This document shows positions 1 to 64,000 of a stretch of 64,000 nt of DNA, piece after piece. This stretch comes from a virus. Its lineage: Duplodnaviria; Caudoviricetes. Numbering within the stretch: position 1 is the first letter of the stretch; the number at the start of each line of letters is the position of its first letter. Position numbers and translations under genes: made by a program. The stretch is taken from the IMG/VR virus record IMGVR_UViG_3300032334_001433, positions 138,666 to 202,665 of that record; one strand, 5' to 3'. The notes under the pieces were generated by a model, which was not told where the DNA came from, ran no database searches, and saw only the letters and a program-made list of their open reading frames with translations.

Positions 1-1
1 G

Positions 2-331
2 CCAAGAAGAACTTGGCTCCATGTATCTGATACTGCATCTGCGGTTATTGCAATAATTGAATCTGAGACAAAAAACGAAATCTATAACATATCTGGAAAC
101 TATGAAGAACAAAATATAGTTATTGCCAAAAAAATTATAGATAGATTTCACTTATGTACCGAAGAAGCCTATAGTGATTTTATGGATTTATCTGAAAAAC
201 GACAAGGCCAAGATGTTAGATATGCAATAGATGATTCTAAATTAAAATCACTTGGATGGAATCCAAAGGCAAATTTTGATAATGAATTGGAAATTATGGT
301 AGATTATTATAAAGAGAATTTTGTATGGTAA
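2..331 (+). CDS. rfbB: dTDP-glucose 4,6-dehydratase-like SDR, C-terminal part (5' truncated by window)
   Basis: Hand-translated frame 2: RTWLHVSDTA...RQGQDVRYAIDDSKLKSLGWNPK, typical RfbB C-terminus; TAA 329-331. Confidence 0.75.
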   Translation, partial: PRRTWLHVSDTASAVIAIIESETKNEIYNISGNYEEQNIVIAKKIIDRFHLCTEEAYSDFMDLSEKRQGQDVRYAIDDSKLKSLGWNPKANFDNELEIMVDYYKENFVW

Positions 332-1122
332 TAATAACTGGAGCAAATGGATTTATTGGACAAAATGCAATAGACTATTTTGTAAAAAGAAATTATAATG
401 TCGTTGGTCTTGATATTGAGGATGGCCCAATATATTCAAAAGACATAACAGGAGTTGTTCATTTAGGAGCAATCTCTAATACATTAGAAAAAGATTGGGG
501 TAGGTTAACAAGATTAAATGTTGATAGTACCAATAATTGGTTTGATTATTGTAACGAAAATAATATTCCCTTTATATTTGCAAGTTCTGCTGCAATTTAT
601 GGAAATGGAGACGGACCATTAAATCTTTATGCCAAAAGCAAACTCGATAGCGAAAAATATATTGATAATAGAGCAGTTGTTCTAAGATTCTTTAATGTAT
701 ATGGACCGCACGAGGAGCATAAAGGCAGAATGGCTAGTACAATATATCATTGGTATAATCAAATTAAAGATACAGGTAAGGCAAAAATATTTGAGGAATC
801 TGATTCAATTTATAGAGATTTTATCTATGTACAAGATGTTATTAAAGTAATAGAATTCTTTTTAAATAACTATGTTCCCGGAACATATGATTTAGGATCA
901 GGTACCCAAAATAATTTTGAGTATGTACTACAATGCCTATTAGAAAAAATGGGATTAGGTGAAAAGGAATATATAAAATTTCCTGAAGATATAGTTAATC
1001 AGTATCAAAAGAATACATCTTCTGATATGACAACATTGGAAAAAATTGGATATAATTTATCAAGTATGACTACAATAAAGGAAGGCGTTTCCAATTATGT
1101 AGATTACTTGAAACAAGGATAA
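325..1122 (+). CDS. hldD: ADP-L-glycero-D-manno-heptose 6-epimerase
   Basis: GANGFIG Rossmann motif, HLGAISNT, ASSAAIYG, YAKSK, RFFNVYGPHEEHKGRMAS. Confidence 0.85.
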   Translation: MVIITGANGFIGQNAIDYFVKRNYNVVGLDIEDGPIYSKDITGVVHLGAISNTLEKDWGRLTRLNVDSTNNWFDYCNENNIPFIFASSAAIYGNGDGPLNLYAKSKLDSEKYIDNRAVVLRFFNVYGPHEEHKGRMASTIYHWYNQIKDTGKAKIFEESDSIYRDFIYVQDVIKVIEFFLNNYVPGTYDLGSGTQNNFEYVLQCLLEKMGLGEKEYIKFPEDIVNQYQKNTSSDMTTLEKIGYNLSSMTTIKEGVSNYVDYLKQG

Positions 1123-1126
1123 AATA

Positions 1127-1915
1127 ATGGCAGGCGATAGATTATTACTACATACTCATACTGGTCTCGGCGATCATATAATTTGTAACGGAATGGTTCA
1201 CGCATTTGCAGAAGTCTGTGATGTGGTATATGTTCCTTATAGAAAATTCTTTAGAGAATCTATGCAAACACTATATGAGGGATTTGGTAATATTGAATTA
1301 TTAGAATTCCCCGATATTGATATTACGCGCAATAGGCATTTGCTAGAAGATTTTGCAAATAAAAATAATTGCAGTATGTTAAGTGCAGCAGATCCTGAAA
1401 TACAATATACTAGATTATTGCGTAAACTTCCTAATGGTCAACTTGATTATGCAAATCTTGCAATAAGTTCTGATAGACAAATGTATGAAATTGTAGAGGT
1501 TCCTTTTTCTGCAAGATATACTAAATGTAGAATTCCGCAAACTACTAAGAATTCTAAAAAGCTATTTGATTCCTTATATAAAGGAAATGACTATATGTTA
1601 GTCCATAGATACAGTAGTAACAAGCCTGACGGGTATCCTGTAAATCTGAATGTTTCTGGCAATATAAATAATCTTGATATTATTGAAATTAAAGAAGGTG
1701 CTACCAATAATATATTTGATTATATGGATTTAATTTATAATGCTAAAGAAATTAATGTAGTTCATAGTAGCGTAGGATGTTTGGTTGATAGTGTTGTTGA
1801 TAGAACCCCTGCTAGATTGTTCTTCCATAACATAAAAGCAAGCGTGGAGACCCAAGTTAATTGTAGATGGAACAATAATCGTTGGGGAGTTATAGGATAT
1901 GAGGTAATGTATTGA
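1127..1915 (+). CDS. Putative glycosyltransferase-like protein (GLGDH motif); paralogue of 19538-20371
   Basis: HTGLGDHIICNGMV N-terminal motif; glycosylation-island context. Confidence 0.45.
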   Translation: MAGDRLLLHTHTGLGDHIICNGMVHAFAEVCDVVYVPYRKFFRESMQTLYEGFGNIELLEFPDIDITRNRHLLEDFANKNNCSMLSAADPEIQYTRLLRKLPNGQLDYANLAISSDRQMYEIVEVPFSARYTKCRIPQTTKNSKKLFDSLYKGNDYMLVHRYSSNKPDGYPVNLNVSGNINNLDIIEIKEGATNNIFDYMDLIYNAKEINVVHSSVGCLVDSVVDRTPARLFFHNIKASVETQVNCRWNNNRWGVIGYEVMY

Positions 1916-1916
1916 T

Positions 1917-2858
1917 ATGAAAAGACATTTGATTATAGGTGATTTGATCTTTGATAGGTTTATTTATGGTAATGCTACAAGAATCTCTGCAGAAGCACCG
2001 ACGTTAGTACTGGATACAGAAGATGAAGTTGATATGCTCGGCGGAGCATACAATGTTGCTGCACATATATGTTCATTGGGACATAATGTAAATTTCATTT
2101 CAGCTGTTGGTAATGATTATGATTCTGTGGTCTCCACTTTTAAAGACAACTTTCATCTTAACAGTAACTGTTTTATTACAAAAGAAGCAGGCAGAAAAAC
2201 TACTGTAAAAACTAGATTGATATCTAAGTATAAAAATGCACATTTACTTAGATACGACAACGAATCTACGCATCCATTATTAGAAAATACTGAGAATGAA
2301 ATTATAGAATATGTTAAGAATAACATATCTTTGTTCGATGATATACTATTGATTGACTATAAAAAAGGTGTTGTCACAAAGAAAGTTGCAGAATCTATTA
2401 TAGAAATTGCAAATATGCACAACATCCCAGTATTGGTAGATACAAAAAGAGATGATCTAAGTATCTTTACTGCGGCAACAGTTATAAAACCAAATAAATA
2501 CGAATTTGAAAAAATTAGATTGCGATATGCATCTGATTTTTCAATGGAAGAGGCGTGTAGAATAATTTGTAATAAATTACGAATTCAGAAAATAGTTATT
2601 ACTGCAGGCAATGATGGCATATACGCTTATGATAGCGTGCAGGGTTTAATACACTCAAAGGCAGAGGAAGTAAAGGTAAAAGAGTTAAGTGGCGCAGGAG
2701 ATTCTGTACTAGCTGTTTTAAGTTTTTGCTTTTTAGAAGGACATTCTTTTGAGGAAAGTATTGGATATGCAAATAAATTAGCTGCAAAATTTGTATCTTC
2801 AGGTATACAATATAGAGCAAAATTGGATGATCTAATAAAAGGAAATGAAACTATATGA
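1917..2858 (+). CDS. hldE: D-glycero-beta-D-manno-heptose-7-phosphate kinase (HldE/RfaE kinase domain, PfkB family), stand-alone
   Basis: GDLIFDRFIYG..RISAEAP, GGAYNVA, TTVKTR, DYKKGV, IKPNKYE, SGAGDS. Confidence 0.85.
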   Translation: MKRHLIIGDLIFDRFIYGNATRISAEAPTLVLDTEDEVDMLGGAYNVAAHICSLGHNVNFISAVGNDYDSVVSTFKDNFHLNSNCFITKEAGRKTTVKTRLISKYKNAHLLRYDNESTHPLLENTENEIIEYVKNNISLFDDILLIDYKKGVVTKKVAESIIEIANMHNIPVLVDTKRDDLSIFTAATVIKPNKYEFEKIRLRYASDFSMEEACRIICNKLRIQKIVITAGNDGIYAYDSVQGLIHSKAEEVKVKELSGAGDSVLAVLSFCFLEGHSFEESIGYANKLAAKFVSSGIQYRAKLDDLIKGNETI

Positions 2859-3886
2859 GCAATTTTTTAGCTGCGGTAATCCGCAAACATTTTGAACCTT
2901 TAAGTATTGAAGAATTTGAACATCAAGATCCTACCGAAGGGCAAGTTCTTGTTGAAATGATTTCTTCTGGTCTTTGCGGCGCTCAAATAAATGAGATAGA
3001 CGCAGTTAAAGGGTGGGACAAATATATGCCACATTTTATGGGGCACGAAGGATTTGGTCAAGTAAAACAAATTGGCGACAAGGTTACTAAAGTAAAACCT
3101 GGAGACTATGTTGTACTACATTGGAGAAAAGGTATTGGCTGTGATTGTTTTGGTGGGAAATATTTTTCCAAATTAGGAATTGTTGGTTCCGGCCCAGTAA
3201 CAACTTTTGCAGAAAAAACAATCGTTGCAGAAAACAGAGTAACTCCTGTAAACTACAAACCAGAATTGACGAATCTTTACCCATTAATGGGATGTGCATT
3301 TTCCACAGCATATGGCATTGTAAAGCACGATTTAAAAATAAAAGATGATGCAAATATTTTAATTACTGGAGCCGGTGGATTAGGATTAACTATTGCATTC
3401 TGGCTAAAAGTATTATATAATGTAAATGTTACATTAGTTGATCGCTACGAAGTTAAACGTCCGTTTGTAGAACAATTTGGTGCAAAGTATTTTTCCTATG
3501 AAACAGCACCAGCATTTTTTGCAGAATCTCCTTTAATGGATTATTGTATTGACACTTCAGGAAATACAGATGTAATTTCTAAGGCATTTTCTCTTCTTGG
3601 CAAACAAGGCTCATTAGTATTAGTCGGGCAACCAAAGACAGGAGAAAAATTAACATTGGATAATGCGTTAAAAATATTTGATGGTATAAAAATATTTAGT
3701 TCAGATGGTGGTAATTTTGTTCCTGAGAATGATTTGGCCGATATTATTATGCACATCGACAATAATATTGAACTTGCAAATAAACTAGTAACCGATGTAA
3801 TTGGTTTAGAAGATATAAATAATGGTTTTGCCAAAATGAGAAACGGCGAGGCTGGAAGAATTGTTATTAATTTTAAGGAGCACTAA
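2855..3886 (+). CDS. Zinc-dependent medium-chain alcohol dehydrogenase
   Basis: GLCGAQ..E, GHEGFG, GAGGLG NAD-binding motif. Confidence 0.85.
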   Translation: MSNFLAAVIRKHFEPLSIEEFEHQDPTEGQVLVEMISSGLCGAQINEIDAVKGWDKYMPHFMGHEGFGQVKQIGDKVTKVKPGDYVVLHWRKGIGCDCFGGKYFSKLGIVGSGPVTTFAEKTIVAENRVTPVNYKPELTNLYPLMGCAFSTAYGIVKHDLKIKDDANILITGAGGLGLTIAFWLKVLYNVNVTLVDRYEVKRPFVEQFGAKYFSYETAPAFFAESPLMDYCIDTSGNTDVISKAFSLLGKQGSLVLVGQPKTGEKLTLDNALKIFDGIKIFSSDGGNFVPENDLADIIMHIDNNIELANKLVTDVIGLEDINNGFAKMRNGEAGRIVINFKEH

Positions 3887-5089
3887 ATGAAAAGAGATTG
3901 GACACCAGAAGAGCTAATTGCCTTTGAGGACAGGATTGGCGAGCTATATTTAGATAATAAATTACCATTTTTATTCCATCTATCTGGTGGTAATGAAACA
4001 CAACTAATTGATATCTTTAAAGATATTAAAGAAGGCGACTATGTTATTTCTAATCACAGAAGCCATTATCATGCATTGCTACATGGCATTCCACCAGAAG
4101 TAGTTGAAGATCGTATTCTAAATGGTCGTAGTATGTTTATTTACGACAAGGCTAGAAACTTCTTCTGTTCTGCAATTATTGGCGGAACTCCTGCAATTGC
4201 AGCAGGTCTTGCATGGGCATTGAAACGTAAAGGATCTACACAAAAGGTATGGTGCTTTATTGGAGATGGAACAGAAGATAACGGCCACACTTATGAAGCA
4301 ATTCGCTATGTAGATGGATGGGACTTGCCTTGCAAGTTTGTTATTGAGAACAACAACCGTTCAGTAGAAGCAACCAACGAACAACGTTGGGGCAAAGCTG
4401 CGGATTATGTTTGGAATTCCCCTTCTGTTATTAAATACAAATATGAAATTACATATCCTCATGCTAGAAAACCCGGCATGATTGATTTGTCAAAAGCTGT
4501 TAAGAAAACAGATGATGAATATTTCCCGCCTTTAAAGGAAATCGAATATCCAGAATTTACAGTTGACGAATTAAAATATAAAGATGCTGCATTTAAGGCA
4601 ATGACCGAATTGGGCAACGAAGGCGCAATCTTTATTGGATATAATGTTAACAATGCTCCAGGCGGTAACGCAATGGGAACATTGAAAGGCGTATCCGATG
4701 AACAAAAATTAGAAACTCCTGTTGCAGAAAATCTAATGGCTGGATTGGCAATTGGTATGGGATTTGAAGGATTTATTCCAGTTCTATATTTTGAACGTCA
4801 TGACTTTATGTTAGTTGCAATGGATGCGATTGTTAATCATATTGACAAGATTGAAAGAATTTCTCATGGAGAGTATACTGTTCCTGTAATTATCAGAGCA
4901 GTTACTGCAGATGGCGGTCCTTTCTATTCAGGAATTACTCACTCGCAAGACTTTACCAATATGCTTAGAACCGCAGTAAGTTTCCCAGTATATGATCCTG
5001 TATCTGGTGCAGATTTAGAACTTGCATTTAAGAAAGCTAGATATAGTGGGCGTCCGGCAATTATTGTTGAAAGAAAATCTAGATATTAA
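3887..5089 (+). CDS. Fused thiamine-diphosphate enzyme (E1-alpha-like + E1-beta/transketolase pyrimidine-binding domain)
   Basis: GDG-X26-NN ThDP motif (GDGTEDNG...IENN), then ETPVAENLMAGLAIG and PVIIRA. Confidence 0.8.
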   Translation: MKRDWTPEELIAFEDRIGELYLDNKLPFLFHLSGGNETQLIDIFKDIKEGDYVISNHRSHYHALLHGIPPEVVEDRILNGRSMFIYDKARNFFCSAIIGGTPAIAAGLAWALKRKGSTQKVWCFIGDGTEDNGHTYEAIRYVDGWDLPCKFVIENNNRSVEATNEQRWGKAADYVWNSPSVIKYKYEITYPHARKPGMIDLSKAVKKTDDEYFPPLKEIEYPEFTVDELKYKDAAFKAMTELGNEGAIFIGYNVNNAPGGNAMGTLKGVSDEQKLETPVAENLMAGLAIGMGFEGFIPVLYFERHDFMLVAMDAIVNHIDKIERISHGEYTVPVIIRAVTADGGPFYSGITHSQDFTNMLRTAVSFPVYDPVSGADLELAFKKARYSGRPAIIVERKSRY

Positions 5090-5090
5090 A

Positions 5091-5789
5091 ATGAGAAAGA
5101 TTATATCTATATCTGTGTGGGGCGATTCGCCCCGCTACATTGTTGGTGCTCATCGACAATATGAATTGGCAAAAGAATTTTACCCTGATTGGGAATTTAG
5201 AATTTATACTGACGACAAACGAAAGTTTGAAAATCTAACTGATGCTAATATTATAGAAGTAACAGATGACAGTTATGGCATGTTCTGGAGATTTAAAGCT
5301 TTATTTGAATCAGATGATAATGTTGTAATTGTCCGAGATTCCGATAGCAGAATAACTATCAGAGAACAACGAGCAGTTAATGAATGGTTAAACTCTGATA
5401 AGAAATTCCATACATTTCAAGATCATGAAGCTCATTACGAATTCCCTATCATAGGATGTGCTTTTGGATATAAAGGTAGATTTAATAATCCAATGTATAA
5501 TCTAATGTATTATTATATGAAAAATTTTGCATATTATCTAGGCGATCAAATATTCTTAAAAGAAGTTATATGGCCTATGGTTAGAGATAGTGCAATGATA
5601 CATTCTATGAATGCAGGTTGGTTTGGAGAAACAAGAAAACAATTAGTTAATCCTTACGACTTTTGTGGCAATGGATATAATGAAGATGATATGCCATTAT
5701 ATCCACCAACACTTAAAGAATGTAATGGATATAATCCAGAAAATACTCCTAAAGAATTTAAATTTAGTAATGGTATTCTTATAAATTAA
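5091..5789 (+). CDS. Conserved glycosylation-island protein, putative glycosyltransferase
   Basis: ISISVWGDSPRYIVGA, MFWRF, VRDSDSR; ATG directly after upstream stop. Confidence 0.55.
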   Translation: MRKIISISVWGDSPRYIVGAHRQYELAKEFYPDWEFRIYTDDKRKFENLTDANIIEVTDDSYGMFWRFKALFESDDNVVIVRDSDSRITIREQRAVNEWLNSDKKFHTFQDHEAHYEFPIIGCAFGYKGRFNNPMYNLMYYYMKNFAYYLGDQIFLKEVIWPMVRDSAMIHSMNAGWFGETRKQLVNPYDFCGNGYNEDDMPLYPPTLKECNGYNPENTPKEFKFSNGILIN

Positions 5790-5800
5790 AGGCAAATTAT

Positions 5801-6448
5801 ATGGCACAATATTATGGCTCTTCTGAAGAAGATAAATTCATTGAGGAATATTTTCCAAAAGGATACGTTGGTAAATGTATCGAGGTTGGCGGCAGTGATG
5901 GCATTACTCATTCAAACACATACTATTTTGAGAAATCATTGGGATGGGATTGTTTAGTAATAGAGCCCCAACCAGGTCCTCGATTCTTTGATTCTTGTGA
6001 AGAAAAAAGAAAACAAGCATTAAATTGTGCAGTGTCTACTGAGAATACAAATGATGCAGAATTTACAATAGTATATTGTAACTATCAAAACCAAGGGCAC
6101 CAACCTTGGGGCGGTATGAGTGGGTTGCAGGTAGATCAAAAATTAGTTGAGGCACATAAAGAAATGGGACTTGATCCTCAGGAACTTAAAATTAATGTGC
6201 CTTCAAGACGTTTAGATTGGATTATTGAAAATTATTTTGAGCATCCTGTTATTGACTTTATTACTATTGATACCGAAGGAACAGAACTAGATGTTTTGAA
6301 ATCTTTTGATACTACAAAATATAAAACCAAACTATTAGTTATCGAAAACAATTGGAAGAATGCTGAAATTGAAGATTATTTATCTCAATTTGGTTGGACT
6401 AAAGATAAAGTTATTGAGCAGAATGAATTCTATGTGAGAGACGTATGA
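5801..6448 (+). CDS. FkbM-family SAM-dependent methyltransferase
   Basis: EVGGSDG, IEP, IDFITIDTEGTELDVLK. Confidence 0.85.
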   Translation: MAQYYGSSEEDKFIEEYFPKGYVGKCIEVGGSDGITHSNTYYFEKSLGWDCLVIEPQPGPRFFDSCEEKRKQALNCAVSTENTNDAEFTIVYCNYQNQGHQPWGGMSGLQVDQKLVEAHKEMGLDPQELKINVPSRRLDWIIENYFEHPVIDFITIDTEGTELDVLKSFDTTKYKTKLLVIENNWKNAEIEDYLSQFGWTKDKVIEQNEFYVRDV

Positions 6449-7170
6449 CAGACGTTACTATTGTTACGGCAACAACTGGTTCTAAATATTTAAGAAAGAA
6501 TATAGAATCAGTTGCAAAACAAACCTATAAAAACATACAACATCTAGTTGTTGTAGATGGTGAACACAGATCATTTGATGCAACAAAACAAATATTAAAT
6601 TTTAACCATCCAAATCTTGATTATATGGTATTACCATATGCAACGGGACTTGAACAATATAATGGCCATAGAATTTATGGCGCAAGTACATATCTTGCTA
6701 AAGGCGACTATATCTGCTACTTGGATGAGGATAATTGGTTAGAACCAGATCACATTGAAAATCTAATGAATGCAATTGGAGATAAACAATGGGCATACTC
6801 ATTAAGAAAGATTGTGGATTCGGATGGCAAATTTATTTGCAACGATGACTGTGAAAGTCTAGGAGACTATAAATCAGTTATAAACGATTACTTTGTCGAT
6901 GTTAATTGTTTCTTTTTTGCTAAACCATTGGCATTACAATTGTCTCCTATTTGGTATAGACGCGCAAGACATCCCGACGATCAACCTGAAGTTGATCGAG
7001 CATTGACATATACACTAAAAGACAATACAATTGAGGCTGCAGCAACCGGTAAGTATACTGTTAACTATAGAGCAGGAAACAGATCAGATTCGGTGCAAGC
7101 GGAGTTCTTTCTGAGAGGAAATGAACATATGAATAAATTATATAATGGAAATTTACCATGGCGGAAATAA
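6445..7170 (+). CDS. Glycosyltransferase family 2
   Basis: SVAKQTY, VVVDG, YLDEDN DxD-type motif. Confidence 0.85.
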   Translation: MTDVTIVTATTGSKYLRKNIESVAKQTYKNIQHLVVVDGEHRSFDATKQILNFNHPNLDYMVLPYATGLEQYNGHRIYGASTYLAKGDYICYLDEDNWLEPDHIENLMNAIGDKQWAYSLRKIVDSDGKFICNDDCESLGDYKSVINDYFVDVNCFFFAKPLALQLSPIWYRRARHPDDQPEVDRALTYTLKDNTIEAAATGKYTVNYRAGNRSDSVQAEFFLRGNEHMNKLYNGNLPWRK

Positions 7171-7466
7171 ATTATAAGTACAACGAAGGCGAGCTTATTC
7201 AGGAATTTAAAGACTATATTGATAAAACATATGGTCAACACTATTCAATGAATAAATTTCAAGCAACGGAATTTATTATTGATAATGGACATGGCGTTGG
7301 ATTCACCGCAGGGAACGTCATGAAATATGTCCAAAGGTACGGAAAAAAAGCAGGAAGGAATAGACAAGACCTTCTAAAGGTGTTACACTACGCATTGATG
7401 CTTTTATATGTACATGATATCGAAGTCAACGATACAGATAAAACTATTGACCACCACCCTGTTTGA
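7158..7466 (+). CDS. DUF3310-like (T7 gp1.7-like nucleotide kinase) protein
   Basis: HY..FQATEFI..GFTAGNVMKYVQRYGKK..DLLK. Confidence 0.7.
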   Translation: MAEINYKYNEGELIQEFKDYIDKTYGQHYSMNKFQATEFIIDNGHGVGFTAGNVMKYVQRYGKKAGRNRQDLLKVLHYALMLLYVHDIEVNDTDKTIDHHPV

Positions 7467-7485
7467 AAATTGAAAAGGAAATATT

Positions 7486-8142
7486 ATGCAAATTAGTAAT
7501 GAAACAATCCAACTATTAAAGAATTTCGCTGCGATCAACAGTAACATTTTGATTCGTAAAGGAAAGACTTTGTCCACAATCAGTACAGCAAAAAACATTT
7601 TTGCTAAAGCAACTGTGGCTGAAGACTTTCCTGTTGAAGTTCCTGTCTATGATCTAAACTCTTTGTTGGCTTTGCTAACATTGATGGAAAATCAAGATGT
7701 TGAATTCGGTGAAAAGTCTTTGACCATTTCTAAGAACAATGGCAAGTTTGAATACTTCTATTCTAACGCAAGCGTTATTGTTTCGGCTCCAGATAAATCT
7801 ATTGAAATTGATTCTCACTTCAAGTTCAGCTTGACCGCAGAAGATATTAATATGATTATTAAAGCAGCAAATATTACAGCTGCTCCAACAATCTCAGTAA
7901 CATCTAAGGATGGCAATGTTGTCCTTACTGTAGGGGATAAGAAAAATGATACAGCAAATACGTATAAACGTACAATTGGTTCAAGCAAAGATGCATTTGA
8001 ATGCCATATGTCTGTAGATAATTTTAAAGTAATTCCTGATGCTTATGAAATTACAATCTCTAAAAAGAAATTGTTTCACTTTAAACACGCTACAAAATCT
8101 GTAGAATATTTTATTGCAATGGAACCGGATTCTGTAGTATGA
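7486..8142 (+). CDS. 45: Sliding clamp gp45
   Basis: MQISNETIQLLKNFAAINSNI, YFIAMEPDS; T4 synteny. Confidence 0.92.
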   Translation: MQISNETIQLLKNFAAINSNILIRKGKTLSTISTAKNIFAKATVAEDFPVEVPVYDLNSLLALLTLMENQDVEFGEKSLTISKNNGKFEYFYSNASVIVSAPDKSIEIDSHFKFSLTAEDINMIIKAANITAAPTISVTSKDGNVVLTVGDKKNDTANTYKRTIGSSKDAFECHMSVDNFKVIPDAYEITISKKKLFHFKHATKSVEYFIAMEPDSVV

Positions 8143-8333
8143 AAATCTTCCATACATCAAATGAAGAATATATCGCAGTTCTAGAAACAGAAGCAGAAAC
8201 TTTGCGTAGGTATTATTTTGACCGTTTGAAAGAAGGGACGGGTCATTATAATACAGCAATTTCTGTTTTGGAAGAAAGAATTGCAGCATTGAAAAAAGAA
8301 TTAGAAGATACAATTATTGTTTCTAATAATTAA
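8139..8333 (+). CDS. Hypothetical protein
   Basis: Tightly coupled 64-aa ORF between genes 45 and 44. Confidence 0.6.
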   Translation: MKIFHTSNEEYIAVLETEAETLRRYYFDRLKEGTGHYNTAISVLEERIAALKKELEDTIIVSNN

Positions 8334-8380
8334 TTTGTGCCTTACAAAATTTAATTAGTATTAGAAGGTGAAAATATATC

Positions 8381-9322
8381 ATGGAAAGAAAAGACGGAGA
8401 ATTTCTCTGGGTTGAGGCGTACCGACCAAGAACATTAGAAGATTGTATTCTTCCTGCAGATCAAAAGAAGGTCTTTCAGGAAATGCTCTCCAAAGGAGAG
8501 ATTCAAAATATGCTATTGTGCGGCGGTGCTGGTATGGGTAAGACTACTATTGCCCGAGCATTATGTGAAGAGTTACAAACTGATTATATCATCATTAACG
8601 GTTCAGAAGAATCTGGTATTGATGTTCTAAGAACAAAGATTAAACAGTTTGCATCTACTGTATCATTTAGCGGTAAAGCAAAAGTAGTTATTCTAGATGA
8701 AGCGGATTATTTGAATCCAAATTCTACACAACCGGCACTTCGTGCTTTTATGGAAGAATTCTCATCGAATTGCAGGTTCATCTTTACTTGTAATTTTAAG
8801 AATCGTATTATTCCTCCGCTTCATTCTAGAACAACTGTTATAGAATTTAAATTACCTAAGAGCGAAAAGCCTAAGATTGCTGGCGCATTCTTTAAACGAG
8901 TATGCGAAATTCTTAAGCATGAGAATGTTGACTTCGATCAAAAGGTTGCAGCAAAAGTAATTGAAAAGCATTTCCCTGATTATCGTCGTATTCTAAATGA
9001 AATGCAGCGTTATAGTTCTTCAGGTAAAATTGACGAAGGCATTCTTGTTAATATGGGCGAAGCCAATATGCAGGAATTGGTTTCTTCTCTTAAAGATAAA
9101 GACTGGAAGAAAATGCGTACATGGGTTGTTAATAACATTGACAATGATCCGCAAACTCTATTTAGAAAATTCTATGATACATTCTGTGATAGTGTAGTAC
9201 AGGTTCCGCAATTAATTTTATTGCTTGCCGACTACCAATATAAGTCTGCATTTTGTGCAGATCAAGAAATTAATTTGGTTGCATGCTTAACTGAGATTAT
9301 GGCTTCTGTTGAATTTAAATAA
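8381..9322 (+). CDS. 44: Clamp loader large subunit gp44
   Basis: WVEAYRP, GGAGMGKTT, ILDEAD, SNCRFI. Confidence 0.95.
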   Translation: MERKDGEFLWVEAYRPRTLEDCILPADQKKVFQEMLSKGEIQNMLLCGGAGMGKTTIARALCEELQTDYIIINGSEESGIDVLRTKIKQFASTVSFSGKAKVVILDEADYLNPNSTQPALRAFMEEFSSNCRFIFTCNFKNRIIPPLHSRTTVIEFKLPKSEKPKIAGAFFKRVCEILKHENVDFDQKVAAKVIEKHFPDYRRILNEMQRYSSSGKIDEGILVNMGEANMQELVSSLKDKDWKKMRTWVVNNIDNDPQTLFRKFYDTFCDSVVQVPQLILLLADYQYKSAFCADQEINLVACLTEIMASVEFK

Positions 9323-9333
9323 CAGTAAATGCT

Positions 9334-9780
9334 ATGAGTTTAGATTTTTTAGGTAAGCCAAAAGAAGAAATAACAGTAACGCCCTATAAGGCGCCAGCAA
9401 TATCGCCTTTCGATTTTATTAATGCTATTCATTATTCTAAGGATAATTTAATAGTTGACGATTGGTCTGAGAAACAATATAACCCTTTTATAATTAATAA
9501 AGGACTTTCATACGGTCACGACACAGTAATTCCTGCAAATGAGATGAATTCTCGTCCACACCTCGATAAAAAGCTACAAAATTCGTTTTTAATAAATATA
9601 ATTAGGCCTAAAAAAAGATTCAATAAATGGATTAAGGCTGAGAAAATTGAAGCGATCGAGGTGATTAAGGAATACTATGGATATAGCACAGATAAAGCAC
9701 GCCAAGTACTCCCACTTTTCGATAAAAATAAATTAGATTATTTAAGAATAAAACTAATAAAAGGTGGTAGGAATGGCTGA
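9334..9780 (+). CDS. 62: Clamp loader small subunit gp62
   Basis: YNPFIINKGLS, KRFNKW, IKEYYGYS; synteny. Confidence 0.9.
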   Translation: MSLDFLGKPKEEITVTPYKAPAISPFDFINAIHYSKDNLIVDDWSEKQYNPFIINKGLSYGHDTVIPANEMNSRPHLDKKLQNSFLINIIRPKKRFNKWIKAEKIEAIEVIKEYYGYSTDKARQVLPLFDKNKLDYLRIKLIKGGRNG

Positions 9781-10201
9781 AGATATTTTTCACATTGATT
9801 TTCCTGGTTATAATCCATTAGAAGTAACCTTGACACAACCGGACGACTTTTTGAAAGTCCGAGAAACACTAACACGCATAGGTGTAGCATCACGAAAAGA
9901 TAAGGTGCTATATCAATCTTGTCATATTCTGCACAAGCAGGGTAGATATTTTATTGTACACTTTAAAGAATTGTTTGCGTTAGATGGCAAATCTGCAGAT
10001 TTAACGGATAATGATCTAGAACGACGAAACACTATTGCTAAATTGCTAATAGATTGGGGTTTAGTAAAAGTCGTAAAACCAGAATTGTTTCAAGAGCTTG
10101 CTCCATTGTCGCAGATTAAAGTAATTGCGTTTAAAGATAAACATGATTGGTCTTTGCAAACAAAATATAATATTGGTAAGAAAAAGCAAACAACAGACTA
10201 A
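9773..10201 (+). CDS. regA: Translational repressor RegA
   Basis: DDFLKVRETLTRIGVAS, LYQSCHILHKQGRYFIVHFKELF. Confidence 0.95.
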   Translation: MAEDIFHIDFPGYNPLEVTLTQPDDFLKVRETLTRIGVASRKDKVLYQSCHILHKQGRYFIVHFKELFALDGKSADLTDNDLERRNTIAKLLIDWGLVKVVKPELFQELAPLSQIKVIAFKDKHDWSLQTKYNIGKKKQTTD

Positions 10202-10208
10202 TAATCTG

Positions 10209-10216
10209 TATAAATA
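10209..10216 (+). promoter_or_regulatory. T4-type late promoter TATAAATA
   Basis: Exact gp55-type consensus upstream of hsp20 leader. Confidence 0.75.
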
Positions 10217-10221
10217 ATTTT

Positions 10222-10405
10222 ATCCCCGGGATGGGATGGCAGGGGGTGCGACCTACGCCATAAGTTAAAACGCACACTAATAACACGGCGGATGCCCTGG
10301 CGTATCCGTTCTTCAATCCCACCTTAGGGCTGTTTGATGCTACGGTATAAGGCGTCCGAGAAATTTCACTGCCACTCGTTAGTTGGCCCTGTATAAAGTA
10401 AGCAG
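10222..10405 (+). ncRNA. Candidate structured RNA in hsp20 leader
   Basis: GC-rich non-coding block with several complementary segments, including a pseudoknot-type pairing. Confidence 0.5.
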
Positions 10406-10413
10406 GAATAACC

Positions 10414-10464
10414 GCTATGCCTTCGGGGTAGCAATTTTAACTCGCTTTTAAGGAGAAAACTATG
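10414..10464 (+). promoter_or_regulatory. ROSE-like RNA thermometer
   Basis: cUUCGg hairpin 10414-10432, then CUCGCU(UUUA)AGGAG hairpin: U(U/C)GCU motif pairs the SD with a bulged G. Confidence 0.55.
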
Positions 10465-10971
10465 ACACATCTGTCAGTATTCGGTCCTGGCTTTAAGGAC
10501 TTTGATAAATTTTTTGTTGGTTTTGATAATCAATTTACTCGCATGGCTAAGATGCATGATGATCTAACGAAAAACATTCCAAGCTATCCTCCATACAACA
10601 TTAAGAAAACAGACGAAAACAAGTATGTTATTGAAATGGCTGTCGCTGGATTTTCCAAGCAGGAAATTGAAATTGAATTTGTAGACGACAAGCTCGTTAT
10701 CAAAGGCAATGCAGCAGAGGATAACGACGCACTAGAGTGGTTGTACAAAGGAATCGCTTCACGTAATTTCACAAGAACATTTGCTCTTAACGATCAAATT
10801 GAAATTAAAGATGCTGCTCTTATTAATGGTATGCTAAAGATTGCTCTTGAGCGTATTATTCCTGAGCACAAGAAGCCAAAGAAAATTGATGTGAAGGATG
10901 ATGCTGAAGTTGCAGCAAAACCTGCAAAAAAATCTAGTAAGCCTCAGTATCTTACAGAAGATGATTTGTGA
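10462..10971 (+). CDS. hsp20: Small heat-shock protein Hsp20
   Basis: YPPYNI, IEMAVAGF, YKGIASRNF, NGML.I.L alpha-crystallin motifs. Confidence 0.95.
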   Translation: MTHLSVFGPGFKDFDKFFVGFDNQFTRMAKMHDDLTKNIPSYPPYNIKKTDENKYVIEMAVAGFSKQEIEIEFVDDKLVIKGNAAEDNDALEWLYKGIASRNFTRTFALNDQIEIKDAALINGMLKIALERIIPEHKKPKKIDVKDDAEVAAKPAKKSSKPQYLTEDDL

Positions 10972-10979
10972 GATATAGA

Positions 10980-11114
10980 ATGCAAAAAATTTGGAAACAA
11001 ATCGTCAAATCACTGACACCTAAAAAAGACGTAGAAATATATTTGGCAAAAGCAACAGATCATTTTGATCTAGAGCGCAGAATTGTATTTCTAAATCGCA
11101 AAGGTATTCTATAA
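10980..11114 (+). CDS. DUF3563-like small protein (44 aa)
   Basis: Hand-translated MQKIWKQIV...EIYLAKATDHFDLERRIVFL; not in ORF track. Confidence 0.65.
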   Translation: MQKIWKQIVKSLTPKKDVEIYLAKATDHFDLERRIVFLNRKGIL

Positions 11115-11220
11115 TATTCTTTTGTGAAAAATAACTTTTGTACTTTAGGTGCAGTTAAACTAGGTGTTGGCATGTAAAGGTCAGCACCCTAGTTGATCAA
11201 ATACTTATAATTTGCTTGAA

Positions 11221-11228
11221 TATAAATA
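11221..11228 (+). promoter_or_regulatory. Late promoter TATAAATA
   Basis: Exact consensus, intergenic. Confidence 0.7.
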
Positions 11229-11292
11229 CTAATGACATTATAATTAAGATGTTTTATAATGAGATTGAAGCTTTTGAATTTATGGAAACAAT

Positions 11293-11631
11293 ATGATTAA
11301 AATTTTAAAAACAATTACCGGCGAAGAATTGGTCGGCGACGTTACTAGATTGCAGAGTACGTTAACTATAAATAAACCTTTTATGGTAACAATGGCCAGA
11401 GATCCTGCAAACCCGGGCGGCGATATGCAGTTGGCATTATTTCCCTATGTTCCGTATGTAAAAGATCATACATTGTTATTGGATGAAAAAAGTGTAGTGT
11501 GGATGACTGACCTAGTTGATTCTATGGTTAAAGACTATAATAATGCACTTGAATCATTAAAGATTACTGAAGTTGTTCCTGAAAAGAAAGAACAATTTAC
11601 AACCTTTGCGAATATAACAAAGACTATATGA
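11293..11631 (+). CDS. T4-like Sm-like-domain hypothetical protein
   Basis: IKILKTITGEELVGDV pattern. Confidence 0.55.
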   Translation: MIKILKTITGEELVGDVTRLQSTLTINKPFMVTMARDPANPGGDMQLALFPYVPYVKDHTLLLDEKSVVWMTDLVDSMVKDYNNALESLKITEVVPEKKEQFTTFANITKTI

Positions 11632-11918
11632 AAAAACAATTGAACGGGCCTGTTGTTTTTATAGACCCAGTAACAGGAAAAGCATTATGTGACTCTGTTC
11701 AATGTAAGAATAAATTCAAAGACATTAAATATAATGTAAAAGAAACAAATTATAAATGGGTCGGCGGACCTGTTATACATAAACAATACTATGCAATATG
11801 TAATGAATGTGGTAGATCTCATTCTACAAGTAAAGCAAAAGCTTTAACTGGGCAAAGCTTTAGACGTGGAACCGAAAACGCAGGAAAAGATCCTGAAATT
11901 AATGAAAGTGAATTATGA
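11628..11918 (+). CDS. Hypothetical protein with two Cys pairs (possible Zn ribbon)
   Basis: CDSVQC, CNEC. Confidence 0.55.
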   Translation: MKKQLNGPVVFIDPVTGKALCDSVQCKNKFKDIKYNVKETNYKWVGGPVIHKQYYAICNECGRSHSTSKAKALTGQSFRRGTENAGKDPEINESEL

Positions 11919-12034
11919 GCAAAAAAATTGAAAGCGTTAAAAAGCGCACCCGACAAGGCGGACGAGTAAAAACATCGTCTATGAATAAGACACAAAAAGT
12001 GTCACATAAAAAATATCGAGGCCAAGGCCGTTAA
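11915..12034 (+). CDS. Small basic protein (39 aa) ending KKYRGQGR
   Basis: Hand-translated; ATGA overlap with upstream stop; recalled as common in T4-like phages. Confidence 0.65.
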   Translation: MSKKIESVKKRTRQGGRVKTSSMNKTQKVSHKKYRGQGR

Positions 12035-12043
12035 TAAATATAT

Positions 12044-12118
12044 TGCGGGTTGGCGCAGTAGTAGCGCGCTGGACTCATAATCCAGAGGTCGGTGGTGCGA
12101 ATCCATCACCCGCATCCA
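12044..12118 (+). tRNA. trnM: tRNA-Met(CAT), initiator-like
   Basis: TGCGGGT/ACCCGCA acceptor, CTGGA-CTCATAA-TCCAG, T-loop TGCGAAT, CCA. Confidence 0.85.
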
Positions 12119-12124
12119 TCATCT

Positions 12125-12382
12125 ATGTTAGAATACATAACAACCTTTTTTGCGATGTTTATCGTTGATATATTTTACGCATATTATATCAAAGCGATTC
12201 AAGACGAAGAAGCATTAAAGGCAGGTCTTTGGGCAGGCACAGTATATGCAATCGCAAGTGTCTCCGTAATTAACTTTACTATAAATCATTGGCTAATTAT
12301 TCCCGCTGCATTAGGAGCAGCATTAGGAACATATTTTGGAATAAGATTGCGTCAAGATGACGGGCCAGATGAACCTATGTAA
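12125..12382 (+). CDS. Small multi-pass membrane protein
   Basis: Hydrophobic segments; start moved downstream of tRNA. Confidence 0.65.
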   Translation: MLEYITTFFAMFIVDIFYAYYIKAIQDEEALKAGLWAGTVYAIASVSVINFTINHWLIIPAALGAALGTYFGIRLRQDDGPDEPM

Positions 12383-12392
12383 TTGGATTAAA

Positions 12393-13100
12393 GTGAAATT
12401 TATATTATGTTTACTTGCTCTTATATCGAGCAATGTTTTTGCTATGGACATTACTGCTACAAGTTGGTTAGTAGCAGACGGCGAAGGTAAAGTACTTCAA
12501 AGCGAAAATGTCAATGCTTCTAGATCAATTGCAAGCATAACAAAACTTATGACTGTAATGGTAGTACTAGATAAGAAACTACCATTAGACGCAAAGATAA
12601 ATCAATACACCCGAAAAGAACTAATTCAACTAGCAATGGTTAAATCGGATAATAAGGCCGCAATTGCTTTATGTGATAGTTATCCTGGCGGAAAATTAAT
12701 GTGCGTCAGGGCAATGAATCAAAAAGCATTTGATTTGAAGATGTTTGATACAAAATATGTAGAAGCATCTGGGCTTGATATAATGAATATTAGTACTGCA
12801 CTTGATCTTATTAAATTGGTTCAAGCTGCAAAAGATTATCCCGCAATTGTGGAAGCCAGCAATACTTCTAGAATTTCAATAAAGTTAAAAAAGAAATGGT
12901 TATTCTTTAATAACACAAATCCTATAATTGGCAAAAGATATAATTTTATTGTTAGTAAAACAGGATATATAAAAGCATCCGGTGGCTGCATTGTTATGAT
13001 GTTAGATACAGATGTTGGCCGCCGGATTGTAGTTGTTCTTGGAAGTAAAAATACTCACACAAGAATACCAGAAGCAGAGTTTATTGCAACTCACGAATAG
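12393..13100 (+). CDS. Peptidase S11 (PBP7/D-Ala-D-Ala peptidase-like) with signal peptide
   Basis: SxxK (ASITK), SxN (SDN), KTG motifs; hydrophobic N-terminus. Confidence 0.88.
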   Translation: MKFILCLLALISSNVFAMDITATSWLVADGEGKVLQSENVNASRSIASITKLMTVMVVLDKKLPLDAKINQYTRKELIQLAMVKSDNKAAIALCDSYPGGKLMCVRAMNQKAFDLKMFDTKYVEASGLDIMNISTALDLIKLVQAAKDYPAIVEASNTSRISIKLKKKWLFFNNTNPIIGKRYNFIVSKTGYIKASGGCIVMMLDTDVGRRIVVVLGSKNTHTRIPEAEFIATHE

Positions 13101-13811
13101 TTAATTCCAATATTTGTTATGGTTTAAACTATCCCAATATGATTTGTTATTGCGATTCATAAAACTTTTCATTAGGTATTTGCCCATACCAAAATATCCC
13201 ATCTTTTTAAACCTACGACTATCTTGTCCGCAGTAATGTTTTATAATCCTAAACTTTTTAGGACTATAATTTTTTGATAAGAAATAGTCTTCGGCTGTTA
13301 ATAAGTTTTCGGGAAATCCGCCATATTCATCAAATTTATCTTTGCGCGTTAGCATAAATGCTCCAACGGCGAATGGTGAGAAATATTTTAATGCGTTATT
13401 AATAGTATTAAAAATAGCAAATCCAAGTGTTGCTCTTAAGTCTTTGTCATAGCATTTGATATTCAAACCAACTAAATCTAAATTATTTGATTCAAGTTTA
13501 TCGACCGCATCACGTATTACATCATACTTAAAGAAACGAACATCGGCGTCAATGAATAGTATGCAGGGTGTAGTGACAAGTCTAGCACCGTTGTTCTTGG
13601 CAACACTAACAGGCCCACCATCAATAATTTCAACATTCAATTCAAAACTATTATTACGTATTACTTGCCTGGTGTTGTCAGTAGAACAATCCGCAATTAT
13701 AATTTTAGTATCACCGATGTTCTGTGACCGCAACGAATCTAATAAATGATGAATATAATTTTCTTCATTTTTACAAGGCACAACTATAGTAATTTTATCA
13801 CTTAGTTTCAT
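13101..13811 (-). CDS. Glycosyltransferase family 2
   Basis: VVPCKNEE, IIAD, LFIDADV. Confidence 0.85.
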   Translation of the reverse strand: MKLSDKITIVVPCKNEENYIHHLLDSLRSQNIGDTKIIIADCSTDNTRQVIRNNSFELNVEIIDGGPVSVAKNNGARLVTTPCILFIDADVRFFKYDVIRDAVDKLESNNLDLVGLNIKCYDKDLRATLGFAIFNTINNALKYFSPFAVGAFMLTRKDKFDEYGGFPENLLTAEDYFLSKNYSPKKFRIIKHYCGQDSRRFKKMGYFGMGKYLMKSFMNRNNKSYWDSLNHNKYWN

Positions 13812-14565
13812 TGTCTTTCTCCTTAGTCCAAGTAACTATTTCCCATCTACCGTCCCAATGTTCAACTAAAGCGGTACATGACTCAACCCAGTCTCCGTCA
13901 TTCATATAGATGACGCCTTCTATTTCTTTTATTTCAGCATGGTGTATATGACCACAGATGACACCATCATACCCACGTTTTTTACAATAATTCGCTAAGT
14001 TTTTCTCAAAATGAAATATAAAGTCTACTGCTTTCTTTACTCTTGCTTTGAGATATTTACTAAGACTAAAGTACCCAAAACCAAAGCGATGACGTAACCA
14101 ATTGTATTTGCTATTAACCGATAAAATGAAATCATATGCTTTATCTCCTAAAAAACTTAACCAGGGCGCTAATCTGGTTATACCGTCAAACATATCTCCA
14201 TGTACTACAAGATAGTGTTTACCGTCTGCGCCTATATGTTCTATTTGATTATGTATTTCAACAAGTCCAAAACTAAACCCGTATGGTATCATCGGGCGCA
14301 AGAATTCGTCATGATTTCCTGCAATATACACGACACGAGTGCCACGTTTAGCATGACCGAGAACACGACGGACCACATTAGTGTGGCTTTGTTTCCATCT
14401 CCATTTGTTTTGTTGGATTCGCCAGGCATCGATTATATCTCCTATTAAGTATAATGTGTTACAAGAATTATTTTTAAGAAAATTATTTAGCTTTTCTGCC
14501 TTACAATCATTTGTACCTAAATGTACATCGCTTATAAAAATACTACGATATTTTTGTTCTGACAT
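13798..14565 (-). CDS. LpxH-like UDP-2,3-diacylglucosamine diphosphatase / metallophosphoesterase
   Basis: SDVHLG, GDIID, GNHDE, HGD, GHIH. Confidence 0.82.
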   Translation of the reverse strand: MSEQKYRSIFISDVHLGTNDCKAEKLNNFLKNNSCNTLYLIGDIIDAWRIQQNKWRWKQSHTNVVRRVLGHAKRGTRVVYIAGNHDEFLRPMIPYGFSFGLVEIHNQIEHIGADGKHYLVVHGDMFDGITRLAPWLSFLGDKAYDFILSVNSKYNWLRHRFGFGYFSLSKYLKARVKKAVDFIFHFEKNLANYCKKRGYDGVICGHIHHAEIKEIEGVIYMNDGDWVESCTALVEHWDGRWEIVTWTKEKDNETK

Positions 14566-14594
14566 ATCTAATCTTTTATTTTAATAAATATTTG

Positions 14595-14708
14595 ATGCAT
14601 TTTAATATAATAATTACTTTCAACGATTTATTGTTCCTACTTGGATGCCTGCCATTAGTTATGATATTTTGGGAAATGTTTAAAGACTGGAAAAAAGATA
14701 AACATTAG
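14595..14708 (+). CDS. Putative 37-aa single-pass membrane peptide
   Basis: MHFNIIITFNDLLFLLGCLPLVMIFWEMFKDWKKDKH, 4 nt after AATAAATA (14583-14590). Confidence 0.4.
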   Translation: MHFNIIITFNDLLFLLGCLPLVMIFWEMFKDWKKDKH

Positions 14709-15316
14709 TCTCCAGCTGCTGCCTTGGCTAATTCTTTTTTCTGTTCTTGTTCTCTCAACCATTGATTTTGTCTACGAATTTGCAATGCCTTGGCTTGTTT
14801 AGCTTCAAGTTCTTTTTGTTCTTCGGCCATACTATAAAACTGAACACCCAACATAACAAAAGCAGAAATAACAATTCCGAATCCTATAGTATACATTGTT
14901 ATCATCATATACTTAGCCATCTTTTCTTTATGTGCTTGTTTGGCTTTTGCTACTGCTTCTTCACCTTCACGTTTTTCTTTTAATAATCTAGTGCGTTCGG
15001 CAATCATCTCTTCCCAAATTTGTGGCTTACCCAATTGCCAATAAATCATGTCTTTTAATGCTCTTTCATCTTCGCGCAACTTATTGCTATGCATAGCAAA
15101 CTCAAGTGCTTGGCGCCCAAGTTGAGCATCAGTTTTGCCCATAGCACCATGTTTAGCTTTGATGCTAGCTAAATGAACTTGATCCGCAGCCTCAAAGAAA
15201 TGCCCCACTTGTCCGATAATACTATTGATATCTTTACCCATAGCAATGGCCTGCTTAATTCCACCAATTGCGGATTGAGCGGCACTAAATGCAAGACTTA
15301 TTGTAATTGGATCCAT
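14705..15316 (-). CDS. Hypothetical membrane/coiled-coil protein
   Basis: 203-aa ORF with one TM helix. Confidence 0.65.
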   Translation of the reverse strand: MDPITISLAFSAAQSAIGGIKQAIAMGKDINSIIGQVGHFFEAADQVHLASIKAKHGAMGKTDAQLGRQALEFAMHSNKLREDERALKDMIYWQLGKPQIWEEMIAERTRLLKEKREGEEAVAKAKQAHKEKMAKYMMITMYTIGFGIVISAFVMLGVQFYSMAEEQKELEAKQAKALQIRRQNQWLREQEQKKELAKAAAGD

Positions 15317-15540
15317 TACTTTTCTTTCTTATCAGTCCAGTATGGAACAAAAGTCCAGCGGCAAATTTTACCGTTTTCCACAAATTCATTAACACCATAA
15401 TTCTTTTTGTTTTCCTCACACACCTTTTCTAGCTTTTGCCAGTGTTTGTAATTTTTTGGAGGAGAGATTAATTGGTCGGAACTAGATGCAGTTAATAAAA
15501 ATGTTATCAGTAAAATTGCCGAGAACTTTATAAGTTTCAT
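15316..15540 (-). CDS. Hypothetical exported protein
   Basis: Signal-peptide-like N-terminus, two Cys. Confidence 0.55.
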   Translation of the reverse strand: MKLIKFSAILLITFLLTASSSDQLISPPKNYKHWQKLEKVCEENKKNYGVNEFVENGKICRWTFVPYWTDKKEK

Positions 15541-15541
15541 A

Positions 15542-16078
15542 CTACATCCATAGCCAATAGCCTTGCGACATTAAGATTAATCCTAATCCGCCAACTACCC
15601 AACTAGCTCTATACATATTGTTATTGACAGCTAATATAGCAGCCGATAATAATACAATTGCAAGTTGGAATAACATACCTGAGAATGTTAGCCAAGGTGC
15701 GTGCAATCTTGCTTCTTCACGAGCAGCATCCTGTGCCTGTGCTTTGGCCAGTAATTCTTTCTTGCCTTCGCCTTTTTCTGGTTCACTTTCGTAACGAGCA
15801 ATTTTGGCTTCTAATTTTTCAATACGAGCTTTATCTTTTGCTTGTTTAGCGTCTTCTAATTGTCCCTCAGCAATAGCTTGTTTTATACTTTTGGATTGAT
15901 AAAATCCATATGTGTTGCTGGCCTTTAGTAAGTTAGTTTGTGCTATGCCGCTAAAATTATTAGCAAGGTAAGTATTGCCTGCTAAAAATAATGCCATAAA
16001 GACAATAACTAATCCAGATTTATCTTTAATTTGCGCCTCACGCTCGCTGCGTGATAAAGGTTTCTTTTCATCTGCCAT
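15542..16078 (-). CDS. DUF4337-like membrane protein
   Basis: TM - YGFYQSKSIK coiled coil - two TM layout; SD AAGGAG upstream. Confidence 0.6.
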   Translation of the reverse strand: MADEKKPLSRSEREAQIKDKSGLVIVFMALFLAGNTYLANNFSGIAQTNLLKASNTYGFYQSKSIKQAIAEGQLEDAKQAKDKARIEKLEAKIARYESEPEKGEGKKELLAKAQAQDAAREEARLHAPWLTFSGMLFQLAIVLLSAAILAVNNNMYRASWVVGGLGLILMSQGYWLWM

Positions 16079-16155
16079 TCTATCCTCCTTTATGTTTTAA
16101 TTTTACAAAAAGGTCAAAAGCACATTGCATGCTTGGATATAGTCATAGATATCTA

Positions 16156-16184
16156 TAGACAAATTACTAAATTTGCTATATAAT
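16156..16184 (+). promoter_or_regulatory. Sigma70-type promoter TAGACA-N17-TATAAT for gene 43
   Basis: Exact 17-nt spacer. Confidence 0.7.
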
Positions 16185-16192
16185 GATACAAT

Positions 16193-16200
16193 TATTTATA
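16193..16200 (-). promoter_or_regulatory. Late promoter TATAAATA (minus strand) for the 16078-13101 cluster
   Basis: TATTTATA on + strand. Confidence 0.65.
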
Positions 16201-16217
16201 CCCTTAGGATTTACTGA

Positions 16218-18710
16218 ATGAAGTTTTACACTAGTGTCAATCAATATGGTAACAAGATTCTTGTTCGCGGAATCAACAATGGCAAATCTGTGCAGGACAA
16301 GATCGAATTTAAACCTAGTTTATTCTTAAAATCCAAAACTCCTACCAAATATAAGTCATTATTTGGCGAAAATCTAGATGAAATTGTTTTTGAAAGTATT
16401 AACGAAGCAAAAGATTACGTTAAACGATACAGCGATGTAGACAATTTTGAGGTTTTTGGCAATACGAACTATGCCTATCAGTACATCACAAAAACATTCC
16501 CCGACGAAGTAGATTTTGACATTTCTCAGTTAAAAATATGGTCTCTTGATATTGAGACTTCTGCAGAACTTGGATTCCCTGATGTTAGGAATCCGATGGA
16601 AGAAGTTCTGTTAATTACTACTCAAGATTATAACACTAAAGAAATCGTTACATTTGGTACGAAAAACTTTAAAGTTACGAAACCAAACCACAAGTATGTG
16701 CAATGTAGTAATGAGCAAGATCTCCTGAAGAGATTTATTTGGTCTATGGTTGACGATGGATATCCTCATATCATTACAGGTTGGAATATTGACTTCTTCG
16801 ACATTCCTTATTTGTGCAGTCGAATTTCCAAAATACTTGGAGATGAATTCCTTCGACAATTGTCTCCTTGGAATGTAGTGAATTCAAAAGAATTTACTCG
16901 AATGAATAAGACAGAATTGACATACGATATTCTTGGCGTAGCTGCATTGGACTATCTTGATCTGTATAAGAAGTTTACTTATGGTGCCCAAGAATCATAT
17001 AAACTAGATCACATTGCTAAGGTAGAACTTGGTAAAGAAAAATTGTCATACGAGGAATATTCTTCATTCCGAGATTTCTATAAAAATGATTGGCAAAAGT
17101 TCGTAGAATACAACGTAGTTGATACGGAACTAATTGACCAATTGGAAAATAAGATGCGACTTATTGAGTTGATCTTAACAATGGCATATGATGCAAAGTG
17201 TAATTATGTAGATGTATTCTCGGCAGTTAGAACATGGGATTGTATTCTTTGGAATCATCTTTATAAGAAGAACATCATTGTTCATCAGCGTGAGGGTAAG
17301 CCTGCTCGACAAATTGTAGGAGCGTATGTCCAAGAACCGAAGCCCGGACAATATGATTGGGTTGTATCTTTTGATGCGACAAGTCTGTATCCAAGTATTA
17401 TTATGCAGTATAATCTATCTCCCGAGACGCAGGTTATTCAAGCAACAAAGGATACAACTGTTGATAAGTTAATGAAAAAGGAATACAATCTGCAGGATCT
17501 AAAAGACAACAATTATTGTATGTCTGCAAATGGTTATTCTTATACAAGAGAAAAGCAAGGATTGTTTCCTGAGATTGTGCAGAAATTGTTTGATGATCGT
17601 CAGCGTTATAAAAAATTGATGTTGGCTTCGCAAGCAAAGTATGAAGAAACAAAGGATAAGTCTTATCAGAATGAGATTTCCAAGTATAACAATTTTCAGA
17701 TGGCTCGTAAGATTCAATTGAATTCTTTGTTCGGGGCATGGGGTAATGAATTTTTTAGATTCTATGATTCTAATATTGCGGAAGGTATTACACTTACAGG
17801 TCAGTATATTATTCAGACAGTCGGTGCAGCTTTGAATGAATACTTAAATAAAGTCTGTGGAACAAAAGACTTTATGTATTCTTTTTATTCAGACACAGAT
17901 GCTTGTTATATTACATTGGATCCATTAGTACAAAAGTATTATAAAGATCAACCGAAAGAAAAGATTGTAGAAATCTTGGATAAGATTTGTAATGAGAAAA
18001 TTGAAAAAGCAATTAATAAAGCATGCGATGGTTTGGCTGATTATACCAATGCGTTTGATACAAAGATTTACTTTAAACGAGAAGTTATTGCAGACCGTGG
18101 CATTTGGGTTGCTAAGAAACGATATGCTTTGAATGTTTATAACAATGAAGGCGTTCAATATAAAGAGCCGAAATTGAAAGTCATGGGATTGGAGATTGTT
18201 AGATCGTCTACTCCTGAGCCTATTCGTGAGGCACTTCGAGATGCCGTTAAATTGGCATTGACTGGAACGGAACAACAGATTCAAGATTATATCCGAGAAT
18301 TTGAATATAAGTATAGAAAAATGTCTCCAGAACTAATTGCTTTCCCTAGAGGCGTTAACGGAGTCGATAAATATACAGATAGGAGTTCAATTTATAGGCA
18401 AGGAACTCCTATGCACGTCCGAGGCGCATTGTTGTATAATTTCTATTTAAAGGAAAAACAACTAACCGGTAAGTATGAACTTATAAATGAAGGCGACAAA
18501 ATTAAATTCATTTACTTAAAAGAACCAAATTTGATTAAAGAAAATTGTATTGCGTTTATTAATCAGATGCCCGACGAGTTTAATTTGAAACAATACGTAG
18601 ATTATGATACGATGTTTGAGAAATCATTTCTTGAACCATTAACAACAATTTTAAATGGTGTGGGGTGGACTGCGAAACCACAGGCAACATTAGAGGGATT
18701 ATTCTCATGA
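16218..18710 (+). CDS. 43: Family B DNA polymerase gp43
   Basis: DIET exonuclease I, SFDATSLYPSII, KIQLNSLFG, YSDTD; uninterrupted. Confidence 0.97.
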   Translation: MKFYTSVNQYGNKILVRGINNGKSVQDKIEFKPSLFLKSKTPTKYKSLFGENLDEIVFESINEAKDYVKRYSDVDNFEVFGNTNYAYQYITKTFPDEVDFDISQLKIWSLDIETSAELGFPDVRNPMEEVLLITTQDYNTKEIVTFGTKNFKVTKPNHKYVQCSNEQDLLKRFIWSMVDDGYPHIITGWNIDFFDIPYLCSRISKILGDEFLRQLSPWNVVNSKEFTRMNKTELTYDILGVAALDYLDLYKKFTYGAQESYKLDHIAKVELGKEKLSYEEYSSFRDFYKNDWQKFVEYNVVDTELIDQLENKMRLIELILTMAYDAKCNYVDVFSAVRTWDCILWNHLYKKNIIVHQREGKPARQIVGAYVQEPKPGQYDWVVSFDATSLYPSIIMQYNLSPETQVIQATKDTTVDKLMKKEYNLQDLKDNNYCMSANGYSYTREKQGLFPEIVQKLFDDRQRYKKLMLASQAKYEETKDKSYQNEISKYNNFQMARKIQLNSLFGAWGNEFFRFYDSNIAEGITLTGQYIIQTVGAALNEYLNKVCGTKDFMYSFYSDTDACYITLDPLVQKYYKDQPKEKIVEILDKICNEKIEKAINKACDGLADYTNAFDTKIYFKREVIADRGIWVAKKRYALNVYNNEGVQYKEPKLKVMGLEIVRSSTPEPIREALRDAVKLALTGTEQQIQDYIREFEYKYRKMSPELIAFPRGVNGVDKYTDRSSIYRQGTPMHVRGALLYNFYLKEKQLTGKYELINEGDKIKFIYLKEPNLIKENCIAFINQMPDEFNLKQYVDYDTMFEKSFLEPLTTILNGVGWTAKPQATLEGLFS

Positions 18711-19522
18711 AAAAGATTATATTTACATTACTAGCATTATTAAGTTTACATTCATATGGTTGGGATCAACGTCAACCATTGCCGGTACAAGCATGTCAAG
18801 TTCATGCACCATATGGATTCCCTGTCACACAAGGAGTTCAACCTATTTGTCGACAAGGTTATCTTGTAGGGTATGATGCCACCGCAAAACTTCCGAAATT
18901 TGTGACCTATGAATTGCTTCCGCAAAATGCACTGGGATGCTGGCCAAGAACAAATGCCTTTGTAGCAGATGCGTCTATTCAAAACGGACCCAGGGTAGAT
19001 GATTATGTTGGAACTGGATATGATAAAGGTCATATGAGTCCTGATGGAGATTTAAGTTGGGATCAGCAAGTTGAATATGAATCATTCTTGATGACAAACA
19101 TGGCACCTCAAGCAGGAAGTTTAAATAGAGGGATTTGGAAACTATTAGAAACATCTGTTCGCGGATGGGCAGTTCAACGTAATCAAAGTTACACAATTTA
19201 TGTCGGCGGCATTTATAATGCACAGGATAAAAAGATTGGTAGTGGTGTAGTTGTTCCTCATGGTTTTTATAAAATTGTAATTAACAATCAAACAAATGAA
19301 GTTGCTGGATGGGGGTTTCCTCACGTTCCTCCATATCCTAATTTAGGAAATGATTTGACAAAGTTTCGCATGCCAATTGCAGACATTGAAAATGCTTCAA
19401 ATGTAGATTTTAAACTACCTCCTAATCACAAAGAACTTGCTCCTGGCACAGAATGGCCTGTAGACTTTGGTGCATTGACTAAAGCAAAACGTGCAAAGTG
19501 CGGAGCAAACGCAACAGAATAA
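18707..19522 (+). CDS. DNA/RNA non-specific endonuclease (NucA/EndoG type) with signal peptide
   Basis: YDKGHM, NMAPQ..LNRGIW..LE; MKKIIFTLLALLSLHSYG signal. Confidence 0.88.
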   Translation: MKKIIFTLLALLSLHSYGWDQRQPLPVQACQVHAPYGFPVTQGVQPICRQGYLVGYDATAKLPKFVTYELLPQNALGCWPRTNAFVADASIQNGPRVDDYVGTGYDKGHMSPDGDLSWDQQVEYESFLMTNMAPQAGSLNRGIWKLLETSVRGWAVQRNQSYTIYVGGIYNAQDKKIGSGVVVPHGFYKIVINNQTNEVAGWGFPHVPPYPNLGNDLTKFRMPIADIENASNVDFKLPPNHKELAPGTEWPVDFGALTKAKRAKCGANATE

Positions 19523-19537
19523 GCTTGCAATTTTATT

Positions 19538-20371
19538 ATGACTATCCGTGAAAATCAAAAAATTGGTATGTTATATACCATGCAAGGACTCGGCGACCAT
19601 ATCATGTTCAATGGTATGGCTCGTCGTTTATTAATAGAACATTCATTAACAACAATCTATGTTGTATCATGGAGACATTATTCTCACATTGTAGAATTTA
19701 TGTATAGGGATGATCCGAGAATAAAAGTATTGTTAATTGATTCTGGTAATGAACATAACGGTATGATAGAACATATAAAAGCAATTATACCAGATTGCAT
19801 ATATCTACTTGGGCATGAAATACAAAGAGGTGTTCCTGGTAAATCTTTTGATGAATTTCTACATTCCGAAACACATCAGTATCAGGCTTCTTGGTCAGAA
19901 CTATCTACAAAATCTATCTACGGAAATCAAGCATATTATGATTTTATGGAAATAGATTGGAAACATCGTTTTATGAGTTTCTACTATGAACGAGATATGA
20001 GAGCAGAAGAAGAACTCTTCAATATGGTTAACCCAAATCATGAGGAGTATATTTTTATACACCATGATCCTACAAGAGGATTAACTATGGATGCCAATAA
20101 GTTATTGGACATTGTAGGAAAGAACATTAAAATTATTTCTGCACCAACAGCACAAAATTCTAATATGAACATCCTACATTTTGGTATGATATTACAGAAT
20201 GCAAAACAGTTTCATACAATGTCATCATCGTTTGCTTGTTTGGTTGAAGGACTCGATATGGATTATGTTGATTTGTATATGCACCAATATATTAGAAATG
20301 CCGGAAGGTTTATTCGAGATGGAAAAACTTGTCCAAGCGAAACAAGAAAGTCGTGGACGGTGATCTTTTAA
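19538..20371 (+). CDS. Putative glycosyltransferase-like protein (GLGDH motif)
   Basis: QGLGDHIMFNGM; same layout as 1127-1915. Confidence 0.45.
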   Translation: MTIRENQKIGMLYTMQGLGDHIMFNGMARRLLIEHSLTTIYVVSWRHYSHIVEFMYRDDPRIKVLLIDSGNEHNGMIEHIKAIIPDCIYLLGHEIQRGVPGKSFDEFLHSETHQYQASWSELSTKSIYGNQAYYDFMEIDWKHRFMSFYYERDMRAEEELFNMVNPNHEEYIFIHHDPTRGLTMDANKLLDIVGKNIKIISAPTAQNSNMNILHFGMILQNAKQFHTMSSSFACLVEGLDMDYVDLYMHQYIRNAGRFIRDGKTCPSETRKSWTVIF

Positions 20372-20382
20372 TTTAAAAAGCA

Positions 20383-20411
20383 TAGACAACTATGCACAAA
20401 TACTATATAAT
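20383..20411 (+). promoter_or_regulatory. Sigma70-type promoter TAGACA-N17-TATAAT for uvsX
   Basis: Exact 17-nt spacer. Confidence 0.7.
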
Positions 20412-20437
20412 ATTATTTTATTACTTAAGGAATAGAT

Positions 20438-21517
20438 ATGTCATTACTAGAACGGTTGAAGAAAAATTCAACAATTAAAGAATCAGAAATTCTAAACAAA
20501 TCCAAATTCTTCGCAAAGAAGGATATGATTCAAACATCTGTGCCTATGATGAATGTTGCATTGTCTGGAAGTCTTGAAGGAGGATTTACTCCTGGACTAA
20601 CAGTATTTGCAGGCCCATCTAAGCATTTTAAAACTGCATTCTCATTACTGCTTACTAAAGCATATATTGATAAGTATCCAGAAGCAGTTGTTTTATTTTA
20701 TGATTCGGAGTTTGGTTCCCCTCAAGCATACTTTGATAACTTTGGAATTGATACTACTCGAATCCTACATACTCCGATTACAGATATTGAACAATTGAAG
20801 TTTGATATTATGACTCAGATTAATAACATTAATCGAGGTGAGCAAGTAATCATTATTATTGACTCTGTAGGAAATCTTGCTTCCAAGAAAGAAGTTGACG
20901 ATGCACTAGAAGGTAAATCTGTTGCAGATATGACCCGTGCGAAACAGATGAAATCTTTGTTTAGAATGGTTACTCCTCACTTGACAATTAAAGATATTCC
21001 TATGGTTGTTGTTAATCATACTTATTCTGAAATTGGATTGTATCCTAAACAGATTGTATCTGGCGGAACAGGATTGTATTATTCTGCAGATAATATCTTT
21101 ATTATTGGGCGCCAACAAGAAAAAGAAGGTAGCGATGTTATTGGATATAACTTTGTTATGAACGTAGAGAAATCTAGGTTTGTTCGTGAGAAATCTAAGA
21201 TTCCAATTGAAGTTACATTTGAAGGCGGAATTAGTAAATGGTCTGGTCTATTGGATGTGGCATTAGAGGGCGGGTATGTTGTTAAGCCATCTAATGGTTG
21301 GTATTCTAAAGTAGATAAAGAAACAGGTGAAATTGATGCTAAGAAATATCGCCTTAAAGATACATATACTAAAGAATTCTGGATGCCAATTTTAACAACT
21401 AAATCTTTTAAAGAATATATTGAAAGCAATTATCGTATTGCAGGAAGTGATATGTTAGGTAAGAGTTTTGATGAAACAGACATCGAAGAGGAATTTGAAA
21501 ATGCCAGTGAAGTATAG
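20438..21517 (+). CDS. uvsX: UvsX RecA-like recombinase
   Basis: AGPSKHFKT, FYDSEFG, IDSVGNLASKKE. Confidence 0.95.
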   Translation: MSLLERLKKNSTIKESEILNKSKFFAKKDMIQTSVPMMNVALSGSLEGGFTPGLTVFAGPSKHFKTAFSLLLTKAYIDKYPEAVVLFYDSEFGSPQAYFDNFGIDTTRILHTPITDIEQLKFDIMTQINNINRGEQVIIIIDSVGNLASKKEVDDALEGKSVADMTRAKQMKSLFRMVTPHLTIKDIPMVVVNHTYSEIGLYPKQIVSGGTGLYYSADNIFIIGRQQEKEGSDVIGYNFVMNVEKSRFVREKSKIPIEVTFEGGISKWSGLLDVALEGGYVVKPSNGWYSKVDKETGEIDAKKYRLKDTYTKEFWMPILTTKSFKEYIESNYRIAGSDMLGKSFDETDIEEEFENASEV

Positions 21518-21791
21518 TCCGTGGGCTTTAAAAAATGAAGATAAAGATTTATGGGGCGTCAAACTTTTGGAAGGTGAGTTTGCCGGAACAATCGTCAGTA
21601 TTGCTTCCATCGCGTTGGAAGATAATAGTGACGGACAACTTGCCGTAGATTTTACTATAATTGAAAAGCCGCCTCATAAAGATGAGAACGATATGAAATC
21701 CGAAAAATTCAATACTGCGTTTTCCGGCATTTTAAACAATATGATAGAACAGGCAATGCATGACTACGAAAATCGAGACAGTAATTCTTGA
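21501..21791 (+). CDS. Hypothetical protein, positional equivalent of T4 gp40
   Basis: Lies between uvsX and gene 41. Confidence 0.5.
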   Translation: MPVKYSPWALKNEDKDLWGVKLLEGEFAGTIVSIASIALEDNSDGQLAVDFTIIEKPPHKDENDMKSEKFNTAFSGILNNMIEQAMHDYENRDSNS

Positions 21792-23172
21792 GAATTTAAT
21801 AAGTGATGACGATTATATGAGAAAGGTAATCCCGTTTCTAAAGCGGGATTATTTTATAGACAATAACGAAAAAATAATTTATGATCGAATAAAAGATTTT
21901 ATTGACCATTATAATTCACTACCAAACAAAGATGCATTGGTAATTGCAGTACAAAACGATAAAAGCCTTACCGAAGATCAGTACAAAGAAATTGTTGACA
22001 TTGTTAATTTATTTGAAAAAACAGAACACAATCGAGATTGGTTGTATAAGGAAACAGAAAAGTTCTGTAAAGATAAAGCAATCTATAATGCTATTCTAAG
22101 TTCAATTGCAATTATTGATGGGCGGGATAAAGGTAAATCTGAGGATGGTATTCCTCAATTGTTGCAAGAAGCACTTGGTGTTTGCTTTGACAATAATGTT
22201 GGTCATGACTATATTCAGAATGCAGAAAGTCGATATGAATTCTATCATCGTGTAGAATCTCGTGTACCTTTTGATTTAGATTATTTTAACAAAATTACTA
22301 ACGGCGGTATGCCTAATAAGACATTGAATGTTTGTCTTGCAGGTACTGGTGTTGGTAAATCGTTGTTTATGTGTCACGTTGCTGCATCTGTTTTAAGTCA
22401 GAATAAAAATGTTTTGTACATTACTTTAGAAATGGCAGAAGAAAGAATTGCAGAACGTATTGATGCAAATCTAATGAATATTACTATGGATCAACTTAAA
22501 GATTTGCCTAAGTCTTTATTTGATAGTAGGATTGAAAAGATTCGTAACAAGACAGAAGGCAATCTGATTATTAAAGAGTATCCAACGGCAGGTGCCCATA
22601 CAGGACACTTTAAGGCATTGTTAAATGAATTGCAGTTGAAGCGACAGTTTAAACCTGATATCATTATTATTGATTACTTAAATATTTGTGCAAGTTCTAG
22701 ATTCAAGTCTGGTTCAAATATTAATTCATATACTTTAATTAAGTCTATTGCCGAAGAACTTCGTGGATTGGCAGTAGAAGAAAATGTACCTATTCTAAGT
22801 GCAACGCAGACGACACGAGGCGGATATGGTAACACAGATGTTGAATTGACAGATACTTCTGAATCGTTTGGTTTGCCTGCGACAGTTGATTTTATGTTTG
22901 CTTTAATTTCTACAGAAGAGCTAGAGCAATTGAATCAACTAATGGTCAAGCAATTAAAGAATAGATATAATGATCCTACATCAAATAAAAGATTTATGAT
23001 TGGGATTGATAGAGCAAAGATGAAACTATATGATCTAGAGCCATCAGCACAAAAAGGATTGACTGATGCTAATTTGGATATTGATAGGGTTGACAACTCA
23101 GCAAAAAGCAATTATAATTTAGGAGATGTGTTCAACAGGACACGTAGAGATTTTTCGGCAATTAAAATTTAA
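21760..23172 (+). CDS. 41: Replicative helicase gp41
   Basis: AGTGVGKS, YITLEMAEE, IIIDYLN, SATQTTR. Confidence 0.96.
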   Translation: MTTKIETVILENLISDDDYMRKVIPFLKRDYFIDNNEKIIYDRIKDFIDHYNSLPNKDALVIAVQNDKSLTEDQYKEIVDIVNLFEKTEHNRDWLYKETEKFCKDKAIYNAILSSIAIIDGRDKGKSEDGIPQLLQEALGVCFDNNVGHDYIQNAESRYEFYHRVESRVPFDLDYFNKITNGGMPNKTLNVCLAGTGVGKSLFMCHVAASVLSQNKNVLYITLEMAEERIAERIDANLMNITMDQLKDLPKSLFDSRIEKIRNKTEGNLIIKEYPTAGAHTGHFKALLNELQLKRQFKPDIIIIDYLNICASSRFKSGSNINSYTLIKSIAEELRGLAVEENVPILSATQTTRGGYGNTDVELTDTSESFGLPATVDFMFALISTEELEQLNQLMVKQLKNRYNDPTSNKRFMIGIDRAKMKLYDLEPSAQKGLTDANLDIDRVDNSAKSNYNLGDVFNRTRRDFSAIKI

Positions 23173-23181
23173 GGAAATAAA

Positions 23182-23376
23182 ATGAACGCACATAACGATA
23201 TTAAAACAAACTTGGCAGCATACGAAGCCGAAAATGAAAAGTTTGAAAAAGGAAACAATGCAGCAGGTACACGTGCTCGCAAAGCTTTACAAGAACTAGG
23301 CAAAGCAATTAAAGCTCGTCGAACAGAAATTACTGAAGTTCGTACAGCTCGCGCGGAAGCAAAAACTAAGGCATAA
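23182..23376 (+). CDS. Hc1-like (histone H1-like) DNA-binding protein
   Basis: KGNNAAGTRARKAL.EL.K..K.RR. Confidence 0.75.
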   Translation: MNAHNDIKTNLAAYEAENEKFEKGNNAAGTRARKALQELGKAIKARRTEITEVRTARAEAKTKA

Positions 23377-23378
23377 CT

Positions 23379-23555
23379 ATGGCAACTCGCAAACCAAAAA
23401 ATACGACTATTGAAACCTGGCCCAAGATTGTTAAAGGCACCCATCTAACGGTTACAAAGCATGAAGATGGTCGTGTTGAATTGGTTTGGGATGATGAACA
23501 ACTTACTAAAGAAGTACTTGCAGCAATTGCTAGCGTAACTAAAAATAAGGCATAA
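23379..23555 (+). CDS. Hypothetical protein (58 aa)
   Basis: Hand-translated MATRKPKNTT...; fills gap exactly. Confidence 0.6.
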   Translation: MATRKPKNTTIETWPKIVKGTHLTVTKHEDGRVELVWDDEQLTKEVLAAIASVTKNKA

Positions 23556-23559
23556 TTAT

Positions 23560-23994
23560 ATGGCAACCTGGTCAATTACTAATCAGTATAAAAAAAGTGC
23601 AATTGAAAAACAATATTGGTACAAAGATGGTAAAGAAATTATCCGCATTGAAGGATATCGCTGGGGCGTTTGGACTTGCGATAGCGATGAAAAGCCTGAA
23701 ATTGATCTAGCTAATGAAGATGAATATCGTATTGGCAGCGACGACTATGAATGGGAAATGGAAGAGATGCTTGATGGCTGTTGGGCAGATTGGGTATTTC
23801 CTGAAGATATGGATGACGACGAACAAGAAGATATTGAAGATGCTTGGAATGAAGACTTCTTTGAAGGGCTAGAAGAATTGGGTTGGTCTCTCGATGAAAC
23901 CGAATATATTATTGAAGGCCCTATTGCATTAACTAATACAGATACAAACGAAAAATTCTTTGGTGAAGAGCCTAATAATTTTGGAGAAGATTGA
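23560..23994 (+). CDS. Acidic Trp-rich hypothetical protein
   Basis: ORF track; operon-coupled. Confidence 0.7.
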   Translation: MATWSITNQYKKSAIEKQYWYKDGKEIIRIEGYRWGVWTCDSDEKPEIDLANEDEYRIGSDDYEWEMEEMLDGCWADWVFPEDMDDDEQEDIEDAWNEDFFEGLEELGWSLDETEYIIEGPIALTNTDTNEKFFGEEPNNFGED

Positions 23995-24815
23995 TGACAA
24001 ATTATTGGTCAAATAGCCATTTTGCAGATTGGATTCGAGGTACCAATAAATTAAAAATGGGTACTTCTGAAGAATGGGATACTTGGATTAAGCAATCAAA
24101 AGCATCTTATCCAATTCGTTATTGGATTGCCGAAGAAGGTCTTGATTCACTACAAAAATTTATCTATCTGCCTGTTAATACAATCTATAATATTAAATAC
24201 TACATTAATAATCGTTTCGTTACTCGTAGTCATGCTCTTACTGCGCATCCGCGGGATATTAAACCTGGTCAATGGCAAGATTTAGGGTATCGTTTTTTAC
24301 CTTGTCTCTTTAACGAATTAGTTAATTTTGTTGAAATAGAACAAGCGTGGCATTATATTGCATGGGATGAGGAAGCTCGTAAAAAATACAAAGCACCTTT
24401 TTGGTCTTGGGGTTGGTGGCGGTGGCGTACATGGCGTAGTCGTGATGCAGGCCTAGCATACCTTGATTGGGCATCTAGTCAGGTAATGGATGAAGGTTGG
24501 GGTGTTGAAAAAGATTCTCCCAATTATGGCAAGCCAACCAATCAAGCAGAAACCGCAAAAGAAATAAAAGCATTATATTTGTGGTGGACTACTGTTTATC
24601 GCTATAGATTAGATCCATTAGAAGCAAGCGGGTGGTCTGCATATTGCGATAAAATACGAAATGAAACTGGTAGTCTTTTTGGCTCAATTGAAAAAGAAGA
24701 TGAAGAAGGTTCGCGCATATTAAAATTATATGATGAGATTGAAAAATCTTACGAAAAAGAAGATGAAGAAATGTTAATTCGTCTAATTAAAGTTAGAAAT
24801 TCTCTTTGGACCTAA
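23991..24815 (+). CDS. Trp-rich hypothetical protein
   Basis: ORF track; operon-coupled. Confidence 0.7.
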   Translation: MMTNYWSNSHFADWIRGTNKLKMGTSEEWDTWIKQSKASYPIRYWIAEEGLDSLQKFIYLPVNTIYNIKYYINNRFVTRSHALTAHPRDIKPGQWQDLGYRFLPCLFNELVNFVEIEQAWHYIAWDEEARKKYKAPFWSWGWWRWRTWRSRDAGLAYLDWASSQVMDEGWGVEKDSPNYGKPTNQAETAKEIKALYLWWTTVYRYRLDPLEASGWSAYCDKIRNETGSLFGSIEKEDEEGSRILKLYDEIEKSYEKEDEEMLIRLIKVRNSLWT

Positions 24816-24824
24816 CCCAACCAT

Positions 24825-24832
24825 TATAAATA
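24825..24832 (+). promoter_or_regulatory. Late promoter TATAAATA
   Basis: Exact consensus. Confidence 0.7.
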
Positions 24833-24848
24833 AAATGGGAGGGCAAAA

Positions 24849-25334
24849 ATGTACGTCACCGTCAGAAACGCGAAAGATAAAACTCTCGTAAAACTACTTA
24901 AATTGGCGGCGCATTCCTATGCAGGAAATTTGCTCTCACCTCAAATGTCAAAAAATATTACTGTTAAAATTACAGTAAAAGACGACATAGATGCTGGGGG
25001 ATATTGTAATTATGAATTTAGTGATACAGGAAATCCTCGAGAATTTACAATTGATATACTTCGTACTAAAAGAACAATTCTTATGTTTAAAATTCTCGCA
25101 CATGAAATGGTGCATCTAAAACAAATAGCCAAAGGAGAAATGAAGGATAGACTTAGTAAAAGTAAGTATATTACATCATGGTTTGGTGTGAAATATGATG
25201 ACGATGTTTCTTATTGGGATCAACCTTGGGAAATAGAAGCATATGGTTTAGAGAATGGTCTTGTTGCAAAATTTATAATAGAACATGATCAATTTAAAAA
25301 TTTAAAACAAAGGCAAGCTGATTGGTTTTTGTGA
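24849..25334 (+). CDS. Zincin-like metallopeptidase (HExxH)
   Basis: LAHEMVHLKQ, PWEIEAY. Confidence 0.75.
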   Translation: MYVTVRNAKDKTLVKLLKLAAHSYAGNLLSPQMSKNITVKITVKDDIDAGGYCNYEFSDTGNPREFTIDILRTKRTILMFKILAHEMVHLKQIAKGEMKDRLSKSKYITSWFGVKYDDDVSYWDQPWEIEAYGLENGLVAKFIIEHDQFKNLKQRQADWFL

Positions 25335-25361
25335 TACGAAAATAACTATAAGGAGCGAAAT

Positions 25362-25514
25362 ATGAATTATACATTTACGCTATATGATATGATACAAATA
25401 GCCCTACTGCTTGCAGCATGCTATTCATGCTTTAAATGGGGCCACAACAAAGGAGTCGAAGATACTTTGGACTATTTAGAATCAGAAGGAGTAATCGAGA
25501 AGGAAAATGCTTAA
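25362..25514 (+). CDS. Small membrane protein (50 aa)
   Basis: SD AAGGAG; MNYTFTLYDMIQIALLLAACYSCFKWG... Confidence 0.65.
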   Translation: MNYTFTLYDMIQIALLLAACYSCFKWGHNKGVEDTLDYLESEGVIEKENA

Positions 25515-25556
25515 AAATTAAGCAAAAAACGACCCTGTTGTTAAAAAACAACACCT

Positions 25557-25588
25557 AGAACCCGAGCATTTGACTCGGGTTCTTTTTT
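25557..25588 (+). terminator. Intrinsic terminator
   Basis: AGAACCCGAG/CTCGGGTTCT 10-bp stem, T-tract. Confidence 0.8.
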
Positions 25589-25598
25589 CTGTTATAAT
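25570..25598 (+). promoter_or_regulatory. Sigma70 early promoter TTGACT-N17-TATAAT embedded in terminator
   Basis: -35 in loop/3' arm, 17-nt spacer, extended -10 TG. Confidence 0.75.
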
Positions 25599-25604
25599 AT
25601 GGTT

Positions 25605-25994
25605 ATGAAATTAGAAATAGGTCAAACCGTAGAGCTGCACGCTAGATTCAAGTCCAATCTACTTAATGTAGAATACGACGATGTAGTGTTCAAGGGTAAA
25701 GTTGTTAGCAATCCTAAGTGGTTGGATAACGATTACGTTTCTGTATATACAGGAACAAAAGAATACCCTACTTCTTATATCCATAAGAGGTTCATTGTTG
25801 GTTTTGAGTTTTCCAAACAGCGCTCTGATACACGAGTGTTCAAGGTAAAGGCCAAACTAAAAGGTTCGGTCTATAACGTAATTTCTGGAAATGGCAAGGT
25901 CTCATGTGATTGCGTGGGGTTCCAGTTCCGTAGAGATTGCAAGCACGTCAAAAAGATTAAGGAATTTTTGCTTTTGGACACAAAAAGTGCTTGA
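25605..25994 (+). CDS. SWIM zinc-finger protein, probably leaderless
   Basis: CDCVGFQFRRDCKH; ATG at predicted +1, no SD. Confidence 0.75.
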   Translation: MKLEIGQTVELHARFKSNLLNVEYDDVVFKGKVVSNPKWLDNDYVSVYTGTKEYPTSYIHKRFIVGFEFSKQRSDTRVFKVKAKLKGSVYNVISGNGKVSCDCVGFQFRRDCKHVKKIKEFLLLDTKSA

Positions 25995-26019
25995 CAAGCC
26001 GCCCGAAAGGGTATATAAT
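25991..26019 (+). promoter_or_regulatory. Sigma70 early promoter TTGACA-N17-TATAAT
   Basis: Perfect consensus. Confidence 0.88.
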
Positions 26020-26067
26020 ATGAAATGTGAAGTCGTTAATTTATTAATTTTTTGAAAGGTCTATATT

Positions 26068-26469
26068 ATGAGTACATTCACAGTTGCAGGTGTTTCCACC
26101 CATGCCGAGCAAGGCACCAAGGTTCGTTTTGCCAATGATCTGGCATCTCGTGTTAAGCTGTTGTCCAAAGGCGGACACGCTCCCCTTGAACTCGTCGAGT
26201 TGCCTAAGCCGATGACTAAAGCAGAAGCTTGCCAGTATCTTCTAGATGCAGGTGGAGTTTTTGAACAATGGACTTCTGTTATTACAGAGACCATGGGCAA
26301 GAAACAAGGTGCTAAGATTAGCACGCCGAAAGTAGTTAAGGCAAAAGCAGTTAAAGCAACAACGGCTAAGGCTCCTGTTGTTAAAGCAAAGCCAGTTAAA
26401 GTTGTGAAAGCTAAGGAAGAAGATTTCGATATTGAAGAAATCAAAGAACTTGCAGACGCAACTTTTTAA
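26068..26469 (+). CDS. Hypothetical early protein with Lys/Ala-rich H1-like tail
   Basis: SD GAAAGG; KAKAVKATTAKAPVVKAKPVK tail. Confidence 0.75.
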   Translation: MSTFTVAGVSTHAEQGTKVRFANDLASRVKLLSKGGHAPLELVELPKPMTKAEACQYLLDAGGVFEQWTSVITETMGKKQGAKISTPKVVKAKAVKATTAKAPVVKAKPVKVVKAKEEDFDIEEIKELADATF

Positions 26470-26510
26470 AAATAAAGTTTAAAAAGTACCGATAGATTGA
26501 TGTTCTAGAC

Positions 26511-26518
26511 TATAAATA
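26511..26518 (+). promoter_or_regulatory. Late promoter TATAAATA upstream of attenuator leader
   Basis: Exact consensus. Confidence 0.75.
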
Positions 26519-26539
26519 ATTTATAGCAAGGAAAAAGTA

Positions 26540-26635
26540 ATGTTAAGTAAACTAATAGCCCACGGAAAAGACATTTATGGCACACAGCCAGAATGCTTTG
26601 CGCGTCCAAATTCATGGAGAGTGCATCGAGGGTAA
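26540..26635 (+). CDS. 31-aa leader peptide containing all 20 amino acids (putative attenuator)
   Basis: SD AAGGA 26528-26532; MLSKLIAHGKDIYGTQPECFARPNSWRVHRG*. Confidence 0.75.
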   Translation: MLSKLIAHGKDIYGTQPECFARPNSWRVHRG

Positions 26636-26662
26636 GTTTACAGAACATTTCTGAAATCTAAC

Positions 26663-26700
26663 AAACCCTCGGTACCCGCAAAGTCCGAGGGTTTTTTATT
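26663..26700 (+). terminator. Intrinsic (attenuator) terminator
   Basis: AAACCCTCGG/CCGAGGGTTT stem followed by TTTATTTT. Confidence 0.85.
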
Positions 26701-26740
26701 TTAAGTATCCTAGCAAAGCAAAGGGTCTTTAAAATAAGAG

Positions 26741-26769
26741 TTGACAAGGTGTCAAGAGTGTGCTATAAT
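26741..26769 (+). promoter_or_regulatory. Sigma70 early promoter of tRNA array
   Basis: TTGACA-N17-TATAAT with extended TG; palindromic -35 region. Confidence 0.88.
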
Positions 26770-26842
26770 AGACACATAAACAGCAACAGAATGATAGAGT
26801 TAGTTGCTTAGTTCTTTTAAAATTTGTATACCATTTTTAAGT

Positions 26843-26916
26843 GTTCGGTTAGCTCAATAGTAGAGCATACGACTGATAATCGTAAGACAGAGGAGCGTTA
26901 CCTCTACCGAATACCA
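26843..26916 (+). tRNA. trnI: tRNA-Ile(GAT)
   Basis: TACGA-CTGATAA-TCGTA; atypical T-loop AGCGTTA; CCA. Confidence 0.85.
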
Positions 26917-26921
26917 TATGT

Positions 26922-26997
26922 GTCCTGTTCATCTAGCGGCCTAGGATAGTACCCTTTCACGGTATTCACACGGGTTCAAATCCCGTACAGGACTCCA
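26922..26997 (+). tRNA. trnE: tRNA-Glu(TTC)
   Basis: GTACC-CTTTCAC-GGTAT; CCA. Confidence 0.92.
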
Positions 26998-27000
26998 TAT

Positions 27001-27226
27001 TAAAATGTATTAGGTTACCAACCCAGTAGGTGATCTAGGAGAGGATTAATCTGTGGCCGCACAGACTCTGCCTAGACACATGAAAGATAGAGATCGACTT
27101 TGAATTGATCTTGGCGTCGCGCTGGAGTAAGTTGGATGGTAATGTGAATGACGACCAGTCGCATGACGAATGCGTGGTTAGTCCCAGTGGGATTGTTGTC
27201 GGACATCCTAGTACATTTTAATATGG
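27001..27226 (+). ncRNA. Unidentified highly structured RNA (~220 nt) within tRNA array
   Basis: 20-bp closing helix (26995-27014/27207-27226) plus at least 7 nested helices; no ORF. Confidence 0.75.
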
Positions 27227-27232
27227 ATATAT

Positions 27233-27308
27233 GTGCGCGTGACCCGAACGGTTAGGGAGCGGATTGCAAATCCGTATCATGCAGGTTCGACTCCTGTCGC
27301 GCACTCCA
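27233..27308 (+). tRNA. trnC: tRNA-Cys(GCA)
   Basis: GCGGA-TTGCAAA-TCCGT; U73, CCA. Confidence 0.92.
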
Positions 27309-27378
27309 AGTGATGATTTAGATGTTAAACTGAATGCGCTAGCAAACGTCCAATCAGGTGCGAAGCCTGTCCTAATTT

Positions 27379-27454
27379 GGTCTTAAAGTGTTCATGGACG
27401 CACGACGGCTTGTCACGCCGTAAGAGCGGGGATCGTTACCCCCTAAGACCGCCA
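27379..27454 (+). tRNA. trnD: tRNA-Asp(GTC)
   Basis: ACGGC-TTGTCAC-GCCGT; G73; atypical T-loop ATCGTTA. Confidence 0.85.
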
Positions 27455-27465
27455 AATTTTATTAT

Positions 27466-27542
27466 GCCCTGGTGACGGAATTGGTATACGTACTGGTCTT
27501 AGAAACCAGGTTCTGGGAGTTCAAGTCTCCCCTAGGGCACCA
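27466..27542 (+). tRNA. trnL: tRNA-Leu(TAG), short variable loop
   Basis: CTGGT-CTTAGAA-ACCAG; A73 CCA. Confidence 0.88.
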
Positions 27543-27593
27543 AATACTCGCTTTGACTTATGGCGTATAATAGGCTAAGTAATAAGTCACCTT

Positions 27594-27669
27594 GGGGGAT
27601 TAGCTCATTTGGTAGAGCATCTGCTTTGCAAGCAGGGGGCGATCAGTTCGAATCTGATATTCTCCACCA
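27594..27669 (+). tRNA. trnA: tRNA-Ala(TGC)
   Basis: Anticodon TGC, G3:U70, CCA. Confidence 0.93.
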
Positions 27670-27679
27670 GAATTTTTTT

Positions 27680-27755
27680 GCCGGTTTAGCTCATTTGGTA
27701 GAGCAGGCGCCTTGTAAGCGTCAGGTGGTCAGTTCGAAACCGACAACCGGCACCA
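27680..27755 (+). tRNA. trnT: tRNA-Thr(TGT)
   Basis: GGCGC-CTTGTAA-GCGTC; CCA. Confidence 0.92.
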
Positions 27756-27761
27756 GTATTT

Positions 27762-27835
27762 GCGGGGTTCATTTAATGGTAGGATTTCAGCCTTCCAAGC
27801 TGATAGCGCGAGTTCGATTCTCGCACCCCGCTCCA
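27762..27835 (+). tRNA. trnG: tRNA-Gly(TCC)
   Basis: TCAGC-CTTCCAA-GCTGA; CCA. Confidence 0.93.
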
Positions 27836-27841
27836 ATTTTT

Positions 27842-27919
27842 CCGTGTGTAGCGCAGTCTGGTTAGCGCATCTGCTTTGGGAGCAGAGGGTCGGGAGTTCG
27901 AATCTCTCTACACGGACCA
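27842..27919 (+). tRNA. trnP: tRNA-Pro(TGG)
   Basis: TCTGC-TTTGGGA-GCAGA; CCA. Confidence 0.93.
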
Positions 27920-27925
27920 TTTTAT

Positions 27926-28000
27926 TCCTCGATAGCTCAGAGGTAGAGCAGCAGACTGTTAATCTGTTGGTCCGTGGTTCGACCCCACGTCGAGGAGCCA
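27926..28000 (+). tRNA. trnN: tRNA-Asn(GTT)
   Basis: GCAGA-CTGTTAA-TCTGT; CCA. Confidence 0.93.
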
Positions 28001-28006
28001 GTTTTA

Positions 28007-28093
28007 GGATGCGTGTGCCGAATGGTGAAGGCAGCTGACTGTAAATCAGTGACATAAGAAACGTTGGTGGTTCGAGTCCATCCGCATCCACCA
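28007..28093 (+). tRNA. trnY: tRNA-Tyr(GTA)
   Basis: GCTGA-CTGTAAA-TCAGT; long variable arm; CCA. Confidence 0.93.
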
Positions 28094-28097
28094 AAAC

Positions 28098-28172
28098 GCC
28101 TTGTTAGCTCAGCGGTAGAGCAGCGCCCTTACAAGGCGACGGTCGGCAGTTCAATCCTGTCACAAGGTACCA
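28098..28172 (+). tRNA. trnV: tRNA-Val(TAC)
   Basis: CGCC-CTTACAA-GGCG; CCA. Confidence 0.92.
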
Positions 28173-28193
28173 TTTTTATTTTAAGGAAATTTT

Positions 28194-28463
28194 ATGAACT
28201 ATATCCCATTGCAGAACAAAGTTCTGGTCATTGAGAATGAAAAGAAAAAAGTTACAGATAGCGGAATCTATTTAGGTGAAGCTAATGGAGACAGCAATAC
28301 TCGAGCAGGTACAGTTCTTGCTATTGGGCCGGATGTTAAAGAAGTAAAGGTTGGAGATATTGTTTATCCTATGTGGACAAAATCAAAAGTAGTTAAAGAC
28401 GGAGACTTGTATATTGGAATTATATCTGAAGAAGATATTCTTGCAGTTGTAGAAGCTGAATAA
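28194..28463 (+). CDS. groES: GroES-like co-chaperonin
   Basis: PLQNKVLV, T.SGIYL, GTVLAIGP, VKVGDIV. Confidence 0.9.
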   Translation: MNYIPLQNKVLVIENEKKKVTDSGIYLGEANGDSNTRAGTVLAIGPDVKEVKVGDIVYPMWTKSKVVKDGDLYIGIISEEDILAVVEAE

Positions 28464-28470
28464 GATTTTT

Positions 28471-28545
28471 CTGCCGATAGTTCAACGGATAGAACAGTAG
28501 CCTTCTAAGCTATTAATAGAGGTTCGATTCCTCTTCGGCGGACCA
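28471..28545 (+). tRNA. trnR: tRNA-Arg(TCT)
   Basis: GTAGC-CTTCTAA-GCTAT; CCA. Confidence 0.92.
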
Positions 28546-28552
28546 TTTTTGT

Positions 28553-28626
28553 TGGGGGTTAGTGTAGCGGTAACACTACAGACTTTGACTCTGTCATCAC
28601 TGGTTCGATCCCAGTACCCTCTGCCA
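28553..28626 (+). tRNA. trnQ: tRNA-Gln(TTG)
   Basis: ACAGA-CTTTGAC-TCTGT; CCA. Confidence 0.92.
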
Positions 28627-28680
28627 AATTTTTTAAAAAGGAGATCTGTCATGAATAGTGACAAGAGTGATAAGATATAC

Positions 28681-28756
28681 GGGACGTTAGCTCAGTTGGT
28701 AGAGCAGTAGACTTTTAATCTATTGGCCATTGGTTCGAATCCAATACGTCCTACCA
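28681..28756 (+). tRNA. trnK: tRNA-Lys(TTT)
   Basis: GTAGA-CTTTTAA-TCTAT; CCA. Confidence 0.93.
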
Positions 28757-28771
28757 TAAAACTTTTTAGGT

Positions 28772-28844
28772 GTGGCCTTAGTGTTAGCGGTTAGCACCTC
28801 GGATTGTGATTCCGATAGGATGGATTCGAATTCCATAGGCCACC
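28772..28844 (+). tRNA. trnH: tRNA-His(GTG), no encoded CCA or G-1
   Basis: TCGGA-TTGTGAT-TCCGA; C73; flanked by 13-bp inverted repeat. Confidence 0.85.
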
Positions 28845-28861
28845 CCTAAAAAGTTTTTATT

Positions 28862-28937
28862 GCCGCGGTAGCTCATCAGGTAGAGCAGCAGACTGAAAAT
28901 CTGTGTGTGGATGGTTCGAGTCCATCTCGTGGCACCA
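28862..28937 (+). tRNA. trnF: tRNA-Phe(GAA)
   Basis: GCAGA-CTGAAAA-TCTGT; CCA. Confidence 0.93.
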
Positions 28938-28951
28938 ATTTAGAAAAATAT

Positions 28952-29028
28952 GTCTCGGTAGCTCAATTAGGCAGAGCAGTGGCCTCCAAAGCCAAAGGTT
29001 GTAAGTTCGATTCTTACCCGGGATGCCA
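28952..29028 (+). tRNA. trnW: tRNA-Trp(CCA)
   Basis: TGGC-CTCCAAA-GCCA; G73 CCA. Confidence 0.9.
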
Positions 29029-29037
29029 AAGAATAAC

Positions 29038-29125
29038 GGAAGATTGGCAGAGTGGCCGATTGCATCAGTCTTGAAAACTGAAGGCTCGAAAGGGTCCGTG
29101 AGTTCGAATCTCACATCTTCCTCCA
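29038..29125 (+). tRNA. trnS: tRNA-Ser(TGA)
   Basis: TCAGT-CTTGAAA-ACTGA; long variable arm. Confidence 0.93.
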
Positions 29126-29130
29126 AATAA

Positions 29131-29220
29131 GGAGAGCGGGCAGGATGGTAATGCAGCAGATTGCTAATCTGTAGACTATAGTAATATGGTCACAGGGTTC
29201 GACTCCCTGGCTCTCCACCA
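29131..29220 (+). tRNA. trnS: tRNA-Ser(GCT)
   Basis: GCAGA-TTGCTAA-TCTGT; long variable arm. Confidence 0.92.
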
Positions 29221-29225
29221 ATTAA

Positions 29226-29260
29226 GGACAGATGCAAGCACTAGCTTGTTGAGTCCACCA
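29226..29260 (+). ncRNA. CCA-terminated minihelix (tRNA relic or mimic)
   Basis: GGAC/GTCC + CAAGC-ACTA-GCTTG + ACCA. Confidence 0.4.
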
Positions 29261-29265
29261 ATTTA

Positions 29266-29342
29266 CGGCCCTTAATTCAACTGGATAGAAAGCAAGTCTT
29301 CGAAACTTGAGGTTGGGAGTTCGAATCTCTCAGGGCCGGCCA
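29266..29342 (+). tRNA. trnR: tRNA-Arg(TCG)
   Basis: CAAGT-CTTCGAA-ACTTG; CCA. Confidence 0.9.
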
Positions 29343-29349
29343 TATATAT

Positions 29350-29425
29350 GGTAACGTAGCATAGTGGCTAATGCACCACCTTCATACGGTGTTTATCGTC
29401 GGTTCGAGTCCGACCGTTACTACCA
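29350..29425 (+). tRNA. trnM: tRNA-Met(CAT), elongator-like
   Basis: CACC-TTCATAC-GGTG; GGTAACG acceptor. Confidence 0.8.
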
Positions 29426-29431
29426 AATAAT

Positions 29432-29505
29432 GCGGGTATGATGTAATGGTAGCTTATGACCTTGCCAAGGTTAATGTGAGAGTTCGATTCTCTCTACCCG
29501 CTCCA
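29432..29505 (+). tRNA. trnG: tRNA-Gly(GCC)
   Basis: TGACC-TTGCCAA-GGTTA; weak D-stem; CCA. Confidence 0.88.
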
Positions 29506-29526
29506 TGTTTTTAAATGAGGTGAATT

Positions 29527-30009
29527 ATGAGAAAGATAAATATTGCTGAAGTAAAAGCTTTTATTGAAGCTCAAAGTCTAGAAACCAAAATTTACATTGG
29601 TGCGGATTCTGAAAGATATAAACGCGACGGTAAATGGTATGCAGATTATACTCTCGCAATTGTAGTTCACATCGATGGACGACATGGTTGTAAGATTTTT
29701 GGTGAAGTACAAACTGAGATTGACTATGATTCTAAGGCTCAAAGGCCTTCGATGCGTCTAATGACAGAAGTGCACAAAGTTGCAGATTTGTATCACTTGA
29801 TAGAAGATTGCATTGGAGAACGGGAAGTTGAAATCCATTTGGATATTAACCCTGATCTAAGGCATAACAGTTCTATAGTGATTCAACAAGCAGTTGGTTA
29901 TATCAAAGGTACTTGTAATGTTGTACCAATGGTTAAGCCAAACGCATTTGCGGCTTCTTATTGTGCAGACCGTTTGAAGGAAATTTTAGCATATCAACAA
30001 GCAGCATAA
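29527..30009 (+). CDS. RNase H-like YkuK-family protein
   Basis: KIYIGADSE, RLMTEV, EIHLDIN. Confidence 0.8.
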   Translation: MRKINIAEVKAFIEAQSLETKIYIGADSERYKRDGKWYADYTLAIVVHIDGRHGCKIFGEVQTEIDYDSKAQRPSMRLMTEVHKVADLYHLIEDCIGEREVEIHLDINPDLRHNSSIVIQQAVGYIKGTCNVVPMVKPNAFAASYCADRLKEILAYQQAA

Positions 30010-30020
30010 TTGGGGGCACT

Positions 30021-30620
30021 ATGAATATCAGCGAAGAAGACGCATGGCTTAATTGCGAATTAAATGATCTTTGGTTATTTGATAAATTAATTTTATCTCG
30101 CAAATTGGGATACGTCTGCGGACCTGCAGGTGTACCTGTTCCGAAACCTGGTAATTACATAGTGCGTCCGGTTACTAATATAATTGGTATGGGTAAAGGT
30201 GCTTCTTTTAAATACATCGAGCACGATACTACAGATTTGCCTGCAGGTTCTTTCTGGTGCGAAATATTTGAAGGTCGGCACATTAGTGTTGATTACATTT
30301 ATGGCGCGCCAGTACTTGCAGTTGAGGGATTTAGAAATCCCGGCGATCCTTTATGGAAATTCTCAAAGTGGCAGAAGTGTGCCGATACCCTTTATATGCC
30401 TATAGAACTTTCCGTACTACGTAAGTTTGATTATGCTAATATAGAGTTCATAGGTAAAAAAGTCATCGAAGTACATCTAAGAGGAAATCCAGATTTTGTC
30501 CATGGCAACGCTGTGGCAATTCCTGTTTGGAACGATGACGATGTTGACCAACCAGTATCCGACGAATTAAGATATATAGATGCCCCCGACTATATGAGGA
30601 AAGGCTTCTTAATAGATTAA
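30021..30620 (+). CDS. Conserved T4-like hypothetical protein (possible ATP-grasp-like)
   Basis: FDKLILSRKLGYVCGP.G..VP.PG.YIVRP..N..GMG. Confidence 0.6.
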   Translation: MNISEEDAWLNCELNDLWLFDKLILSRKLGYVCGPAGVPVPKPGNYIVRPVTNIIGMGKGASFKYIEHDTTDLPAGSFWCEIFEGRHISVDYIYGAPVLAVEGFRNPGDPLWKFSKWQKCADTLYMPIELSVLRKFDYANIEFIGKKVIEVHLRGNPDFVHGNAVAIPVWNDDDVDQPVSDELRYIDAPDYMRKGFLID

Positions 30621-30659
30621 ATATATTTTCAGTAGATGAAAAAATTTGTTGGTTTTTTG

Positions 30660-30667
30660 TATAAATA
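30660..30667 (+). promoter_or_regulatory. Late promoter TATAAATA
   Basis: Exact consensus. Confidence 0.65.
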
Positions 30668-30705
30668 AATGTATAATGTAAAATCTATTTTTCAGGTGCA
30701 AAATT

Positions 30706-31137
30706 ATGCTATATAAGCCGACAGAGTTGTCTGATCCAATATTGAATCTAATTAAGGACGATCCTGTCCGCCCTGAGATACCTGTAGAATTTAGAATCTC
30801 TGAAAACAGAGAAGTGCTTGTTTTATTAAAAGACAATAAACCTCAAGCAGTAGTATGCGTTGCATATATGGATGACATTCCAAGTTCATGCATTGAATTA
30901 CTAAAACCATCCTCAGAACCATCTACAGTAATCTTCTATACAATTTGGAGTTACATTCCTGGCGCTGGACGTGATTTGATTTTCAAAGCAAGAGACGAAA
31001 TAATCAGCACAAAACCACACATCAAACGATTTGTTACGTTGAGTCCAACGACAGAAATGGCTCGTAGATTCCACCTCAAGAACGGGGCAAAGGAATTTCG
31101 GAAGAATTTGGACACAATTAATTACGAATATGCTTGA
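30706..31137 (+). CDS. Hypothetical protein (possible GNAT-like fold)
   Basis: IKDDPVRP, FYTIWSY..GAGR, VTLSP..EMA.RFHL.NGA. Confidence 0.6.
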   Translation: MLYKPTELSDPILNLIKDDPVRPEIPVEFRISENREVLVLLKDNKPQAVVCVAYMDDIPSSCIELLKPSSEPSTVIFYTIWSYIPGAGRDLIFKARDEIISTKPHIKRFVTLSPTTEMARRFHLKNGAKEFRKNLDTINYEYA

Positions 31138-31162
31138 CAGATAGTCAAAAAGATGTTATAAT
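31134..31162 (+). promoter_or_regulatory. Sigma70 early promoter TTGACA-N17-TATAAT
   Basis: Perfect consensus with extended TG; palindromic -35 region. Confidence 0.85.
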
Positions 31163-31181
31163 ATGTTTTTAAGGTGATAGT

Positions 31182-31457
31182 ATGAACGAACAAACAATGG
31201 AAACACTTCGAATTCTACAAGAAGAATGCGCTGAAGTAATCCAAGCAATCAGTAAAGTATTTCGGTTTGGTCTAGAAGCGACACATCCAGATACGCCAAA
31301 TCAAACAAATCTTTATCGTCTACAGGAAGAACTTGGAGATCTATTGGCAATGATTGAATTGCTAGATAAACAAGGTGTAGTTGATAGTAATATTTTATTG
31401 CAGTGCAAATTAGACAAATTCATTAAGTTGAAAAAATGGTCTAATATTGACACTTAA
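31182..31457 (+). CDS. MazG-like nucleotide pyrophosphohydrolase
   Basis: LQEECAEVIQAISK..RFG, EELGDLLA. Confidence 0.8.
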   Translation: MNEQTMETLRILQEECAEVIQAISKVFRFGLEATHPDTPNQTNLYRLQEELGDLLAMIELLDKQGVVDSNILLQCKLDKFIKLKKWSNIDT

Positions 31458-31464
31458 ATTATTT

Positions 31465-31547
31465 GCCCGAGTGGTGGAATGGTAGACACAGGAGACTTAA
31501 AATCTCCCGCCTAGTGCGTGCTGGTTCGAGTCCGGTCTCGGGTACCA
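31465..31547 (+). tRNA. trnL: tRNA-Leu(TAA)
   Basis: GGAGA-CTTAAAA-TCTCC; long variable arm; CCA. Confidence 0.93.
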
Positions 31548-31568
31548 ATTTTTATTATAGGAGTTAGT

Positions 31569-32018
31569 ATGTCAGTTACAATTAAAAACTTAGAAAGTGC
31601 TTTGGCGGGCGAAAGCCAAGCACACGTTAAGTATCGGTATTTCGCAAAGATTGCCCGAGCAGAGGGATACGAAGAAATCGCCAAACACTTTGAGCATACA
31701 GCAGACCAAGAATTGCTACACGCTTGGGGTCACTTGGAATTGTTGATCGGTAAACCGTCAACTAAAGAATGTTTGGAAAAAGCCATTGAAGGCGAAACAT
31801 ACGAATTCACAGTGATGTATCCAGAGTTTAAGACTCAGGCAATACTTGAAGGTGCAACACCTGCTGTTTATATTGCAGAAGAACAGATTCAAGAATCTAA
31901 AGAACACGCTGAACAATTCAAAGAAGTATTAGCAAAAGCACAGAAACGATTTGCAGCATTGACTAACGTTGAGAAACGTCATGCCGCAGCATATCAACAA
32001 AAATTGGAGGCACTATAA
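31569..32018 (+). CDS. Rubrerythrin (di-iron domain only)
   Basis: NLESALAGESQA..KY.YFA.IA..EG, ELLH, GETYE, ESKEH. Confidence 0.9.
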   Translation: MSVTIKNLESALAGESQAHVKYRYFAKIARAEGYEEIAKHFEHTADQELLHAWGHLELLIGKPSTKECLEKAIEGETYEFTVMYPEFKTQAILEGATPAVYIAEEQIQESKEHAEQFKEVLAKAQKRFAALTNVEKRHAAAYQQKLEAL

Positions 32019-32152
32019 TGGAACACGTTTGTGTAGTGTGTGGCCATGTCCACGATGAAACTGTAGAAGGTAAATGGGAACAGCTTCCCGACGATCATGT
32101 CTGCCCTGAGTGCGGATGTGGTAAAGAAGACTACGAAAACGTAGCCAATTAA
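32018..32152 (+). CDS. Rubredoxin (44 aa)
   Basis: Hand-translated CVVCGH...LPDDHVCPECG; not in ORF track. Confidence 0.88.
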   Translation: MEHVCVVCGHVHDETVEGKWEQLPDDHVCPECGCGKEDYENVAN

Positions 32153-32158
32153 AATTTT

Positions 32159-32233
32159 GCCTAGGTAGCTTAATGGTAAAGCAGGCGACTCATAATCGCT
32201 TGAGTGGGAGTTCAATTCTCTCTCTAGGCACCA
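32159..32233 (+). tRNA. trnI: tRNA-Ile2(CAT, lysidine type)
   Basis: AGCAGGCGACTCATAATCGCTT matches recalled E. coli ileX anticodon arm. Confidence 0.8.
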
Positions 32234-32248
32234 ACAACAAAGGAAAAT

Positions 32249-32464
32249 ATGACAGCACGATATACGTCAGAAGAAGCAACCAATATGATTGGTAATAGAT
32301 ACAATTTAGTTCTTATTGCATCTATTCGAGCAAGAGAACTTAAACGTGGACATAAGCCAAAGATTATATCTGAAGATGGCGCAATTGTAACTGCTCTAAA
32401 TGAGATTGAGCAAGGTCATATTGGTATAGAATATTTACAAAAGGTCAAAAAGCCTGGTAAATAA
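32249..32464 (+). CDS. rpoZ: RNA polymerase omega subunit homologue
   Basis: NRYNLVLIAS.RAREL..G..P.I....IVTAL.EI..G.IG. Confidence 0.85.
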   Translation: MTARYTSEEATNMIGNRYNLVLIASIRARELKRGHKPKIISEDGAIVTALNEIEQGHIGIEYLQKVKKPGK

Positions 32465-32467
32465 TGC

Positions 32468-32496
32468 TTGACAGAAATTCATTTTTCTGTTATAAT
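32468..32496 (+). promoter_or_regulatory. Sigma70 early promoter TTGACA-N17-TATAAT
   Basis: Perfect consensus with extended TG. Confidence 0.88.
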
Positions 32497-32503
32497 AGCA
32501 AGA

Positions 32504-32550
32504 TACAGTAACGAATCAACCGCCGTTACTGTAAAATTTTTGAAGCGGTT
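32504..32550 (+). promoter_or_regulatory. H-type pseudoknot in 5' UTR
   Basis: S1 TACAGTAACG/CGTTACTGTA (10 bp); S2 AACCGC/GCGGTT (6 bp). Confidence 0.65.
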
Positions 32551-32572
32551 ATTTTGTTTAATGGAGATATAT

Positions 32573-32815
32573 ATGCTTAAATCGCGTATTTTGAATGTAC
32601 TTAAGTCTGGGCGTCAATTCACCCCAGCACAATTGGCTGGTTTGACACAAAGCAAAGAGGATAGCGTACGTCCTCGTATTAGCGAACTTCGCGCCGAAGG
32701 TTATGCTGTTTATACTAACACCACAAAGAACGGTAAGCAAGCATACCGTCTTGGCACACCTTCACGTGCAATGGTAGCAGCAGCTTACGCAGCACAAGGC
32801 AACGCAGCATTCTAA
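32573..32815 (+). CDS. Winged-helix DNA-binding protein
   Basis: SD GGAG; FTPAQLA...VRPRISELRAEGY.V..YRLG. Confidence 0.75.
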   Translation: MLKSRILNVLKSGRQFTPAQLAGLTQSKEDSVRPRISELRAEGYAVYTNTTKNGKQAYRLGTPSRAMVAAAYAAQGNAAF

Positions 32816-32899
32816 ATTAATTTAGAACGAACACTTCTGCCCGTTTTTTATAGACAAAGTGTTTCCGTAAGGCGTAAGCGGAATTTTTAGGATTATATT

Positions 32900-33193
32900 A
32901 TGGCTTTATATCTAGTTGAAACCGTTACAATGTTCCGTCACTATTACGTAGTTGACGCTAAAGAAGCTGACCACGCTGGCGACACAGTTGCTATGCAAGA
33001 AGCTGAAGAATTTGACCAACAATATCTTGGTGAAACGATTGTTTCTACACGAGAAATTACTAAGAAAGAATTTTTTCAGATGGCAGATACCGCTACCAAC
33101 GGTCATCTGGGCGAAAACAATATCTGCAAAGTAGATTATGCTTCGCAAGAACGTCCAAATTATTCTTCAAACGTAGAAGGCATTGGTATCTAA
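32900..33193 (+). CDS. Hypothetical protein
   Basis: ORF track. Confidence 0.65.
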
Positions 33194-33194
33194 T

Positions 33195-33761
33195 ATGGTA
33201 TACAATTTTGAAGATGCAGCGCTTCGCAAACAAGCAAAGCGTTTGCATCTAATCCGTCGCATTGATGCACGTCCATTGACTGCAGAAGAAACTGAGATGG
33301 TTAATTCCTTTGGTAAGTGGGATTATCAAAAGAAGAAAAAAGAATTAACCCCAGAGCAAAAAGAAAAGTTGCGAATTAAAACTCGCGCTGCAAATAGAGC
33401 AAAGAAAGCTTCCCCTGAAAAATTTGGTGTAACCGAATATACTGCTCTTAAGAATCGAGTTGCTGCTCATGAAAAGAAAGGTCGTAAGATGTTATTCAAT
33501 CTTACTCCCGAGTATATTCAAAGTAAATTCAACGCATGCGAAGGTAAATGTGCTATTACTAAAATTCCATTCAAGATGGAATTGGGAACAAAGGGAAACC
33601 GAAACCCTTTTCGACCTAGTGTAGATCGTATCAATTCAAAGAAAGGATACGTCAAAGGCAATATACAGATTATTCTAGCTGTTGTCAATACCATGAAAAT
33701 GGACTACACAGACGATGTTTTACACCCAGTAATAGAAGCCTGGTATAAAAATATCAAATAA
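33195..33761 (+). CDS. HNH/endonuclease VII-like nuclease-domain protein
   Basis: [26 protein letters not shown]....VN.MK. Confidence 0.7.
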
Positions 33762-33767
33762 TCCTAC

Positions 33768-33794
33768 AAACCGGCGAGCAATTCGCCGGTTTTC
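33768..33794 (+). terminator. Intrinsic terminator
   Basis: AAACCGGCGA-GCAAT-TCGCCGGTTTT. Confidence 0.7.
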
Positions 33795-33819
33795 TACGTG
33801 TTTCGTAAATTTGATTTAA

Positions 33820-33827
33820 TATAAATA
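33820..33827 (+). promoter_or_regulatory. Late promoter TATAAATA
   Basis: Exact consensus at start of internal-protein cluster. Confidence 0.75.
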
Positions 33828-33860
33828 ATATTAGTATCAATTCATTTAAATGGAAGAAAC

Positions 33861-34955
33861 ATGAAACAATTCAAAGAACTTAGAGAATCCGCTGCAATCG
33901 TCGCAAAAACATTAGCAGAAGAATTAGAAATTCTCGAGGAAGCCGCAGGGTCTACTGCAGCACATATGGGCCCAGCATTTGAAACGAGTTTCATGCAACA
34001 CGCCCATCCAAATAAAGAACATCCTCCAAAATTTTCCAATGAGGAAAATATGTCTCCCGCGGAAGCACATACACATCATCACGGAAATCTAACACCGGAA
34101 CATAGTGCACATATTCATGCCGGTGCAGAACAAACTTATGCTGCAGTTCACAAACACTTAGAACAGCATCATGGCATAGGTAAAAATGAAACATTGCACG
34201 CAACTTGGACATCTAGACCAGGGCAACTATCAAAAGTATCGGGGCATGCTGGAGATAAAAATAATCCAGGCGACGCGTTATTAAGTACATCAAAAGGTAA
34301 GCATTTTGCTATTAGTTTGAAGGTAGGCGAAAAGCCTGGTTTAAGATCTCCTGGTCTTAAAGACTTAAACAAAATGGCAAAGATTCCCGAGCATCACGCC
34401 GCAGAATCTCAGCGTAATATTGATACACATAAAGAACATCTAGTTGCAATGACAAACAGAGGTTCTGGTAAAAGCAAATTAATTACTGGATCGAATCAAA
34501 ACGAACGCAATACTCAATTTAGGGCTTTAGAAAAAAGTCCTCAGCATGCGGATAGAGTTGCAAAAGTTAAAAAAGCTAGCTCGGATTTTAGATCTGGTTT
34601 AGCATCTCATTATGCAACACACTTTAATAATCTAAGCCATGAAGATAAAGCTCATGCAGTTAAGAGATTAATGAATGCAGAAGAGACTCCAACGCCGGTA
34701 ATCAAAGCACATTATGATACTAAGAAGAACAAGGTAAATATTTCAAGTCCGCACGAAGAATTTAATACAATGCATTCTAAAGTAAAGCATTATAACTTCT
34801 CAAGTAAGGGAACATATATGCACGTTCATGCTGAGGATCAAAGTGGTAAACAACATCATATTGCTAAGATCTCTTTTAAAGATAAAAGTTCTCCGATGAC
34901 AAATATTGTCGGTGCAGTATCACATGGTAAAGATTATGAAAAGTTGGCAAAATGA
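33861..34955 (+). CDS. His-rich putative internal head protein, possible PD-(D/E)xK-like nuclease fold
   Basis: CTS-like MKQFKELRE; PGDALL...ISLK; about 10% His. Confidence 0.55.
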   Translation: MKQFKELRESAAIVAKTLAEELEILEEAAGSTAAHMGPAFETSFMQHAHPNKEHPPKFSNEENMSPAEAHTHHHGNLTPEHSAHIHAGAEQTYAAVHKHLEQHHGIGKNETLHATWTSRPGQLSKVSGHAGDKNNPGDALLSTSKGKHFAISLKVGEKPGLRSPGLKDLNKMAKIPEHHAAESQRNIDTHKEHLVAMTNRGSGKSKLITGSNQNERNTQFRALEKSPQHADRVAKVKKASSDFRSGLASHYATHFNNLSHEDKAHAVKRLMNAEETPTPVIKAHYDTKKNKVNISSPHEEFNTMHSKVKHYNFSSKGTYMHVHAEDQSGKQHHIAKISFKDKSSPMTNIVGAVSHGKDYEKLAK

Positions 34956-36148
34956 TTTCCTTTTCATCATTCCTAAATGAATCTGCAAATGAGGAAAAAT
35001 TAACTCATTTAGAACACGCAGAAGACCATCCTATTAATGCAGGTGAAGAAGGTTTTAAACATTCATTCAACACTATGCATGAAACGCACAGAGCGTTACA
35101 AGGCAAGAAATCATCTGTATCTTTGTCAACAAAATATGATGGTTCTCCTTCAGTTGTTTTTGGACATCATCCAGAATCAGGTAGATTCTTTGTTGCATCT
35201 AAATCTGCATTCAATAAAAATCCAAAATTAAATTATACTGAATCGGACATACAAAAGCATCACGGCCATGCACCTGGGCTTGTGCATAAGTTAACCGCAG
35301 CATTGCATCATTTGCCAAAAGTTACTCCAAACCGAGGAGTGTTTCAGGGCGACATAATGCATTCAGGTGTAAAGAGTAAATCAAATCCACATGGAGATGT
35401 AGAATCTTCTGCAGGATCAGTACACTTTAAGCCAAACACTATAACTTATTCTGCAAAGAATAATACGCCAGAAGCAGCAAAAGCAAAAGAATCTAAAATA
35501 GGTGTTGCTGTTCATACTGCATATCATGGTAATAGTATGGAACATATGAAAGCACATTATAATGCAGATGTTTCGCATTTTAATAAGCATCCAGATGTCC
35601 ATGTAATTGATACTTCATTCAAACATTCTTCAGCACAATATACTCCTGAAGCACAGAAAGCTTTTGAAGGACATATGAAGAAGGCAGTTGAGGCACACAA
35701 TAAATTAAAAGATTATAGTCACCTTGAAGGCCAGCATGAAGCACATAAAGAGCATTTAAAAACCTATATTAATTCTACAGTTAGAGAAGGTAGTACTCCT
35801 ACAGTTGCAGGATATAGAGCCCACTTAAAAGGTAGATTGCAGAAAGAAGTTGATAAGGTTAAAACACCTAAAGCAAAAGAAGCAAAGACTGCAACTTTAA
35901 ACGCAGCAATGGCACATATAGATAAGCATGAGCCTGCATTTAAATCTACATTAGAAGTTCATAAACATTTACAAAATGCAAAGAATGTCTTGGTACATAC
36001 ACTTGCAGGATCACATTATGATTACCATCATTCTATTAACGGCAAAGCAACTAAACCTGAAGGACACGTTGCAGTAATAAACAACCGCCCAACAAAATTA
36101 GTAGATAGATCAGACTTTAGCAGAGAAAATTTTTCGAGGCAATCATGA
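34952..36148 (+). CDS. DUF6267-like His-rich protein with ligase-type KxDG motif
   Basis: MISFSSFLNE; THLEHAED, TKYDGSPSVVFG, FQGDIM. Confidence 0.65.
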   Translation: MISFSSFLNESANEEKLTHLEHAEDHPINAGEEGFKHSFNTMHETHRALQGKKSSVSLSTKYDGSPSVVFGHHPESGRFFVASKSAFNKNPKLNYTESDIQKHHGHAPGLVHKLTAALHHLPKVTPNRGVFQGDIMHSGVKSKSNPHGDVESSAGSVHFKPNTITYSAKNNTPEAAKAKESKIGVAVHTAYHGNSMEHMKAHYNADVSHFNKHPDVHVIDTSFKHSSAQYTPEAQKAFEGHMKKAVEAHNKLKDYSHLEGQHEAHKEHLKTYINSTVREGSTPTVAGYRAHLKGRLQKEVDKVKTPKAKEAKTATLNAAMAHIDKHEPAFKSTLEVHKHLQNAKNVLVHTLAGSHYDYHHSINGKATKPEGHVAVINNRPTKLVDRSDFSRENFSRQS

Positions 36149-36582
36149 AAAACTTTAAAGAATTCATAGACGAACAAGAAGTTTGGGATGAGCCAAATCC
36201 TAAGAAGTCACACGGACATATGACACCTGCACAAAAGGCAAATGCTAAAGCAAGAGCAAAGGCTGCTGGTAGACCATATCCTAATTTAGTAGACAATATG
36301 GCTGCGATGAAAGAGGACTGGCAAGATACAAAATACAAAAATCCTGAAGGCGGCTTAACTAAATCTGGAGTAATGGCATACAGAAGAGAACATCCTGGTA
36401 GCCATTTACAAACAGCAGTGACTACTAAACCGTCTAAATTAAAACCCGGAAGTAAAGCAGCAAATAGACGTAAATCATTTTGTGCTCGTATGAGTGGTAT
36501 GAAAGACAAATTAACTTCTGCTGAAACAGCGCATGATCCAAAGTCAAGAATCAATCTTGCTTTGAAGAAGTGGAATTGTTAA
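36145..36582 (+). CDS. DUF6321-like basic protein, putative internal head protein
   Basis: MKNFKEFIDE; GGLT..G...YR...PGS, RRKSFCARM, SRIN.AL.KW.C. Confidence 0.7.
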   Translation: MKNFKEFIDEQEVWDEPNPKKSHGHMTPAQKANAKARAKAAGRPYPNLVDNMAAMKEDWQDTKYKNPEGGLTKSGVMAYRREHPGSHLQTAVTTKPSKLKPGSKAANRRKSFCARMSGMKDKLTSAETAHDPKSRINLALKKWNC

Positions 36583-36637
36583 GACTCTTATTACCCAGGC
36601 TCATAGCGAATAATAACATCATGTCAATAGTTTGTCA

Positions 36638-37504
36638 ATGAAGAATATAAAAGAAAAGGAACTTTTGGTTAACTTTGCCCGATCAATGGGCCAGGCAGCA
36701 GATCCTGGTTTGGTTGAGGAAGTTGAACGAATTAAAAGCATAAAAGCTAGTGTCCGAAAGTCCGCAACTGAAAATATCTTCAAAGATTTAAGTGAAGCAT
36801 TTAAACAAGCTAAATTGGTTCCTGTTAGTGAACCAGAAATAATTAAAGAAACAGTAGCAATAGAATATCCTAAACCTCCGAGTTTAGATGATCTAATGTT
36901 ATTGCTAAATGAGAAGACGGAGACTGTAAATGAGTTGGTTCAGCCACAAGCCCCCGAAATACCCATCGCAGCAGCCTCCCCCTCCGCCCCCGAAGAAGTC
37001 GCCGAGGAAGAAACCAAAGCCGAAGAACCCGCAATCGTAGAGAAAACACTTGCTGATAGAACATCAGATTTTATTAGTAAATCTAAAGATAGCTACCAGC
37101 AACCCGATCCATTAATTGTTGCATCTGATATGGATGCTGTTACTAAGAAGTTAAGATTCTTAGAACAATGGATTAGTAAAATATCAATGGCAGGTCCTGG
37201 AGGCGGAGCAGGTGATTCTGTTTCGTTAACTAACTATACAACACTTGTAACAGATCCTACTTATGTAGTAAGAAGAAAAGATTATTACATAGGTGTTAAT
37301 TATGCAGGTGCAGTTAGAATCACTATGCCTACATTCGATGTAGTAGCTGGCAGGAAATTAATTATTAAAGATGAATCTGGGCATTGTTCTTCAAATCCAA
37401 TTACAGTGGATGGAACAGTTGATAATGATGCAGGCGGATTTATTCTCCAAATGGATAATGGTGCAATACAAATGATTTATAGAAATGGTTGGAGAATAAT
37501 ATGA
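36638..37504 (+). CDS. Hypothetical (structural?) protein
   Basis: Coiled/low-complexity N-terminus; DYYIGVN...IIKDESG C-terminal beta domain. Confidence 0.7.
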   Translation: MKNIKEKELLVNFARSMGQAADPGLVEEVERIKSIKASVRKSATENIFKDLSEAFKQAKLVPVSEPEIIKETVAIEYPKPPSLDDLMLLLNEKTETVNELVQPQAPEIPIAAASPSAPEEVAEEETKAEEPAIVEKTLADRTSDFISKSKDSYQQPDPLIVASDMDAVTKKLRFLEQWISKISMAGPGGGAGDSVSLTNYTTLVTDPTYVVRRKDYYIGVNYAGAVRITMPTFDVVAGRKLIIKDESGHCSSNPITVDGTVDNDAGGFILQMDNGAIQMIYRNGWRII

Positions 37505-38385
37505 CATATCTTTTTAATAGTAATACAAATGCAACCATCTCCAATGAAATTGAGATTAAGAATGATGTTGGTAATTCAATACCTGTTATTGCAACAGTAA
37601 AGAACGGAAACGCTGTAGTATCATTATTCAATCCTTTACCAGTCACACTTGGTAGCGGCAACATACAAATATTTGGAAATACTAATATAATTGATACTGT
37701 TACTGTTTCATCAACTCCTCAAAATCCAGTCCATGTACACTTGACGGAAATAGGTACTGCAAATTTGATGACAATGGATTATATGCGAGTAGCAGGTAAT
37801 GTTTATTTAAACAATAATTCATCCGTAGTATCCATATCAAATCCATTGCCAGTTACCATATCAAATATAGTTACTGTAATTGCAGAAGAAGCCGATGGAA
37901 ATCTATTTTCCATTAATAATCATTTAATCAATACAAATCGTGGATGGACGATGGATGATACTATGCGTCCAGTTATAAGTTTTCGCGTATCAAATGTTAG
38001 ATCAATATCTGAATTGACTAAAATTATAGAATATGAAATTGGTAATAATAATGCAAATCAAAGCACTATTATCTATGAATGGTATGAGGGAGAAATTAAT
38101 TTATCGGGTGCAGCTGTTTCTGCATGGACTTCTGTTGGAAATAAAACTCAGTATAGAATTTATCAAGACAAATATAGTAGTAATCAAGGTAATACTTTTA
38201 CACCAAACAGTTCAATTTTGAGACATTCTGGTATTATTATTGGAAAAAATACTTCTGGAGACGAAGGACCGGCAACAATGTATGGAGGGTCAACACCTAA
38301 TATGTTGACTCTTTGTATGCGTAGAGTTGATAATTCTACAAAACTTGATGTTTGGTTTGCATTTACTTTTAAAGAATTAATTTAA
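37501..38385 (+). CDS. Asn-rich putative structural protein
   Basis: SD GGAG; beta-rich composition. Confidence 0.6.
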   Translation: MTYLFNSNTNATISNEIEIKNDVGNSIPVIATVKNGNAVVSLFNPLPVTLGSGNIQIFGNTNIIDTVTVSSTPQNPVHVHLTEIGTANLMTMDYMRVAGNVYLNNNSSVVSISNPLPVTISNIVTVIAEEADGNLFSINNHLINTNRGWTMDDTMRPVISFRVSNVRSISELTKIIEYEIGNNNANQSTIIYEWYEGEINLSGAAVSAWTSVGNKTQYRIYQDKYSSNQGNTFTPNSSILRHSGIIIGKNTSGDEGPATMYGGSTPNMLTLCMRRVDNSTKLDVWFAFTFKELI

Positions 38386-38401
38386 CCAAACATTCTTATC
38401 T

Positions 38402-38409
38402 TATAAATA
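38402..38409 (+). promoter_or_regulatory. Late promoter TATAAATA
   Basis: Exact consensus. Confidence 0.75.
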
Positions 38410-38440
38410 AACAGTATCAACTATATTCTAATGGAAAACA

Positions 38441-40348
38441 ATGGACTTTAAAGAATTCATCACAGAAGCGCCAGAAAGAACGGCCGCTTTTGCCTTTGGG
38501 AGATTCAATCCTCCCACCGTAGGGCACGAAAAACTAATAAACAAAGTTAAAGATACCGCTAAGGAACATGGCGCAACTGCGCACATCGTCACATCGCATT
38601 CTGAAGGTTCTTCAAAAGATCCGTTACCTCAGAAAGCTAAAATTGGATATCTTAAAAAAGTATCGGGCAAAGGCCTTAAGGTTTCTGGTTCGTCTAAAGA
38701 AGCACCTAGTGTACTAGATGCAGCAACAAATCTACATAAACAAGGTTACAAACATTTGGTTATGGTAGCTGGTTCTGATCGTGTAGATGAGTATCACAAA
38801 CTATTACACAAATATAATAATGTACCAAGTAAACACGGGCATTATAACTTTAAATCAATTAAAGTAGTTTCTGCAGGACAAAGAGATCCTGATGCAGAAG
38901 GTGTAGAAGGTATGTCTGGCACAAAAATGCGAGCACATGCTAGAGCAGGTAATATGGACAAGTTTAAATCTGGTCTACCTGCAGCCCTGCATCCGCACGC
39001 TGAAGAAATTGCAAATCATATTAGATCAGTAAAAGAAGATTTTGAGAATCCGTATCGTCATGATTGGGGTACTCCTGAAGGAACTCTGTATATGCAGAAG
39101 ATGACTCCTGGCGAAGATAAAAAGATGTGTCCATCCGGGTCAGTTTGGAGCACAACTAAATCAAAATGCGTTCCAATTAGAGAAGCATACCATGCATCTG
39201 AAATATTCAATATTGGTACAGTTGTAGAATCTAAAACAGGTGATCTTGGAGAAATTGTTTATCGCGGTTCTTCTTATGTTACATTAGTATTAGAATCTGG
39301 AAATACTAAAAAATATTGGATTAATGATATACGCGAAAGCAATAAAGTATTGAAGATTAAAGAATTTGTTAGAAAATATGATGTTGTAGAGACTAAAGAT
39401 TTAAGAAGAATTCCTGCTTTATTAATGTCTAAAGAACAATTAGTTGAGAGAAATAATCAATCTATGGAAGTTGAGTATAATGGATATCATACTAAAAACC
39501 TTCATATGTGCGAAGGTGCATCTAAACAATTAAAAGATTTAATTGCAACATCTACGGCGAATTCAAAATACATATTACAAGCAATTCAAGCAACAGATAG
39601 TTATCTTGGCATAGAAAAAGAAGCAACTAAAACAGGATTTGCCGATGATAAGATGGTTCACGATTTTAATATGTACATGGCAATTGCCCATGATACCTTA
39701 AATATGCTTGGATACGGAGATGAGACATTGCTGTATATGAAAAAACACGTAGCAGAAATTGGCAAATTAAGCCTACACAAGGATGGTACTATGGCAAACG
39801 AAACAGGATCAACTGTTCCTGTATTTGGACAGGGAGATGTTGCGGAAGGCGTAAATGCTGCAAACTTTAGAATGGTTTCTAGAGCAGGCCCTGATGGTAA
39901 AGAAAAATGGGTTAAACAAAGAAATACCCCAATTATTAGAGACAAAAAGGTAGACCAAATGAACGATACAGATAAAGACGGAATTCCTAACGGTTCAGAA
40001 GGACAATTGCCGTCTACAAAGAAAGCACTTTCTTCACTAAGAAGATCGCTAGGAATCCCGGTTAAAGAAACCTATGTCCCAGATCCTCCAACAGCAACAA
40101 GAGATATTAATGCCTCTCCTAACAAAGAAGTTTATCATGGTATAGATATGCCAATTGCGGACCAGGGTTACCCGGATAAACCATTGGGATTGGCTTCATT
40201 CAAATCTTATTTGTCTACTCCACAAACAAAGAAAATTGAAGCAGATAAGAGCAAGGAAATGCAAGCAGTTCATAGAGACAAGGCAGAACTTGGCACATCT
40301 AGTACTGCATATAAACAAATGATTAAAGCTCACTCTCAGGATAATTAA
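38441..40348 (+). CDS. Cytidylyltransferase-like (HIGH-type) nucleotidyltransferase with long C-terminal extension
   Basis: MDFKEFITE; FGRFNPPTVGHEKL, VAGSDR, MSGTKMR. Confidence 0.8.
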   Translation: MDFKEFITEAPERTAAFAFGRFNPPTVGHEKLINKVKDTAKEHGATAHIVTSHSEGSSKDPLPQKAKIGYLKKVSGKGLKVSGSSKEAPSVLDAATNLHKQGYKHLVMVAGSDRVDEYHKLLHKYNNVPSKHGHYNFKSIKVVSAGQRDPDAEGVEGMSGTKMRAHARAGNMDKFKSGLPAALHPHAEEIANHIRSVKEDFENPYRHDWGTPEGTLYMQKMTPGEDKKMCPSGSVWSTTKSKCVPIREAYHASEIFNIGTVVESKTGDLGEIVYRGSSYVTLVLESGNTKKYWINDIRESNKVLKIKEFVRKYDVVETKDLRRIPALLMSKEQLVERNNQSMEVEYNGYHTKNLHMCEGASKQLKDLIATSTANSKYILQAIQATDSYLGIEKEATKTGFADDKMVHDFNMYMAIAHDTLNMLGYGDETLLYMKKHVAEIGKLSLHKDGTMANETGSTVPVFGQGDVAEGVNAANFRMVSRAGPDGKEKWVKQRNTPIIRDKKVDQMNDTDKDGIPNGSEGQLPSTKKALSSLRRSLGIPVKETYVPDPPTATRDINASPNKEVYHGIDMPIADQGYPDKPLGLASFKSYLSTPQTKKIEADKSKEMQAVHRDKAELGTSSTAYKQMIKAHSQDN

Positions 40349-40349
40349 A

Positions 40350-40787
40350 ATGAATGAAGAATTGGTCCAATCTCTCAATAAGGTATTAGGCAATACCTTT
40401 GTAATGTATTATAAGACACATAGTTATCATTGGAATATTACCGGTGCAGATTTCTATGAGTATCATACATTCTTGCAAAGCATATACGAAGAAGTATATG
40501 AAGCAATAGATACAACTGCAGAACATATTCGAGCATTGGATGCGTTTGCTCCTACATCGTTAATGAAATTGAAGAATTTTGCATCTGTTCCTGAAGATGA
40601 TACGGTTGTTCCTCCAATGCAAATGATAGCAAATTTAATAACTGCAAATGATATTGTTATCTTATCATTAATGCAAGGTTATAAGATTGCAGAAGCTGCC
40701 GGAGAAATTGGTGTATCTAATTTTCTACAGGATAGAGTTATAGCACATCAGAAACACGCTTGGATGCTTAAATCTACATTAAAATGA
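40350..40787 (+). CDS. dps: Dps (ferritin-like DNA protection protein)
   Basis: HSYHWNITG..F...H....Y.E....D..AE.IR. Confidence 0.9.
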   Translation: MNEELVQSLNKVLGNTFVMYYKTHSYHWNITGADFYEYHTFLQSIYEEVYEAIDTTAEHIRALDAFAPTSLMKLKNFASVPEDDTVVPPMQMIANLITANDIVILSLMQGYKIAEAAGEIGVSNFLQDRVIAHQKHAWMLKSTLK

Positions 40788-41239
40788 TTTCTTTTATTGA
40801 ATTCATAGACGAAGAACTTTCCGAAAGGGAAATGGACGAAATAGCAGACCGTTTAAAATGGGAAGATATTGCCGACCTATATTCGCCAGATGAATTCATA
40901 ATAGAAGAATTGGAAGAGTCGTTAACAGCTTCTTCTAGATTAAGAAAAGGCCAGCGCTTTAAGTCTAGAAAAACAGCTGTTGGTCAAGCTAGAAAGATGA
41001 AGTTAAAAAGAGCTTCTTCATTAGAAATATTAAAAAGAAGAGCAAATGCGGCAGCTCATAGAGTTTTACAGAAAAGAATATTGAGAAGTAGAAATAAAAA
41101 ACAATTATCTGCTCAACAAAAAGATGCATTGGAAAAACAAGTCAAGACAATGATGGCATCGCAAGGAAATTTGGCTCAGAAATTATTACCAAAAATAAGA
41201 GCTTTAGAACGATCTAGATTGTCTGTTAAGAAAAAGTAA
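40784..41239 (+). CDS. Acidic-N/basic-C putative internal head protein
   Basis: MISFIEFIDE, then Arg/Lys-rich body. Confidence 0.65.
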   Translation: MISFIEFIDEELSEREMDEIADRLKWEDIADLYSPDEFIIEELEESLTASSRLRKGQRFKSRKTAVGQARKMKLKRASSLEILKRRANAAAHRVLQKRILRSRNKKQLSAQQKDALEKQVKTMMASQGNLAQKLLPKIRALERSRLSVKKK

Positions 41240-41289
41240 CAGATTAATTTTAATAAATAATAAAAGAACAATTAATAAAGGAATCCAAA

Positions 41290-42726
41290 ATGCAAAGAAT
41301 CTCAAACGATTTATTTGAAGCAATCAGAGCTGTCACACACCCTGTTTTAACTGAAGCAAAACTTGACCCAGTTGGTAAAGAAGATGCAGATGTTGACAAC
41401 GATGGTAAAGTAGGTAAGTCGGACGACTATTTAAAGAATCGTCGCAAGGCAATTTCCGCTTCTATTAAAAAAGAAGAAGTTGAACAACAAAACGAAGCTA
41501 AATCAGAGTCCAAAAAAGATTTCCAGGCGCGTCAAGAAAGATTAGCTGCAGCTGCTGCTCAAACTGCAAAAGATCCAGCACGTTTAAAAAGAATGATGAA
41601 TATTCCTGGATACTCAGCGGCAATGGATTTAGCTAAAAAAACAACTACAAAAGAAGAAGTTGAACAAGCCGACGAAGCTGCTGCCTTTGATCCAATGAAA
41701 CATATTACTGATCCGCAAAAGAAAAAAGAACTTGCACCGTATGCTAAACTTGTAAAGCGTAGTAGCTATGCTGATCGTGCAGCAATGCTTAAGGCCGGCG
41801 GAGTTAAAGAAGAAGTTGAAGAATTAGATGAAGGTAAAATGGATCATATGTCGTTGTCGAGTTTATGGCATCAGCATGCTAGACATAATTATTCATCGGA
41901 TCAAGGCTATGGGCATGGTGAAGGTAGCATGAAGAATGGTGCTCATGCCGCCACAGCAATTGAAAATCATGTTCGTAAGCATTATGGAAATAAAGTTGCT
42001 GATGATATGGTATCACATTCAGATATGGCAACTGCTGATGCTGAATATGCCGGTCCAGCAGAATCCAAGAAAATTCAGAAAGAAGCTGGTCAATTAAGAG
42101 CGAAGCATAAGATTGAAGGTAGTCTTCACGGACACCATGCAATGCCCGTTGCCGAAAATACTCTTTCAGCAAAAGCTGGTCGTATGGGTGCAGACTTAGG
42201 CAAGCCAGGTAAAAATTTCTCAAAGATCTCTAAAGCAGCGGCAAAAAGATATGGTAGCGAGGCAGCTGGAGAACGTGTTGCTGGAGCAGTTCTAGCAAAA
42301 ATGAGAAAAGAAGAAGCTGATCTAGAAGAAAGTGTAGCAGAAACAATTGTTAAGCATAATGACTTTACAATTGAAATTACTGATAATCCTACATTCGGAG
42401 ATTTCCTAAGAGCAGTTCAATCTATTGTTAGAACAGACGAAGAAGCGGCCCAGGCAGAACTTATTTCAATTGCTGAGCAAGCATATAAAGAAAATAATGA
42501 TGATATTATTATTGAATCCTTCACAAGAATGGAAATTCAAGATAAGATCAATGCACATCGTAAAGCAGGCAATACTGTAAGCGATGATAAATATAGTACA
42601 AAAAGCGGACAACCTTATGCTGAATATGTCGTAACTGATGGTGACGGTGGCCGTAAGAAATACATACACCATGGTTCGGTACGTCGTTTGGAATCACTTC
42701 CACCGGCTAAAAAAGCTAAAGAATAA
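41290..42726 (+). CDS. Putative head core/internal protein with repeated Glu protease-site motifs
   Basis: DPVGKEDADVDNDG..DYL..RR; repeated KEEVE/LDE/LEE/IIE. Confidence 0.6.
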   Translation: MQRISNDLFEAIRAVTHPVLTEAKLDPVGKEDADVDNDGKVGKSDDYLKNRRKAISASIKKEEVEQQNEAKSESKKDFQARQERLAAAAAQTAKDPARLKRMMNIPGYSAAMDLAKKTTTKEEVEQADEAAAFDPMKHITDPQKKKELAPYAKLVKRSSYADRAAMLKAGGVKEEVEELDEGKMDHMSLSSLWHQHARHNYSSDQGYGHGEGSMKNGAHAATAIENHVRKHYGNKVADDMVSHSDMATADAEYAGPAESKKIQKEAGQLRAKHKIEGSLHGHHAMPVAENTLSAKAGRMGADLGKPGKNFSKISKAAAKRYGSEAAGERVAGAVLAKMRKEEADLEESVAETIVKHNDFTIEITDNPTFGDFLRAVQSIVRTDEEAAQAELISIAEQAYKENNDDIIIESFTRMEIQDKINAHRKAGNTVSDDKYSTKSGQPYAEYVVTDGDGGRKKYIHHGSVRRLESLPPAKKAKE

Positions 42727-42769
42727 TTTGCATAATTGCAATTATTAACAAACAAACAGGAGACTAAAA

Positions 42770-43315
42770 ATGTCAGCATGGGGAAAATTAGATAGATTAG
42801 AATTTGTTAGTGGTACATCATTTACTGCTAACTTAGGCAGCAATACCGTTGTGCTTTCAGCACCATATTTTACAGCAGCAAACGTAGATCCAGGCGATTC
42901 GTTAGTTCTTGGTAATGTAAATTACCGAGTAGGATACGTAGTTTCTTCAAATACGGTATACTTGGAAACAGGATATGAAAAAGCGAATACTGTAGGTAAT
43001 GTGCAAATTGCAGTTCAACAATCTCCAAAATGGTTAAATACTAAAGGTTGGGGAAATACTGCAGGCCGTTATGCTAATACAGTTAGCAAGCGCACTGTAT
43101 ATGGTTTTGACCGTGTAGAAGCAAACGTCGCAGGCAACAAAGCAAATGGCTTCCTAAGTCCAGGTTGGGTTGAGTATCACACATATACTACAACACAAGG
43201 TAGCTTACGTCGCAAAGTTAATACATTGGTTGCAATGTCTAAGAACTTTAATGCAAATGCTACCGGCACACTACAGACAGATGCTAACGATGATTCTATA
43301 ATGTCTGAATCCTAA
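42770..43315 (+). CDS. Putative virion structural protein
   Basis: MSAWG..D; GWV.Y.TYT..G..R.K...LVA pattern. Confidence 0.6.
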   Translation: MSAWGKLDRLEFVSGTSFTANLGSNTVVLSAPYFTAANVDPGDSLVLGNVNYRVGYVVSSNTVYLETGYEKANTVGNVQIAVQQSPKWLNTKGWGNTAGRYANTVSKRTVYGFDRVEANVAGNKANGFLSPGWVEYHTYTTTQGSLRRKVNTLVAMSKNFNANATGTLQTDANDDSIMSES

Positions 43316-43365
43316 AACACTTCTTGATTATGAGCACATTCAATTAGTAACCTTTTGGTGGTTTA

Positions 43366-46300
43366 ATGGCAGATTTAAAGATATCGCAGCTTGTCCAAGC
43401 TAATGTAGTAAATAAAGATGACCTAATATATCTTATTCAGGATGGTCAAAGCGAAAATGTATCGGCAGGTACACTATTCGCTTCGATCACCGATCCTACA
43501 TTATCTGGGAACATAATTCTTGGCGGCCCCGCTCAATCTCTGTATACGTCGGGTACTATTAGTACAGCAACTACTAGAACCGATTTATATGGAGGAGTTT
43601 CCGCTGATGCAAATGCCGTTGCAAACGGCTCGGTATTACCTACCTCATTATTCTTTTATACTGAAGGAAAATCTGCTACTGGACGCGGCATATCTTTTGC
43701 AAACGGTTCGCCGTTTACAAAGACGTTATATGTTAGAGCCCAAAATAATAAAATATATTTGGGCGCTGCTCAAGGGTCTACTTTTTCTTATCCTCCAGAT
43801 GATTGGGTAGGCCCTACGGGGCTTAGACCTTTTCCTACAGGGTTAACCTTTACAAAGGGCGCAACCTATATATTTGATGTTAGTGATTCTACAAATGCTG
43901 GCAATGTAATTGGATTGTCAACATCAATTGATGGTACTAATACTTTAGGAAGTAGATATACTGCAAATATTGTTGTAAATGGTACTCCTGGTAGTCCTGG
44001 TGCAAATATTGTTTTCACGGTTCCAAATGTTGGTGAAGATGCGGGCGGTAAAAAATATTTAGATCTTCCGCAAGGTGTTGATGGCCAATTAAAAGTTATT
44101 AACTTAGTATCTACTCAAGGTGGTAGATATACAATATCTAGCAATATTAGAAATAATCTTGCTATCGAATTATCAAAGACCGGAGATTCTGCATTCCTGA
44201 TGTACTCAGGAAATGCTTGGTTATTAATTGGTTCAAATCCTGGATTAATAACTACATTCTCTGGCACTTCTGACGATATCGCAGAAGGACAAAAATTATA
44301 TTTTACGAATGCAAGAGCCAGAGCAGCTATTAGCGCCGGCGATGCAAGTATAACTTACGATCCTATTACAGGAACAATTAGGGCAAATGTTTCTGGTGCT
44401 AGTGCAGTAAGTCTTGCAAATGCAGATTTAAATCTTGGTAATCTTACATTATCAGGACAATTCCGCGGCAATTTAAATGTCACGGGCTATGTAAAAGCAA
44501 ACGGATTAACAATACAAGGTATTGATGTAACAAACACCGTACTTGCTGCAAATATTGTATCGCAAGTATCTACATCAAATGTATTCACTACAAATACTGC
44601 AACAATATATGGCAATATATTAGTTGGCGGCAATCTAAGTGTAAATAATACTATTCTTGCAAATGGCATTGTTATTGCAGGCAATGCAAGTGCATTAAAT
44701 ATCTTAACAACAAGCATCACTGCAAATGTTTGGAATAATTTATACACCGCAAACGTAATTGAATCTGCAAGTAATTTATATTACACCAATGCTAGAGTTT
44801 ATGCAAATGTATCTCCACTATTAGTAACTAAAGCCAATGTATCGGATTTAACTACTGCAAACGTAATTGAATCTGCAAGCAATCTTTACTATACTAATGC
44901 TCGTGTTTACGCTAACGTATTTCCATTATTATCAAATAAGGCAAATGTTGCAGATTTAACAACAGCAAATGTAAGAGAATCTGCAAGCAATCTATATTAC
45001 ACAAATGCAAGAGTTTATGCTAATGTATTACCATTATTAGCAACCAAAGCAAATATATCGGATTTAACAACCGCAAATGTTAACGAGTTTGGGTCAAACT
45101 TATACTATACTAATGCTAGAGTTTATGCTAATGTATCTCCATTACTAGCAACTAAAGCAAATGTATCAGATTTAACTACTGCAAATGTTAATGAGTATGG
45201 AGCAAACTTATATTTCAGTAATGCTAGAGTTTACGCTAACGTATCTCCATTACTAGCATTAAAGGCAAATGTTGTTGATTTAACAACTGCCAATGTTGTT
45301 GAATATGGGGCAAACTTATATTTCAGTAATGCAAGAGTATTTGCAAATTTATCTCAGGCAAGCATAAATGCTTTAGCCGATGTTGATACCTCAACTGTTG
45401 CACCAACATTAGGCCAAGGATTAATTTGGAATGGTACAATTTGGGCACCTGCTGCAATAACCGTTTCTGGTACAGAAGCATCAAATATTGCTAATGTAGT
45501 ATTATCAATTGGTAATTTTACAACTGCAAATATTAGAGAGGCTTCAAGCAATCTTTATTATACTAATGCCCGTGTCTACGCTAACGTATCTCCATTATTA
45601 GTATTGAAGGCAAATGTTTCCGATCTAACGACAGCAAATGTTAACGAGTTTGGTTCTAATTTATATTTTACAAATGCTAGAGTAATTTCTGCAGTTGCAA
45701 ACTCTACAATAAGTAATTTAACTGTTCTTGGAAATATAGTTTCCAGCGGAAATGTTTCTGCAAGTTATTTTATAGGTAATGGTTATCTATTAACTGGAAT
45801 TGTAGCAAATATAAATTCTGTAAATGGTAATTTAACTGTTTCAGGAAATGTAATTGCAAATACATTAATTATTGGATCTACATCTGGCGGTAGTTTAACA
45901 GGTGCCAATTTAGTACAAACAAATTATATTTCTGCTAATATATGGCAAGGAATATACACAGCCAATGTACTTGAATCTACAAGCAATTTATATTTTACTA
46001 ATGCTCGTGTCTACGCTAATGTATCTCCATTACTAGCATTGAAGGCAAATGTTGTTGATTTAACAACTGCTAATGTAATTGAATCGGCAAGTAATCTATA
46101 TTACACAAATGCAAGAGTTTATGCAAATGTGGCTCCTTTGTTAGTAGGAAAAGCTAATGTAGTAGATTTAACAACTGCTAATGTAATTGAAATAGGATCT
46201 AATTTATATCTAACTAATTCTAGAGTTAGATTGGCATTGTCTGGTGGAACAGGTGTTATTTATAGTAACATTACAGGTATTATATCAATTGGACAAAATG

Positions 46301-49300
46301 TTGCTACAAACGCAAACGTAACATTCGGACAATTAAATGTTACAGGGCCAGTTAATTTTTACGGCAATGTAACAACGCACGCATCAAATAATCTGTCCAT
46401 ATCGGACAATATGATTTATTTGAATTCAGGTTCGGAAGCATCTAATCCTGACCTAGGATTTGCCGGCAATTATAATGATGGATCATATCATCATACTGGT
46501 TTCTTCCGCGACGCAAGAAATAATGGTACATGGAAAGTATTTGAAAACTATTCTCCAGAACCAGATGCTAATATCTACATTGATACTTCGCACCCCTCAT
46601 TTAGATTAGCAAATCTTGCAGCAAATTATTTGTTTGGTAATCTAATTGGTACAATTAGTTCTTTAGATAACTTTACCACAAGTAATCTAAGAGAAGGTGC
46701 AAACTTATATTATACAAATGCTAGAATAGAAAGTTATTTCTCTAATATTACAACTAGCTTATTGCCAATTGTTGGCAATGCACTTGATATTGGATCTAGT
46801 GATAGACCATTTAGAGATTTATGGTTATATGGTAACTCAATTAAATTCTCTAATTCTGGCTCTATAAGTTCAACGGGCAACACCTTCGTAATGACGGATT
46901 CTAGTAATACCATCATTATGAGTGCGAATGCCAACGCATTAGTAATTACTTCTCCATCAGGTAAAATTGACGGAAGCTTAATTTCTTCATCTGGATTATC
47001 AAGCGCAAATATTCCTGAAGGCGGAGCAAACTTATATTATTCTAATACAAGAGTTTTAGCAAATATAATTCCGCTATTAAATTTGAAAGCAAACGTAACA
47101 GATTTAACGACTGCAAATATTGTTGAAGTTGGAAATAATTTATATTTCTCTAATGTTAAAGCCGTTAATGCTATTACTCAAACTGCTTTGAGTAATTTAA
47201 CGATATCTGGAAATATAGCATCGCCGACTGGTAATCTAGTTATAGATACAATTACAACAAATAGAATTGTTGCTAATACTTGGTCGGGTATAACTACTGC
47301 AAAGGTTCCTGAAGCAGTTGATAATCTGTATTTTACTAATACAAGAGCTCAATTGGCATTACAGCCAACAATTGCAGAATTAAGAGCATCAATAACTGCT
47401 CCTGTTGCAAATGTAATTTATGTTGCTAAGAACGGAAACGATAATAATACAGGCAATACCGCAAGTAATGCTTTGGCAAATATCCATATCGCATTGGCAA
47501 GAGCAACAGAATGGACTACTGTTTTTGTTAAGAGCGGAGACTATACCTTATACAACCAACCAGTAACAATTGGTCGTCGTGTTGGTTTAGTGGGTGACAA
47601 TTTAAGAACAACTACAATTAGGCCATCTCAGCCAGCAGTTGATATGTTCTATGTTAACAATGCTTGCTACGTAACAGGATTTACATTCAGAGACCATATT
47701 GCTCCTTCGGCAGTATTCTCATACAATCCGGATGGATCTGCAGGTACAATTGTTACCAGCCCATATATTCAAAATTCCAGCTCAATTACAACTACCGGTA
47801 CAGGTATGCGTGTAGATGGCAGATATGTTTCTGGTCTACGTTCAATGGTTTGTGATTCTTATACACAAACTAATGAAGGTGGTATTGGTATCCATATGTT
47901 GTATAGAGGCTACACTCAGTTAGTTTCTGTGTTTACAATTTGTTGCCATATTGCTATCAAATGTGAAACGGGCGGCTTCTGTTCCATAACAAACTCTAAC
48001 GCATCGTTTGGTACATACGCATTGTATGCTGACGGCGTTAGCGAGGCATTATATTATGGTAAATTAAGAGATGACACATTGGGTCAAGAATTTGTATTTA
48101 CAAATCTATCACAAAGACCAAATTATGGAGACTCTGTTTTATTTGCAACATACAATCAAGATAAATGTGCAAGAGACTCTGGTTTAATTGTAGATTCATT
48201 GGCATTTGATTTGGCGTACGGCGGCAATACTCAAGCAACCTTTGCAGGTCTACAATATTGGGCACAGACAGAATCGGCAATTCCAAATCAATCAGTTGAA
48301 ACATTGGCGGCAATTAATTATGCTAAAGATTTAGCATTAAACGTAATAGCAAATGTTAGAGTATCTTATACATATCAAGGATCTAATGTTCAACAGTATG
48401 CATCTGCACCAACATTAATTGCAGATCCCACATCGAATGTTAAGGTTGCTTCGGAGTTTGATATTATAACAGGTATTATTACCAATGGTACAGTTGGCGT
48501 AACAGATTTAATAATTCCTAATTCATATCCTGCAAATACTAATGCATATGTAAATCATGCATCGAATTTATTATATAGAAATAATACATTCATTGCATCA
48601 GAAGTTGTAGCATTTGTAAATTCTACATATCCAGGATTTACATATAATGCAAATACTTGCGCTAGAGATGTTGGATTTATTTTAGATACAATTAGATTTG
48701 ATTTATTGCACGGCGGTAATAAGCAAGCAGTCCAAGCAGGTACTTACTACTACAATTATAACGCATCGACTACACAAATTAATGACCAGGTTGTACAAAC
48801 AGGTGCAGCATATAATTATATTGGTCAAATTATAACCAATGTTATAACAAAGAAAAAGAATGCGGCGTATAATCAAGATAAATGCGAAAGAGATACTGGT
48901 CTAATTGTTGACTCGGTGTTAATGGATCTTGCGTATGGAAGCAATTCGCAATCCATATTTGCTGGTCTGCAATATTGGTCACAGACAGATTCTGCAATAC
49001 CTACACAGTCCGATGAAACCGTTGCAGCAATAAATTATGCTAAAACTTTAGCAGTTAATATCGCAAGTGATACTGTAATTTCTTCTCCTTATCAAGGAAC
49101 AGTTACTCAAGTTAGAGGAACTGCAGGAACTGCTGCAGGCAAAGTTACAGATGAATTTAATTTAATTGTTGACATAATTAATAACGGAACAGTTGGTGTA
49201 ACAGATAGAATTGTACCAAATTCATTCCCAGCAAATACAAATGTTGGATTAAATAATTCTGCAAATCTAATTTATTTAAACAAATCATTTATTCAAGCAG

Positions 49301-51525
49301 AAGTAATTGCATATGTTAACACTACATATCCAGGATTCTTTGCAAATGCAAATAACTTTATAGATGTTGCAAATGCAGAAACAAAATGCTCTCGCGATGT
49401 AGGGTATATTATTGATAGCGTTCGCTTTGATTTGCTACACGACGGCAATAGACAAGCAATACAATCGGGTACTTATTATTATAATTATAGTGCAAATGTA
49501 ACCCAAATTAACGATCAAATCGTTAAGACGGGCAAAGCATACGATTACATTGCTCAAGTTGCAAATAAAGTAGTACAAAATAAAAAGAATGCAGCATACA
49601 ATCAAGAAAAATGCGAAAGAGATACAGGACTAATTGTAGATTCAATTGCGTTGGATTTGGCATATTCTGGAAATAGCCAATCCACATTTGCCGGGTTACA
49701 ATATTGGGCACAAACTGAATCTGCAATTAAGAATCAGTCTACACAAACAATTGCAGCAATTAACTATGCTAAGATACTGGCATCCAATATTGTTCAAAAT
49801 ATTACGATAACTTCTCCATATCAAGGATCGGTTACACAAGTAACAGGGTCAGCAGCTAGTCCTGTAGAAGCAAATATATACAGTGCTAGATTTGATTTGT
49901 TAACAAGTATTATTACTAATGGAACCGTAGGTGTTACAGATTCTATTATTCCAAATCAATATCCAAGAACTTCTAATACTACAGTTACAAATGGCGCAAA
50001 TCTAGTTATTGCTAATAAATCGTTTATTCAAGCAGAAGTGATTGCATATGTTAATGCTACATATCCAGGATTCTTTGCGAACACAAATAATTTTGTTGAT
50101 GGGGCAAATGCACAAACAAAATGCTCTCGCGATGTAGGTTACATATTAGATAGTATTACCTTTGATTTGATACATGGCGGCAATAAACAAACTATTCAAT
50201 CTGGTGTATATTATTATAATTTCAATTCAAATGTTACTCAAATTAACGATCAAATCGTTAAAACAGGACAAGCATACACGTTTATTAGTGGACTAATTGA
50301 TAAGATTATTTTAGGTAATGTTATCACTTTCACATATCAAACGGCAGTGCCACAAAATACTACAGCAGCACCGGCAGCAACATTGTCAGAAGTAACAACG
50401 GAAAGAAACTTAGTTGGAATAATTAATAACATTATTACTAACGGTCCAAATGTTATTTACGCTAGAACTCCTATTAGTTTAACTGCAAGCACAGATGCAA
50501 ATGTAGTTAATGCTACAAAATTAATAATTGCTAATAGAGATTTTATTAAGGCAGAAACAATTGCGTATGTAAACGAAACAATGTTTGATCCTCCATATCA
50601 AATAGATGTACTTCAGGATACAACTACATATACTTCAGCAACAACTGCAGAAGCAAATGTTATTGCACAAAAAATTAGTTTAATTAAGAATATTATTACT
50701 AACGGTCCAAATGTAGCACCGGCAAAAACACCAATTGTATATGCTCCTGTTACAAATGCTAATTTATCAAATGCGGCAAAAATCTTATTAATAAATAGAG
50801 ATTACATTAAGGCAGAAACAATTGCGTATGTAAATGCTAATTTGTTTGACCCTCCATATCAAACACGCTACAAACAAAATACTAGTGCGGCGCCTGCATC
50901 GGATTATGCGACGGCTAATTTAGTATTACAAAATATTGGTTTAGTTACAAATATTATTTCTCAAGGTCCGTCAGTTGCTCCTGCAAGAAGACCAATTGGA
51001 TTAACTGCAAATACATCACCAAATGTTATTAACGCCACAAAATTGATTCTTGCTAATAGAGATTATATTACGGCAGAAGTAATTGGATTTGTAAATAAAA
51101 ATTGGTCAAATATTAGTAATGGTACAGGCACATATTATACAGTTAAAAATGCAACAAACCTAGTAGGAAATACTAGTACGGTCACATTATTGGAAACAAT
51201 CCAAGTAGCGATACCGGCAAATACTAGCGTATCTTTCCATCAAGGAAGTTATATTTCATCAAGCGGACATACTTTTGAATATGTTGGCTCGGGTGATACT
51301 ATTGCAACTGCATTGCCATATTTAGGCGGAATTCCTAAACAAGAAAATGAAATTACTGAATTGCGTGGCGGTAAAGTATTCTTTACAAGTACGGATCAAA
51401 GAGGTGATTTTAGAATTGGTACAGGACTTGTTATAAATAGAGTTGACGGAACAATTTCTGGTCGAACATTCAACAAAGCATTGTTCGCAGTTATGACACC
51501 ATATATGCTAGCAATCGAAGGGTAA
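43366..51525 (+). CDS. Giant fibre/baseplate-associated structural protein (2719 aa)
   Basis: ~36-aa TTANV.E..SNLYYTNARV repeats, beta-helix-like domain (IYVAKNGND), three ~240-aa KC.RD.G repeats. Confidence 0.8.
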   Translation: MADLKISQLVQANVVNKDDLIYLIQDGQSENVSAGTLFASITDPTLSGNIILGGPAQSLYTSGTISTATTRTDLYGGVSADANAVANGSVLPTSLFFYTEGKSATGRGISFANGSPFTKTLYVRAQNNKIYLGAAQGSTFSYPPDDWVGPTGLRPFPTGLTFTKGATYIFDVSDSTNAGNVIGLSTSIDGTNTLGSRYTANIVVNGTPGSPGANIVFTVPNVGEDAGGKKYLDLPQGVDGQLKVINLVSTQGGRYTISSNIRNNLAIELSKTGDSAFLMYSGNAWLLIGSNPGLITTFSGTSDDIAEGQKLYFTNARARAAISAGDASITYDPITGTIRANVSGASAVSLANADLNLGNLTLSGQFRGNLNVTGYVKANGLTIQGIDVTNTVLAANIVSQVSTSNVFTTNTATIYGNILVGGNLSVNNTILANGIVIAGNASALNILTTSITANVWNNLYTANVIESASNLYYTNARVYANVSPLLVTKANVSDLTTANVIESASNLYYTNARVYANVFPLLSNKANVADLTTANVRESASNLYYTNARVYANVLPLLATKANISDLTTANVNEFGSNLYYTNARVYANVSPLLATKANVSDLTTANVNEYGANLYFSNARVYANVSPLLALKANVVDLTTANVVEYGANLYFSNARVFANLSQASINALADVDTSTVAPTLGQGLIWNGTIWAPAAITVSGTEASNIANVVLSIGNFTTANIREASSNLYYTNARVYANVSPLLVLKANVSDLTTANVNEFGSNLYFTNARVISAVANSTISNLTVLGNIVSSGNVSASYFIGNGYLLTGIVANINSVNGNLTVSGNVIANTLIIGSTSGGSLTGANLVQTNYISANIWQGIYTANVLESTSNLYFTNARVYANVSPLLALKANVVDLTTANVIESASNLYYTNARVYANVAPLLVGKANVVDLTTANVIEIGSNLYLTNSRVRLALSGGTGVIYSNITGIISIGQNVATNANVTFGQLNVTGPVNFYGNVTTHASNNLSISDNMIYLNSGSEASNPDLGFAGNYNDGSYHHTGFFRDARNNGTWKVFENYSPEPDANIYIDTSHPSFRLANLAANYLFGNLIGTISSLDNFTTSNLREGANLYYTNARIESYFSNITTSLLPIVGNALDIGSSDRPFRDLWLYGNSIKFSNSGSISSTGNTFVMTDSSNTIIMSANANALVITSPSGKIDGSLISSSGLSSANIPEGGANLYYSNTRVLANIIPLLNLKANVTDLTTANIVEVGNNLYFSNVKAVNAITQTALSNLTISGNIASPTGNLVIDTITTNRIVANTWSGITTAKVPEAVDNLYFTNTRAQLALQPTIAELRASITAPVANVIYVAKNGNDNNTGNTASNALANIHIALARATEWTTVFVKSGDYTLYNQPVTIGRRVGLVGDNLRTTTIRPSQPAVDMFYVNNACYVTGFTFRDHIAPSAVFSYNPDGSAGTIVTSPYIQNSSSITTTGTGMRVDGRYVSGLRSMVCDSYTQTNEGGIGIHMLYRGYTQLVSVFTICCHIAIKCETGGFCSITNSNASFGTYALYADGVSEALYYGKLRDDTLGQEFVFTNLSQRPNYGDSVLFATYNQDKCARDSGLIVDSLAFDLAYGGNTQATFAGLQYWAQTESAIPNQSVETLAAINYAKDLALNVIANVRVSYTYQGSNVQQYASAPTLIADPTSNVKVASEFDIITGIITNGTVGVTDLIIPNSYPANTNAYVNHASNLLYRNNTFIASEVVAFVNSTYPGFTYNANTCARDVGFILDTIRFDLLHGGNKQAVQAGTYYYNYNASTTQINDQVVQTGAAYNYIGQIITNVITKKKNAAYNQDKCERDTGLIVDSVLMDLAYGSNSQSIFAGLQYWSQTDSAIPTQSDETVAAINYAKTLAVNIASDTVISSPYQGTVTQVRGTAGTAAGKVTDEFNLIVDIINNGTVGVTDRIVPNSFPANTNVGLNNSANLIYLNKSFIQAEVIAYVNTTYPGFFANANNFIDVANAETKCSRDVGYIIDSVRFDLLHDGNRQAIQSGTYYYNYSANVTQINDQIVKTGKAYDYIAQVANKVVQNKKNAAYNQEKCERDTGLIVDSIALDLAYSGNSQSTFAGLQYWAQTESAIKNQSTQTIAAINYAKILASNIVQNITITSPYQGSVTQVTGSAASPVEANIYSARFDLLTSIITNGTVGVTDSIIPNQYPRTSNTTVTNGANLVIANKSFIQAEVIAYVNATYPGFFANTNNFVDGANAQTKCSRDVGYILDSITFDLIHGGNKQTIQSGVYYYNFNSNVTQINDQIVKTGQAYTFISGLIDKIILGNVITFTYQTAVPQNTTAAPAATLSEVTTERNLVGIINNIITNGPNVIYARTPISLTASTDANVVNATKLIIANRDFIKAETIAYVNETMFDPPYQIDVLQDTTTYTSATTAEANVIAQKISLIKNIITNGPNVAPAKTPIVYAPVTNANLSNAAKILLINRDYIKAETIAYVNANLFDPPYQTRYKQNTSAAPASDYATANLVLQNIGLVTNIISQGPSVAPARRPIGLTANTSPNVINATKLILANRDYITAEVIGFVNKNWSNISNGTGTYYTVKNATNLVGNTSTVTLLETIQVAIPANTSVSFHQGSYISSSGHTFEYVGSGDTIATALPYLGGIPKQENEITELRGGKVFFTSTDQRGDFRIGTGLVINRVDGTISGRTFNKALFAVMTPYMLAIEG

Positions 51526-51529
51526 AAAA

Positions 51530-51865
51530 ATGGCAACCGCATTAAATGTATTTAGAACAATAACTGCTAATATTAAAACATCTTCTAATGTAATTTATAC
51601 AGCACCTGCATTAAAAACTTGTATTGTGTTATCAATGCAAGCAACAAATGTTACTGGAAATACAGTAAGTACTACATTCTATCATAGTACTGCATCAAAT
51701 GTATTGGTTGAATTAACAAAAGATTTTGAAATTCCTACGAAAGATACTGCTAGTATTACTACAGGAAAATTAGTTTTAGAAACAGGACAAAAAGTGGTTG
51801 GAACTTGTAGCGTAAATGACGGTTTAAAATTAGTTATGAGTATTTTAGAAACAGCAAATGACTAA
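51530..51865 (+). CDS. Small beta-rich fibre-associated protein
   Basis: Follows giant fibre; resembles N-terminus of 59088-60152. Confidence 0.65.
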   Translation: MATALNVFRTITANIKTSSNVIYTAPALKTCIVLSMQATNVTGNTVSTTFYHSTASNVLVELTKDFEIPTKDTASITTGKLVLETGQKVVGTCSVNDGLKLVMSILETAND

Positions 51866-54800
51866 ACTTTTATCGGGTAGAGTAAAAAAGGTCAAAAGCG
51901 CGAACGTTCGTGCAAGTAGATACGACTTCATTGGTCTAAGTGAGACAGAGCCAGACTTAGGCTTGCCTTCGGCCAATGGTTATATTTTAGTTGCAAATAC
52001 TGACGGTACTCGATCTTGGCAAGAACCTGCACACGTCGTAGATGTTGCAAATATATCAGTATCGTTAAATAATTTTACAACTGCAAACCTCAGAGAAGGT
52101 TCAAATCTTTATTATACTAATACAAGAGTATACGCAAACTTATCCCAAGCAAGTATTAATGCTTTAGTAGATGTTGATACTGCAACCAATGCGCCAACTG
52201 AAGGCCAGGGCCTAATTTGGAAAACTAATATTTGGGTCCCTGCAACAATTTCTGTTTCTAGTACAGAAATTTCCAATATTGCAAATGTAGTACTTGGCGT
52301 TGTGGCCGCATCAACCACATCTGGATACGCAAATTCATCTGGTTTTTCTAATGTATCTGGTTTTGCCAATGTATCGGGATACGCAAATACAACAGGATTT
52401 GCCAATGTAGCTTCCATTGCTAATACAGCAACAAATGCCAATGTATCTGGATATGCTAATGTATCGGGATTTGCTAATATAGCTGCCATTGCTAATGTAT
52501 CGGGATTTGCTAATGTATCGGGATTTGCTAATGTATCTGGGTATGCAAATGTAGCAAATCTAGCAAACTATGCTAATGTTGCCGGATTTGCGAATTCTAC
52601 TAATTATACAAATGTTGCCAACTATGCAACATATGCATTAATATCTACGTTAACAAATTTTGCTAATTCTGCAATTTTTGCTAACAATGCCGGATATGCT
52701 AATGTATCAGGATTTGCAAACACATCATTAGTCTCAAATAATAGTTATTACACGTTATTGGCAGAAGTTGCTTATATATCAAATTCCTCAAATATAGCAC
52801 TTAGATCCAATTTTGCAAATACTACAGGTTTTGCTAATACATCAACATTTGCTAACACAACAAGTTTTGCTAATACATCAACATTTGCTAACACAACAAG
52901 TTTTGCCAATGTAGCAACATTTGCAAACACGGCAACATTTGCTAACACAACAAATTTTGCCAATGTGGCAGCAGTTGCAAACACGGCAACATTCGCTAAT
53001 ACGACGTATTTTGCTAATGTAGCAGCAGTTTCAAACACAGCAACATTCGCTAATACGACAAATTTTGCCAATGTGGCAGCAGTTGCAAACACATCAATAT
53101 TTGCCAATGTAGCAACATTTGCCAATACAACGGGATTCGCTAATACAACAAGTTTTGCTAATTTGGCTGCTGTTGCCAATGTAGCAACATTTGCTAACAC
53201 TGCAGATTCGGCAAACTTTTCAGGTTTAGCAAGTATAGCAAATATAGCAATATCTGCTAATTTTGCAACTAATTCCGGTTCCGCAAACACATCTGGGTTT
53301 GCTAATATATCAGGTTCAGCCAATGTAGCAACCTTTGCTAACACTGCAAGTTTTGCCAATACATCCGGTTTTGCTAATATATCGGGCTCGGCAAATGTAT
53401 CAACCTTTGCAAATACTGCCGGGTTTGCAAATACAGCAACAGTTGCCAATACAGCAATTTTTGCAAACACTGCCGGGGTTGCAAATACAGCAACATTTGC
53501 CAATACAGCAATTTTTGCTAACACCGCAAATATTGCAAATCTAGTTATATCCATTGCCAATTTTACAACTTCAAATTTGGCAGAAGGTTCTAATTTATAT
53601 TATACAAATGCTAGAGTTATTTCTGCAGTTACCGGAACAACATTAAGTAATATAACAGTAACAGGTAATGTAATTGCTGGTAATGTTAGAGCTGGATATT
53701 TTATTGGAGACGGATCTTTATTAACTAATATTGTTGCTAATATCAATTCCGTATCAGGAAATCTAACAGTAACAGGTAATGTAATTGCCAACTCAATGGT
53801 AGTTGGCGGCGGCACTGGTGGTATTATTACTGGTGCGAATTTAATACAAACAAATTATATTAGTGCTAATATATGGCAGGGAATTTATACTGCCAACGTA
53901 ATTGAATCTGTTTCTAATTTATATTACACAAACGCAAGAGTATATGCAAATGTAGCACCGTTATTGGCAACTAAAGCTAATGTATCGGATTTAACTACTG
54001 CAAACGTAATTGAATCTGCATCTAATTTATACTACACAAATGTAAGAGCAGTTAGTGCTGTAGTAAATACTACATTAAGTAATTTGACTGTTTCTGGAAA
54101 TGTAATTGCTGGTAATGTTAGAGCTGGATATTTTATAGGTGACGGGTCACAGTTATCAAACATTAGTTTAATTACTGGAAATTTAACTGTTTCCGGAAAT
54201 GTAATTACAAACACAATTATTTTTGGATCAGCAATTGGTAGCAGTTTAACTGGTGCTAATGTATTACAAGCAACATATATTGTTGGAAATGTATGGCAAG
54301 GTCTTTATACTGCTAACGTAATTGAATCTACAAGTAATCTATACTTTACCAATGCAAGAGTATTTGCCAACTTATCGCAAGCAAGCATAAATGCCTTATT
54401 GGATGTTGATACAGTAACTGCTGCACCAACAATAGGTCAAGGCCTAATTTGGAATGGTACTATTTGGGCACCTGCATCAATAACTGTTTCGGGTACAGAA
54501 ACATCAAATATTGCTAATGTAGTATTATCGACAGCCAATTTTACAACGGCAAATATACGAGAGGCTTCAAGTAATTTATATTATACTAATGCGAGAGTTT
54601 ATGCAAATGTATTACCATTATTAGCAACTAAAGCTAATGTATCTGATTTAACAACTGCAAATATATTTGAATTAGGTGATACTACAACAGGTAACGTATT
54701 CTTCTCTAATGCAAGAGCAAGAAATGCTATTAGCGCAGCTGATGGTACAATTATATACGATCCAATTGCAGGTACAATTAGAGCAACTGCAAATGTTACT

Positions 54801-57800
54801 GCAACTATTAGTGCAACTATTGATGGTTTAAATACTGGTAATGTATCGGAAAATGCTGCTTCGGGCAATCTGTATTATACAAACGCAAGAGTATATTCTA
54901 ATGTTATTCAAATATTAAGTAGCTTGGGATTAGCATCGGGTGTTAATTTTACTACAGCACAAATACCTGAATCGGGTAATTTATATTACACAAACGCAAG
55001 AGTATATTCAAATGTTGCTCCTTTATTAGCAACAAAAGCAAATGTATCAGATTTAACAACTGCAAATGTTGTAGAATTTACTAATCTATATTATACTAAT
55101 GCAAGAGCCAGATTAGCAATATCTGAAGGCACTGGCGTATCTTATAATAATACAACAGGCGTAATATCAATTGGACAAAATGTTGCGCCTACGGCAAATG
55201 TCCAGTTTAATAATTTAAGAGTAGATGGTAATGCTACTTTCTACGGCACTACTACATTCTATGGAAATGTAACAACTCACACATCAAATAATCTGTCCAT
55301 ATCGGACAATATGATTTATTTGAATTCGGGTTCAGAAACATCAAATCCAGATTTAGGATTTGCTGGAAATTACAACGACGGCATTTACCATCACGCAGGT
55401 TTCTTTAGAGACCATAGTGACGGTGCATGGAAAGTATTTGATAATTATTCTCCAGAACCAGATGCAAATGTCTTTATTAATACGAATCATCCTTCGTTTA
55501 GACTTGCAAATCTTGCTGCAAATTATTTTGTTGGAGATGGTTCGAGATTAACTAATATTGTTCTACCAACAGGTACATTAAATTCAATAACAGGCAATTT
55601 AAATGTAAACGGCAATGTAATTGCAAACGCATTTGTAGCAACTGCCCCCGGAACAGGAACATTATCTTCGACTTCTGATCTCGCATTGACTGCTGCCGGC
55701 AATTTAAATCTTACTGCAAATAACATCAATTTAAATTCAAACGTATTTGCGTCAGGTAATGTAACTGCGAATTATTTCAAAGGTAACGGCGCATTATTAA
55801 CCGGCATTGTTACTACAATTAATTCTGTTGTTGGTAATCTAACAGTTACAGGAAATGTAATTGCTAATGCGTTTGTAGCAACTGCTCCCGGAACAGGAAC
55901 ATTATCCTCTACCTCAGATTTAGCATTGACTGCCGCAGGTAATTTAAATCTTACTGCAAGTAATATTAATCTAAATTCAAACGTATTTGCGTCAGGTAAT
56001 GTAACTGCTAGCTTCTTTAAAGGCAATGGTGCATTATTAACAGGTATTGTTACCACAATCAATTCAGTTACAGGTAATTTGACAGTAACTGGAAATGTAA
56101 TTGCTAATGCGTTTGTATCCACTTCAACTGGCGTAGGTATATTATCATCTACATCTGATTTAGTATTATCTGCATCATCTAATGTAAATATTAACGCAAG
56201 TAATATTAATCTAAATTCAAACGTATTTACTACTGGTAATATAACTGCAAATTATTTCAAAGGTAATGGTGCACTATTAACTGGTATAGTATTACCAGCA
56301 GGTACATTAAATTCTGTAACGGGTAACTTGAATGTTTCTGGTAACGTAATTGCCAACGCAATCTATACTGGCGCAGTAATTAATACAGGCAATGCCTCGG
56401 CCGCATATTTTATAGGCGATGGTTCTAGATTAACTAATATATCTGTAAATTCTGTAACAGGTAACTTGAATGTTGCTGGTAATGTAGTTGCTAATGGATT
56501 TGTTTCTATAGCTCTTGGTGCAGCAATATTATCATCTACCAATGATTTATTAATTAATGCCGCAAGTAATGTAAATATCACCTCAAGCAGTATTAATTTA
56601 AATTCAAATATATTTGCAACAGGAAATATAAGCGCTACCTACTTTAAAGGCAATGGCGCGCTATTAACAGGTATTGTTACTACAATTAACTCTGTTGCCG
56701 GAAATCTAAATGTAACTGGTAACGTAATTGCCAACGCAATTTATACTGGCGCAGTAATTAATACGGGAAATGCCTCGGCTGGGTATTTCATTGGCAATAC
56801 AGTTGCAACAACAGTTGTCTCAACCGGCAACATTACAACAAATGCATATTTTGTTGGGGATGGTTCTAGATTATCTAATATTACTTTACCTGCAGGTACA
56901 TTAAATTCTATAACAGGTAACTTGAATGTTTCCGGCAATGTAATTGCAAATGGATTTGTTTCTACAGCTCTTGGGGCAGCAATATTATCATCTACAAATG
57001 ATCTTTTATTGAATGCAACATCAAATGTATCCATTACTGCAAGCAGTATTAATTTAAATTCAAATGTATTTGCATCTGGTAATATAACCGCAAATTATTT
57101 TAAAGGTAACGGCTCGTTATTAACAGGTATTGTTACTACAATTAATTCTGTAACAGGTAACTTGAATGTTTCCGGTAACGTAATTGCCAATGCAATATAC
57201 ACCGCAGCAGTAATTAATACCGGTAATGCCTCGGCCGCATATTTTATAGGTAACGGCTCGTTATTAACAGGTATTGTTACTACAATTAATTCTGTAAATG
57301 GAAATTTAAATGTAACTGGTAACGTAATTGCTAATACTTTTGTTTCCGGAACAGTTGGTCCGGCAATATTAACTTCTGGTTCTGATATTTACATCAATAC
57401 TATTGCAAATGTAAATATTGTTTCTAGTAATATTAATCTTAATTCAAACGTATTTGCTACTGGTAATATAAGCGCTACATATTTTAAAGGCAATGGTGCA
57501 TTATTAACTGGTATTGTTACTACAATTAATTCCGTAACTGGTAATTTAACAGTAACAGGCAATGTAATTGCCAACGCATTTGTATCTACATCAACTGGCG
57601 TAGGTATATTATCATCAACATCTGATCTGTTATTGAATGCAGTAAGTAATGTAAATATTACAGCATCCAATATTAATTTAAATTCTAATATATTTGCTAC
57701 AGGGAATGTAAGTGCAAACTACTTCAAAGGCAATGGCGCATTATTAACTGGTATAGTATTACCAGCAGGTGCATTAAATTCTGTAACAGGTAATTTAAAT

Positions 57801-59078
57801 GTAAGTGGAAATATAATTGCAGGCGCTGCAATTATTGCAGCAGGAAATATTACTGCAAATACAATAAATTTAACTGGTACGGGCAGTGCATTATTATCAT
57901 CGACTTCGGATATAGTAATAACTACAAGTGCAAATGCAAGCATAACTGCTGCAAATATTAATTTAAATTCTAATATATTTGCTACAGGGAATGTAAGTGC
58001 AAACTACTTCAAAGGCAATGGTGCATTATTAACTGGTATTGTTACTACAATTAATTCCGTTTCAGGTAATTTAAATGTTACAGGTAACGTAATTGCTAAT
58101 GCGTTTATTTCAAGCACAACAGGTGCCGGATTAATATATTCTTCTACAGACTTTAATATTAATTCTGCATCAAATATTAGCATCACCGCAAGTAATGTAA
58201 ATCTTAACTCTAATGTATTTACTACAGGAAATGTTAAGGCAGCATATTTTATCGGCAGTGGAGCATTCTTAACAAATATTACTCTGCCTGCAGGAACATT
58301 AAATTCTGTAACAGGTAACTTAAATGTTTCTGGTAATGTAATTGCCGCAGGTATTTTTGCAAATACATGGCAAGGTATTTATACTGCAAACGTAATTGAA
58401 TCTGCATCTAATTTATATTATACTAATACAAGAGTATATTCAAATATAATTCAGTTGTTGCCAACATTGGCAGGCCAAAATATTTCTATTGCAGCAAATG
58501 GGCAGATTAGTGCAAACATATCCTCATTAACCGGTAATATTACAGTAAACGGCAATTTATTAGTTACAAATTATATTACTGCTAACGGTATAATAATTCG
58601 AGGAACAGAATTAGTAACTGGAGCCGCGGGTGCATTAACAATAAATGCATCAAATGTTTACACCGGAAATATATCTGCAAATGTATGGAATAATCTATAT
58701 ACAGCAAATGTAGTCGAAACTGGCGCAAATCTGTATTTTACAAATACAAGAGTAATTGCAGCATTAAGTGCAGGTGATGGTATAACTCTTGCATCGAATG
58801 GTTTAATTTCTGGCGGTGTTCACACAATTATTGACGCGCAATATTTCAATGGCGGCAATGCAAACATCATGATGGCATCCGCAGTTGCAGATGCAAAACG
58901 TATTATAGTTAATATAGATGGTGTTACACAAATACCTACTCTAGATTATTCTGTTAGCGGAACAACATTAATATTAACTACAATTCCTGCAACAAATTCT
59001 ATAGTTGAAGTTAAATATTTTGGCAATGAAGCAATAACAACATTATCATTCAATCCTTTCTTATTTGCTGGTCTGTGA
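51858..59078 (+). CDS. Giant long-tail-fibre-like protein (2406 aa)
   Basis: Hexapeptide AN-x-x-x-F tract, NLYYTNARV repeats, GNL.V.GNV.A repeats. Confidence 0.8.
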   Translation: MTKLLSGRVKKVKSANVRASRYDFIGLSETEPDLGLPSANGYILVANTDGTRSWQEPAHVVDVANISVSLNNFTTANLREGSNLYYTNTRVYANLSQASINALVDVDTATNAPTEGQGLIWKTNIWVPATISVSSTEISNIANVVLGVVAASTTSGYANSSGFSNVSGFANVSGYANTTGFANVASIANTATNANVSGYANVSGFANIAAIANVSGFANVSGFANVSGYANVANLANYANVAGFANSTNYTNVANYATYALISTLTNFANSAIFANNAGYANVSGFANTSLVSNNSYYTLLAEVAYISNSSNIALRSNFANTTGFANTSTFANTTSFANTSTFANTTSFANVATFANTATFANTTNFANVAAVANTATFANTTYFANVAAVSNTATFANTTNFANVAAVANTSIFANVATFANTTGFANTTSFANLAAVANVATFANTADSANFSGLASIANIAISANFATNSGSANTSGFANISGSANVATFANTASFANTSGFANISGSANVSTFANTAGFANTATVANTAIFANTAGVANTATFANTAIFANTANIANLVISIANFTTSNLAEGSNLYYTNARVISAVTGTTLSNITVTGNVIAGNVRAGYFIGDGSLLTNIVANINSVSGNLTVTGNVIANSMVVGGGTGGIITGANLIQTNYISANIWQGIYTANVIESVSNLYYTNARVYANVAPLLATKANVSDLTTANVIESASNLYYTNVRAVSAVVNTTLSNLTVSGNVIAGNVRAGYFIGDGSQLSNISLITGNLTVSGNVITNTIIFGSAIGSSLTGANVLQATYIVGNVWQGLYTANVIESTSNLYFTNARVFANLSQASINALLDVDTVTAAPTIGQGLIWNGTIWAPASITVSGTETSNIANVVLSTANFTTANIREASSNLYYTNARVYANVLPLLATKANVSDLTTANIFELGDTTTGNVFFSNARARNAISAADGTIIYDPIAGTIRATANVTATISATIDGLNTGNVSENAASGNLYYTNARVYSNVIQILSSLGLASGVNFTTAQIPESGNLYYTNARVYSNVAPLLATKANVSDLTTANVVEFTNLYYTNARARLAISEGTGVSYNNTTGVISIGQNVAPTANVQFNNLRVDGNATFYGTTTFYGNVTTHTSNNLSISDNMIYLNSGSETSNPDLGFAGNYNDGIYHHAGFFRDHSDGAWKVFDNYSPEPDANVFINTNHPSFRLANLAANYFVGDGSRLTNIVLPTGTLNSITGNLNVNGNVIANAFVATAPGTGTLSSTSDLALTAAGNLNLTANNINLNSNVFASGNVTANYFKGNGALLTGIVTTINSVVGNLTVTGNVIANAFVATAPGTGTLSSTSDLALTAAGNLNLTASNINLNSNVFASGNVTASFFKGNGALLTGIVTTINSVTGNLTVTGNVIANAFVSTSTGVGILSSTSDLVLSASSNVNINASNINLNSNVFTTGNITANYFKGNGALLTGIVLPAGTLNSVTGNLNVSGNVIANAIYTGAVINTGNASAAYFIGDGSRLTNISVNSVTGNLNVAGNVVANGFVSIALGAAILSSTNDLLINAASNVNITSSSINLNSNIFATGNISATYFKGNGALLTGIVTTINSVAGNLNVTGNVIANAIYTGAVINTGNASAGYFIGNTVATTVVSTGNITTNAYFVGDGSRLSNITLPAGTLNSITGNLNVSGNVIANGFVSTALGAAILSSTNDLLLNATSNVSITASSINLNSNVFASGNITANYFKGNGSLLTGIVTTINSVTGNLNVSGNVIANAIYTAAVINTGNASAAYFIGNGSLLTGIVTTINSVNGNLNVTGNVIANTFVSGTVGPAILTSGSDIYINTIANVNIVSSNINLNSNVFATGNISATYFKGNGALLTGIVTTINSVTGNLTVTGNVIANAFVSTSTGVGILSSTSDLLLNAVSNVNITASNINLNSNIFATGNVSANYFKGNGALLTGIVLPAGALNSVTGNLNVSGNIIAGAAIIAAGNITANTINLTGTGSALLSSTSDIVITTSANASITAANINLNSNIFATGNVSANYFKGNGALLTGIVTTINSVSGNLNVTGNVIANAFISSTTGAGLIYSSTDFNINSASNISITASNVNLNSNVFTTGNVKAAYFIGSGAFLTNITLPAGTLNSVTGNLNVSGNVIAAGIFANTWQGIYTANVIESASNLYYTNTRVYSNIIQLLPTLAGQNISIAANGQISANISSLTGNITVNGNLLVTNYITANGIIIRGTELVTGAAGALTINASNVYTGNISANVWNNLYTANVVETGANLYFTNTRVIAALSAGDGITLASNGLISGGVHTIIDAQYFNGGNANIMMASAVADAKRIIVNIDGVTQIPTLDYSVSGTTLILTTIPATNSIVEVKYFGNEAITTLSFNPFLFAGL
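52320..53560 (+). repeat. Coding 18-bp/6-aa tandem repeat (F-A-N-[T/V]-x-x), about 60-70 units
   Basis: FANTATFANTTSFANVAT... Confidence 0.9.
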
Positions 59079-59087
59079 GAGTAAAAT

Positions 59088-60152
59088 ATGGCGTTAAATT
59101 TTAAAGTATTGGGGCAATCAACAAGCCTTTCTGGAAATTCAAATATCATTTTATATGGAGTACCTTACTATACAAGTACGGTAGTATCCACATTAAATGT
59201 TTGTAATTATGGTTCGGGTCCTGCAACATTTGATGTTGCATTTAGAAAAGGCGGCGCGAATTTAACAAGCAAGCATTATTTCTCATATAGAACACCAATT
59301 GCTGCATATGAATCTATAGGTATTACTGCAGGAATTACTTTGGATCAAGCAGATCTTGTAGTAATATCTGCAAATACCTCAAATGTTAGTTTCAATTTAT
59401 TTGGTACGGAAAGCTTTGCTGGAGGCGGATCTGTATTCCCGACCATGGAATATTTAATTGTTGCGGGTGGTGGCAATGGTGGCGGCGGTAGTACCGCAGG
59501 TGGTGGTGGAGGTGGCGGCTTTAGATTTGGTAGTTTAAATACTCCAATGACAGGAACCGCTACTTATACAATTACCGTCGGCGCTGGTGGTACAAACGCA
59601 TCAAGTATTGATGGCGGATATCTTGTTTCAAAAGTAGAATCTGCAGGGGGCGGCGCAGCAGGTCAAAATGGAGGCTCGGGTGGCGGTAACGGTGGTCTTG
59701 GTAATGTACCAGCAACAACTCCTAGACAAGGATATGACGGAGGAATAGCATTTAACGGTTCATCTGGCGGTGGCGGTGGCGCTGGCGCAGCAGGCTCCGG
59801 ACTTAATGGCGGCGTTGGAGCATATTCGAGTATAACCGGTACTTCATTACCTTATTCTGGTGGCGGCGGAGGTTCTTATTCCGGCGGCCAAGGCGGTAAC
59901 GGCGGTGACGGCGGCGGTGGTTTAGGTGTTGGTTTTAGTTATGGCGGCGCTGGATATTTAGGAAACGGAGTCAACGGAGGAACAAATACTGGAGGCGGTG
60001 GAGGTGGTTCCGGTTCTGGTGGTTCTGGTGTTGTTATAATAAGATATTCAAATACATTACCTGCAGCAACTAGTACAGGAAGCCCAACAATAACATCTGC
60101 CAACGGATATCAAATATATAAGTTTACATCATCTGGCACATTGACGGTGTAA
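59088..60152 (+). CDS. Gly-rich-domain fibre-tip/virion protein
   Basis: EYLIVAGGG...GGSGVVIIRY. Confidence 0.75.
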   Translation: MALNFKVLGQSTSLSGNSNIILYGVPYYTSTVVSTLNVCNYGSGPATFDVAFRKGGANLTSKHYFSYRTPIAAYESIGITAGITLDQADLVVISANTSNVSFNLFGTESFAGGGSVFPTMEYLIVAGGGNGGGGSTAGGGGGGGFRFGSLNTPMTGTATYTITVGAGGTNASSIDGGYLVSKVESAGGGAAGQNGGSGGGNGGLGNVPATTPRQGYDGGIAFNGSSGGGGGAGAAGSGLNGGVGAYSSITGTSLPYSGGGGGSYSGGQGGNGGDGGGGLGVGFSYGGAGYLGNGVNGGTNTGGGGGGSGSGGSGVVIIRYSNTLPAATSTGSPTITSANGYQIYKFTSSGTLTV

Positions 60153-60158
60153 ACAACT

Positions 60159-62243
60159 ATGACGTTCTCATTTCAAAATTTTAATTTCCGCGGGGATTTT
60201 AATATAACGACTCCTGTTGGAGGAGCAGCGGCTCCATCCGATCCTTATTTTAAATATGTTGCAATGTTATTACATGGTAATGGTACCAATACATCACAAA
60301 ATAATACGTTCATAGATTCTAGTACAAATAATTTTACTATTACACGTGGCGGCACGGCAACTCAAGGTAGTTTTAGTCCGTATGATACGACTTGGTCTAA
60401 CTATTTTATACGAGCATCTTCGCAATACTTAACAGTATCTAATGCAGGGAGTCAATTTACTTTTGGTACGGGTGCATTTACAATTGAGTGCTGGGTAAAT
60501 TTAGCTTCTATGCCATCGGGGACCGGTTATCCGACGAGTTTTTGGATGTTTGGTGGCGGTCCAGTAAATAGTAATCCTGGTATGGATTTTTATATTAACA
60601 GCACACAAATTGGTTTTAATCTTGTAGATTTTACTGCCCCCACTGCTATTGGCAATCACGGAATAACCACAGGAGGTTGGTATCATATTGCAGTTGTTAG
60701 AGGCGGTACTTCAAATCAAACAGTTTCTATTTATGTAAATGGAACTAGAGTTGCTACGGCCAGTAGTGTCACAGCAACCGCAGATCCTGCTCTTACTGGT
60801 ATTGCAATATCTGCCGCGGAACCTAGTGGAGCTACAGGGGGAAACTTTGATGGGTATATTAGTAACTTTAGAATTGTTAAAGGTGCTGCGGTATATGATC
60901 CCACGCAAACAACTATAACGGTTCCTACAACCGCATTAACTGCAATTAGTGGCACATCATTACTCACTTGCCAATCAAACCAATTCATTGATAATAGTAC
61001 AAACGCATTTACTATTACACCTGCCGGTACTCCTGCAGTACAAAGTTTTAGTCCGTTTGCTCCAACAACTGCATACAGTACCAGTACAATTAGCGGCAGT
61101 GCTTATTTTAATGGTTCTGGAAATTATTTAAATTTTCCAAGCAATTCTGCATTTTCATTTGCAACGGGAGATTTTACTATAGAGGCATGGGTTTATCCTA
61201 CCGCAGCTCATACGGGCGCAGGAATGGTTATCTTTGATTCGAGAGATACATATAATACCTATAATGGTATAAATATGTGGCTACGTGGTAGTACTAATGT
61301 TTTAACGTTTTCTACCAATGGAAATCAAGAATACGCAGGCTCTCTTACTGCTCCTGTAAATACTTGGACTCATGTGGCAGTTGTTAAAACTTCTGGCATA
61401 ATAAAATCATATGTAAATGGTGTACTTTCCACTACATTTAGCTATGCTACTAGTTTAACTGATACTAGTGCAATGATTGGTAGAAGCACAGATACTAATA
61501 CTAGCTATTATTTTGAAGGGTATATATCAGATGCAAGAGTAGTAAAAGGTACAGCGGTTTATACATCAGCATTTACTCCGACAACTACACCATTAACTGC
61601 AATTTCAGGCACAAGTCTATTACTCAACGGTACTAACGCTGGCATTTACGACAATGCTATGATGAATGATCTGATAACTGCTGGCACTGCACAGATTAGC
61701 ACAACGCAATCTAAGTTTGGCGGATCATCTATATATCTTGCAGGTGCAGGAAATTATTTAAGTATACCGCACTCAAGTGCATTAAATTTTGGAACTGGTA
61801 ACTTTACTATAGAAACATGGATCTATTATAATTCATTATCTAATATACCATTCCTATTTCAGAAAATGTCCGGAACAACTGGATGGTTTATAGAAATTGG
61901 AACAAGCACTGTATATTTTGGTTGGGGTTCTGCTAGTAGTAGTCAATATATAGCATTCTCTACATCATTATCTACCGGGGTTTGGTATCATATTGCGGTG
62001 ACTAGAACAGGATCTACGCTTAATGCGTTTGTAAATGGTGTATCTCCTGGTGCGCAAACATTAACTAGTGCAGATTCGAGTTATGATAATACAGTCAATG
62101 CAACGATTGGCGGATATTATGCGGGAACGTCAACATATGATTTAAATGGTTATATAGATGATTTTCGAATAACTAAAGGAAATGTTCGATATACTTCAAA
62201 CTTTACGCCGCCGACGGCACCATTCCCTGATATTGGACCATAA
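60159..62243 (+). CDS. LamG/concanavalin A-like domain protein (multiple copies), putative receptor-binding
   Basis: Repeated F.FGTG.FTIE.W, WYHIAVVR, GYISNFRIVKG. Confidence 0.8.
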   Translation: MTFSFQNFNFRGDFNITTPVGGAAAPSDPYFKYVAMLLHGNGTNTSQNNTFIDSSTNNFTITRGGTATQGSFSPYDTTWSNYFIRASSQYLTVSNAGSQFTFGTGAFTIECWVNLASMPSGTGYPTSFWMFGGGPVNSNPGMDFYINSTQIGFNLVDFTAPTAIGNHGITTGGWYHIAVVRGGTSNQTVSIYVNGTRVATASSVTATADPALTGIAISAAEPSGATGGNFDGYISNFRIVKGAAVYDPTQTTITVPTTALTAISGTSLLTCQSNQFIDNSTNAFTITPAGTPAVQSFSPFAPTTAYSTSTISGSAYFNGSGNYLNFPSNSAFSFATGDFTIEAWVYPTAAHTGAGMVIFDSRDTYNTYNGINMWLRGSTNVLTFSTNGNQEYAGSLTAPVNTWTHVAVVKTSGIIKSYVNGVLSTTFSYATSLTDTSAMIGRSTDTNTSYYFEGYISDARVVKGTAVYTSAFTPTTTPLTAISGTSLLLNGTNAGIYDNAMMNDLITAGTAQISTTQSKFGGSSIYLAGAGNYLSIPHSSALNFGTGNFTIETWIYYNSLSNIPFLFQKMSGTTGWFIEIGTSTVYFGWGSASSSQYIAFSTSLSTGVWYHIAVTRTGSTLNAFVNGVSPGAQTLTSADSSYDNTVNATIGGYYAGTSTYDLNGYIDDFRITKGNVRYTSNFTPPTAPFPDIGP

Positions 62244-62248
62244 TATAA

Positions 62249-63145
62249 ATGTTTACTTTTCAAAATTTTAATTGGACAGGCGGTTTTAGAATTTATACGA
62301 ATGCGATATCTTCTGTTGAATATCTGCTTGTTGCTGGCGGTGGATCTGGCGGAGTAAATAGTAATCAGGGCGGCGGTGCCGGTGGTTTACAAACTGGAAT
62401 TGTAAATGTTGTTTTAGGTACTACATATACTATAACAATTGGCGCAGGAGCGGCTGCTGCATCTTCTCCAACTTCCTCAACATTAACTAGTGGATTGCAT
62501 GGAAGTAATTCAAGTTTTTCTGCAGTAGTAACTCCTTCATATAGAGGCGGTGGGGGTGGTCTTGCTGGGTCAAATTTAGGATCGGCTGGCGGCGGTATTA
62601 CTGCTAATTATACTATTGGTCAAGGAAATGCAGGTGGATCTGGCGGTTCAACTCAAAATGGCGGCGGAGGAGCAGGTGCAACTGGAGCTGCAGGCACAGG
62701 ATCTTGGCCATTTGGTCCGGGTACTAGTGGAGCCGGCGGCGCAGGGCTATCCTCTGCTCTTATTACCGCAAATCTTGCAACTGCTTTAAATGTTGGTCAA
62801 GTAAGTGGCGGCAATGTATGGTTTGCCGGCGGCGGCGGTGGCTCTGGAGACTATAGAGGTGTTGGTGCAGGTGCTGGCGGTCTTGGTGGAGGAGGTGCCG
62901 GAAGTGCAGTTAAAGGTGGTAATGCTACAAGTGGTACTGCAAATTCAGGAGGTGGCGGAGGCGGCTCATCTTATAGTCCCGATTCTACACAAGGTGATAG
63001 CGGCGCCGGCGGTTCTGGAATAGCAATTCTTAGATACTCAAGTGTTTATCCTGCAGCATCAAATACAACAGGTTCGCCAAATCTAAGTATTGTTAGTGGA
63101 TATAACATATATACATTTAAGAGTTCTGGTACAATAACATTTTAA
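62249..63145 (+). CDS. Gly-rich-domain virion protein
   Basis: VEYLLVAGGGSGG...GGSGIAILRY. Confidence 0.78.
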   Translation: MFTFQNFNWTGGFRIYTNAISSVEYLLVAGGGSGGVNSNQGGGAGGLQTGIVNVVLGTTYTITIGAGAAAASSPTSSTLTSGLHGSNSSFSAVVTPSYRGGGGGLAGSNLGSAGGGITANYTIGQGNAGGSGGSTQNGGGGAGATGAAGTGSWPFGPGTSGAGGAGLSSALITANLATALNVGQVSGGNVWFAGGGGGSGDYRGVGAGAGGLGGGGAGSAVKGGNATSGTANSGGGGGGSSYSPDSTQGDSGAGGSGIAILRYSSVYPAASNTTGSPNLSIVSGYNIYTFKSSGTITF

Positions 63146-63151
63146 AATATT

Positions 63152-64000
63152 ATGTTTACTTTTCAAAATATTAATTGGAACGGCGGATTTGCACTGGTAT
63201 CAAATTACTTGACATCTGTTGATTTTTTGCTTGTTGGAGGAGGTGGCTCTGGCGGTGTAAATAGTAATCAAGGTGGAGGTGCCGGTGGTATGCAGGCCAA
63301 TACTGCTTCTGTGTCCATAGGTACTATATATACAGTAACAATCGGTGCAGGTGCTCCTGCAGTATCATCGCCAAGTAATGGATCAATTGTTGGCGGAACT
63401 CATGGAAGTAATTCAATTTTTTCCGCATGGGTAACACCTTCGTATGGCGGGGGTGGGGCTGGATTGGCAGGTGGAGTTGTAGGATCGGGCGGCGGTGCTA
63501 TTACAAATAATTATACTCCCGGTCAAGGTAATCCTGGAGGCTCATCGGGTCCTGCAGGCGGCGGTGGAGCGGGGGCTGCAGGTGGAAACTTTAGTGGATC
63601 TTGGCCAACCTCTGGTACTGGTGGAGCCGGGGGTGCTGGAAGATCATCTTCTCTTATAACTGCAAATTTAGCAACTGCTTTAAGTGTAGGTGAAGTAAGC
63701 GTAGGCAATGTTTATTTTGCAGGTGGCGGCGGTAGCTCTGGTGACGTTCGAGGTGTTGCTGGTGGCGCTGCTGGTCTTGGAGGTGGTGGAGCAGGTGTGT
63801 CCGGCGGCGGACAAAATGCAAATAGTGGATCTGCAAATTCCGGTGGCGGCGGTGGAGGTTCTTCTTATGGAAATGGCGGTAATCAAGGTAACAGTGGCGC
63901 CGGTGGTTCCGGTGTAGCAATTATTCGTTTACCTGCAGCATATTTTGCATCAAATACAACAGGATCTCCTAACTTAAGTATTGTAGGTGGATATAACATA
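63152..64000 (+). CDS. Gly-rich-domain virion protein, paralogue of 62249-63145 (3' truncated by window)
   Basis: Hand-translated MFTFQNINWNGGF...VDFLLVGGGGSGG...GGSGVAIIRL; runs off the window. Confidence 0.8.
   Translation, partial: MFTFQNINWNGGFALVSNYLTSVDFLLVGGGGSGGVNSNQGGGAGGMQANTASVSIGTIYTVTIGAGAPAVSSPSNGSIVGGTHGSNSIFSAWVTPSYGGGGAGLAGGVVGSGGGAITNNYTPGQGNPGGSSGPAGGGGAGAAGGNFSGSWPTSGTGGAGGAGRSSSLITANLATALSVGEVSVGNVYFAGGGGSSGDVRGVAGGAAGLGGGGAGVSGGGQNANSGSANSGGGGGGSSYGNGGNQGNSGAGGSGVAIIRLPAAYFASNTTGSPNLSIVGGYNI

Follow-up and report, generated by a model that had tools for sequence, protein, structure and literature searches.

Comparative evidence for a modular, pseudoknotted RNA leader joined to a ROSE-like element upstream of hsp20 in T4-like phages

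The DNA analyzed here, henceforth termed the window, comprises the last 64 kb (64,000 nucleotides) of an IMG/VR virus record that is complete, spans 202,665 bp, and carries terminal repeats. It contains genes for a sliding clamp (7486-8142), a clamp loader (8381-9322 and 9334-9780), and RegA (9776-10201; PF01818, E 5e-49), followed on the plus strand by hsp20 (10462-10971; PF00011, E 6e-19), which encodes an IbpA-like small heat-shock protein of 169 amino acids. This gene order is typical of T4-like phages, and the Hsp20 protein together with a short DNA match in regA identifies Kyanoviridae, i.e., pelagiphages, Methylophilales phages, and cyanophages, as the nearest cultured relatives. The 260-nt gap between regA and hsp20 opens with a T4-type late promoter on the plus strand, TATAAATA (10209-10216), from which transcripts would start at about position 10222 as judged from T4 late-promoter geometry. 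An initial annotation had described the segment 10222-10405 as a GC-rich, non-coding stretch between this promoter and hsp20, which is borne out: it directly follows regA and the promoter, its GC content is 46-49% compared to about 33% in the flanks, and it contains neither a plus-strand open reading frame (ORF) of 30 or more amino acids nor a tRNA or tmRNA recognized by ARAGORN. Elsewhere in the window, Rfam identifies 25 tRNA genes, most of them in a dense array at 26843-29502; two others lie at 31465 and 32159, and a single tRNA-Met(CAU) stands apart at 12044-12118.

The initial annotation had also proposed that this segment forms a multiply pseudoknotted RNA held together by five helices, and all five complementary pairs are present in the sequence at the coordinates given. 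In 10222-10405, however, perfect complementary k-mers are as numerous as in dinucleotide shuffles (19 versus 15.7 +/- 4.7 for k=5, 4 versus 3.8 for k=6, and 1 versus 1.0 for k=7). Likewise, the minimum free energy (MFE) of 10215-10445 is not better than that of shuffles, with z-scores of +0.29 on the plus strand and +0.10 on the minus strand. With k-mers and MFE at shuffle level, the single sequence proves nothing, and the case for a structured RNA therefore rests on comparison.

For this comparison, we collected 80 loci by an Hsp20 protein-guided scan of IMG/VR and added further leaders by a first pattern scan. From these two sources we drew 78 distinct leaders, each spanning promoter to ATG. 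A second, more specific scan with a pattern for one part of the leader, termed module B below, gave 127 matches in total over all loci examined, and the overall basis of comparison amounts to about 140 related leaders from uncultured T4-like phages. Most of the 78 leaders carry a TATAAATA-type motif 4-6 nt 5' of their first hairpin, which begins at most 8 nt, and mostly 4-6 nt, after the motif and thus coincides with the predicted 5' end. All 78 precede either hsp20 or an ORF of about 73 amino acids that is itself followed by hsp20. This conserved ORF, which starts with MFYSNMAIDSIQ or MLQNINTAIDTFQ and is found in most relatives (e.g., L003:2669-2890, L004:2778-2999, and L073:2739-2966), is missing in the window and in locus L002; it has no Pfam match and is phasin-like in composition by eye.

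The full leader arrangement of the window was found in only six loci (L001-L006), at 84-100% identity. Among these, L003-L005 are the closest relatives that carry the ~73-aa ORF. In the same three loci (L003:2273-2400, L004, and L005), the gene 5' of the leader is not regA and ends in CGCGSSFTV, which by eye is IscA/HesB-like; since the upstream gene differs, the leader cassette has moved between neighborhoods. Six other loci (L010:2782-2853, L019, L027, L038, L061, and L224) contain a 23-aa ORF just 5' of the leader that resembles by eye PqqA, the peptide precursor in PQQ biosynthesis, which would be an unusual gene for a phage. A blastn search of the leader against 50,697 phage records returned no match. 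Covariance model searches, one of the checks suggested with the initial annotation, assigned 10222-10405 to no Rfam 15 family, with no hit reaching the gathering score either in this part of the window or in any of 15 related loci; at E <= 10 over 10100-10560, only a weak ROSE_3 match in the 3' part of the leader (module T) and snoRNA noise were obtained.

Alignment of related leaders revealed that the segment is conserved and rich in compensatory changes, albeit mostly in other helices than those proposed in the initial annotation. In 25 long-form leaders, 97% of the positions are paired as modeled and 14 pairs show double changes, values for which 0 of 500 shuffles were at least as high; when the structures are slid by 1-3 columns, pairing drops to 30-47%. 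The structured RNA is encoded on the plus strand, because many conserved U-G pairs, which are frequent (e.g., 51 of 63 copies at one pair of hairpin B3), would be A-C on the other strand. Taken together, the alignments strongly support a conserved, multiply pseudoknotted plus-strand RNA of separable modules. As read from these comparisons, the 240-nt untranslated leader (10222-10461) is modular and consists of module A, a lineage-specific hairpin, module B, and module T. Relatives combine the same parts differently, in leaders with T only (67-87 nt), A-T (about 120 nt), B-T (about 160 nt), or A-B-T (160-290 nt).

The pseudoknotted, non-coding RNA of the initial annotation is thus upheld by covariation, but its knots turn out to be local and of the H type rather than long-range, and only one of its five helices is retained. 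This helix, GTGCG/CGCAC (10246-50/10271-75), forms stem 2 (S2) of a pseudoknot in module A, while the other four are wrong or unsupported. The pairing of 10325-32 with 10384-91 is 81% complete in the alignment, a value that 395 of 500 shuffles match or exceed; 10290-96/10351-57 is broken in L003-L006 with no compensation; and TACGCCA/TGGCGTA (10254-60/10298-304) is broken in L006. The remaining helix, TGGCAG/CTGCCA (10237-42/10369-74), stays possible through G-U in the six close relatives, yet its 3' arm is engaged in S2 of a module B pseudoknot, PK-P. This stem covaries at 5/5 pairs and persists in leaders that lack module A and with it the 5' arm of the proposed helix. For the alternative folds that had been suggested, no evidence was found.

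Module A opens with a 5'-terminal hairpin, P0 (10222-10237, plus strand), in which AUCCC (10222-26) pairs with GGGAU (10233-37) below a GGGA tetraloop of the GNRA type (10228-31). The loop varies between GGGA and GAGA with the GNRA consensus kept, and the 5' strand varies between UCCC, UCUC, and CCUC opposite an invariant GGGA, i.e., with G-C to G-U exchanges only. A conserved G(G/A)GAUGGGA motif is explained by the GNRA loop and the 3' strand of P0, and the GGGAUGGGA motif is accordingly read as a GNRA loop. GGA sites of the CsrA type in P0 were dropped by eye, the loop being GAGA in some relatives. P0 is followed by PK-A (10236-10275, plus strand), an H-type pseudoknot that recurs in relatives. 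Its first stem (S1) joins AUGGC (10236-40) to GCCAU (10257-61) and AGG (10241-43) to CCU (10252-54), S2 is the retained helix (GUGCG/CGCAC), and loop 3 (10262-70) is A-rich.

PK-A is invariant among the six close relatives, and its counterparts in other lineages differ in sequence while keeping the shape. In 21 of the 23 distinct module A sequences, an H-type pseudoknot starts 0-5 nt past the GGG of GGGAUGGG. The stems of these pseudoknots are unrelated in sequence between lineages and loop 3 is always A-rich; most are significant against shuffles (p <= 0.03), with p = 0.002 in the window. Downstream of PK-A lies the lineage-specific inserted hairpin, identified by comparison of relatives, which pairs CGGAUGC with GUAUCCG (10289-95/10302-08, plus strand). 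In L005 it has undergone a compensatory change from G-C to A-U and a change from G-U to A-U, in L006 it is replaced at the same place by a different, longer hairpin, and in other lineages it is absent. A scan for the promoter plus GGGATGGGA found no module A before other genes: the true matches with enough downstream sequence all lead into module T and hsp20, and one (L333) runs off its contig end. Neither module A nor module B has a further copy in this genome.

Module B (10314-10406, plus strand) was delineated by covariation in 63 distinct copies, which show a compact arrangement of a hairpin, two H-type pseudoknots, and a second hairpin that reaches back with its loop to pair with the loop of a pseudoknot. 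The first hairpin, B1, pairs CCC (10318-20) with GGG (10327-29) around the loop ACCUUA. It is followed by pseudoknot PK-B, with CUGU (10330-33)/ACGG (10342-45) as S1 and GAUGC (10336-40)/GCGUC (10352-56) as S2, and by PK-P, with CGAG (10357-60)/CUCG (10375-78) as S1, GCCA (10371-74)/UGGC (10384-87) as S2, and a lone pair A10361-U10366 around AAUU. The terminal hairpin, B3, pairs CCUGU (10388-92) with GCAGG (10402-06), and its loop is linked to loop 1 of PK-P by a tertiary helix of three pairs, ACU (10368-70)/AGU (10397-99). Of all cells in the 63 copies, 97.5% are paired and 13 pairs show double changes, with 0 of 500 shuffles reaching the observed values and slid controls falling to 30-42%. 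In each of PK-A, PK-B, and PK-P, the strands, as tested, run in the H-type order S1a-S2a-S1b-S2b with compensatory change in each helix. Particularly informative are the PK-P S1 pair 10359-10376, which occurs as three pair types, and the tertiary pair 10370-10397, which is U-A in 32 copies, C-G in 31, and unpaired in none. RNAalifold independently recovers B1, PK-P S2, and B3. The weakest parts are PK-B S1, with only two double changes, in long forms, and PK-B S2 (also termed B2), in which 15 copies are mismatched at one pair and covariation emerges only when long forms are set against medium ones. About 30 loop and junction bases are invariant, and the covariance model R1 assigns 111 bits to the B copy of the window, the only one in the genome.

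In the shorter medium forms, from which PK-P is missing, all 27 copies show covariation of a homologous GCYG/CRGU pairing. Here, GCYG, located immediately upstream of the B2 stem, base-pairs to CRGU within the loop of B3 (e.g., L016:2636-2720 and L039:2066-2150), as GCUG/CAGU in 20 copies, as GCCG/CGGU in 5, and as two G-U variants; this pairing is the counterpart of the 10368-70/10397-99 helix of the window. Another observation concerns C10375 in the 3' strand of PK-P S1, which covaries in Watson-Crick fashion with loop-3 G10382 (C-G 48, U-A 13, broken 0) and also pairs with G10360. The C10375-G10382 covariation may reflect a base triple or, alternatively, a longer S2 that leaves U10383 bulged out. 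Two loci (L029:2855-2934 and L046:2422-2517) carry two ACG-type motifs in the B2 loop, suggesting that the linker after B1 and a conserved 5' GGGAACG(U/C) can both pair into this loop; in L029, GCGU in the B2 loop is complementary to the 5' ACGC. Three candidate interactions were discarded. A kissing pair between the B1 and B3 loops (ACCUUA with UAAGGU) is 86% paired, shows no covariation, and has a C-A mismatch in half of the copies; pairing with PK-P loop 1 fully accounts for the A/G variation instead. An RNAalifold alternative that pairs the ACGG loop with CCG (10356-58) involves invariant bases only and conflicts with the covarying S1, and a role of B1 as an anti-SD mimic for the real Shine-Dalgarno (SD) sequence was dropped by eye because the SD context varies.

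Unlike module A, which was found only in hsp20 leaders, module B also occurs without hsp20 and is therefore autonomous. Among its 127 pattern matches, 110 are followed by a T module, 8 are not, 5 run off contig ends, and 4 are chance matches in GC-rich coding DNA. Intact copies without T or hsp20 lie upstream of unrelated genes in L206, L213, L224, L225, L230, and L281, and a B1/PK-B variant occurs in other phage contexts in L190 and L286. In five of the six T-less loci, the module lies 30-35 nt before a start codon, the exception being L206 with a gap of about 75 nt that contains a sigma-70-like promoter. The T-less copies keep all helices, and the one in L225, which even has private compensatory changes, precedes a homologue of the window ORF at 11293-11631 that normally lies beyond hsp20. 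In L180, L230, and L281, module B follows regA with no promoter in between, so it is not always near a 5' end. In L206 (1904-1998, minus strand), an intact B directly follows regA with no late promoter, and downstream of it lie the sigma-70-like promoter (TTGACA, 17 nt, TAGAAT) and a small membrane-protein ORF; this copy would be a 3'-UTR element of regA.

The 3' part of the leader, module T, consists of two hairpins. T1 (10414-10432, plus strand) is a GC-rich hairpin, GCUAU(G)CC-UUCG-GGGUAGC, with a bulged G10419, and is followed by an A/U-rich linker. It is 100% paired among relatives, shows double changes at 4/7 pairs, varies in its loop between UUCG, GAAA, GCAA, and UAAU, is conserved as far as marine cyanophages, and supplies the stable upstream hairpin of a ROSE-type arrangement with 2-4 hairpins. 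ROSE-like elements are defined by a U(U/C)GCU motif that forms an imperfect helix with the SD within the hairpin nearest the 3' end (PMC3669281). In T2 (10441-10455, plus strand), the anti-SD CUCGCU (10441-46, with a bulged G10444) faces the SD AGGAG (10451-55), and every leader has either CUCGCU or CUUGCU, i.e., the defining U(U/C)GCU motif. Since T2 is invariant, it has no covariation support of its own. It lies in the 5' UTR of an Hsp20/IbpA gene, with the AUG at 10462 unpaired and 6 nt past the hairpin.

When the T module is folded in isolation, T2 is its MFE structure, with a calculated dG of -1.8 kcal/mol at 37 C and -4.3 at 15 C. In a nearest-neighbor calculation, the probability that the SD is unpaired rises from 0.12 at 5 C to 0.23 at 37 C and 0.40 at 50 C, so melting is predicted to proceed gradually and to be slight in the temperature range that a lake phage encounters. 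The match to Rfam ROSE_3 in the window scores 18.8 bits (E 0.17) and the best homologous element, in Methylophilales phage Melnitz-3, 34.1 bits (E 5e-4), both below the gathering score of 43 bits that marks Rfam membership. A two-hairpin T module on its own, after a TATAAATA-like motif, directly precedes hsp20 in 6/6 cultured Kyanoviridae inspected (L404:742-804, L405, L406, L407, L408, and L409:690-752), i.e., Melnitz-3, Mosig, HTVC008M, S-CRM01, WH25-B, and P-SSM2, in the last of which the stretch is unannotated. A ROSE-like T module therefore seems to be widespread at the hsp20 genes of Kyanoviridae as a general feature that has gone undescribed; our literature search found no publication on ROSE-type thermometers at hsp20 of T4-like phages. 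A T-module pattern scan of genome contigs gave one chance match, inside a Bacteroidales coding region, and no bacterial source at that stringency. A second CTCGCT...GGAG match in the phage genome, at position 46359 outside the window, may be due to chance.

What the conserved RNA represents can be read in several ways. That its complementarity is a product of chance in a GC-rich spacer, conserved by recent common descent alone, can scarcely be the case: k-mer complementarity and MFE of the single sequence are indeed at shuffle level, but dozens of compensatory double changes occur in helices that differ wholly in sequence between lineages, and column-slid structures are only 30-47% paired. The initial annotation had left open whether the segment is a cis-regulatory domain or an independent ncRNA. 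A structured RNA located in cis is what we find; an independent RNA is a minority possibility, because the terminator scan called none between the element and hsp20 in the window. In its explicit form, which we consider very unlikely, the upstream part would be a separate, trans-acting small RNA of about 215 nt ending at T1 and a U run, with hsp20 reached only by read-through. In many relatives, the GC-rich T1 stem precedes a run of 4-8 U, and in some of them (e.g., L038, L107, and L167) it looks like an intrinsic terminator, in which case the upstream part would be a separate RNA; the autonomy of module B also fits this reading. In the window, however, only four U follow, two bases past the stem, and the T1-T2 pair matches the two-hairpin Pseudomonas ibpA thermometer, in which hairpin I is structural. 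T1, moreover, sits at the transcript start in T-only leaders and cannot terminate there; we thus discarded it as a terminator.

Two further readings concern module B, which is more heavily conserved in sequence than a mere RNase obstacle would need. It might, perhaps together with module A, be a protein operator, with the phage IbpA-like Hsp20 as prime candidate for a self-repressing factor that is titrated by aggregated proteins in the manner of E. coli IbpA; we regard this as rather doubtful. IbpA binds its own structured 5' UTR, an activity that depends on R93, on positively charged residues 97 and 98, and on an aromatic side chain at position 34 (PMC10474464). Phage Hsp20 is 44% identical to E. 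coli IbpA, and its Y42, R101, and R105 correspond to IbpA Y34, R93, and R97, residues not kept in IbpB, which lacks the activity. By alignment, the phage protein would thus qualify as IbpA-type, although T106 replaces K98. Invariant loop bases over covarying stems also fit a protein site, yet B is found before unrelated genes on contigs with no following hsp20, T-only leaders are common, and in E. coli the thermometer alone suffices as binding site. It is likewise improbable, and a shade more so, that module B serves as aptamer in a hitherto unknown riboswitch or cleaves itself as a small ribozyme, in either case as an autonomous element placed by phages before various genes. The compact ~93-nt fold with three crossing helices, its roughly 30 invariant unpaired or junction bases, the portability between gene contexts, and the covariation of loop 3 with stem 1 (C10375/G10382), as in triplex pseudoknots, would suit such an element, and the conservation is aptamer-like. 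Against it, no Rfam 15 riboswitch or ribozyme matches even at E <= 10, no terminator or SD-masking alternative pairing tied to B was found, including by eye for pairing to T1, T2, or a terminator, and the downstream genes share no common metabolic theme. An HDV-like nested fold was dropped by eye, since the strand order differs from this topology.

We lean towards reading 10222-10405 as the 5' three-quarters of an hsp20 mRNA leader of about 240 nt that is transcribed from a T4-type late promoter and composed of independently folded modules. Their roles can be proposed from the architecture. Because their shape is conserved, their sequence free, and their place always at the 5' end, P0 and PK-A likely act physically; they would cap the transcript, obstruct 5'-end-dependent RNase attack, and thereby extend mRNA lifetime. 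For module B, we consider it likely that a portable domain acts in cis by folding into a specific three-dimensional shape that would bind a factor, either a protein or a small ligand, or would shield or enhance the downstream start site; alternatively, it would affect the stability or translation of whatever lies downstream. Module T would act as a short ROSE-type RNA thermometer, in which the weak T2 hairpin with its bulged G would mask the ribosome-binding site in the cold and open when warm. A more far-reaching proposal, which we put forward only tentatively, is that module B belongs to a new class of autonomous RNA, i.e., a triply knotted ~93-nt fold moved between genes as a ligand- or protein-sensing switch or a self-processing element.

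Parts of this leader resemble known systems. The T module is closest to Pseudomonas ibpA ROSE (Rfam ROSE_3, RF02523), a short, two-hairpin thermometer with a structural hairpin I (PMC3669281). Both lie in the 5' UTR of an IbpA-type small heat-shock protein gene and share a GC-rich hairpin I, a single-stranded linker, a short hairpin II in which U(U/C)GCU with a bulged G imperfectly pairs with the SD, and a free AUG. The phage element, however, scores below the family threshold (18.8, or 34.1 in the best relative, versus 43), is transcribed from a late promoter of the phage instead of a sigma-32 promoter, and has its own conserved bulged G in hairpin I; the sequence upstream of it (10222-10405) has no counterpart in ROSE elements. 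A long, structured leader of a small heat-shock protein gene in which upstream hairpins help the sensor is found in rhizobial multi-hairpin ROSE elements and E. coli ibpA (PMC10474464), and the phage protein has residues that E. coli IbpA uses to bind its own leader. The upstream phage elements, in contrast, are H-type pseudoknots with invariant loops instead of simple hairpins, and module B is portable to other genes. With regard to the 5' end, stem-loops and other structural obstacles at the 5' terminus are known to protect bacterial mRNAs of the ompA type from RNase E (cited in PMC3669281). Every leader type here has a hairpin at or a few nt from the transcript start, with stems free in sequence, a likeness that for the phage is judged from position; module B, by contrast, is far more conserved than a simple obstacle needs. 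A T4-type precedent also exists: the leader of T4 gene 32 mRNA has a 5' H-type pseudoknot that nucleates binding of the autoregulatory protein. As in the hsp20 leader, a T4-type mRNA there starts with an H-type pseudoknot and continues into an A/U-rich stretch before the start codon, whereas the gene is a different one, sequence similarity is absent, and the hsp20 leader comprises up to three pseudoknots in a row plus a thermometer.

The RNA described here is a new family joined to a putative thermometer of a known type. With more than 60 distinct copies of module B and three pseudoknot types, it represents an uncatalogued, well-supported structured RNA family, and the compact multi-pseudoknot fold of module B lends itself to structural study. 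If module B senses a signal as tentatively proposed above, the A-B-T leader would combine two inputs, temperature and a second signal, in one composite sensor. Thermometers of the ROSE type, which are known from alpha- and gamma-proteobacteria, would be a standard, late-promoter-driven part of hsp20 genes in T4-like cyanophages, pelagiphages, and their lake relatives. This raises the testable questions of why phages carry a small heat-shock protein and whether its synthesis is tuned to temperature or to protein aggregation during infection, which can be addressed at the bench because the cultured phages P-SSM2, S-CRM01, and HTVC008M carry the T module.

Follow-up and report, generated by a model that had tools for sequence, protein, structure and literature searches.

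A leader open reading frame sampling nearly every amino acid ahead of the tRNA array of uncultured freshwater phages: a probable ribosome-mediated attenuator

Leader-peptide attenuation is the textbook sensor of a single amino acid. The trp, his, leu, thr, ilv and pheA leaders (represented in Rfam by the Trp, His, Leu and Thr leaders) combine a short translated open reading frame (ORF) with mutually exclusive RNA pairings designated 1:2, 2:3 and 3:4. In the pheST operon of Escherichia coli, which carries the pheM leader, leader-peptide attenuation controls phenylalanyl-tRNA synthetase, and the supply of charged tRNA thus feeds back on the decoding machinery. T-box elements bind one specific uncharged tRNA directly, and translation is not needed. 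How large phages regulate their tRNA arrays has so far been considered chiefly from the angles of codon usage and of escape from tRNA-cleaving defences. The outcome of attenuation in amino-acid operons depends on a race between the ribosome and RNA polymerase (PMC1183508). In the bmrB-bmrCD and erm/cat leaders, a ribosome slowed on a short ORF switches the RNA structure and turns the downstream genes on (PMC4191407).

The leader analysed here lies in a window of 64,000 nucleotides (the whole stretch of DNA under study) from an uncultured T4-like freshwater phage. It resembles the amino-acid operon leaders in having a short ORF, four pairing regions and a terminator ahead of the genes that it would regulate. 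However, those leaders contain a codon run for one amino acid and control biosynthetic enzymes, whereas the phage leader samples all 20 amino acids and its target would be a tRNA array. In addition, the phage element is viral, has a T4-type late promoter, and its 1:2 helix encloses the whole ORF. As in pheST, attenuation would act on genes of the translation apparatus, but the pheST leader is cellular, specific for Phe codons and directed at a synthetase, in contrast to a viral leader that covers all amino acids and precedes tRNA genes. With the T-box it would share the coupling of tRNA charging state to the choice between terminator and antiterminator ahead of translation-related genes, except that in the phage the sensor would be a translating ribosome and would cover all tRNAs. 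Features of a T-box were not found: Rfam gave no T-box match at E ≤ 10, and the architecture is based on an ORF. The bmrB-bmrCD and erm/cat leaders differ in reacting to ribosome-targeting drugs, often via specific arrest sequences, in needing no complete amino-acid set and in controlling no tRNA genes. A boxA-like element with a preceding hairpin between the sigma70 promoter and the first tRNA recalls rrn boxA antitermination and may have an rrn-type role, but this candidate element is separate, downstream of the attenuator and outside the sensing device. Rfam searches at E ≤ 10 returned sub-threshold matches alone (the best 22 bits against a gathering score of 44; His_leader 15.5–16.5 bits against 49), and no model reached its gathering score. 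We read the phage leader as a new form of leader-peptide attenuation, set apart by its flat, complete composition and by the lack of tandem codons. Full-text literature searching found no description of such a leader, and we know of no earlier one that senses all amino acids, controls tRNAs and is viral.

A preliminary description of this region, made from the letters alone, had listed TATAAATA as a late promoter, an AAGGA Shine-Dalgarno sequence, a short ORF, a hairpin, a terminator, a sigma70 promoter and complementarity between the last codons and the terminator. All of these were found at the same positions, and a recount returned the same ORF composition. The leader module comprises the following elements:

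26511–26518, plus strand: TATAAATA, T4-type late promoter element (exact motif)
26528–26532, plus strand: Shine-Dalgarno sequence AAGGA, 7 nt ahead of the ATG at 26540
26540–26635, plus strand: leader ORF of 31 codons plus TAA, with 20/20 amino acids and 29 distinct codons
26540–26564, plus strand: region 1, the 5' strand of a long-range helix (anti-antiterminator) including the AUG, from the minimum free energy (MFE) fold
26567–26599 and 26600–26624, plus strand: two hairpins in the middle of the ORF, from MFE folds
26625–26648, plus strand: region 2 (antiterminator strand), formed by the final codons, the stop and the next bases, with region 1 and the terminator 5' arm as alternative partners
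26641–26653, plus strand: small hairpin CAGAA/TTCTG within the antiterminator loop
26663–26702, plus strand: intrinsic terminator, regions 3 and 4, with a 10-bp stem and a 12-nt loop followed by a T-run
26741–26769, plus strand: perfect sigma70-type promoter, TTGACA-17-TATAAT, 3' of the terminator, at the start of the tRNA operon
26797–26826, plus strand: hairpin and boxA-like GTTCTTTTAAAATTTG ahead of the first tRNA, conserved
26843–29505, plus strand: array of 23 tRNA genes for all 20 amino acids with small genes interspersed (ARAGORN)

The terminator arms are AAACCCTCGG (26663–26672) and CCGAGGGTTT (26685–26694), and the T-run ends at about 26702. The 2:3 pairing in the window joins ATCGAGGGT (26625–26633) to ACCCTCGGT (26665–26673) through 9 bp, one of them G-U. 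The first tRNA of the array, starting at 26843, is tRNA-Ile(GAT).

Thirteen divergent clades of phages, all uncultured and from freshwater, share this module layout. Its order is TATAAATA, an ORF of 31–41 codons, a spacer of 21–29 nt, an intrinsic terminator, a sigma70-type promoter, the boxA-like element and a tRNA array, with tRNA-Ile as the first tRNA after the sigma70 promoter. The window and its relatives also have in common the array's gene order Ile-Glu-Cys-Asp-Leu-Ala and onwards. Homologues of the gene upstream of the leader share 44–81% identity with the gene in the window, and the leader peptides are 20–45% identical between clades. Short ORFs upstream of the tRNA arrays of related phages, whose conservation had been proposed as a check, are kept in all 13 clades with at least 19 amino-acid types in each. 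Among the six reading frames, that of the leader is the only one open in all clades, the other five being closed in nearly all. The next 4 kb contain 9–22 tRNAs in leader-bearing clades versus 0–10 in relatives without the leader (Mann-Whitney P=4e-5, phylogeny not corrected for); some relatives with 9–10 tRNAs do without a leader.

The leader family is known from uncultured freshwater contigs alone, and the host of this phage clade is probably a freshwater proteobacterium. No cultured relative was matched by megablast or tblastn in 50,697 phage records, blastn matches in these records were confined to the tRNA-Glu gene (7 records), and DNA pattern scans of viral contigs for further family members returned almost solely contigs already in hand. 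In one unrelated example, the 24-kb tRNA region of Aeromonas phage phiWae14, no ORF of 25–45 codons with at least 19 amino-acid types was found. As far as sequence comparison goes, the original observation is confirmed, with far stronger support from the related sequences than from the window alone.

All 13 clade representatives have leaders with at least 19 amino-acid types, and nine of them contain all 20, as do two additional members found among 1.8 billion representative proteins. The probability that an ORF contains all 20 amino acids is 1.3e-4 (31 codons) to 6e-4 under the proteome composition and 2.9e-4 for 31-codon windows of real proteins. The leader ORF is the sole one with all 20 among the 597 ATG ORFs of 25–45 codons in the genome. 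After multiple testing, this single-genome chance test is suggestive and not decisive; the recurrence of the property in 13 divergent clades is decisive evidence that completeness is real. With the family's own flat composition and 33 codons, all 20 types are expected in 0.25% of cases and at least 19 in 2.8%. In a shuffle test of amino-acid coverage, column-shuffled chimeras contained 17.62 ± 0.28 types versus the observed 19.67, and 0/20,000 shuffles reached this value. The rare residues Cys, Trp and His make up 3–4% in the leaders compared to 0.8–1.5% in the proteome. No amino acid is enriched and no tandem codon runs are present in the leaders, whose composition is flat and complete across the family; the absence of tandem control codons had been claimed for the window.

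The positions of the single-copy residues are mobile. Asp is present once in 11 clades, spread over seven alignment columns, and, depending on the clade, single-copy Lys occupies seven columns, His six and Val six. Within clades, three residues have been lost at one position and regained elsewhere. This shifting between columns suggests selection on the presence of a residue and not on its position, and the alignments support a leader apparently composed so as to hold every amino acid. Completeness is imperfect, since several members have 18–19 types and 5 of 43 within-clade substitutions remove an amino acid. Substitutions hit single-copy residues in 8 of 43 cases versus 11.3 expected, which is not significant (P=0.16). 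Absent amino acids do not correspond to absent tRNAs: L035 and L069 lack Asp, yet have tRNA-Asp. The peptide consensus is recognisable, with a fixed Cys, Ala-Arg and Trp, and protein databases pick the leader up as a small family.

Codon choice is less constrained than amino-acid content. For Leu, Ser, Arg, Ile and Gly, the leader in the window draws on both codon boxes, as originally described, but the accompanying count of 25 matched tRNA genes out of 26 rests on two unproven points, namely the identity of three tRNA(CAU) genes (fMet, Met or Ile2) and the reading of GCC and CGT by U34 tRNAs. Inspection of the three tRNA(CAU) genes revealed no clean initiator signature. When the 13 clades are compared, an excess of leaders reading two boxes is seen for Ser (13/13) and Arg (12/13) and in part for Ile (8/13), but not for Leu (6/13, 6.3 expected) or Gly. 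Four-box codons ending in A or G, which match the U34 tRNAs of the phage, are barely enriched, at 60% versus a genome value of 52% (P=0.03, uncorrected). The first proposal, that the leader deliberately samples almost all phage tRNAs or isoacceptors, is not generally borne out by these values, and the matching of individual phage isoacceptors is conserved for Ser and Arg only.

The distribution of residues along the ORF is also uneven. The last five codons contain 8 single-copy residues versus 22.3 expected (P<1e-4), and nearly all residues found there are already represented upstream. The depletion persists in seven deeply divergent clades (P=0.02–0.05). It is a prediction specific to the attenuator model, and the family thus accommodates the earlier caveat that the last approximately five codons lie within the footprint of a stalled ribosome. 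Single-copy residues are scarce at both ends of the ORF, and this could partly be a by-product of RNA-sequence constraint on regions 1 and 2.

TATAAATA was found in 12 of the 13 clades, the exception being L056 with TATATATA. The genome contains 28 copies on the plus strand and 7 on the minus strand, and 15 of the 28 are followed by an ORF start no more than 70 nt downstream, versus 13% for 55 8-mers of the same composition (P=5e-7). The genome also encodes a gp33-like late-transcription factor (phrog_254, E=2.8e-24). Judged by its distribution, TATAAATA acts like a promoter motif in this genome and has the properties expected of a T4-type late promoter dependent on gp55 and gp33. Where the spacer measures 17–25 nt, the clades have SD-like motifs at the corresponding position, whereas the ATG of the L005, L041, L062, L069 and L109 clades follows TATAAATA after 5–6 nt, implying a leaderless mRNA. 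A sigma70-type promoter is present 19–46 nt past the terminator in 12 of 13 clade representatives, and the contig of L015 stops before that point. This strong promoter bypasses the leader. The boxA-like element and its hairpin occur in all leader-bearing clades, with the variant GTTCTTTAACAATTTG in L069. RNA runs, kept as contigs, were uninformative: one metatranscriptome contig of 151 nt covers 26551–26700 at a depth of 3 and shows neither transcription nor a 3' end.

In all clades, a terminator hairpin with a dG of -12.8 to -19.1 kcal/mol and a T-tract lies 21–29 nt past the stop codon. Repression of a terminator by a ribosome at a stop codon ceases once the distance exceeds about 30 bp (PMC4824070), and the observed distances approach this range. 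The stem shows a compensatory change in L069 (T:A to C:G), one pair is gone from both arms in the ACCTCGG clades, and the T-tract is interrupted in many relatives (TTTTCCTTTT). In 10 of 13 clades, no other site in the leader complements the terminator 5' arm as well as region 2 does, with -9 to -15 kcal/mol compared to -3 to -7 at the next best site. The 2:3 pairing is present in the nascent-RNA folds of all 13 clades and weak in one, and in the L013/L015/L032 clade it comprises just 4–5 bp and the 1:2 helix is absent. The AGGGT motif occurs in all three frames relative to the stop, depending on the clade, and in L109 one G:C has been lost jointly from regions 2, 3 and 4. The 1:2 helix, which connects the beginning of the ORF with the bases around the stop codon, was found in 10 of 13 clade MFEs. 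In a partner-swap test, regions 1 and 2 of the same clade paired with -14.2 kcal/mol versus -9.2 ± 0.75 for swapped partners, and no derangement was as low, indicating that the 1:2 complementarity is clade-specific.

RNAalifold applied to a MAFFT alignment recovered the terminator alone. Column-wise counts of 2:3 pairs are unreliable because of 1-nt register shifts, and per-sequence duplex and partner-swap tests were used instead. The fold has a z of -5.6 for positions 26520–26705, and z is down to -5.6 without the terminator, the latter lending further support to the 1:2 helix. The AUG is buried in the long-range helix in several clades. The two mid-ORF hairpins of the window may have a pausing or synchronising role, and a central ORF hairpin of differing sequence is found in the folds of other clades; a small hairpin of differing sequence also occupies the place of CAGAA/TTCTG in most other clades.

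The computations show that the anatomy is conserved, that amino-acid completeness is maintained, that the RNA has alternative pairings and that single-copy residues avoid the end of the ORF; we infer translation of the ORF, termination, read-through and a physiological trigger. The leader is probably a ribosome-mediated transcription attenuator with a 'pangram' ORF that presents each amino acid once or a few times, and the comparative evidence favours the initial reading, in which leader-peptide attenuation operates at a point after a late promoter and ahead of the tRNA array. Transcripts would enter the leader from the late promoter or by read-through out of the upstream gene. When the ORF is not translated, region 1 would pair with region 2 and the 3:4 terminator would form. 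During translation at full speed, the ribosome at the stop would cover region 2 and remain 21–29 nt short of the terminator stem, so that the terminator would form and late transcripts would end. A ribosome delayed in the central part of the ORF (starting near codon 9 and ending six codons ahead of the stop) would leave region 2 free to pair with the emerging terminator 5' arm, and RNA polymerase would continue into the tRNA array. A mid-ORF stall would also expose region 1, and the 1:2 helix and termination might re-form barring trailing ribosomes or steric exclusion. Since every amino acid is sampled in the central part, shortage or destruction of any aminoacyl-tRNA would raise late synthesis of the complete set of phage tRNAs, as would a general slowdown of elongation. 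The sigma70 promoter past the terminator would provide unregulated early tRNA expression. On balance, we lean towards the leader working as a 'pan-tRNA speedometer', in which any loss of charged tRNA delays the ribosome, opens the antiterminator and boosts late transcription of the phage tRNAs. Such loss might be caused by starvation, by host tRNA decay after host shut-off or by host anticodon nucleases. Any given amino acid has only 1–3 'regulatory' codons among the approximately 20 of the control region. With so few, theory leads one to expect low sensitivity to mild limitation (PMC1183508), and a leader of this kind would be better suited to the severe loss of one tRNA or to a global slowdown than to fine control.

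The same anatomy would be expected of a non-specific attenuator that reports ribosome-polymerase coupling overall (translation capacity, ribosome availability, antibiotic-like or toxin-like inhibition) instead of each aminoacyl-tRNA, its diverse composition being secondary. The weak codon-level tuning to phage tRNAs, the low single-amino-acid sensitivity expected from 1–3 codons each (PMC1183508) and the response of known leader peptides, such as that of bmrCD, to general translation inhibition (PMC4191407) point in this direction. We nevertheless consider it unlikely, because a coupling sensor requires no special composition, yet completeness is maintained at a level that no shuffle reached while residues relocate, and Cys, Trp and His are held well above their proteome frequencies. 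Also quite improbable is a reading in which the ORF encodes a micropeptide of 31–41 residues as a self-contained late gene, next to the tRNA array by synteny only. Its own TATAAATA, SD and terminator, the fixed residues of its consensus and its presence as a small family in databases would suit such a gene, but a peptide function leaves unexplained why each amino acid is needed with its position free, why AGGGT is kept in three frames, why the 3' end of the ORF is complementary to a terminator arm and why its 5' end co-varies with non-coding bases past the stop. Moreover, much of the peptide consensus overlaps conserved RNA helices.

The strong fold with and without the terminator, a promoter and terminator of its own and the AUG inside a long-range helix in several clades might instead indicate a structured non-coding or dual-function late small RNA of approximately 160–190 nt, in which the open frame is tolerated and unused. 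Against this very unlikely reading, an unused frame would hardly stay open in 13 clades while the five others are nearly all closed, nor would it be expected to keep an SD or an exactly placed leaderless AUG together with 19–20 amino-acid types; the RNA also has no Rfam match (22 bits at best, with a gathering score of 44). Inheritance of one ancestral ORF that held all 20 amino acids by chance is strongly disfavoured, to the point of being barely credible. The leaders are homologous, one such ORF among 597 in a single genome is not negligible and the short-term substitution test is not significant, but at 20–45% identity decay toward 16–17.6 types would be expected, whereas every clade shows 19–20 and single-copy residues have been relocated between clades.

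If the attenuator reading is true, this would be the first case that we know of, or that the searched literature contains, to combine an all-amino-acid leader, tRNA targets and a viral device, and it would reveal how tRNA arrays are controlled in large phages. The leader would close a self-contained feedback loop on decoding capacity, constitute a built-in answer to tRNA-targeting defence and offer a compact, portable part of less than 200 nt that reports global aminoacyl-tRNA sufficiency. Conserved composition with free position represents a new search criterion for regulatory small ORFs. The model predicts a response to those amino acids whose sole codon falls in the central part of the ORF as delimited above, and no response for residues confined to the last five codons. 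Val is an example of the latter in the window, where it is encoded at codon 28 only, within the predicted blind zone.

The tRNA array of the window is preceded by a short leader module, and each sequence feature that the preliminary description had listed there was found at its position. The module and the upstream gene, a conserved ORF directly before it, comprise:

26068-26469, upstream gene of 133 aa with a repetitive, Lys/Ala/Val-rich C-terminal half
26511-26518, late promoter element TATAAATA
7 nt ahead of the ATG at 26540, SD AAGGA
26540-26635, leader ORF of 31 codons with 20/20 amino acids and 29 distinct codons
26641-26653, small hairpin
26663-26672 with 26685-26694, intrinsic terminator (10-bp stem, then a T-run)
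26741-26769, sigma70-type promoter (perfect TTGACA-17-TATAAT)
from 26843, tRNA-Ile(GAT), the first gene of a 23-tRNA array

The fold of 26520-26705 is far stronger than those of shuffled sequences (z = -5.6), and the whole window has 26 tRNA genes. Its viral record (202,665 bp, with terminal repeats) encodes three T4-type replication proteins, namely a family B DNA polymerase, a gp59-like helicase loader and a gp32-like SSB. The genes of the last two stand in one row with that of a gp33-like late transcription factor at G000:C1:69711-71929 (L097:212-2430), which confirms that replication and late transcription are of the T4 type. Nearby, the opposite strand carries a holin-like gene and a baseplate hub gene. 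No close cultured relative of the window was found among 50,697 phage records, and near-identical DNA is present in metagenomes from lakes, rivers and other aquatic sites.

No PHROG family matched the upstream gene, and cultured phages yielded no homologue of it. Searching viral contigs with it gave 77 loci (protein identity 44-81%); its synteny with the tRNA array is kept in these 77 viral contigs, the array following it in most loci, and every large array among them is preceded by the same module. The order is TATAAATA, a 31-41-codon ORF, 21-29 nt of spacer, a terminator hairpin (-12.8 to -19.1 kcal/mol) and, 19-46 nt later, a sigma70-type promoter; tRNA-Ile comes after another 46-143 nt. 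The leaders form 13 clades, with between-clade peptide identities of mostly 20-45%. Leader-bearing clades carry 9-22 tRNAs in the next 4 kb, compared with 0-10 in 11 leader-less related clades (P = 4e-5, uncorrected for phylogeny). Locus L012 (4390-4626) represents a natural deletion relative to L013 (2704-3265), being nearly identical upstream to L013 and L014, with the upstream gene again followed by the same 74-aa ORF. It has no leader, terminator, sigma70 promoter or tRNA-Ile, so that tRNA-Glu comes directly, and only 10 tRNAs lie in 4 kb. In L005-L010, tRNA-Ile(GAT) was not called by ARAGORN, though a sequence closely resembling the window's tRNA-Ile lies immediately before the first tRNA called (e.g. 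L005:4757-4828), and the tRNA counts of that clade are therefore one too low.

The most distinctive property of the leader is its amino acid completeness. It is alone among the 597 ATG ORFs of 25-45 codons in the genome in containing all 20 amino acids, which has a probability in 31 codons of 1.3e-4 by proteome composition and 2.9e-4 by real-protein windows; taken by itself, the window genome is only suggestive of an excess over chance. Comparison among relatives is decisive. Clade representatives contain at least 19 amino acid types in 13/13 cases and all 20 in 9/13, whereas proteome composition predicts a mean of 14.9-16.3 types, and the flat composition of the family itself gives P(≥19) = 2.8% and P(20) = 0.25% for 33 codons. 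When residues were exchanged among clades within alignment columns, preserving all positional preferences, the mean was 17.62 ± 0.28 types against 19.67 observed, a value reached in 0 of 20,000 shuffles. Such completeness is very unlikely under all three of these nulls. Among 1.8 billion representative proteins, a profile search returned only eight clusters, with two new members that both contain all 20 amino acids.

Asp is single-copy in 11 clades, yet spread over seven alignment columns, and single-copy Lys, His and Val occupy seven, six and six columns, respectively; the positions of Cys and Trp are fixed. Within clades, there are three cases of a residue lost at one position and regained elsewhere, and completeness is not absolute over the short term. 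Since single-copy residues change columns, the presence of each amino acid is conserved rather than its place, a pattern predicted by a codon-by-codon sensor and not by a peptide or RNA function. Missing amino acids showed no correspondence with missing tRNAs across clades.

The further claim that the leader samples nearly every phage isoacceptor holds in the window (10/10 split classes) and fails as a family property. Coverage of both codon boxes is enriched for Ser (13/13 clades, mostly due to one conserved TCA TGG AGT block), Arg (12/13) and partly Ile (8/13), but not for Leu (6/13 against 6.3 expected) or Gly, and codons matched to phage U34 tRNAs show hardly any enrichment. The three tRNA(CAU) genes (12044-12118, 29350-29425 and 32159-32233), candidates for fMet, Met and Ile2, all lack the full bacterial initiator signature of a 1-72 mismatch and three G-C pairs in the anticodon stem.

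The evidence that the leader ORF would be translated is indirect. Its frame is open in 13/13 clades, with the other five frames closed in nearly all, and most clades have an SD 6-9 nt ahead of the start. Five clades, those of L005, L041, L062, L069 and L109, have the ATG exactly 5-6 nt past TATAAATA and no SD (L005:4450-4465, L041:5302-5318, L062:5436-5452, L069:5249-5265, and L109, minus strand, near 833-1020); in the remaining clades, an SD lies in a spacer of 17-25 nt. Transcription from T4 late promoters begins about 5-6 nt past the late promoter element, and this arrangement implies a leaderless late mRNA in the five clades. Across the window's genome, TATAAATA behaves as a promoter motif, with a strand bias of 28 to 7 and 15/28 copies no more than 70 nt ahead of an ORF start (13% in same-composition controls, P = 5e-7).

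The predicted anatomy is that of a classical four-region attenuator. Regions 3 and 4, the terminator arms, are conserved; L069 shows compensatory changes, as do the clades in which both arms have dropped one pair. Region 2 consists of the last 2-3 codons, the stop codon and bases beyond. In 10/13 clades, no other site in the leader complements the terminator 5' arm nearly as well (-9 to -15 kcal/mol, versus -3 to -7 at the next best site). In nascent-RNA folds omitting the 3' arm and region 1, the antiterminator pairing 2:3 forms in 13/13 clades and encloses a small hairpin of clade-varying sequence. The AGGGT motif of region 2 occurs, depending on the clade, in each of the three frames relative to the stop (CGA GGG TAA, GAG GGT TAA, AGG GTT TGA), and is thus conserved as RNA, not peptide. 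Region 1 spans the first ~25 nt of the ORF and takes in the AUG in some clades; in 10/13 minimum free energy structures it is paired with region 2 and non-coding post-stop bases. The sequence of this 1:2 helix varies from clade to clade, and its complementarity is lineage-specific: own partners gave -14.2 kcal/mol and swapped partners -9.2 ± 0.75, no derangement reaching the own value, and the result holds with only 20 non-coding post-stop bases. In L109, one G:C has gone from each of regions 2, 3 and 4. The L013/L015/L032 clade is an exception, with weak 2:3 pairing and no 1:2 helix.

Conservation of the Asn-Ser-Trp block AAUUCAUGG/AATTCATGG (26612-26620) extends to synonymous sites. In several clades, the block can pair with the terminator 3' arm (26685-26694 in the window) when the antiterminated fold is formed, which may explain this conservation and may sequester both terminator arms.

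A ribosome stalled in the last four or five codons would cover region 2 and be read as finished, so in a sensor amino acids found only there would be wasted. The family data answer the early caution about this footprint: across 15 leaders, the last five codons hold 8 single-copy residues against 22.3 expected (P < 1e-4), and this strong depletion ends abruptly at the sixth codon from the stop. It is still seen when seven deeply divergent clades are taken (P = 0.02-0.05). The six codons that follow the AUG are likewise poor in single-copy residues, which hence concentrate between regions 1 and 2, the control region as defined by attenuation theory (PMC1183508). RNA-sequence constraints on regions 1 and 2 could partly cause the depletion, and this placement seems supportive of a sensor, not conclusive.

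From these comparisons, the leader is probably a race-type pan-amino-acid attenuator. Without translation, 1:2 and then 3:4 would form, causing termination; with unhindered translation, a ribosome at the stop would mask region 2, again allowing 3:4. A ribosome delayed on any codon in the central window would let 2:3 form first, and polymerase would enter the tRNA array. The sigma70 promoter would provide tRNAs early in infection regardless of the leader, the attenuated late promoter adding supply on demand. A ribosome stalled mid-ORF would leave region 1 free, and the model must invoke trailing ribosomes or steric exclusion. In vivo, a ribosome at the stop codon ceases to repress a terminator beyond ~30 bp (PMC4824070), a distance that the stop-to-stem spacing of 21-29 nt approaches. 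Theory predicts low sensitivity to mild limitation of a single amino acid with 1-3 codons each (PMC1183508), and catastrophic loss of one tRNA, or general slowing, seems a better fit for the device.

By sequence and fold prediction, the phage leader would work like the trp/his leader-peptide attenuators and has their structural features. However, it is not enriched in one amino acid, and it is placed to control tRNA genes instead of biosynthetic enzymes. It matched no Rfam leader family, and no description of such a leader was found in the literature searched. The strong comparative signal and easily tested predictions make a pan-amino-acid attenuator of high interest.

In all leader-bearing clades, the stretch from the sigma70 promoter to the first tRNA contains a hairpin and, after it, a boxA-like motif (26797-26826 in the window; same position in L005, L013, L036, L041, L050, L052, L056, L062 and L069). 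The motif, GTTCTTTTAAAATTTG in the window and GTTCTTTAACAATTTG in L069, suggests that the phage tRNA operon may be subject to rrn-type antitermination.

Follow-up and report, generated by a model that had tools for sequence, protein, structure and literature searches.

Background

Structured RNAs in phage tRNA arrays are already a known kind of element, and the stable RNAs of the bacteriophage T4 tRNA cluster have been known since the 1970s. GOLLD and ROOL RNAs measure about 500-800 nt, and we know of no role assigned to either of them or to the stable RNAs of T4. HDV folds are small double pseudoknots, and theta ribozymes are minimal examples of the HDV fold. In bacterial rRNA operons a promoter, boxB and boxA are followed by a long helix, formed by the flanks of the 16S or 23S rRNA, that is cut by RNase III; tRNA-Glu lies in the rRNA-operon spacer and tRNA-Asp is distal in some operons. 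GOLLD and ROOL (Rfam RF01998 and RF03087) are large ornate RNAs, often of phages or prophages, which occur near tRNA arrays and form homo-oligomeric complexes (PMC12286853), and the theta (HDV-like) ribozymes of gut phages abut tRNA 3' ends, with a proposed role in tRNA 3' maturation (PMC10879173). A published catalogue of 8,495 candidate structured RNAs from IMG/VR contains, in its accessible portion, motifs of 29-151 nt only, and may include a fragment of the RNA described here.

This RNA is encoded in the window (the whole stretch of DNA that was analysed, 64,000 nt), which makes up the final 64 kb of an IMG/VR virus record; this record is 202,665 bp long, complete and bounded by direct terminal repeats. 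The interval is the gene for a structured non-coding RNA of roughly 190-230 nt and represents a new family. Like T4 rnaC and rnaD (NC_000866, 70908-71171), the RNA is non-coding and lies in a T4-type tRNA cluster, on the tRNA strand and directly beside a tRNA; rnaC and rnaD are 119-139 nt long and follow tRNA-Arg, whereas members of the present family measure 175-217 nt without the outer stalk and are tied to tRNA-Glu or tRNA-Asp. The original prediction had drawn an analogy to the T4 stable RNAs, which holds for genomic context but not for the RNAs themselves: when T4 positions 69000-74500 were searched with our covariance model R1 with filters off, no match overlapped rnaC/rnaD (locus positions 1909-2172) and all scores were 5.6 bits or lower.

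As in rRNA operons, a sigma70 promoter and a boxA-like leader lie upstream, a helix of at least 20 bp is formed by the flanks of a structured RNA, and tRNA-Glu stands just before this stalk, with tRNA-Asp just after it in several family members. Unlike in rRNA operons, the enclosed RNA is about 190 nt long and has no rRNA similarity (Rfam; blastn against E. coli), and RNase III cleavage is putative. An origin as an rRNA relic was considered and rejected, as blastn against 5,426 E. coli genomes gave no match to any E. coli DNA, rRNA included. The element shares with theta ribozymes an edge near a tRNA 3' end (in about 30 loci the closing helix P1 takes in the last 3 nt of tRNA-Glu), but theta ribozymes stand behind many tRNA types, mainly in gut phages, whereas the RNA studied here is larger, nearly tRNA-Glu-specific and mostly aquatic; an HDV-family match was absent at E<=10, and the fold is nested and not a double pseudoknot. 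It is three to four times smaller than GOLLD and ROOL, and no large ornate family was matched in Rfam at E<=10. Terminal inverted repeats are shared with MITE-like elements, but dispersed copies and a consistent target-site duplication are absent here (five genomes).

Searches of the whole window with Rfam at the gathering score returned only tRNAs and noise, as did searches with Rfam 15 (4227 families, permissive filters, E<=10) of positions 26600-29700, eight relatives' loci and a typical member. None of the curated Rfam 15 models for RNase P RNA, tmRNA, 6S, SRP, group I intron, T-box or known riboswitches matched; the earlier reading that the element lacks tmRNA, RNase P, SRP and group I signatures agrees with the E<=10 check, which gave nothing on the element. 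The model for YrlA (bacterial Y RNA) gave weak matches on tRNAs and none on the element, and neither a Ro60 (TROVE) domain nor a CCA-adding enzyme was found in the 202,665-bp phage genome.

Locus and operon signals

A run of 23 tRNA genes on the + strand surrounds the element (ARAGORN, Rfam). The upstream signals and flanking genes are as follows.

26741-26769, + strand: sigma70-type promoter of the tRNA operon (TTGACA, 17 nt, TATAAT), read in the sequence
26810-26823, + strand: boxA-like leader element AGTTCTTTTAAAAT, resembling the rrn antitermination boxA, read in the sequence
26922-26997, + strand: tRNA-Glu(UUC), by ARAGORN and Rfam; helix P1 begins with its CCA (26995-26997)
27233-27308, + strand: tRNA-Cys(GCA), the next operon gene, by ARAGORN and Rfam

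In the window, tRNA-Ile and tRNA-Glu separate the promoter and boxA from the RNA. A TTGACA-17-TATAAT-like signal was found 124-283 nt upstream of the RNA in 19 of the 21 tRNA-Glu-linked loci scanned, and inspection by eye gave a similar promoter in most of the loci that lack an upstream tRNA and also in members located in Cys-Asp spacers. Many family loci carry a close boxA variant, TGTTCTTTAAA, upstream of the tRNA-Glu/RNA unit or of the RNA itself, and a small hairpin lies 5' of it; Nus factors may bind this boxA-like element. From this promoter and boxA layout, the RNA appears as the first, second or third product of an early-type unit with an rRNA-operon-like leader.

The tRNA array also encodes an 89-aa GroES/Cpn10 homologue (28194-28463, Pfam E = 6e-13) between tRNA-Val and tRNA-Arg, which is kept at the same array position in relatives, and the distal tRNAs are flanked by an RNase H-like (PF04308) protein (29527-30009) and a rubrerythrin-like protein (31518-32018).

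Fold and architecture

The + strand of the 232-nt interval folds at -83.1 kcal/mol, against a dinucleotide-shuffle mean of -58.9 +/- 4.2 (z = -5.72; 0 of 200 shuffles as good), and the reverse strand deviates less (z = -4.95). Covariation supports a nested fold of 12 helices, arranged in the window as follows.

26995-27014, + strand: P1, 5' strand of the 20-bp closing stalk (folding, inverted-repeat search)
27015-27026, + strand: 5' strands of P1a (TTAC), P2 (CAAC) and P2a (CCAG), with GGUUA invariant (alignment; P2 and P2a covary, P1a is unvarying)
27027-27086, + strand: long arm P3-P3b-P4, with the apical hairpin TCTGTG-GCCG-CACAGA at 27050-27065 (alignment)
27087-27121, + strand: P5, a hypervariable hairpin that differs in length and sequence among members (alignments; only two basal pairs alignable)
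27122-27146, + strand: 3' strands of P2a, P2 and P1a and the invariant GUAAUGUG junction (alignment)
27144-27206, + strand: 3' domain with P6, P7 and a three-way junction with P8 and P9 (alignment)
27207-27226, + strand: P1, 3' strand, ending 6 nt before tRNA-Cys (folding, inverted-repeat search)

The stalk P1 leads into a three-way junction that contains a single-U linker and a helix, UUAC/GUAA, without any variation. The 5' domain consists of P2, P2a, the long arm P3-P3b-P4 and the hypervariable P5, and the 3' domain of P6, P7 and a second three-way junction carrying the hairpins P8 and P9. The long arm is flanked by the invariant junction strands GUAGG and CA.GA, whose AGUA/GAA pattern suggests that they may form an S-turn, and the P8 loop is GACGA at 27165-27169, of which GACG is nearly invariant. 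Double changes were found in 5/6 pairs of P3, 5/5 of P3b, 6/6 of P4, 5/5 of P7, 5/9 of P8 and 5/5 of P9.

The inner helices first proposed from the single sequence compare well with this family-wide fold. CTAGG/CCTAG, AGAG/CTCT, CTGTG-gccg-CACAG, GACGAC/GTTGTC, CGCAT/ATGCG and TCCC/GGGA each contain covarying pairs. A proposed TTACCA/TGGTAA helix had to be divided, in that its TTAC/GTAA part (27015-27018 / 27139-27142) is conserved and its CA belongs to a covarying CAAC/GTTG helix (27019-27022 / 27131-27134), and the proposed AGATCGA/TTGATCT helix sits in the hypervariable P5 (27087-27121) and is not conserved.

Covariation and conservation

Covariance model R1 (192 positions, 61 pairs) was built from eight sequences, and its structure was checked by hand. 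When 40 distinct sequences were aligned under guidance of the model, standard pairs made up 96.5% of 2,316 cells, double changes occurred in 44 of the 61 pairs (369 cells) and the covariation score was 0.451. Because the alignment was fitted to the model, it favours the structure; this bias is mitigated by controls with shifted partners and by an independent result from MAFFT and RNAalifold. When the 3' partners were slid by 1-3 columns, pairing was 30-39%, with 10-21 compensated pairs, and RNAalifold on a plain MAFFT alignment recovered 45 pairs, 22 of them with compensatory changes. The observed pairing, double-change and covariation values were attained by 0 of 500 shuffles. One pair is G-U in 29 of the 40 sequences and many others pass through G-U, and these G-U pairs place the RNA on the + strand, which is the tRNA strand. 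The structured non-coding RNA of the original prediction is thereby upheld as a conserved, heavily covarying family.

Of the alignment columns, 30 never vary and a further 32 reach at least 90% conservation, the conserved set including GGUUA, GUAGG, CA.GA, GUAAUGU, the near-invariant GACG loop and the final CC before P1. Conservation of junctions and loops at such a level is typical of a specific tertiary fold, as in ribozymes, aptamers and RNP cores, and would not be expected of spacers.

Two coding-related ideas were tried and rejected. Mimicry of codons by the invariant GAA in CA.GA (a Glu codon) and the GAC of the P8 loop GACG (an Asp codon) was dropped because GAA fits the AGUA/GAA S-turn better, the bases that follow vary as P5, and the chance of finding two such triplets among about 25 conserved unpaired triplets was estimated at about 15%. 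A tmRNA-like tag ORF was also discarded, the sole in-frame ATG stretch being restricted to one subgroup.

Family members and distribution

The RNA is present in a single copy in its own genome and in exactly one copy in each of five complete or near-complete genomes; a T4-type Gp23 capsid gene was found in all four of the relatives' genomes tested (164-353 kb). Loci gathered through two flanking proteins held full-length copies in just two relatives, at 87-88% identity. An exact 19-mer from one hairpin tip retrieved 22 IMG/VR contigs, all 22 of which matched model R1, and a second, independent word from the 5' junction retrieved 27 further IMG/VR loci, 26 of which match the model. Nearly all of the 49 IMG/VR loci are full-length, the exceptions being contigs that end inside the element and L124, for which no match was reported. 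The second word also occurs in 73 metagenome contigs, among which there are 66 full-length model matches and one match cut by a contig end; the metagenome set comprises 52 distinct cores. Judged from the run labels, the RNA is found mostly in lake and other aquatic metagenomes.

Searches with blastn (word size 11) of the window copy and a typical member against 50,697 GenBank phages found nothing, or noise at E=8. Among 185,579 prokaryote species the exact 19-mer had one match, which is attributed to chance because it covers the hairpin only, lacks nearby tRNAs and has a model E-value of 0.05. A full-text literature search for the conserved hairpin sequence gave no match. As far as searched, the family is confined to uncultured T4-type phages.

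Arrangement relative to tRNA genes

The RNA is on the tRNA strand in all loci and was found in four arrangements. In the first, tRNA-Glu lies directly upstream (about 30 of 49 IMG/VR loci; in the metagenome set, about 28 of 52 distinct cores) and P1 begins with its CCA, the two overlapping by 3 nt, or by 4 nt in some metagenome cores; one metagenome core has tRNA-Ile in place of tRNA-Glu in the upstream slot, and the downstream tRNA is variable (Lys, Cys, Asp, His, Met, Ala or Tyr). In the second, there is no upstream tRNA for 225-4,900 nt and tRNA-Asp or tRNA-Glu follows, after 6-9 nt in many loci and 100-190 nt in others. The third comprises divergent members (L004, L052 and their kin, E = 1e-6 to 1e-10) in the Cys-Asp spacer, in which the RNA starts about 10 nt past the promoter -10 box and abuts tRNA-Asp (0 or -1 nt). 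In the fourth, seen in L109, L123 and nine metagenome cores, there is no tRNA within the fetched DNA. Of the clues to function, the strongest is that the RNA is linked almost exclusively to tRNA-Glu and, in second place, to tRNA-Asp; this linkage is partly inherited synteny, yet it persists through much reshuffling of the downstream tRNAs and through three different arrangements.

Closing stalk P1

The sole inverted repeat of 12 nt or more within positions 26900-27320 is formed by the P1 arms (26994-27014 and 27207-27227; 21 nt, 95% complementary, one U-G pair). An outer helix that includes the tRNA-Glu CCA and has one G-U pair had been proposed from the sequence, and both this search and the fold bear it out. 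The inner 8 bp of P1 are included in the covariance model, with double changes in 6 of the 8 pairs, and one P1 pair is U-A, U-G and C-G across the three closest copies. P1 is 20-22 bp long in tRNA-Glu-linked members and in members with a long upstream leader, and just about 9-10 bp in L004 and L052, which begin at the promoter -10 box and abut tRNA-Asp.

A long AU-rich hairpin is present in every relative, with the tRNA-Glu CCA paired to UGG at its base. Many core-less relatives have a plain hairpin of 17-19 bp with a 4-nt loop and P1-like arms, in a spacer of 35-43 nt, and in other relatives the hairpin loop holds unrelated structured inserts of 83, 112, 123, 146-150 or 199 nt. Since relatives keep the hairpin with no core or with unrelated inserts, the stalk appears to be valuable independently of the RNA that it encloses. 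Analogy and context make an RNase III processing stalk the preferred interpretation of the outer helix, and RNase III-type release of the core is taken as likeliest because the stalk is long exactly where RNA on both sides needs detaching; an RNase E site at the AU-rich base of P1 is just as conceivable. An RNase III domain was not found in the phage's own 202,665-bp genome, so that cleavage of P1 relies on an assumed host enzyme.

Members without an upstream tRNA have an upstream copy of CATATAG and a T-arm-like hairpin that are able to pair with the P1 5' strand and so displace the P1 3' strand. This alternative pairing would give a tRNA-like minihelix, which may serve as a switch or as a handle for RNase P, or may be an intermediate of folding; a simple excision model does not account for it. 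In L095 (5400-5540), L093 and L110, the region 5' of the RNA contains a promoter, a small hairpin, the boxA-like GTTCTTTAAAAAG and then the tRNA-like minihelix, which consists of a 7-bp stem and a T-arm-like hairpin (5-7-nt loop) and whose 3' strand doubles as the P1 5' strand, and in these loci the minihelix and P1 pairings are mutually exclusive.

Transcription

One 151-nt contig from a freshwater metatranscriptome covers positions 27039-27184 at 98% identity with three differences, which is compatible with transcription but could also reflect DNA carry-over. In the four RNA runs examined, the other RNA-library contigs cover only the neighbouring tRNAs and derive from relatives. Small shares of the stretch occur in six public RNA runs, and a run search with the core only gave just the same run. 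The data show the family, its fold and strand, the single copy number and the genomic context; co-transcription with the tRNAs, cleavage of P1, stability of the RNA and a function in trans are what we infer.

Proposed function and alternatives

We consider it somewhat better than even (probability about 0.55) that the element encodes a stable RNA gene product that is excised through P1, as an RNase III-type stalk, and acts in trans. The RNA would be transcribed together with the tRNAs from the early sigma70-type promoter with its rrn-like boxA leader, and would fold into a pair of multi-helix domains that meet at a three-way junction and are held together by P1, in which the 3' CCA region of tRNA-Glu is predicted to pair with the bases immediately 5' of the next tRNA. 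If P1 is handled like the stalks of rRNA operons, it would be cut by an RNase III-type enzyme of the host, and this cut would free the core as a discrete stable RNA and part the two flanking tRNAs, which would then be trimmed by RNase P and 3' exonucleases. The freed RNA may act in trans through its 30 invariant, mostly junction and loop, nucleotides, as a protein- or RNA-binding scaffold or as a catalyst, in a role probably linked to tRNA-Glu and tRNA-Asp or to translation.

A cis-acting tRNA-maturation device, possibly a new self-cleaving ribozyme, that makes the tRNA-Glu 3' end, the next tRNA 5' end or both, is unlikely. The P1 edge coincides with the tRNA-Glu CCA (-3), the 3' edge is -2 to +10 nt from the next tRNA in many loci, the many invariant unpaired nucleotides would fit a catalytic core, and a precedent exists in theta ribozymes, whose cleavage site is within 1 nt of phage tRNA 3' ends (PMC10879173). 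Against this, no known self-cleaving class was matched in Rfam (E<=10), relatives handle the same junction with a plain hairpin, and L109, L123 and nine metagenome cores lack a neighbouring tRNA in the fetched DNA; moreover, some 190 conserved nucleotides far exceed the needs of a small ribozyme, and the CCA lies inside the helix, whereas HDV-like ribozymes have the tRNA end at the helix 5' edge. The absence of a terminator or other expression platform after P1 speaks against a cis-regulatory leader of the tRNA operon, a riboswitch-like sensor or a processive antitermination RNA in the manner of put or EAR that would act on transcription of the downstream tRNAs. This reading gains from the constant promoter-proximal position of the element (gene 1, 2 or 3 after the sigma70 promoter and boxA-like element) and from the upstream segment that competes with the P1 3' strand for its 5' strand in loci without an upstream tRNA, as in riboswitch P1 switching, but a complete tRNA-Glu intervenes between leader and element in most loci, no riboswitch or antiterminator family was matched in Rfam, and cutting of the downstream tRNAs by RNase P would detach the RNA from the polymerase; we regard it as improbable.

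The terminal repeats of a small mobile element had also been suggested for the outer helix, and a selfish or passively exchanged, functionless cassette would move as a non-autonomous unit, bounded by 20-bp terminal inverted repeats, that inserts into, or recombines at, the palindromic hairpin behind tRNA-Glu. Its inverted terminal arms (21 nt, 95% complementary), its patchy occurrence among close relatives, in which the hairpin is empty or contains unrelated inserts or two tandem inserts, and a P1 sequence conserved beyond the requirement for pairing are what such a unit would show. The element is nevertheless single-copy in 5/5 genomes, there is neither a transposase nor a consistent duplication of the target, and the left arm opens with the CCA of the tRNA, findings that tell against the mobile-element suggestion; that selection acts on the RNA can be read from its G-U pairs and from the P1 pair that is U-A, U-G or C-G in different copies, and a passive insert would be unlikely to keep 30 invariant interior columns and dense covariation. 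We therefore hold a functionless cassette to be very improbable.

T-box leaders and the L15 loop of RNase P hold the tRNA CCA by UGG pairing. A bolder and unlikely proposal is that the RNA belongs to a new large functional class that works on or through tRNA-Glu and tRNA-Asp, either as a CCA-holding ribozyme or sensor (by UGG pairing) or as a decoy. Were the decoy version true, the RNA would protect tRNA-Glu and tRNA-Asp, or their synthetases, from host defence, and the unit of tRNA-Glu and RNA would be a functional module beyond mere gene order.

Further RNA modules of the tRNA arrays

A second helix-closed module of about 148 nt, with a perfect AU-rich stalk of 18-19 bp and a GC-richer core, was observed at L014:5189-5336 and in the L002/L013 contig. 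In the two closest relatives this module comes after the first RNA, and in the Glu-Cys spacers of L004, L008, L024 and L052 it occupies the tRNA-Glu hairpin by itself; one of its inner hairpins varies among copies yet stays paired, and it has no Rfam match. A conserved RNA of about 190 nt, here called type 2, occurs in Cys-Asp spacers (L043:5823-6071, L005:340-594 and L028:5010-5268; also L030:7206-7641), after an in-array sigma70 promoter and before tRNA-Asp, which is the slot of the divergent family members in L004 and L052. Rfam searches of the type 2 RNA returned only noise. The 70-nt Cys-Asp spacer of the window (27309-27378) resembles a 3' remnant of the type 2 RNA, with the end TCCTAATTT.

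The tRNA-Glu hairpin hosts at least four other unrelated inserts of 83-199 nt (L061:5711-5822, L071:4632-4745, L063:5794-5876, L017:4905-5027 and L023:4702-4900), and exchange of cores within a conserved stalk is suggested by one insert that has a near-P1-identical stalk but a different, smaller core. Recurrent ORF-free spacers were also observed between Asp and Leu (about 281 nt, L005:671-951), Pro and Asn (about 217 nt, L005:1227-1443), Gln and Lys (about 127 nt, L005:2134-2260) and Arg and Trp (about 200-216 nt). In many relatives the same pairs of tRNAs enclose such spacers of 100-300 nt, which group into sequence clusters and are mostly absent from the window; they may be further uncatalogued RNAs.

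Conclusions

The element represents a real and widespread RNA family in T4-type lake phages, and the family, its fold and its stalk anchored in the CCA of tRNA-Glu are new. It is mid-sized and very well defined by its 12 helices, its 30 invariant nucleotides and a set of over 40 distinct sequences, and it has a specific genomic signature of one copy per genome, an rrn-like leader, and either fusion to the tRNA-Glu CCA or a position before tRNA-Asp. This signature and the small size of the unit make the question experimentally tractable. With several further uncatalogued RNA modules in the same arrays, annotation pipelines that record only tRNAs overlook a layer of phage RNA biology.
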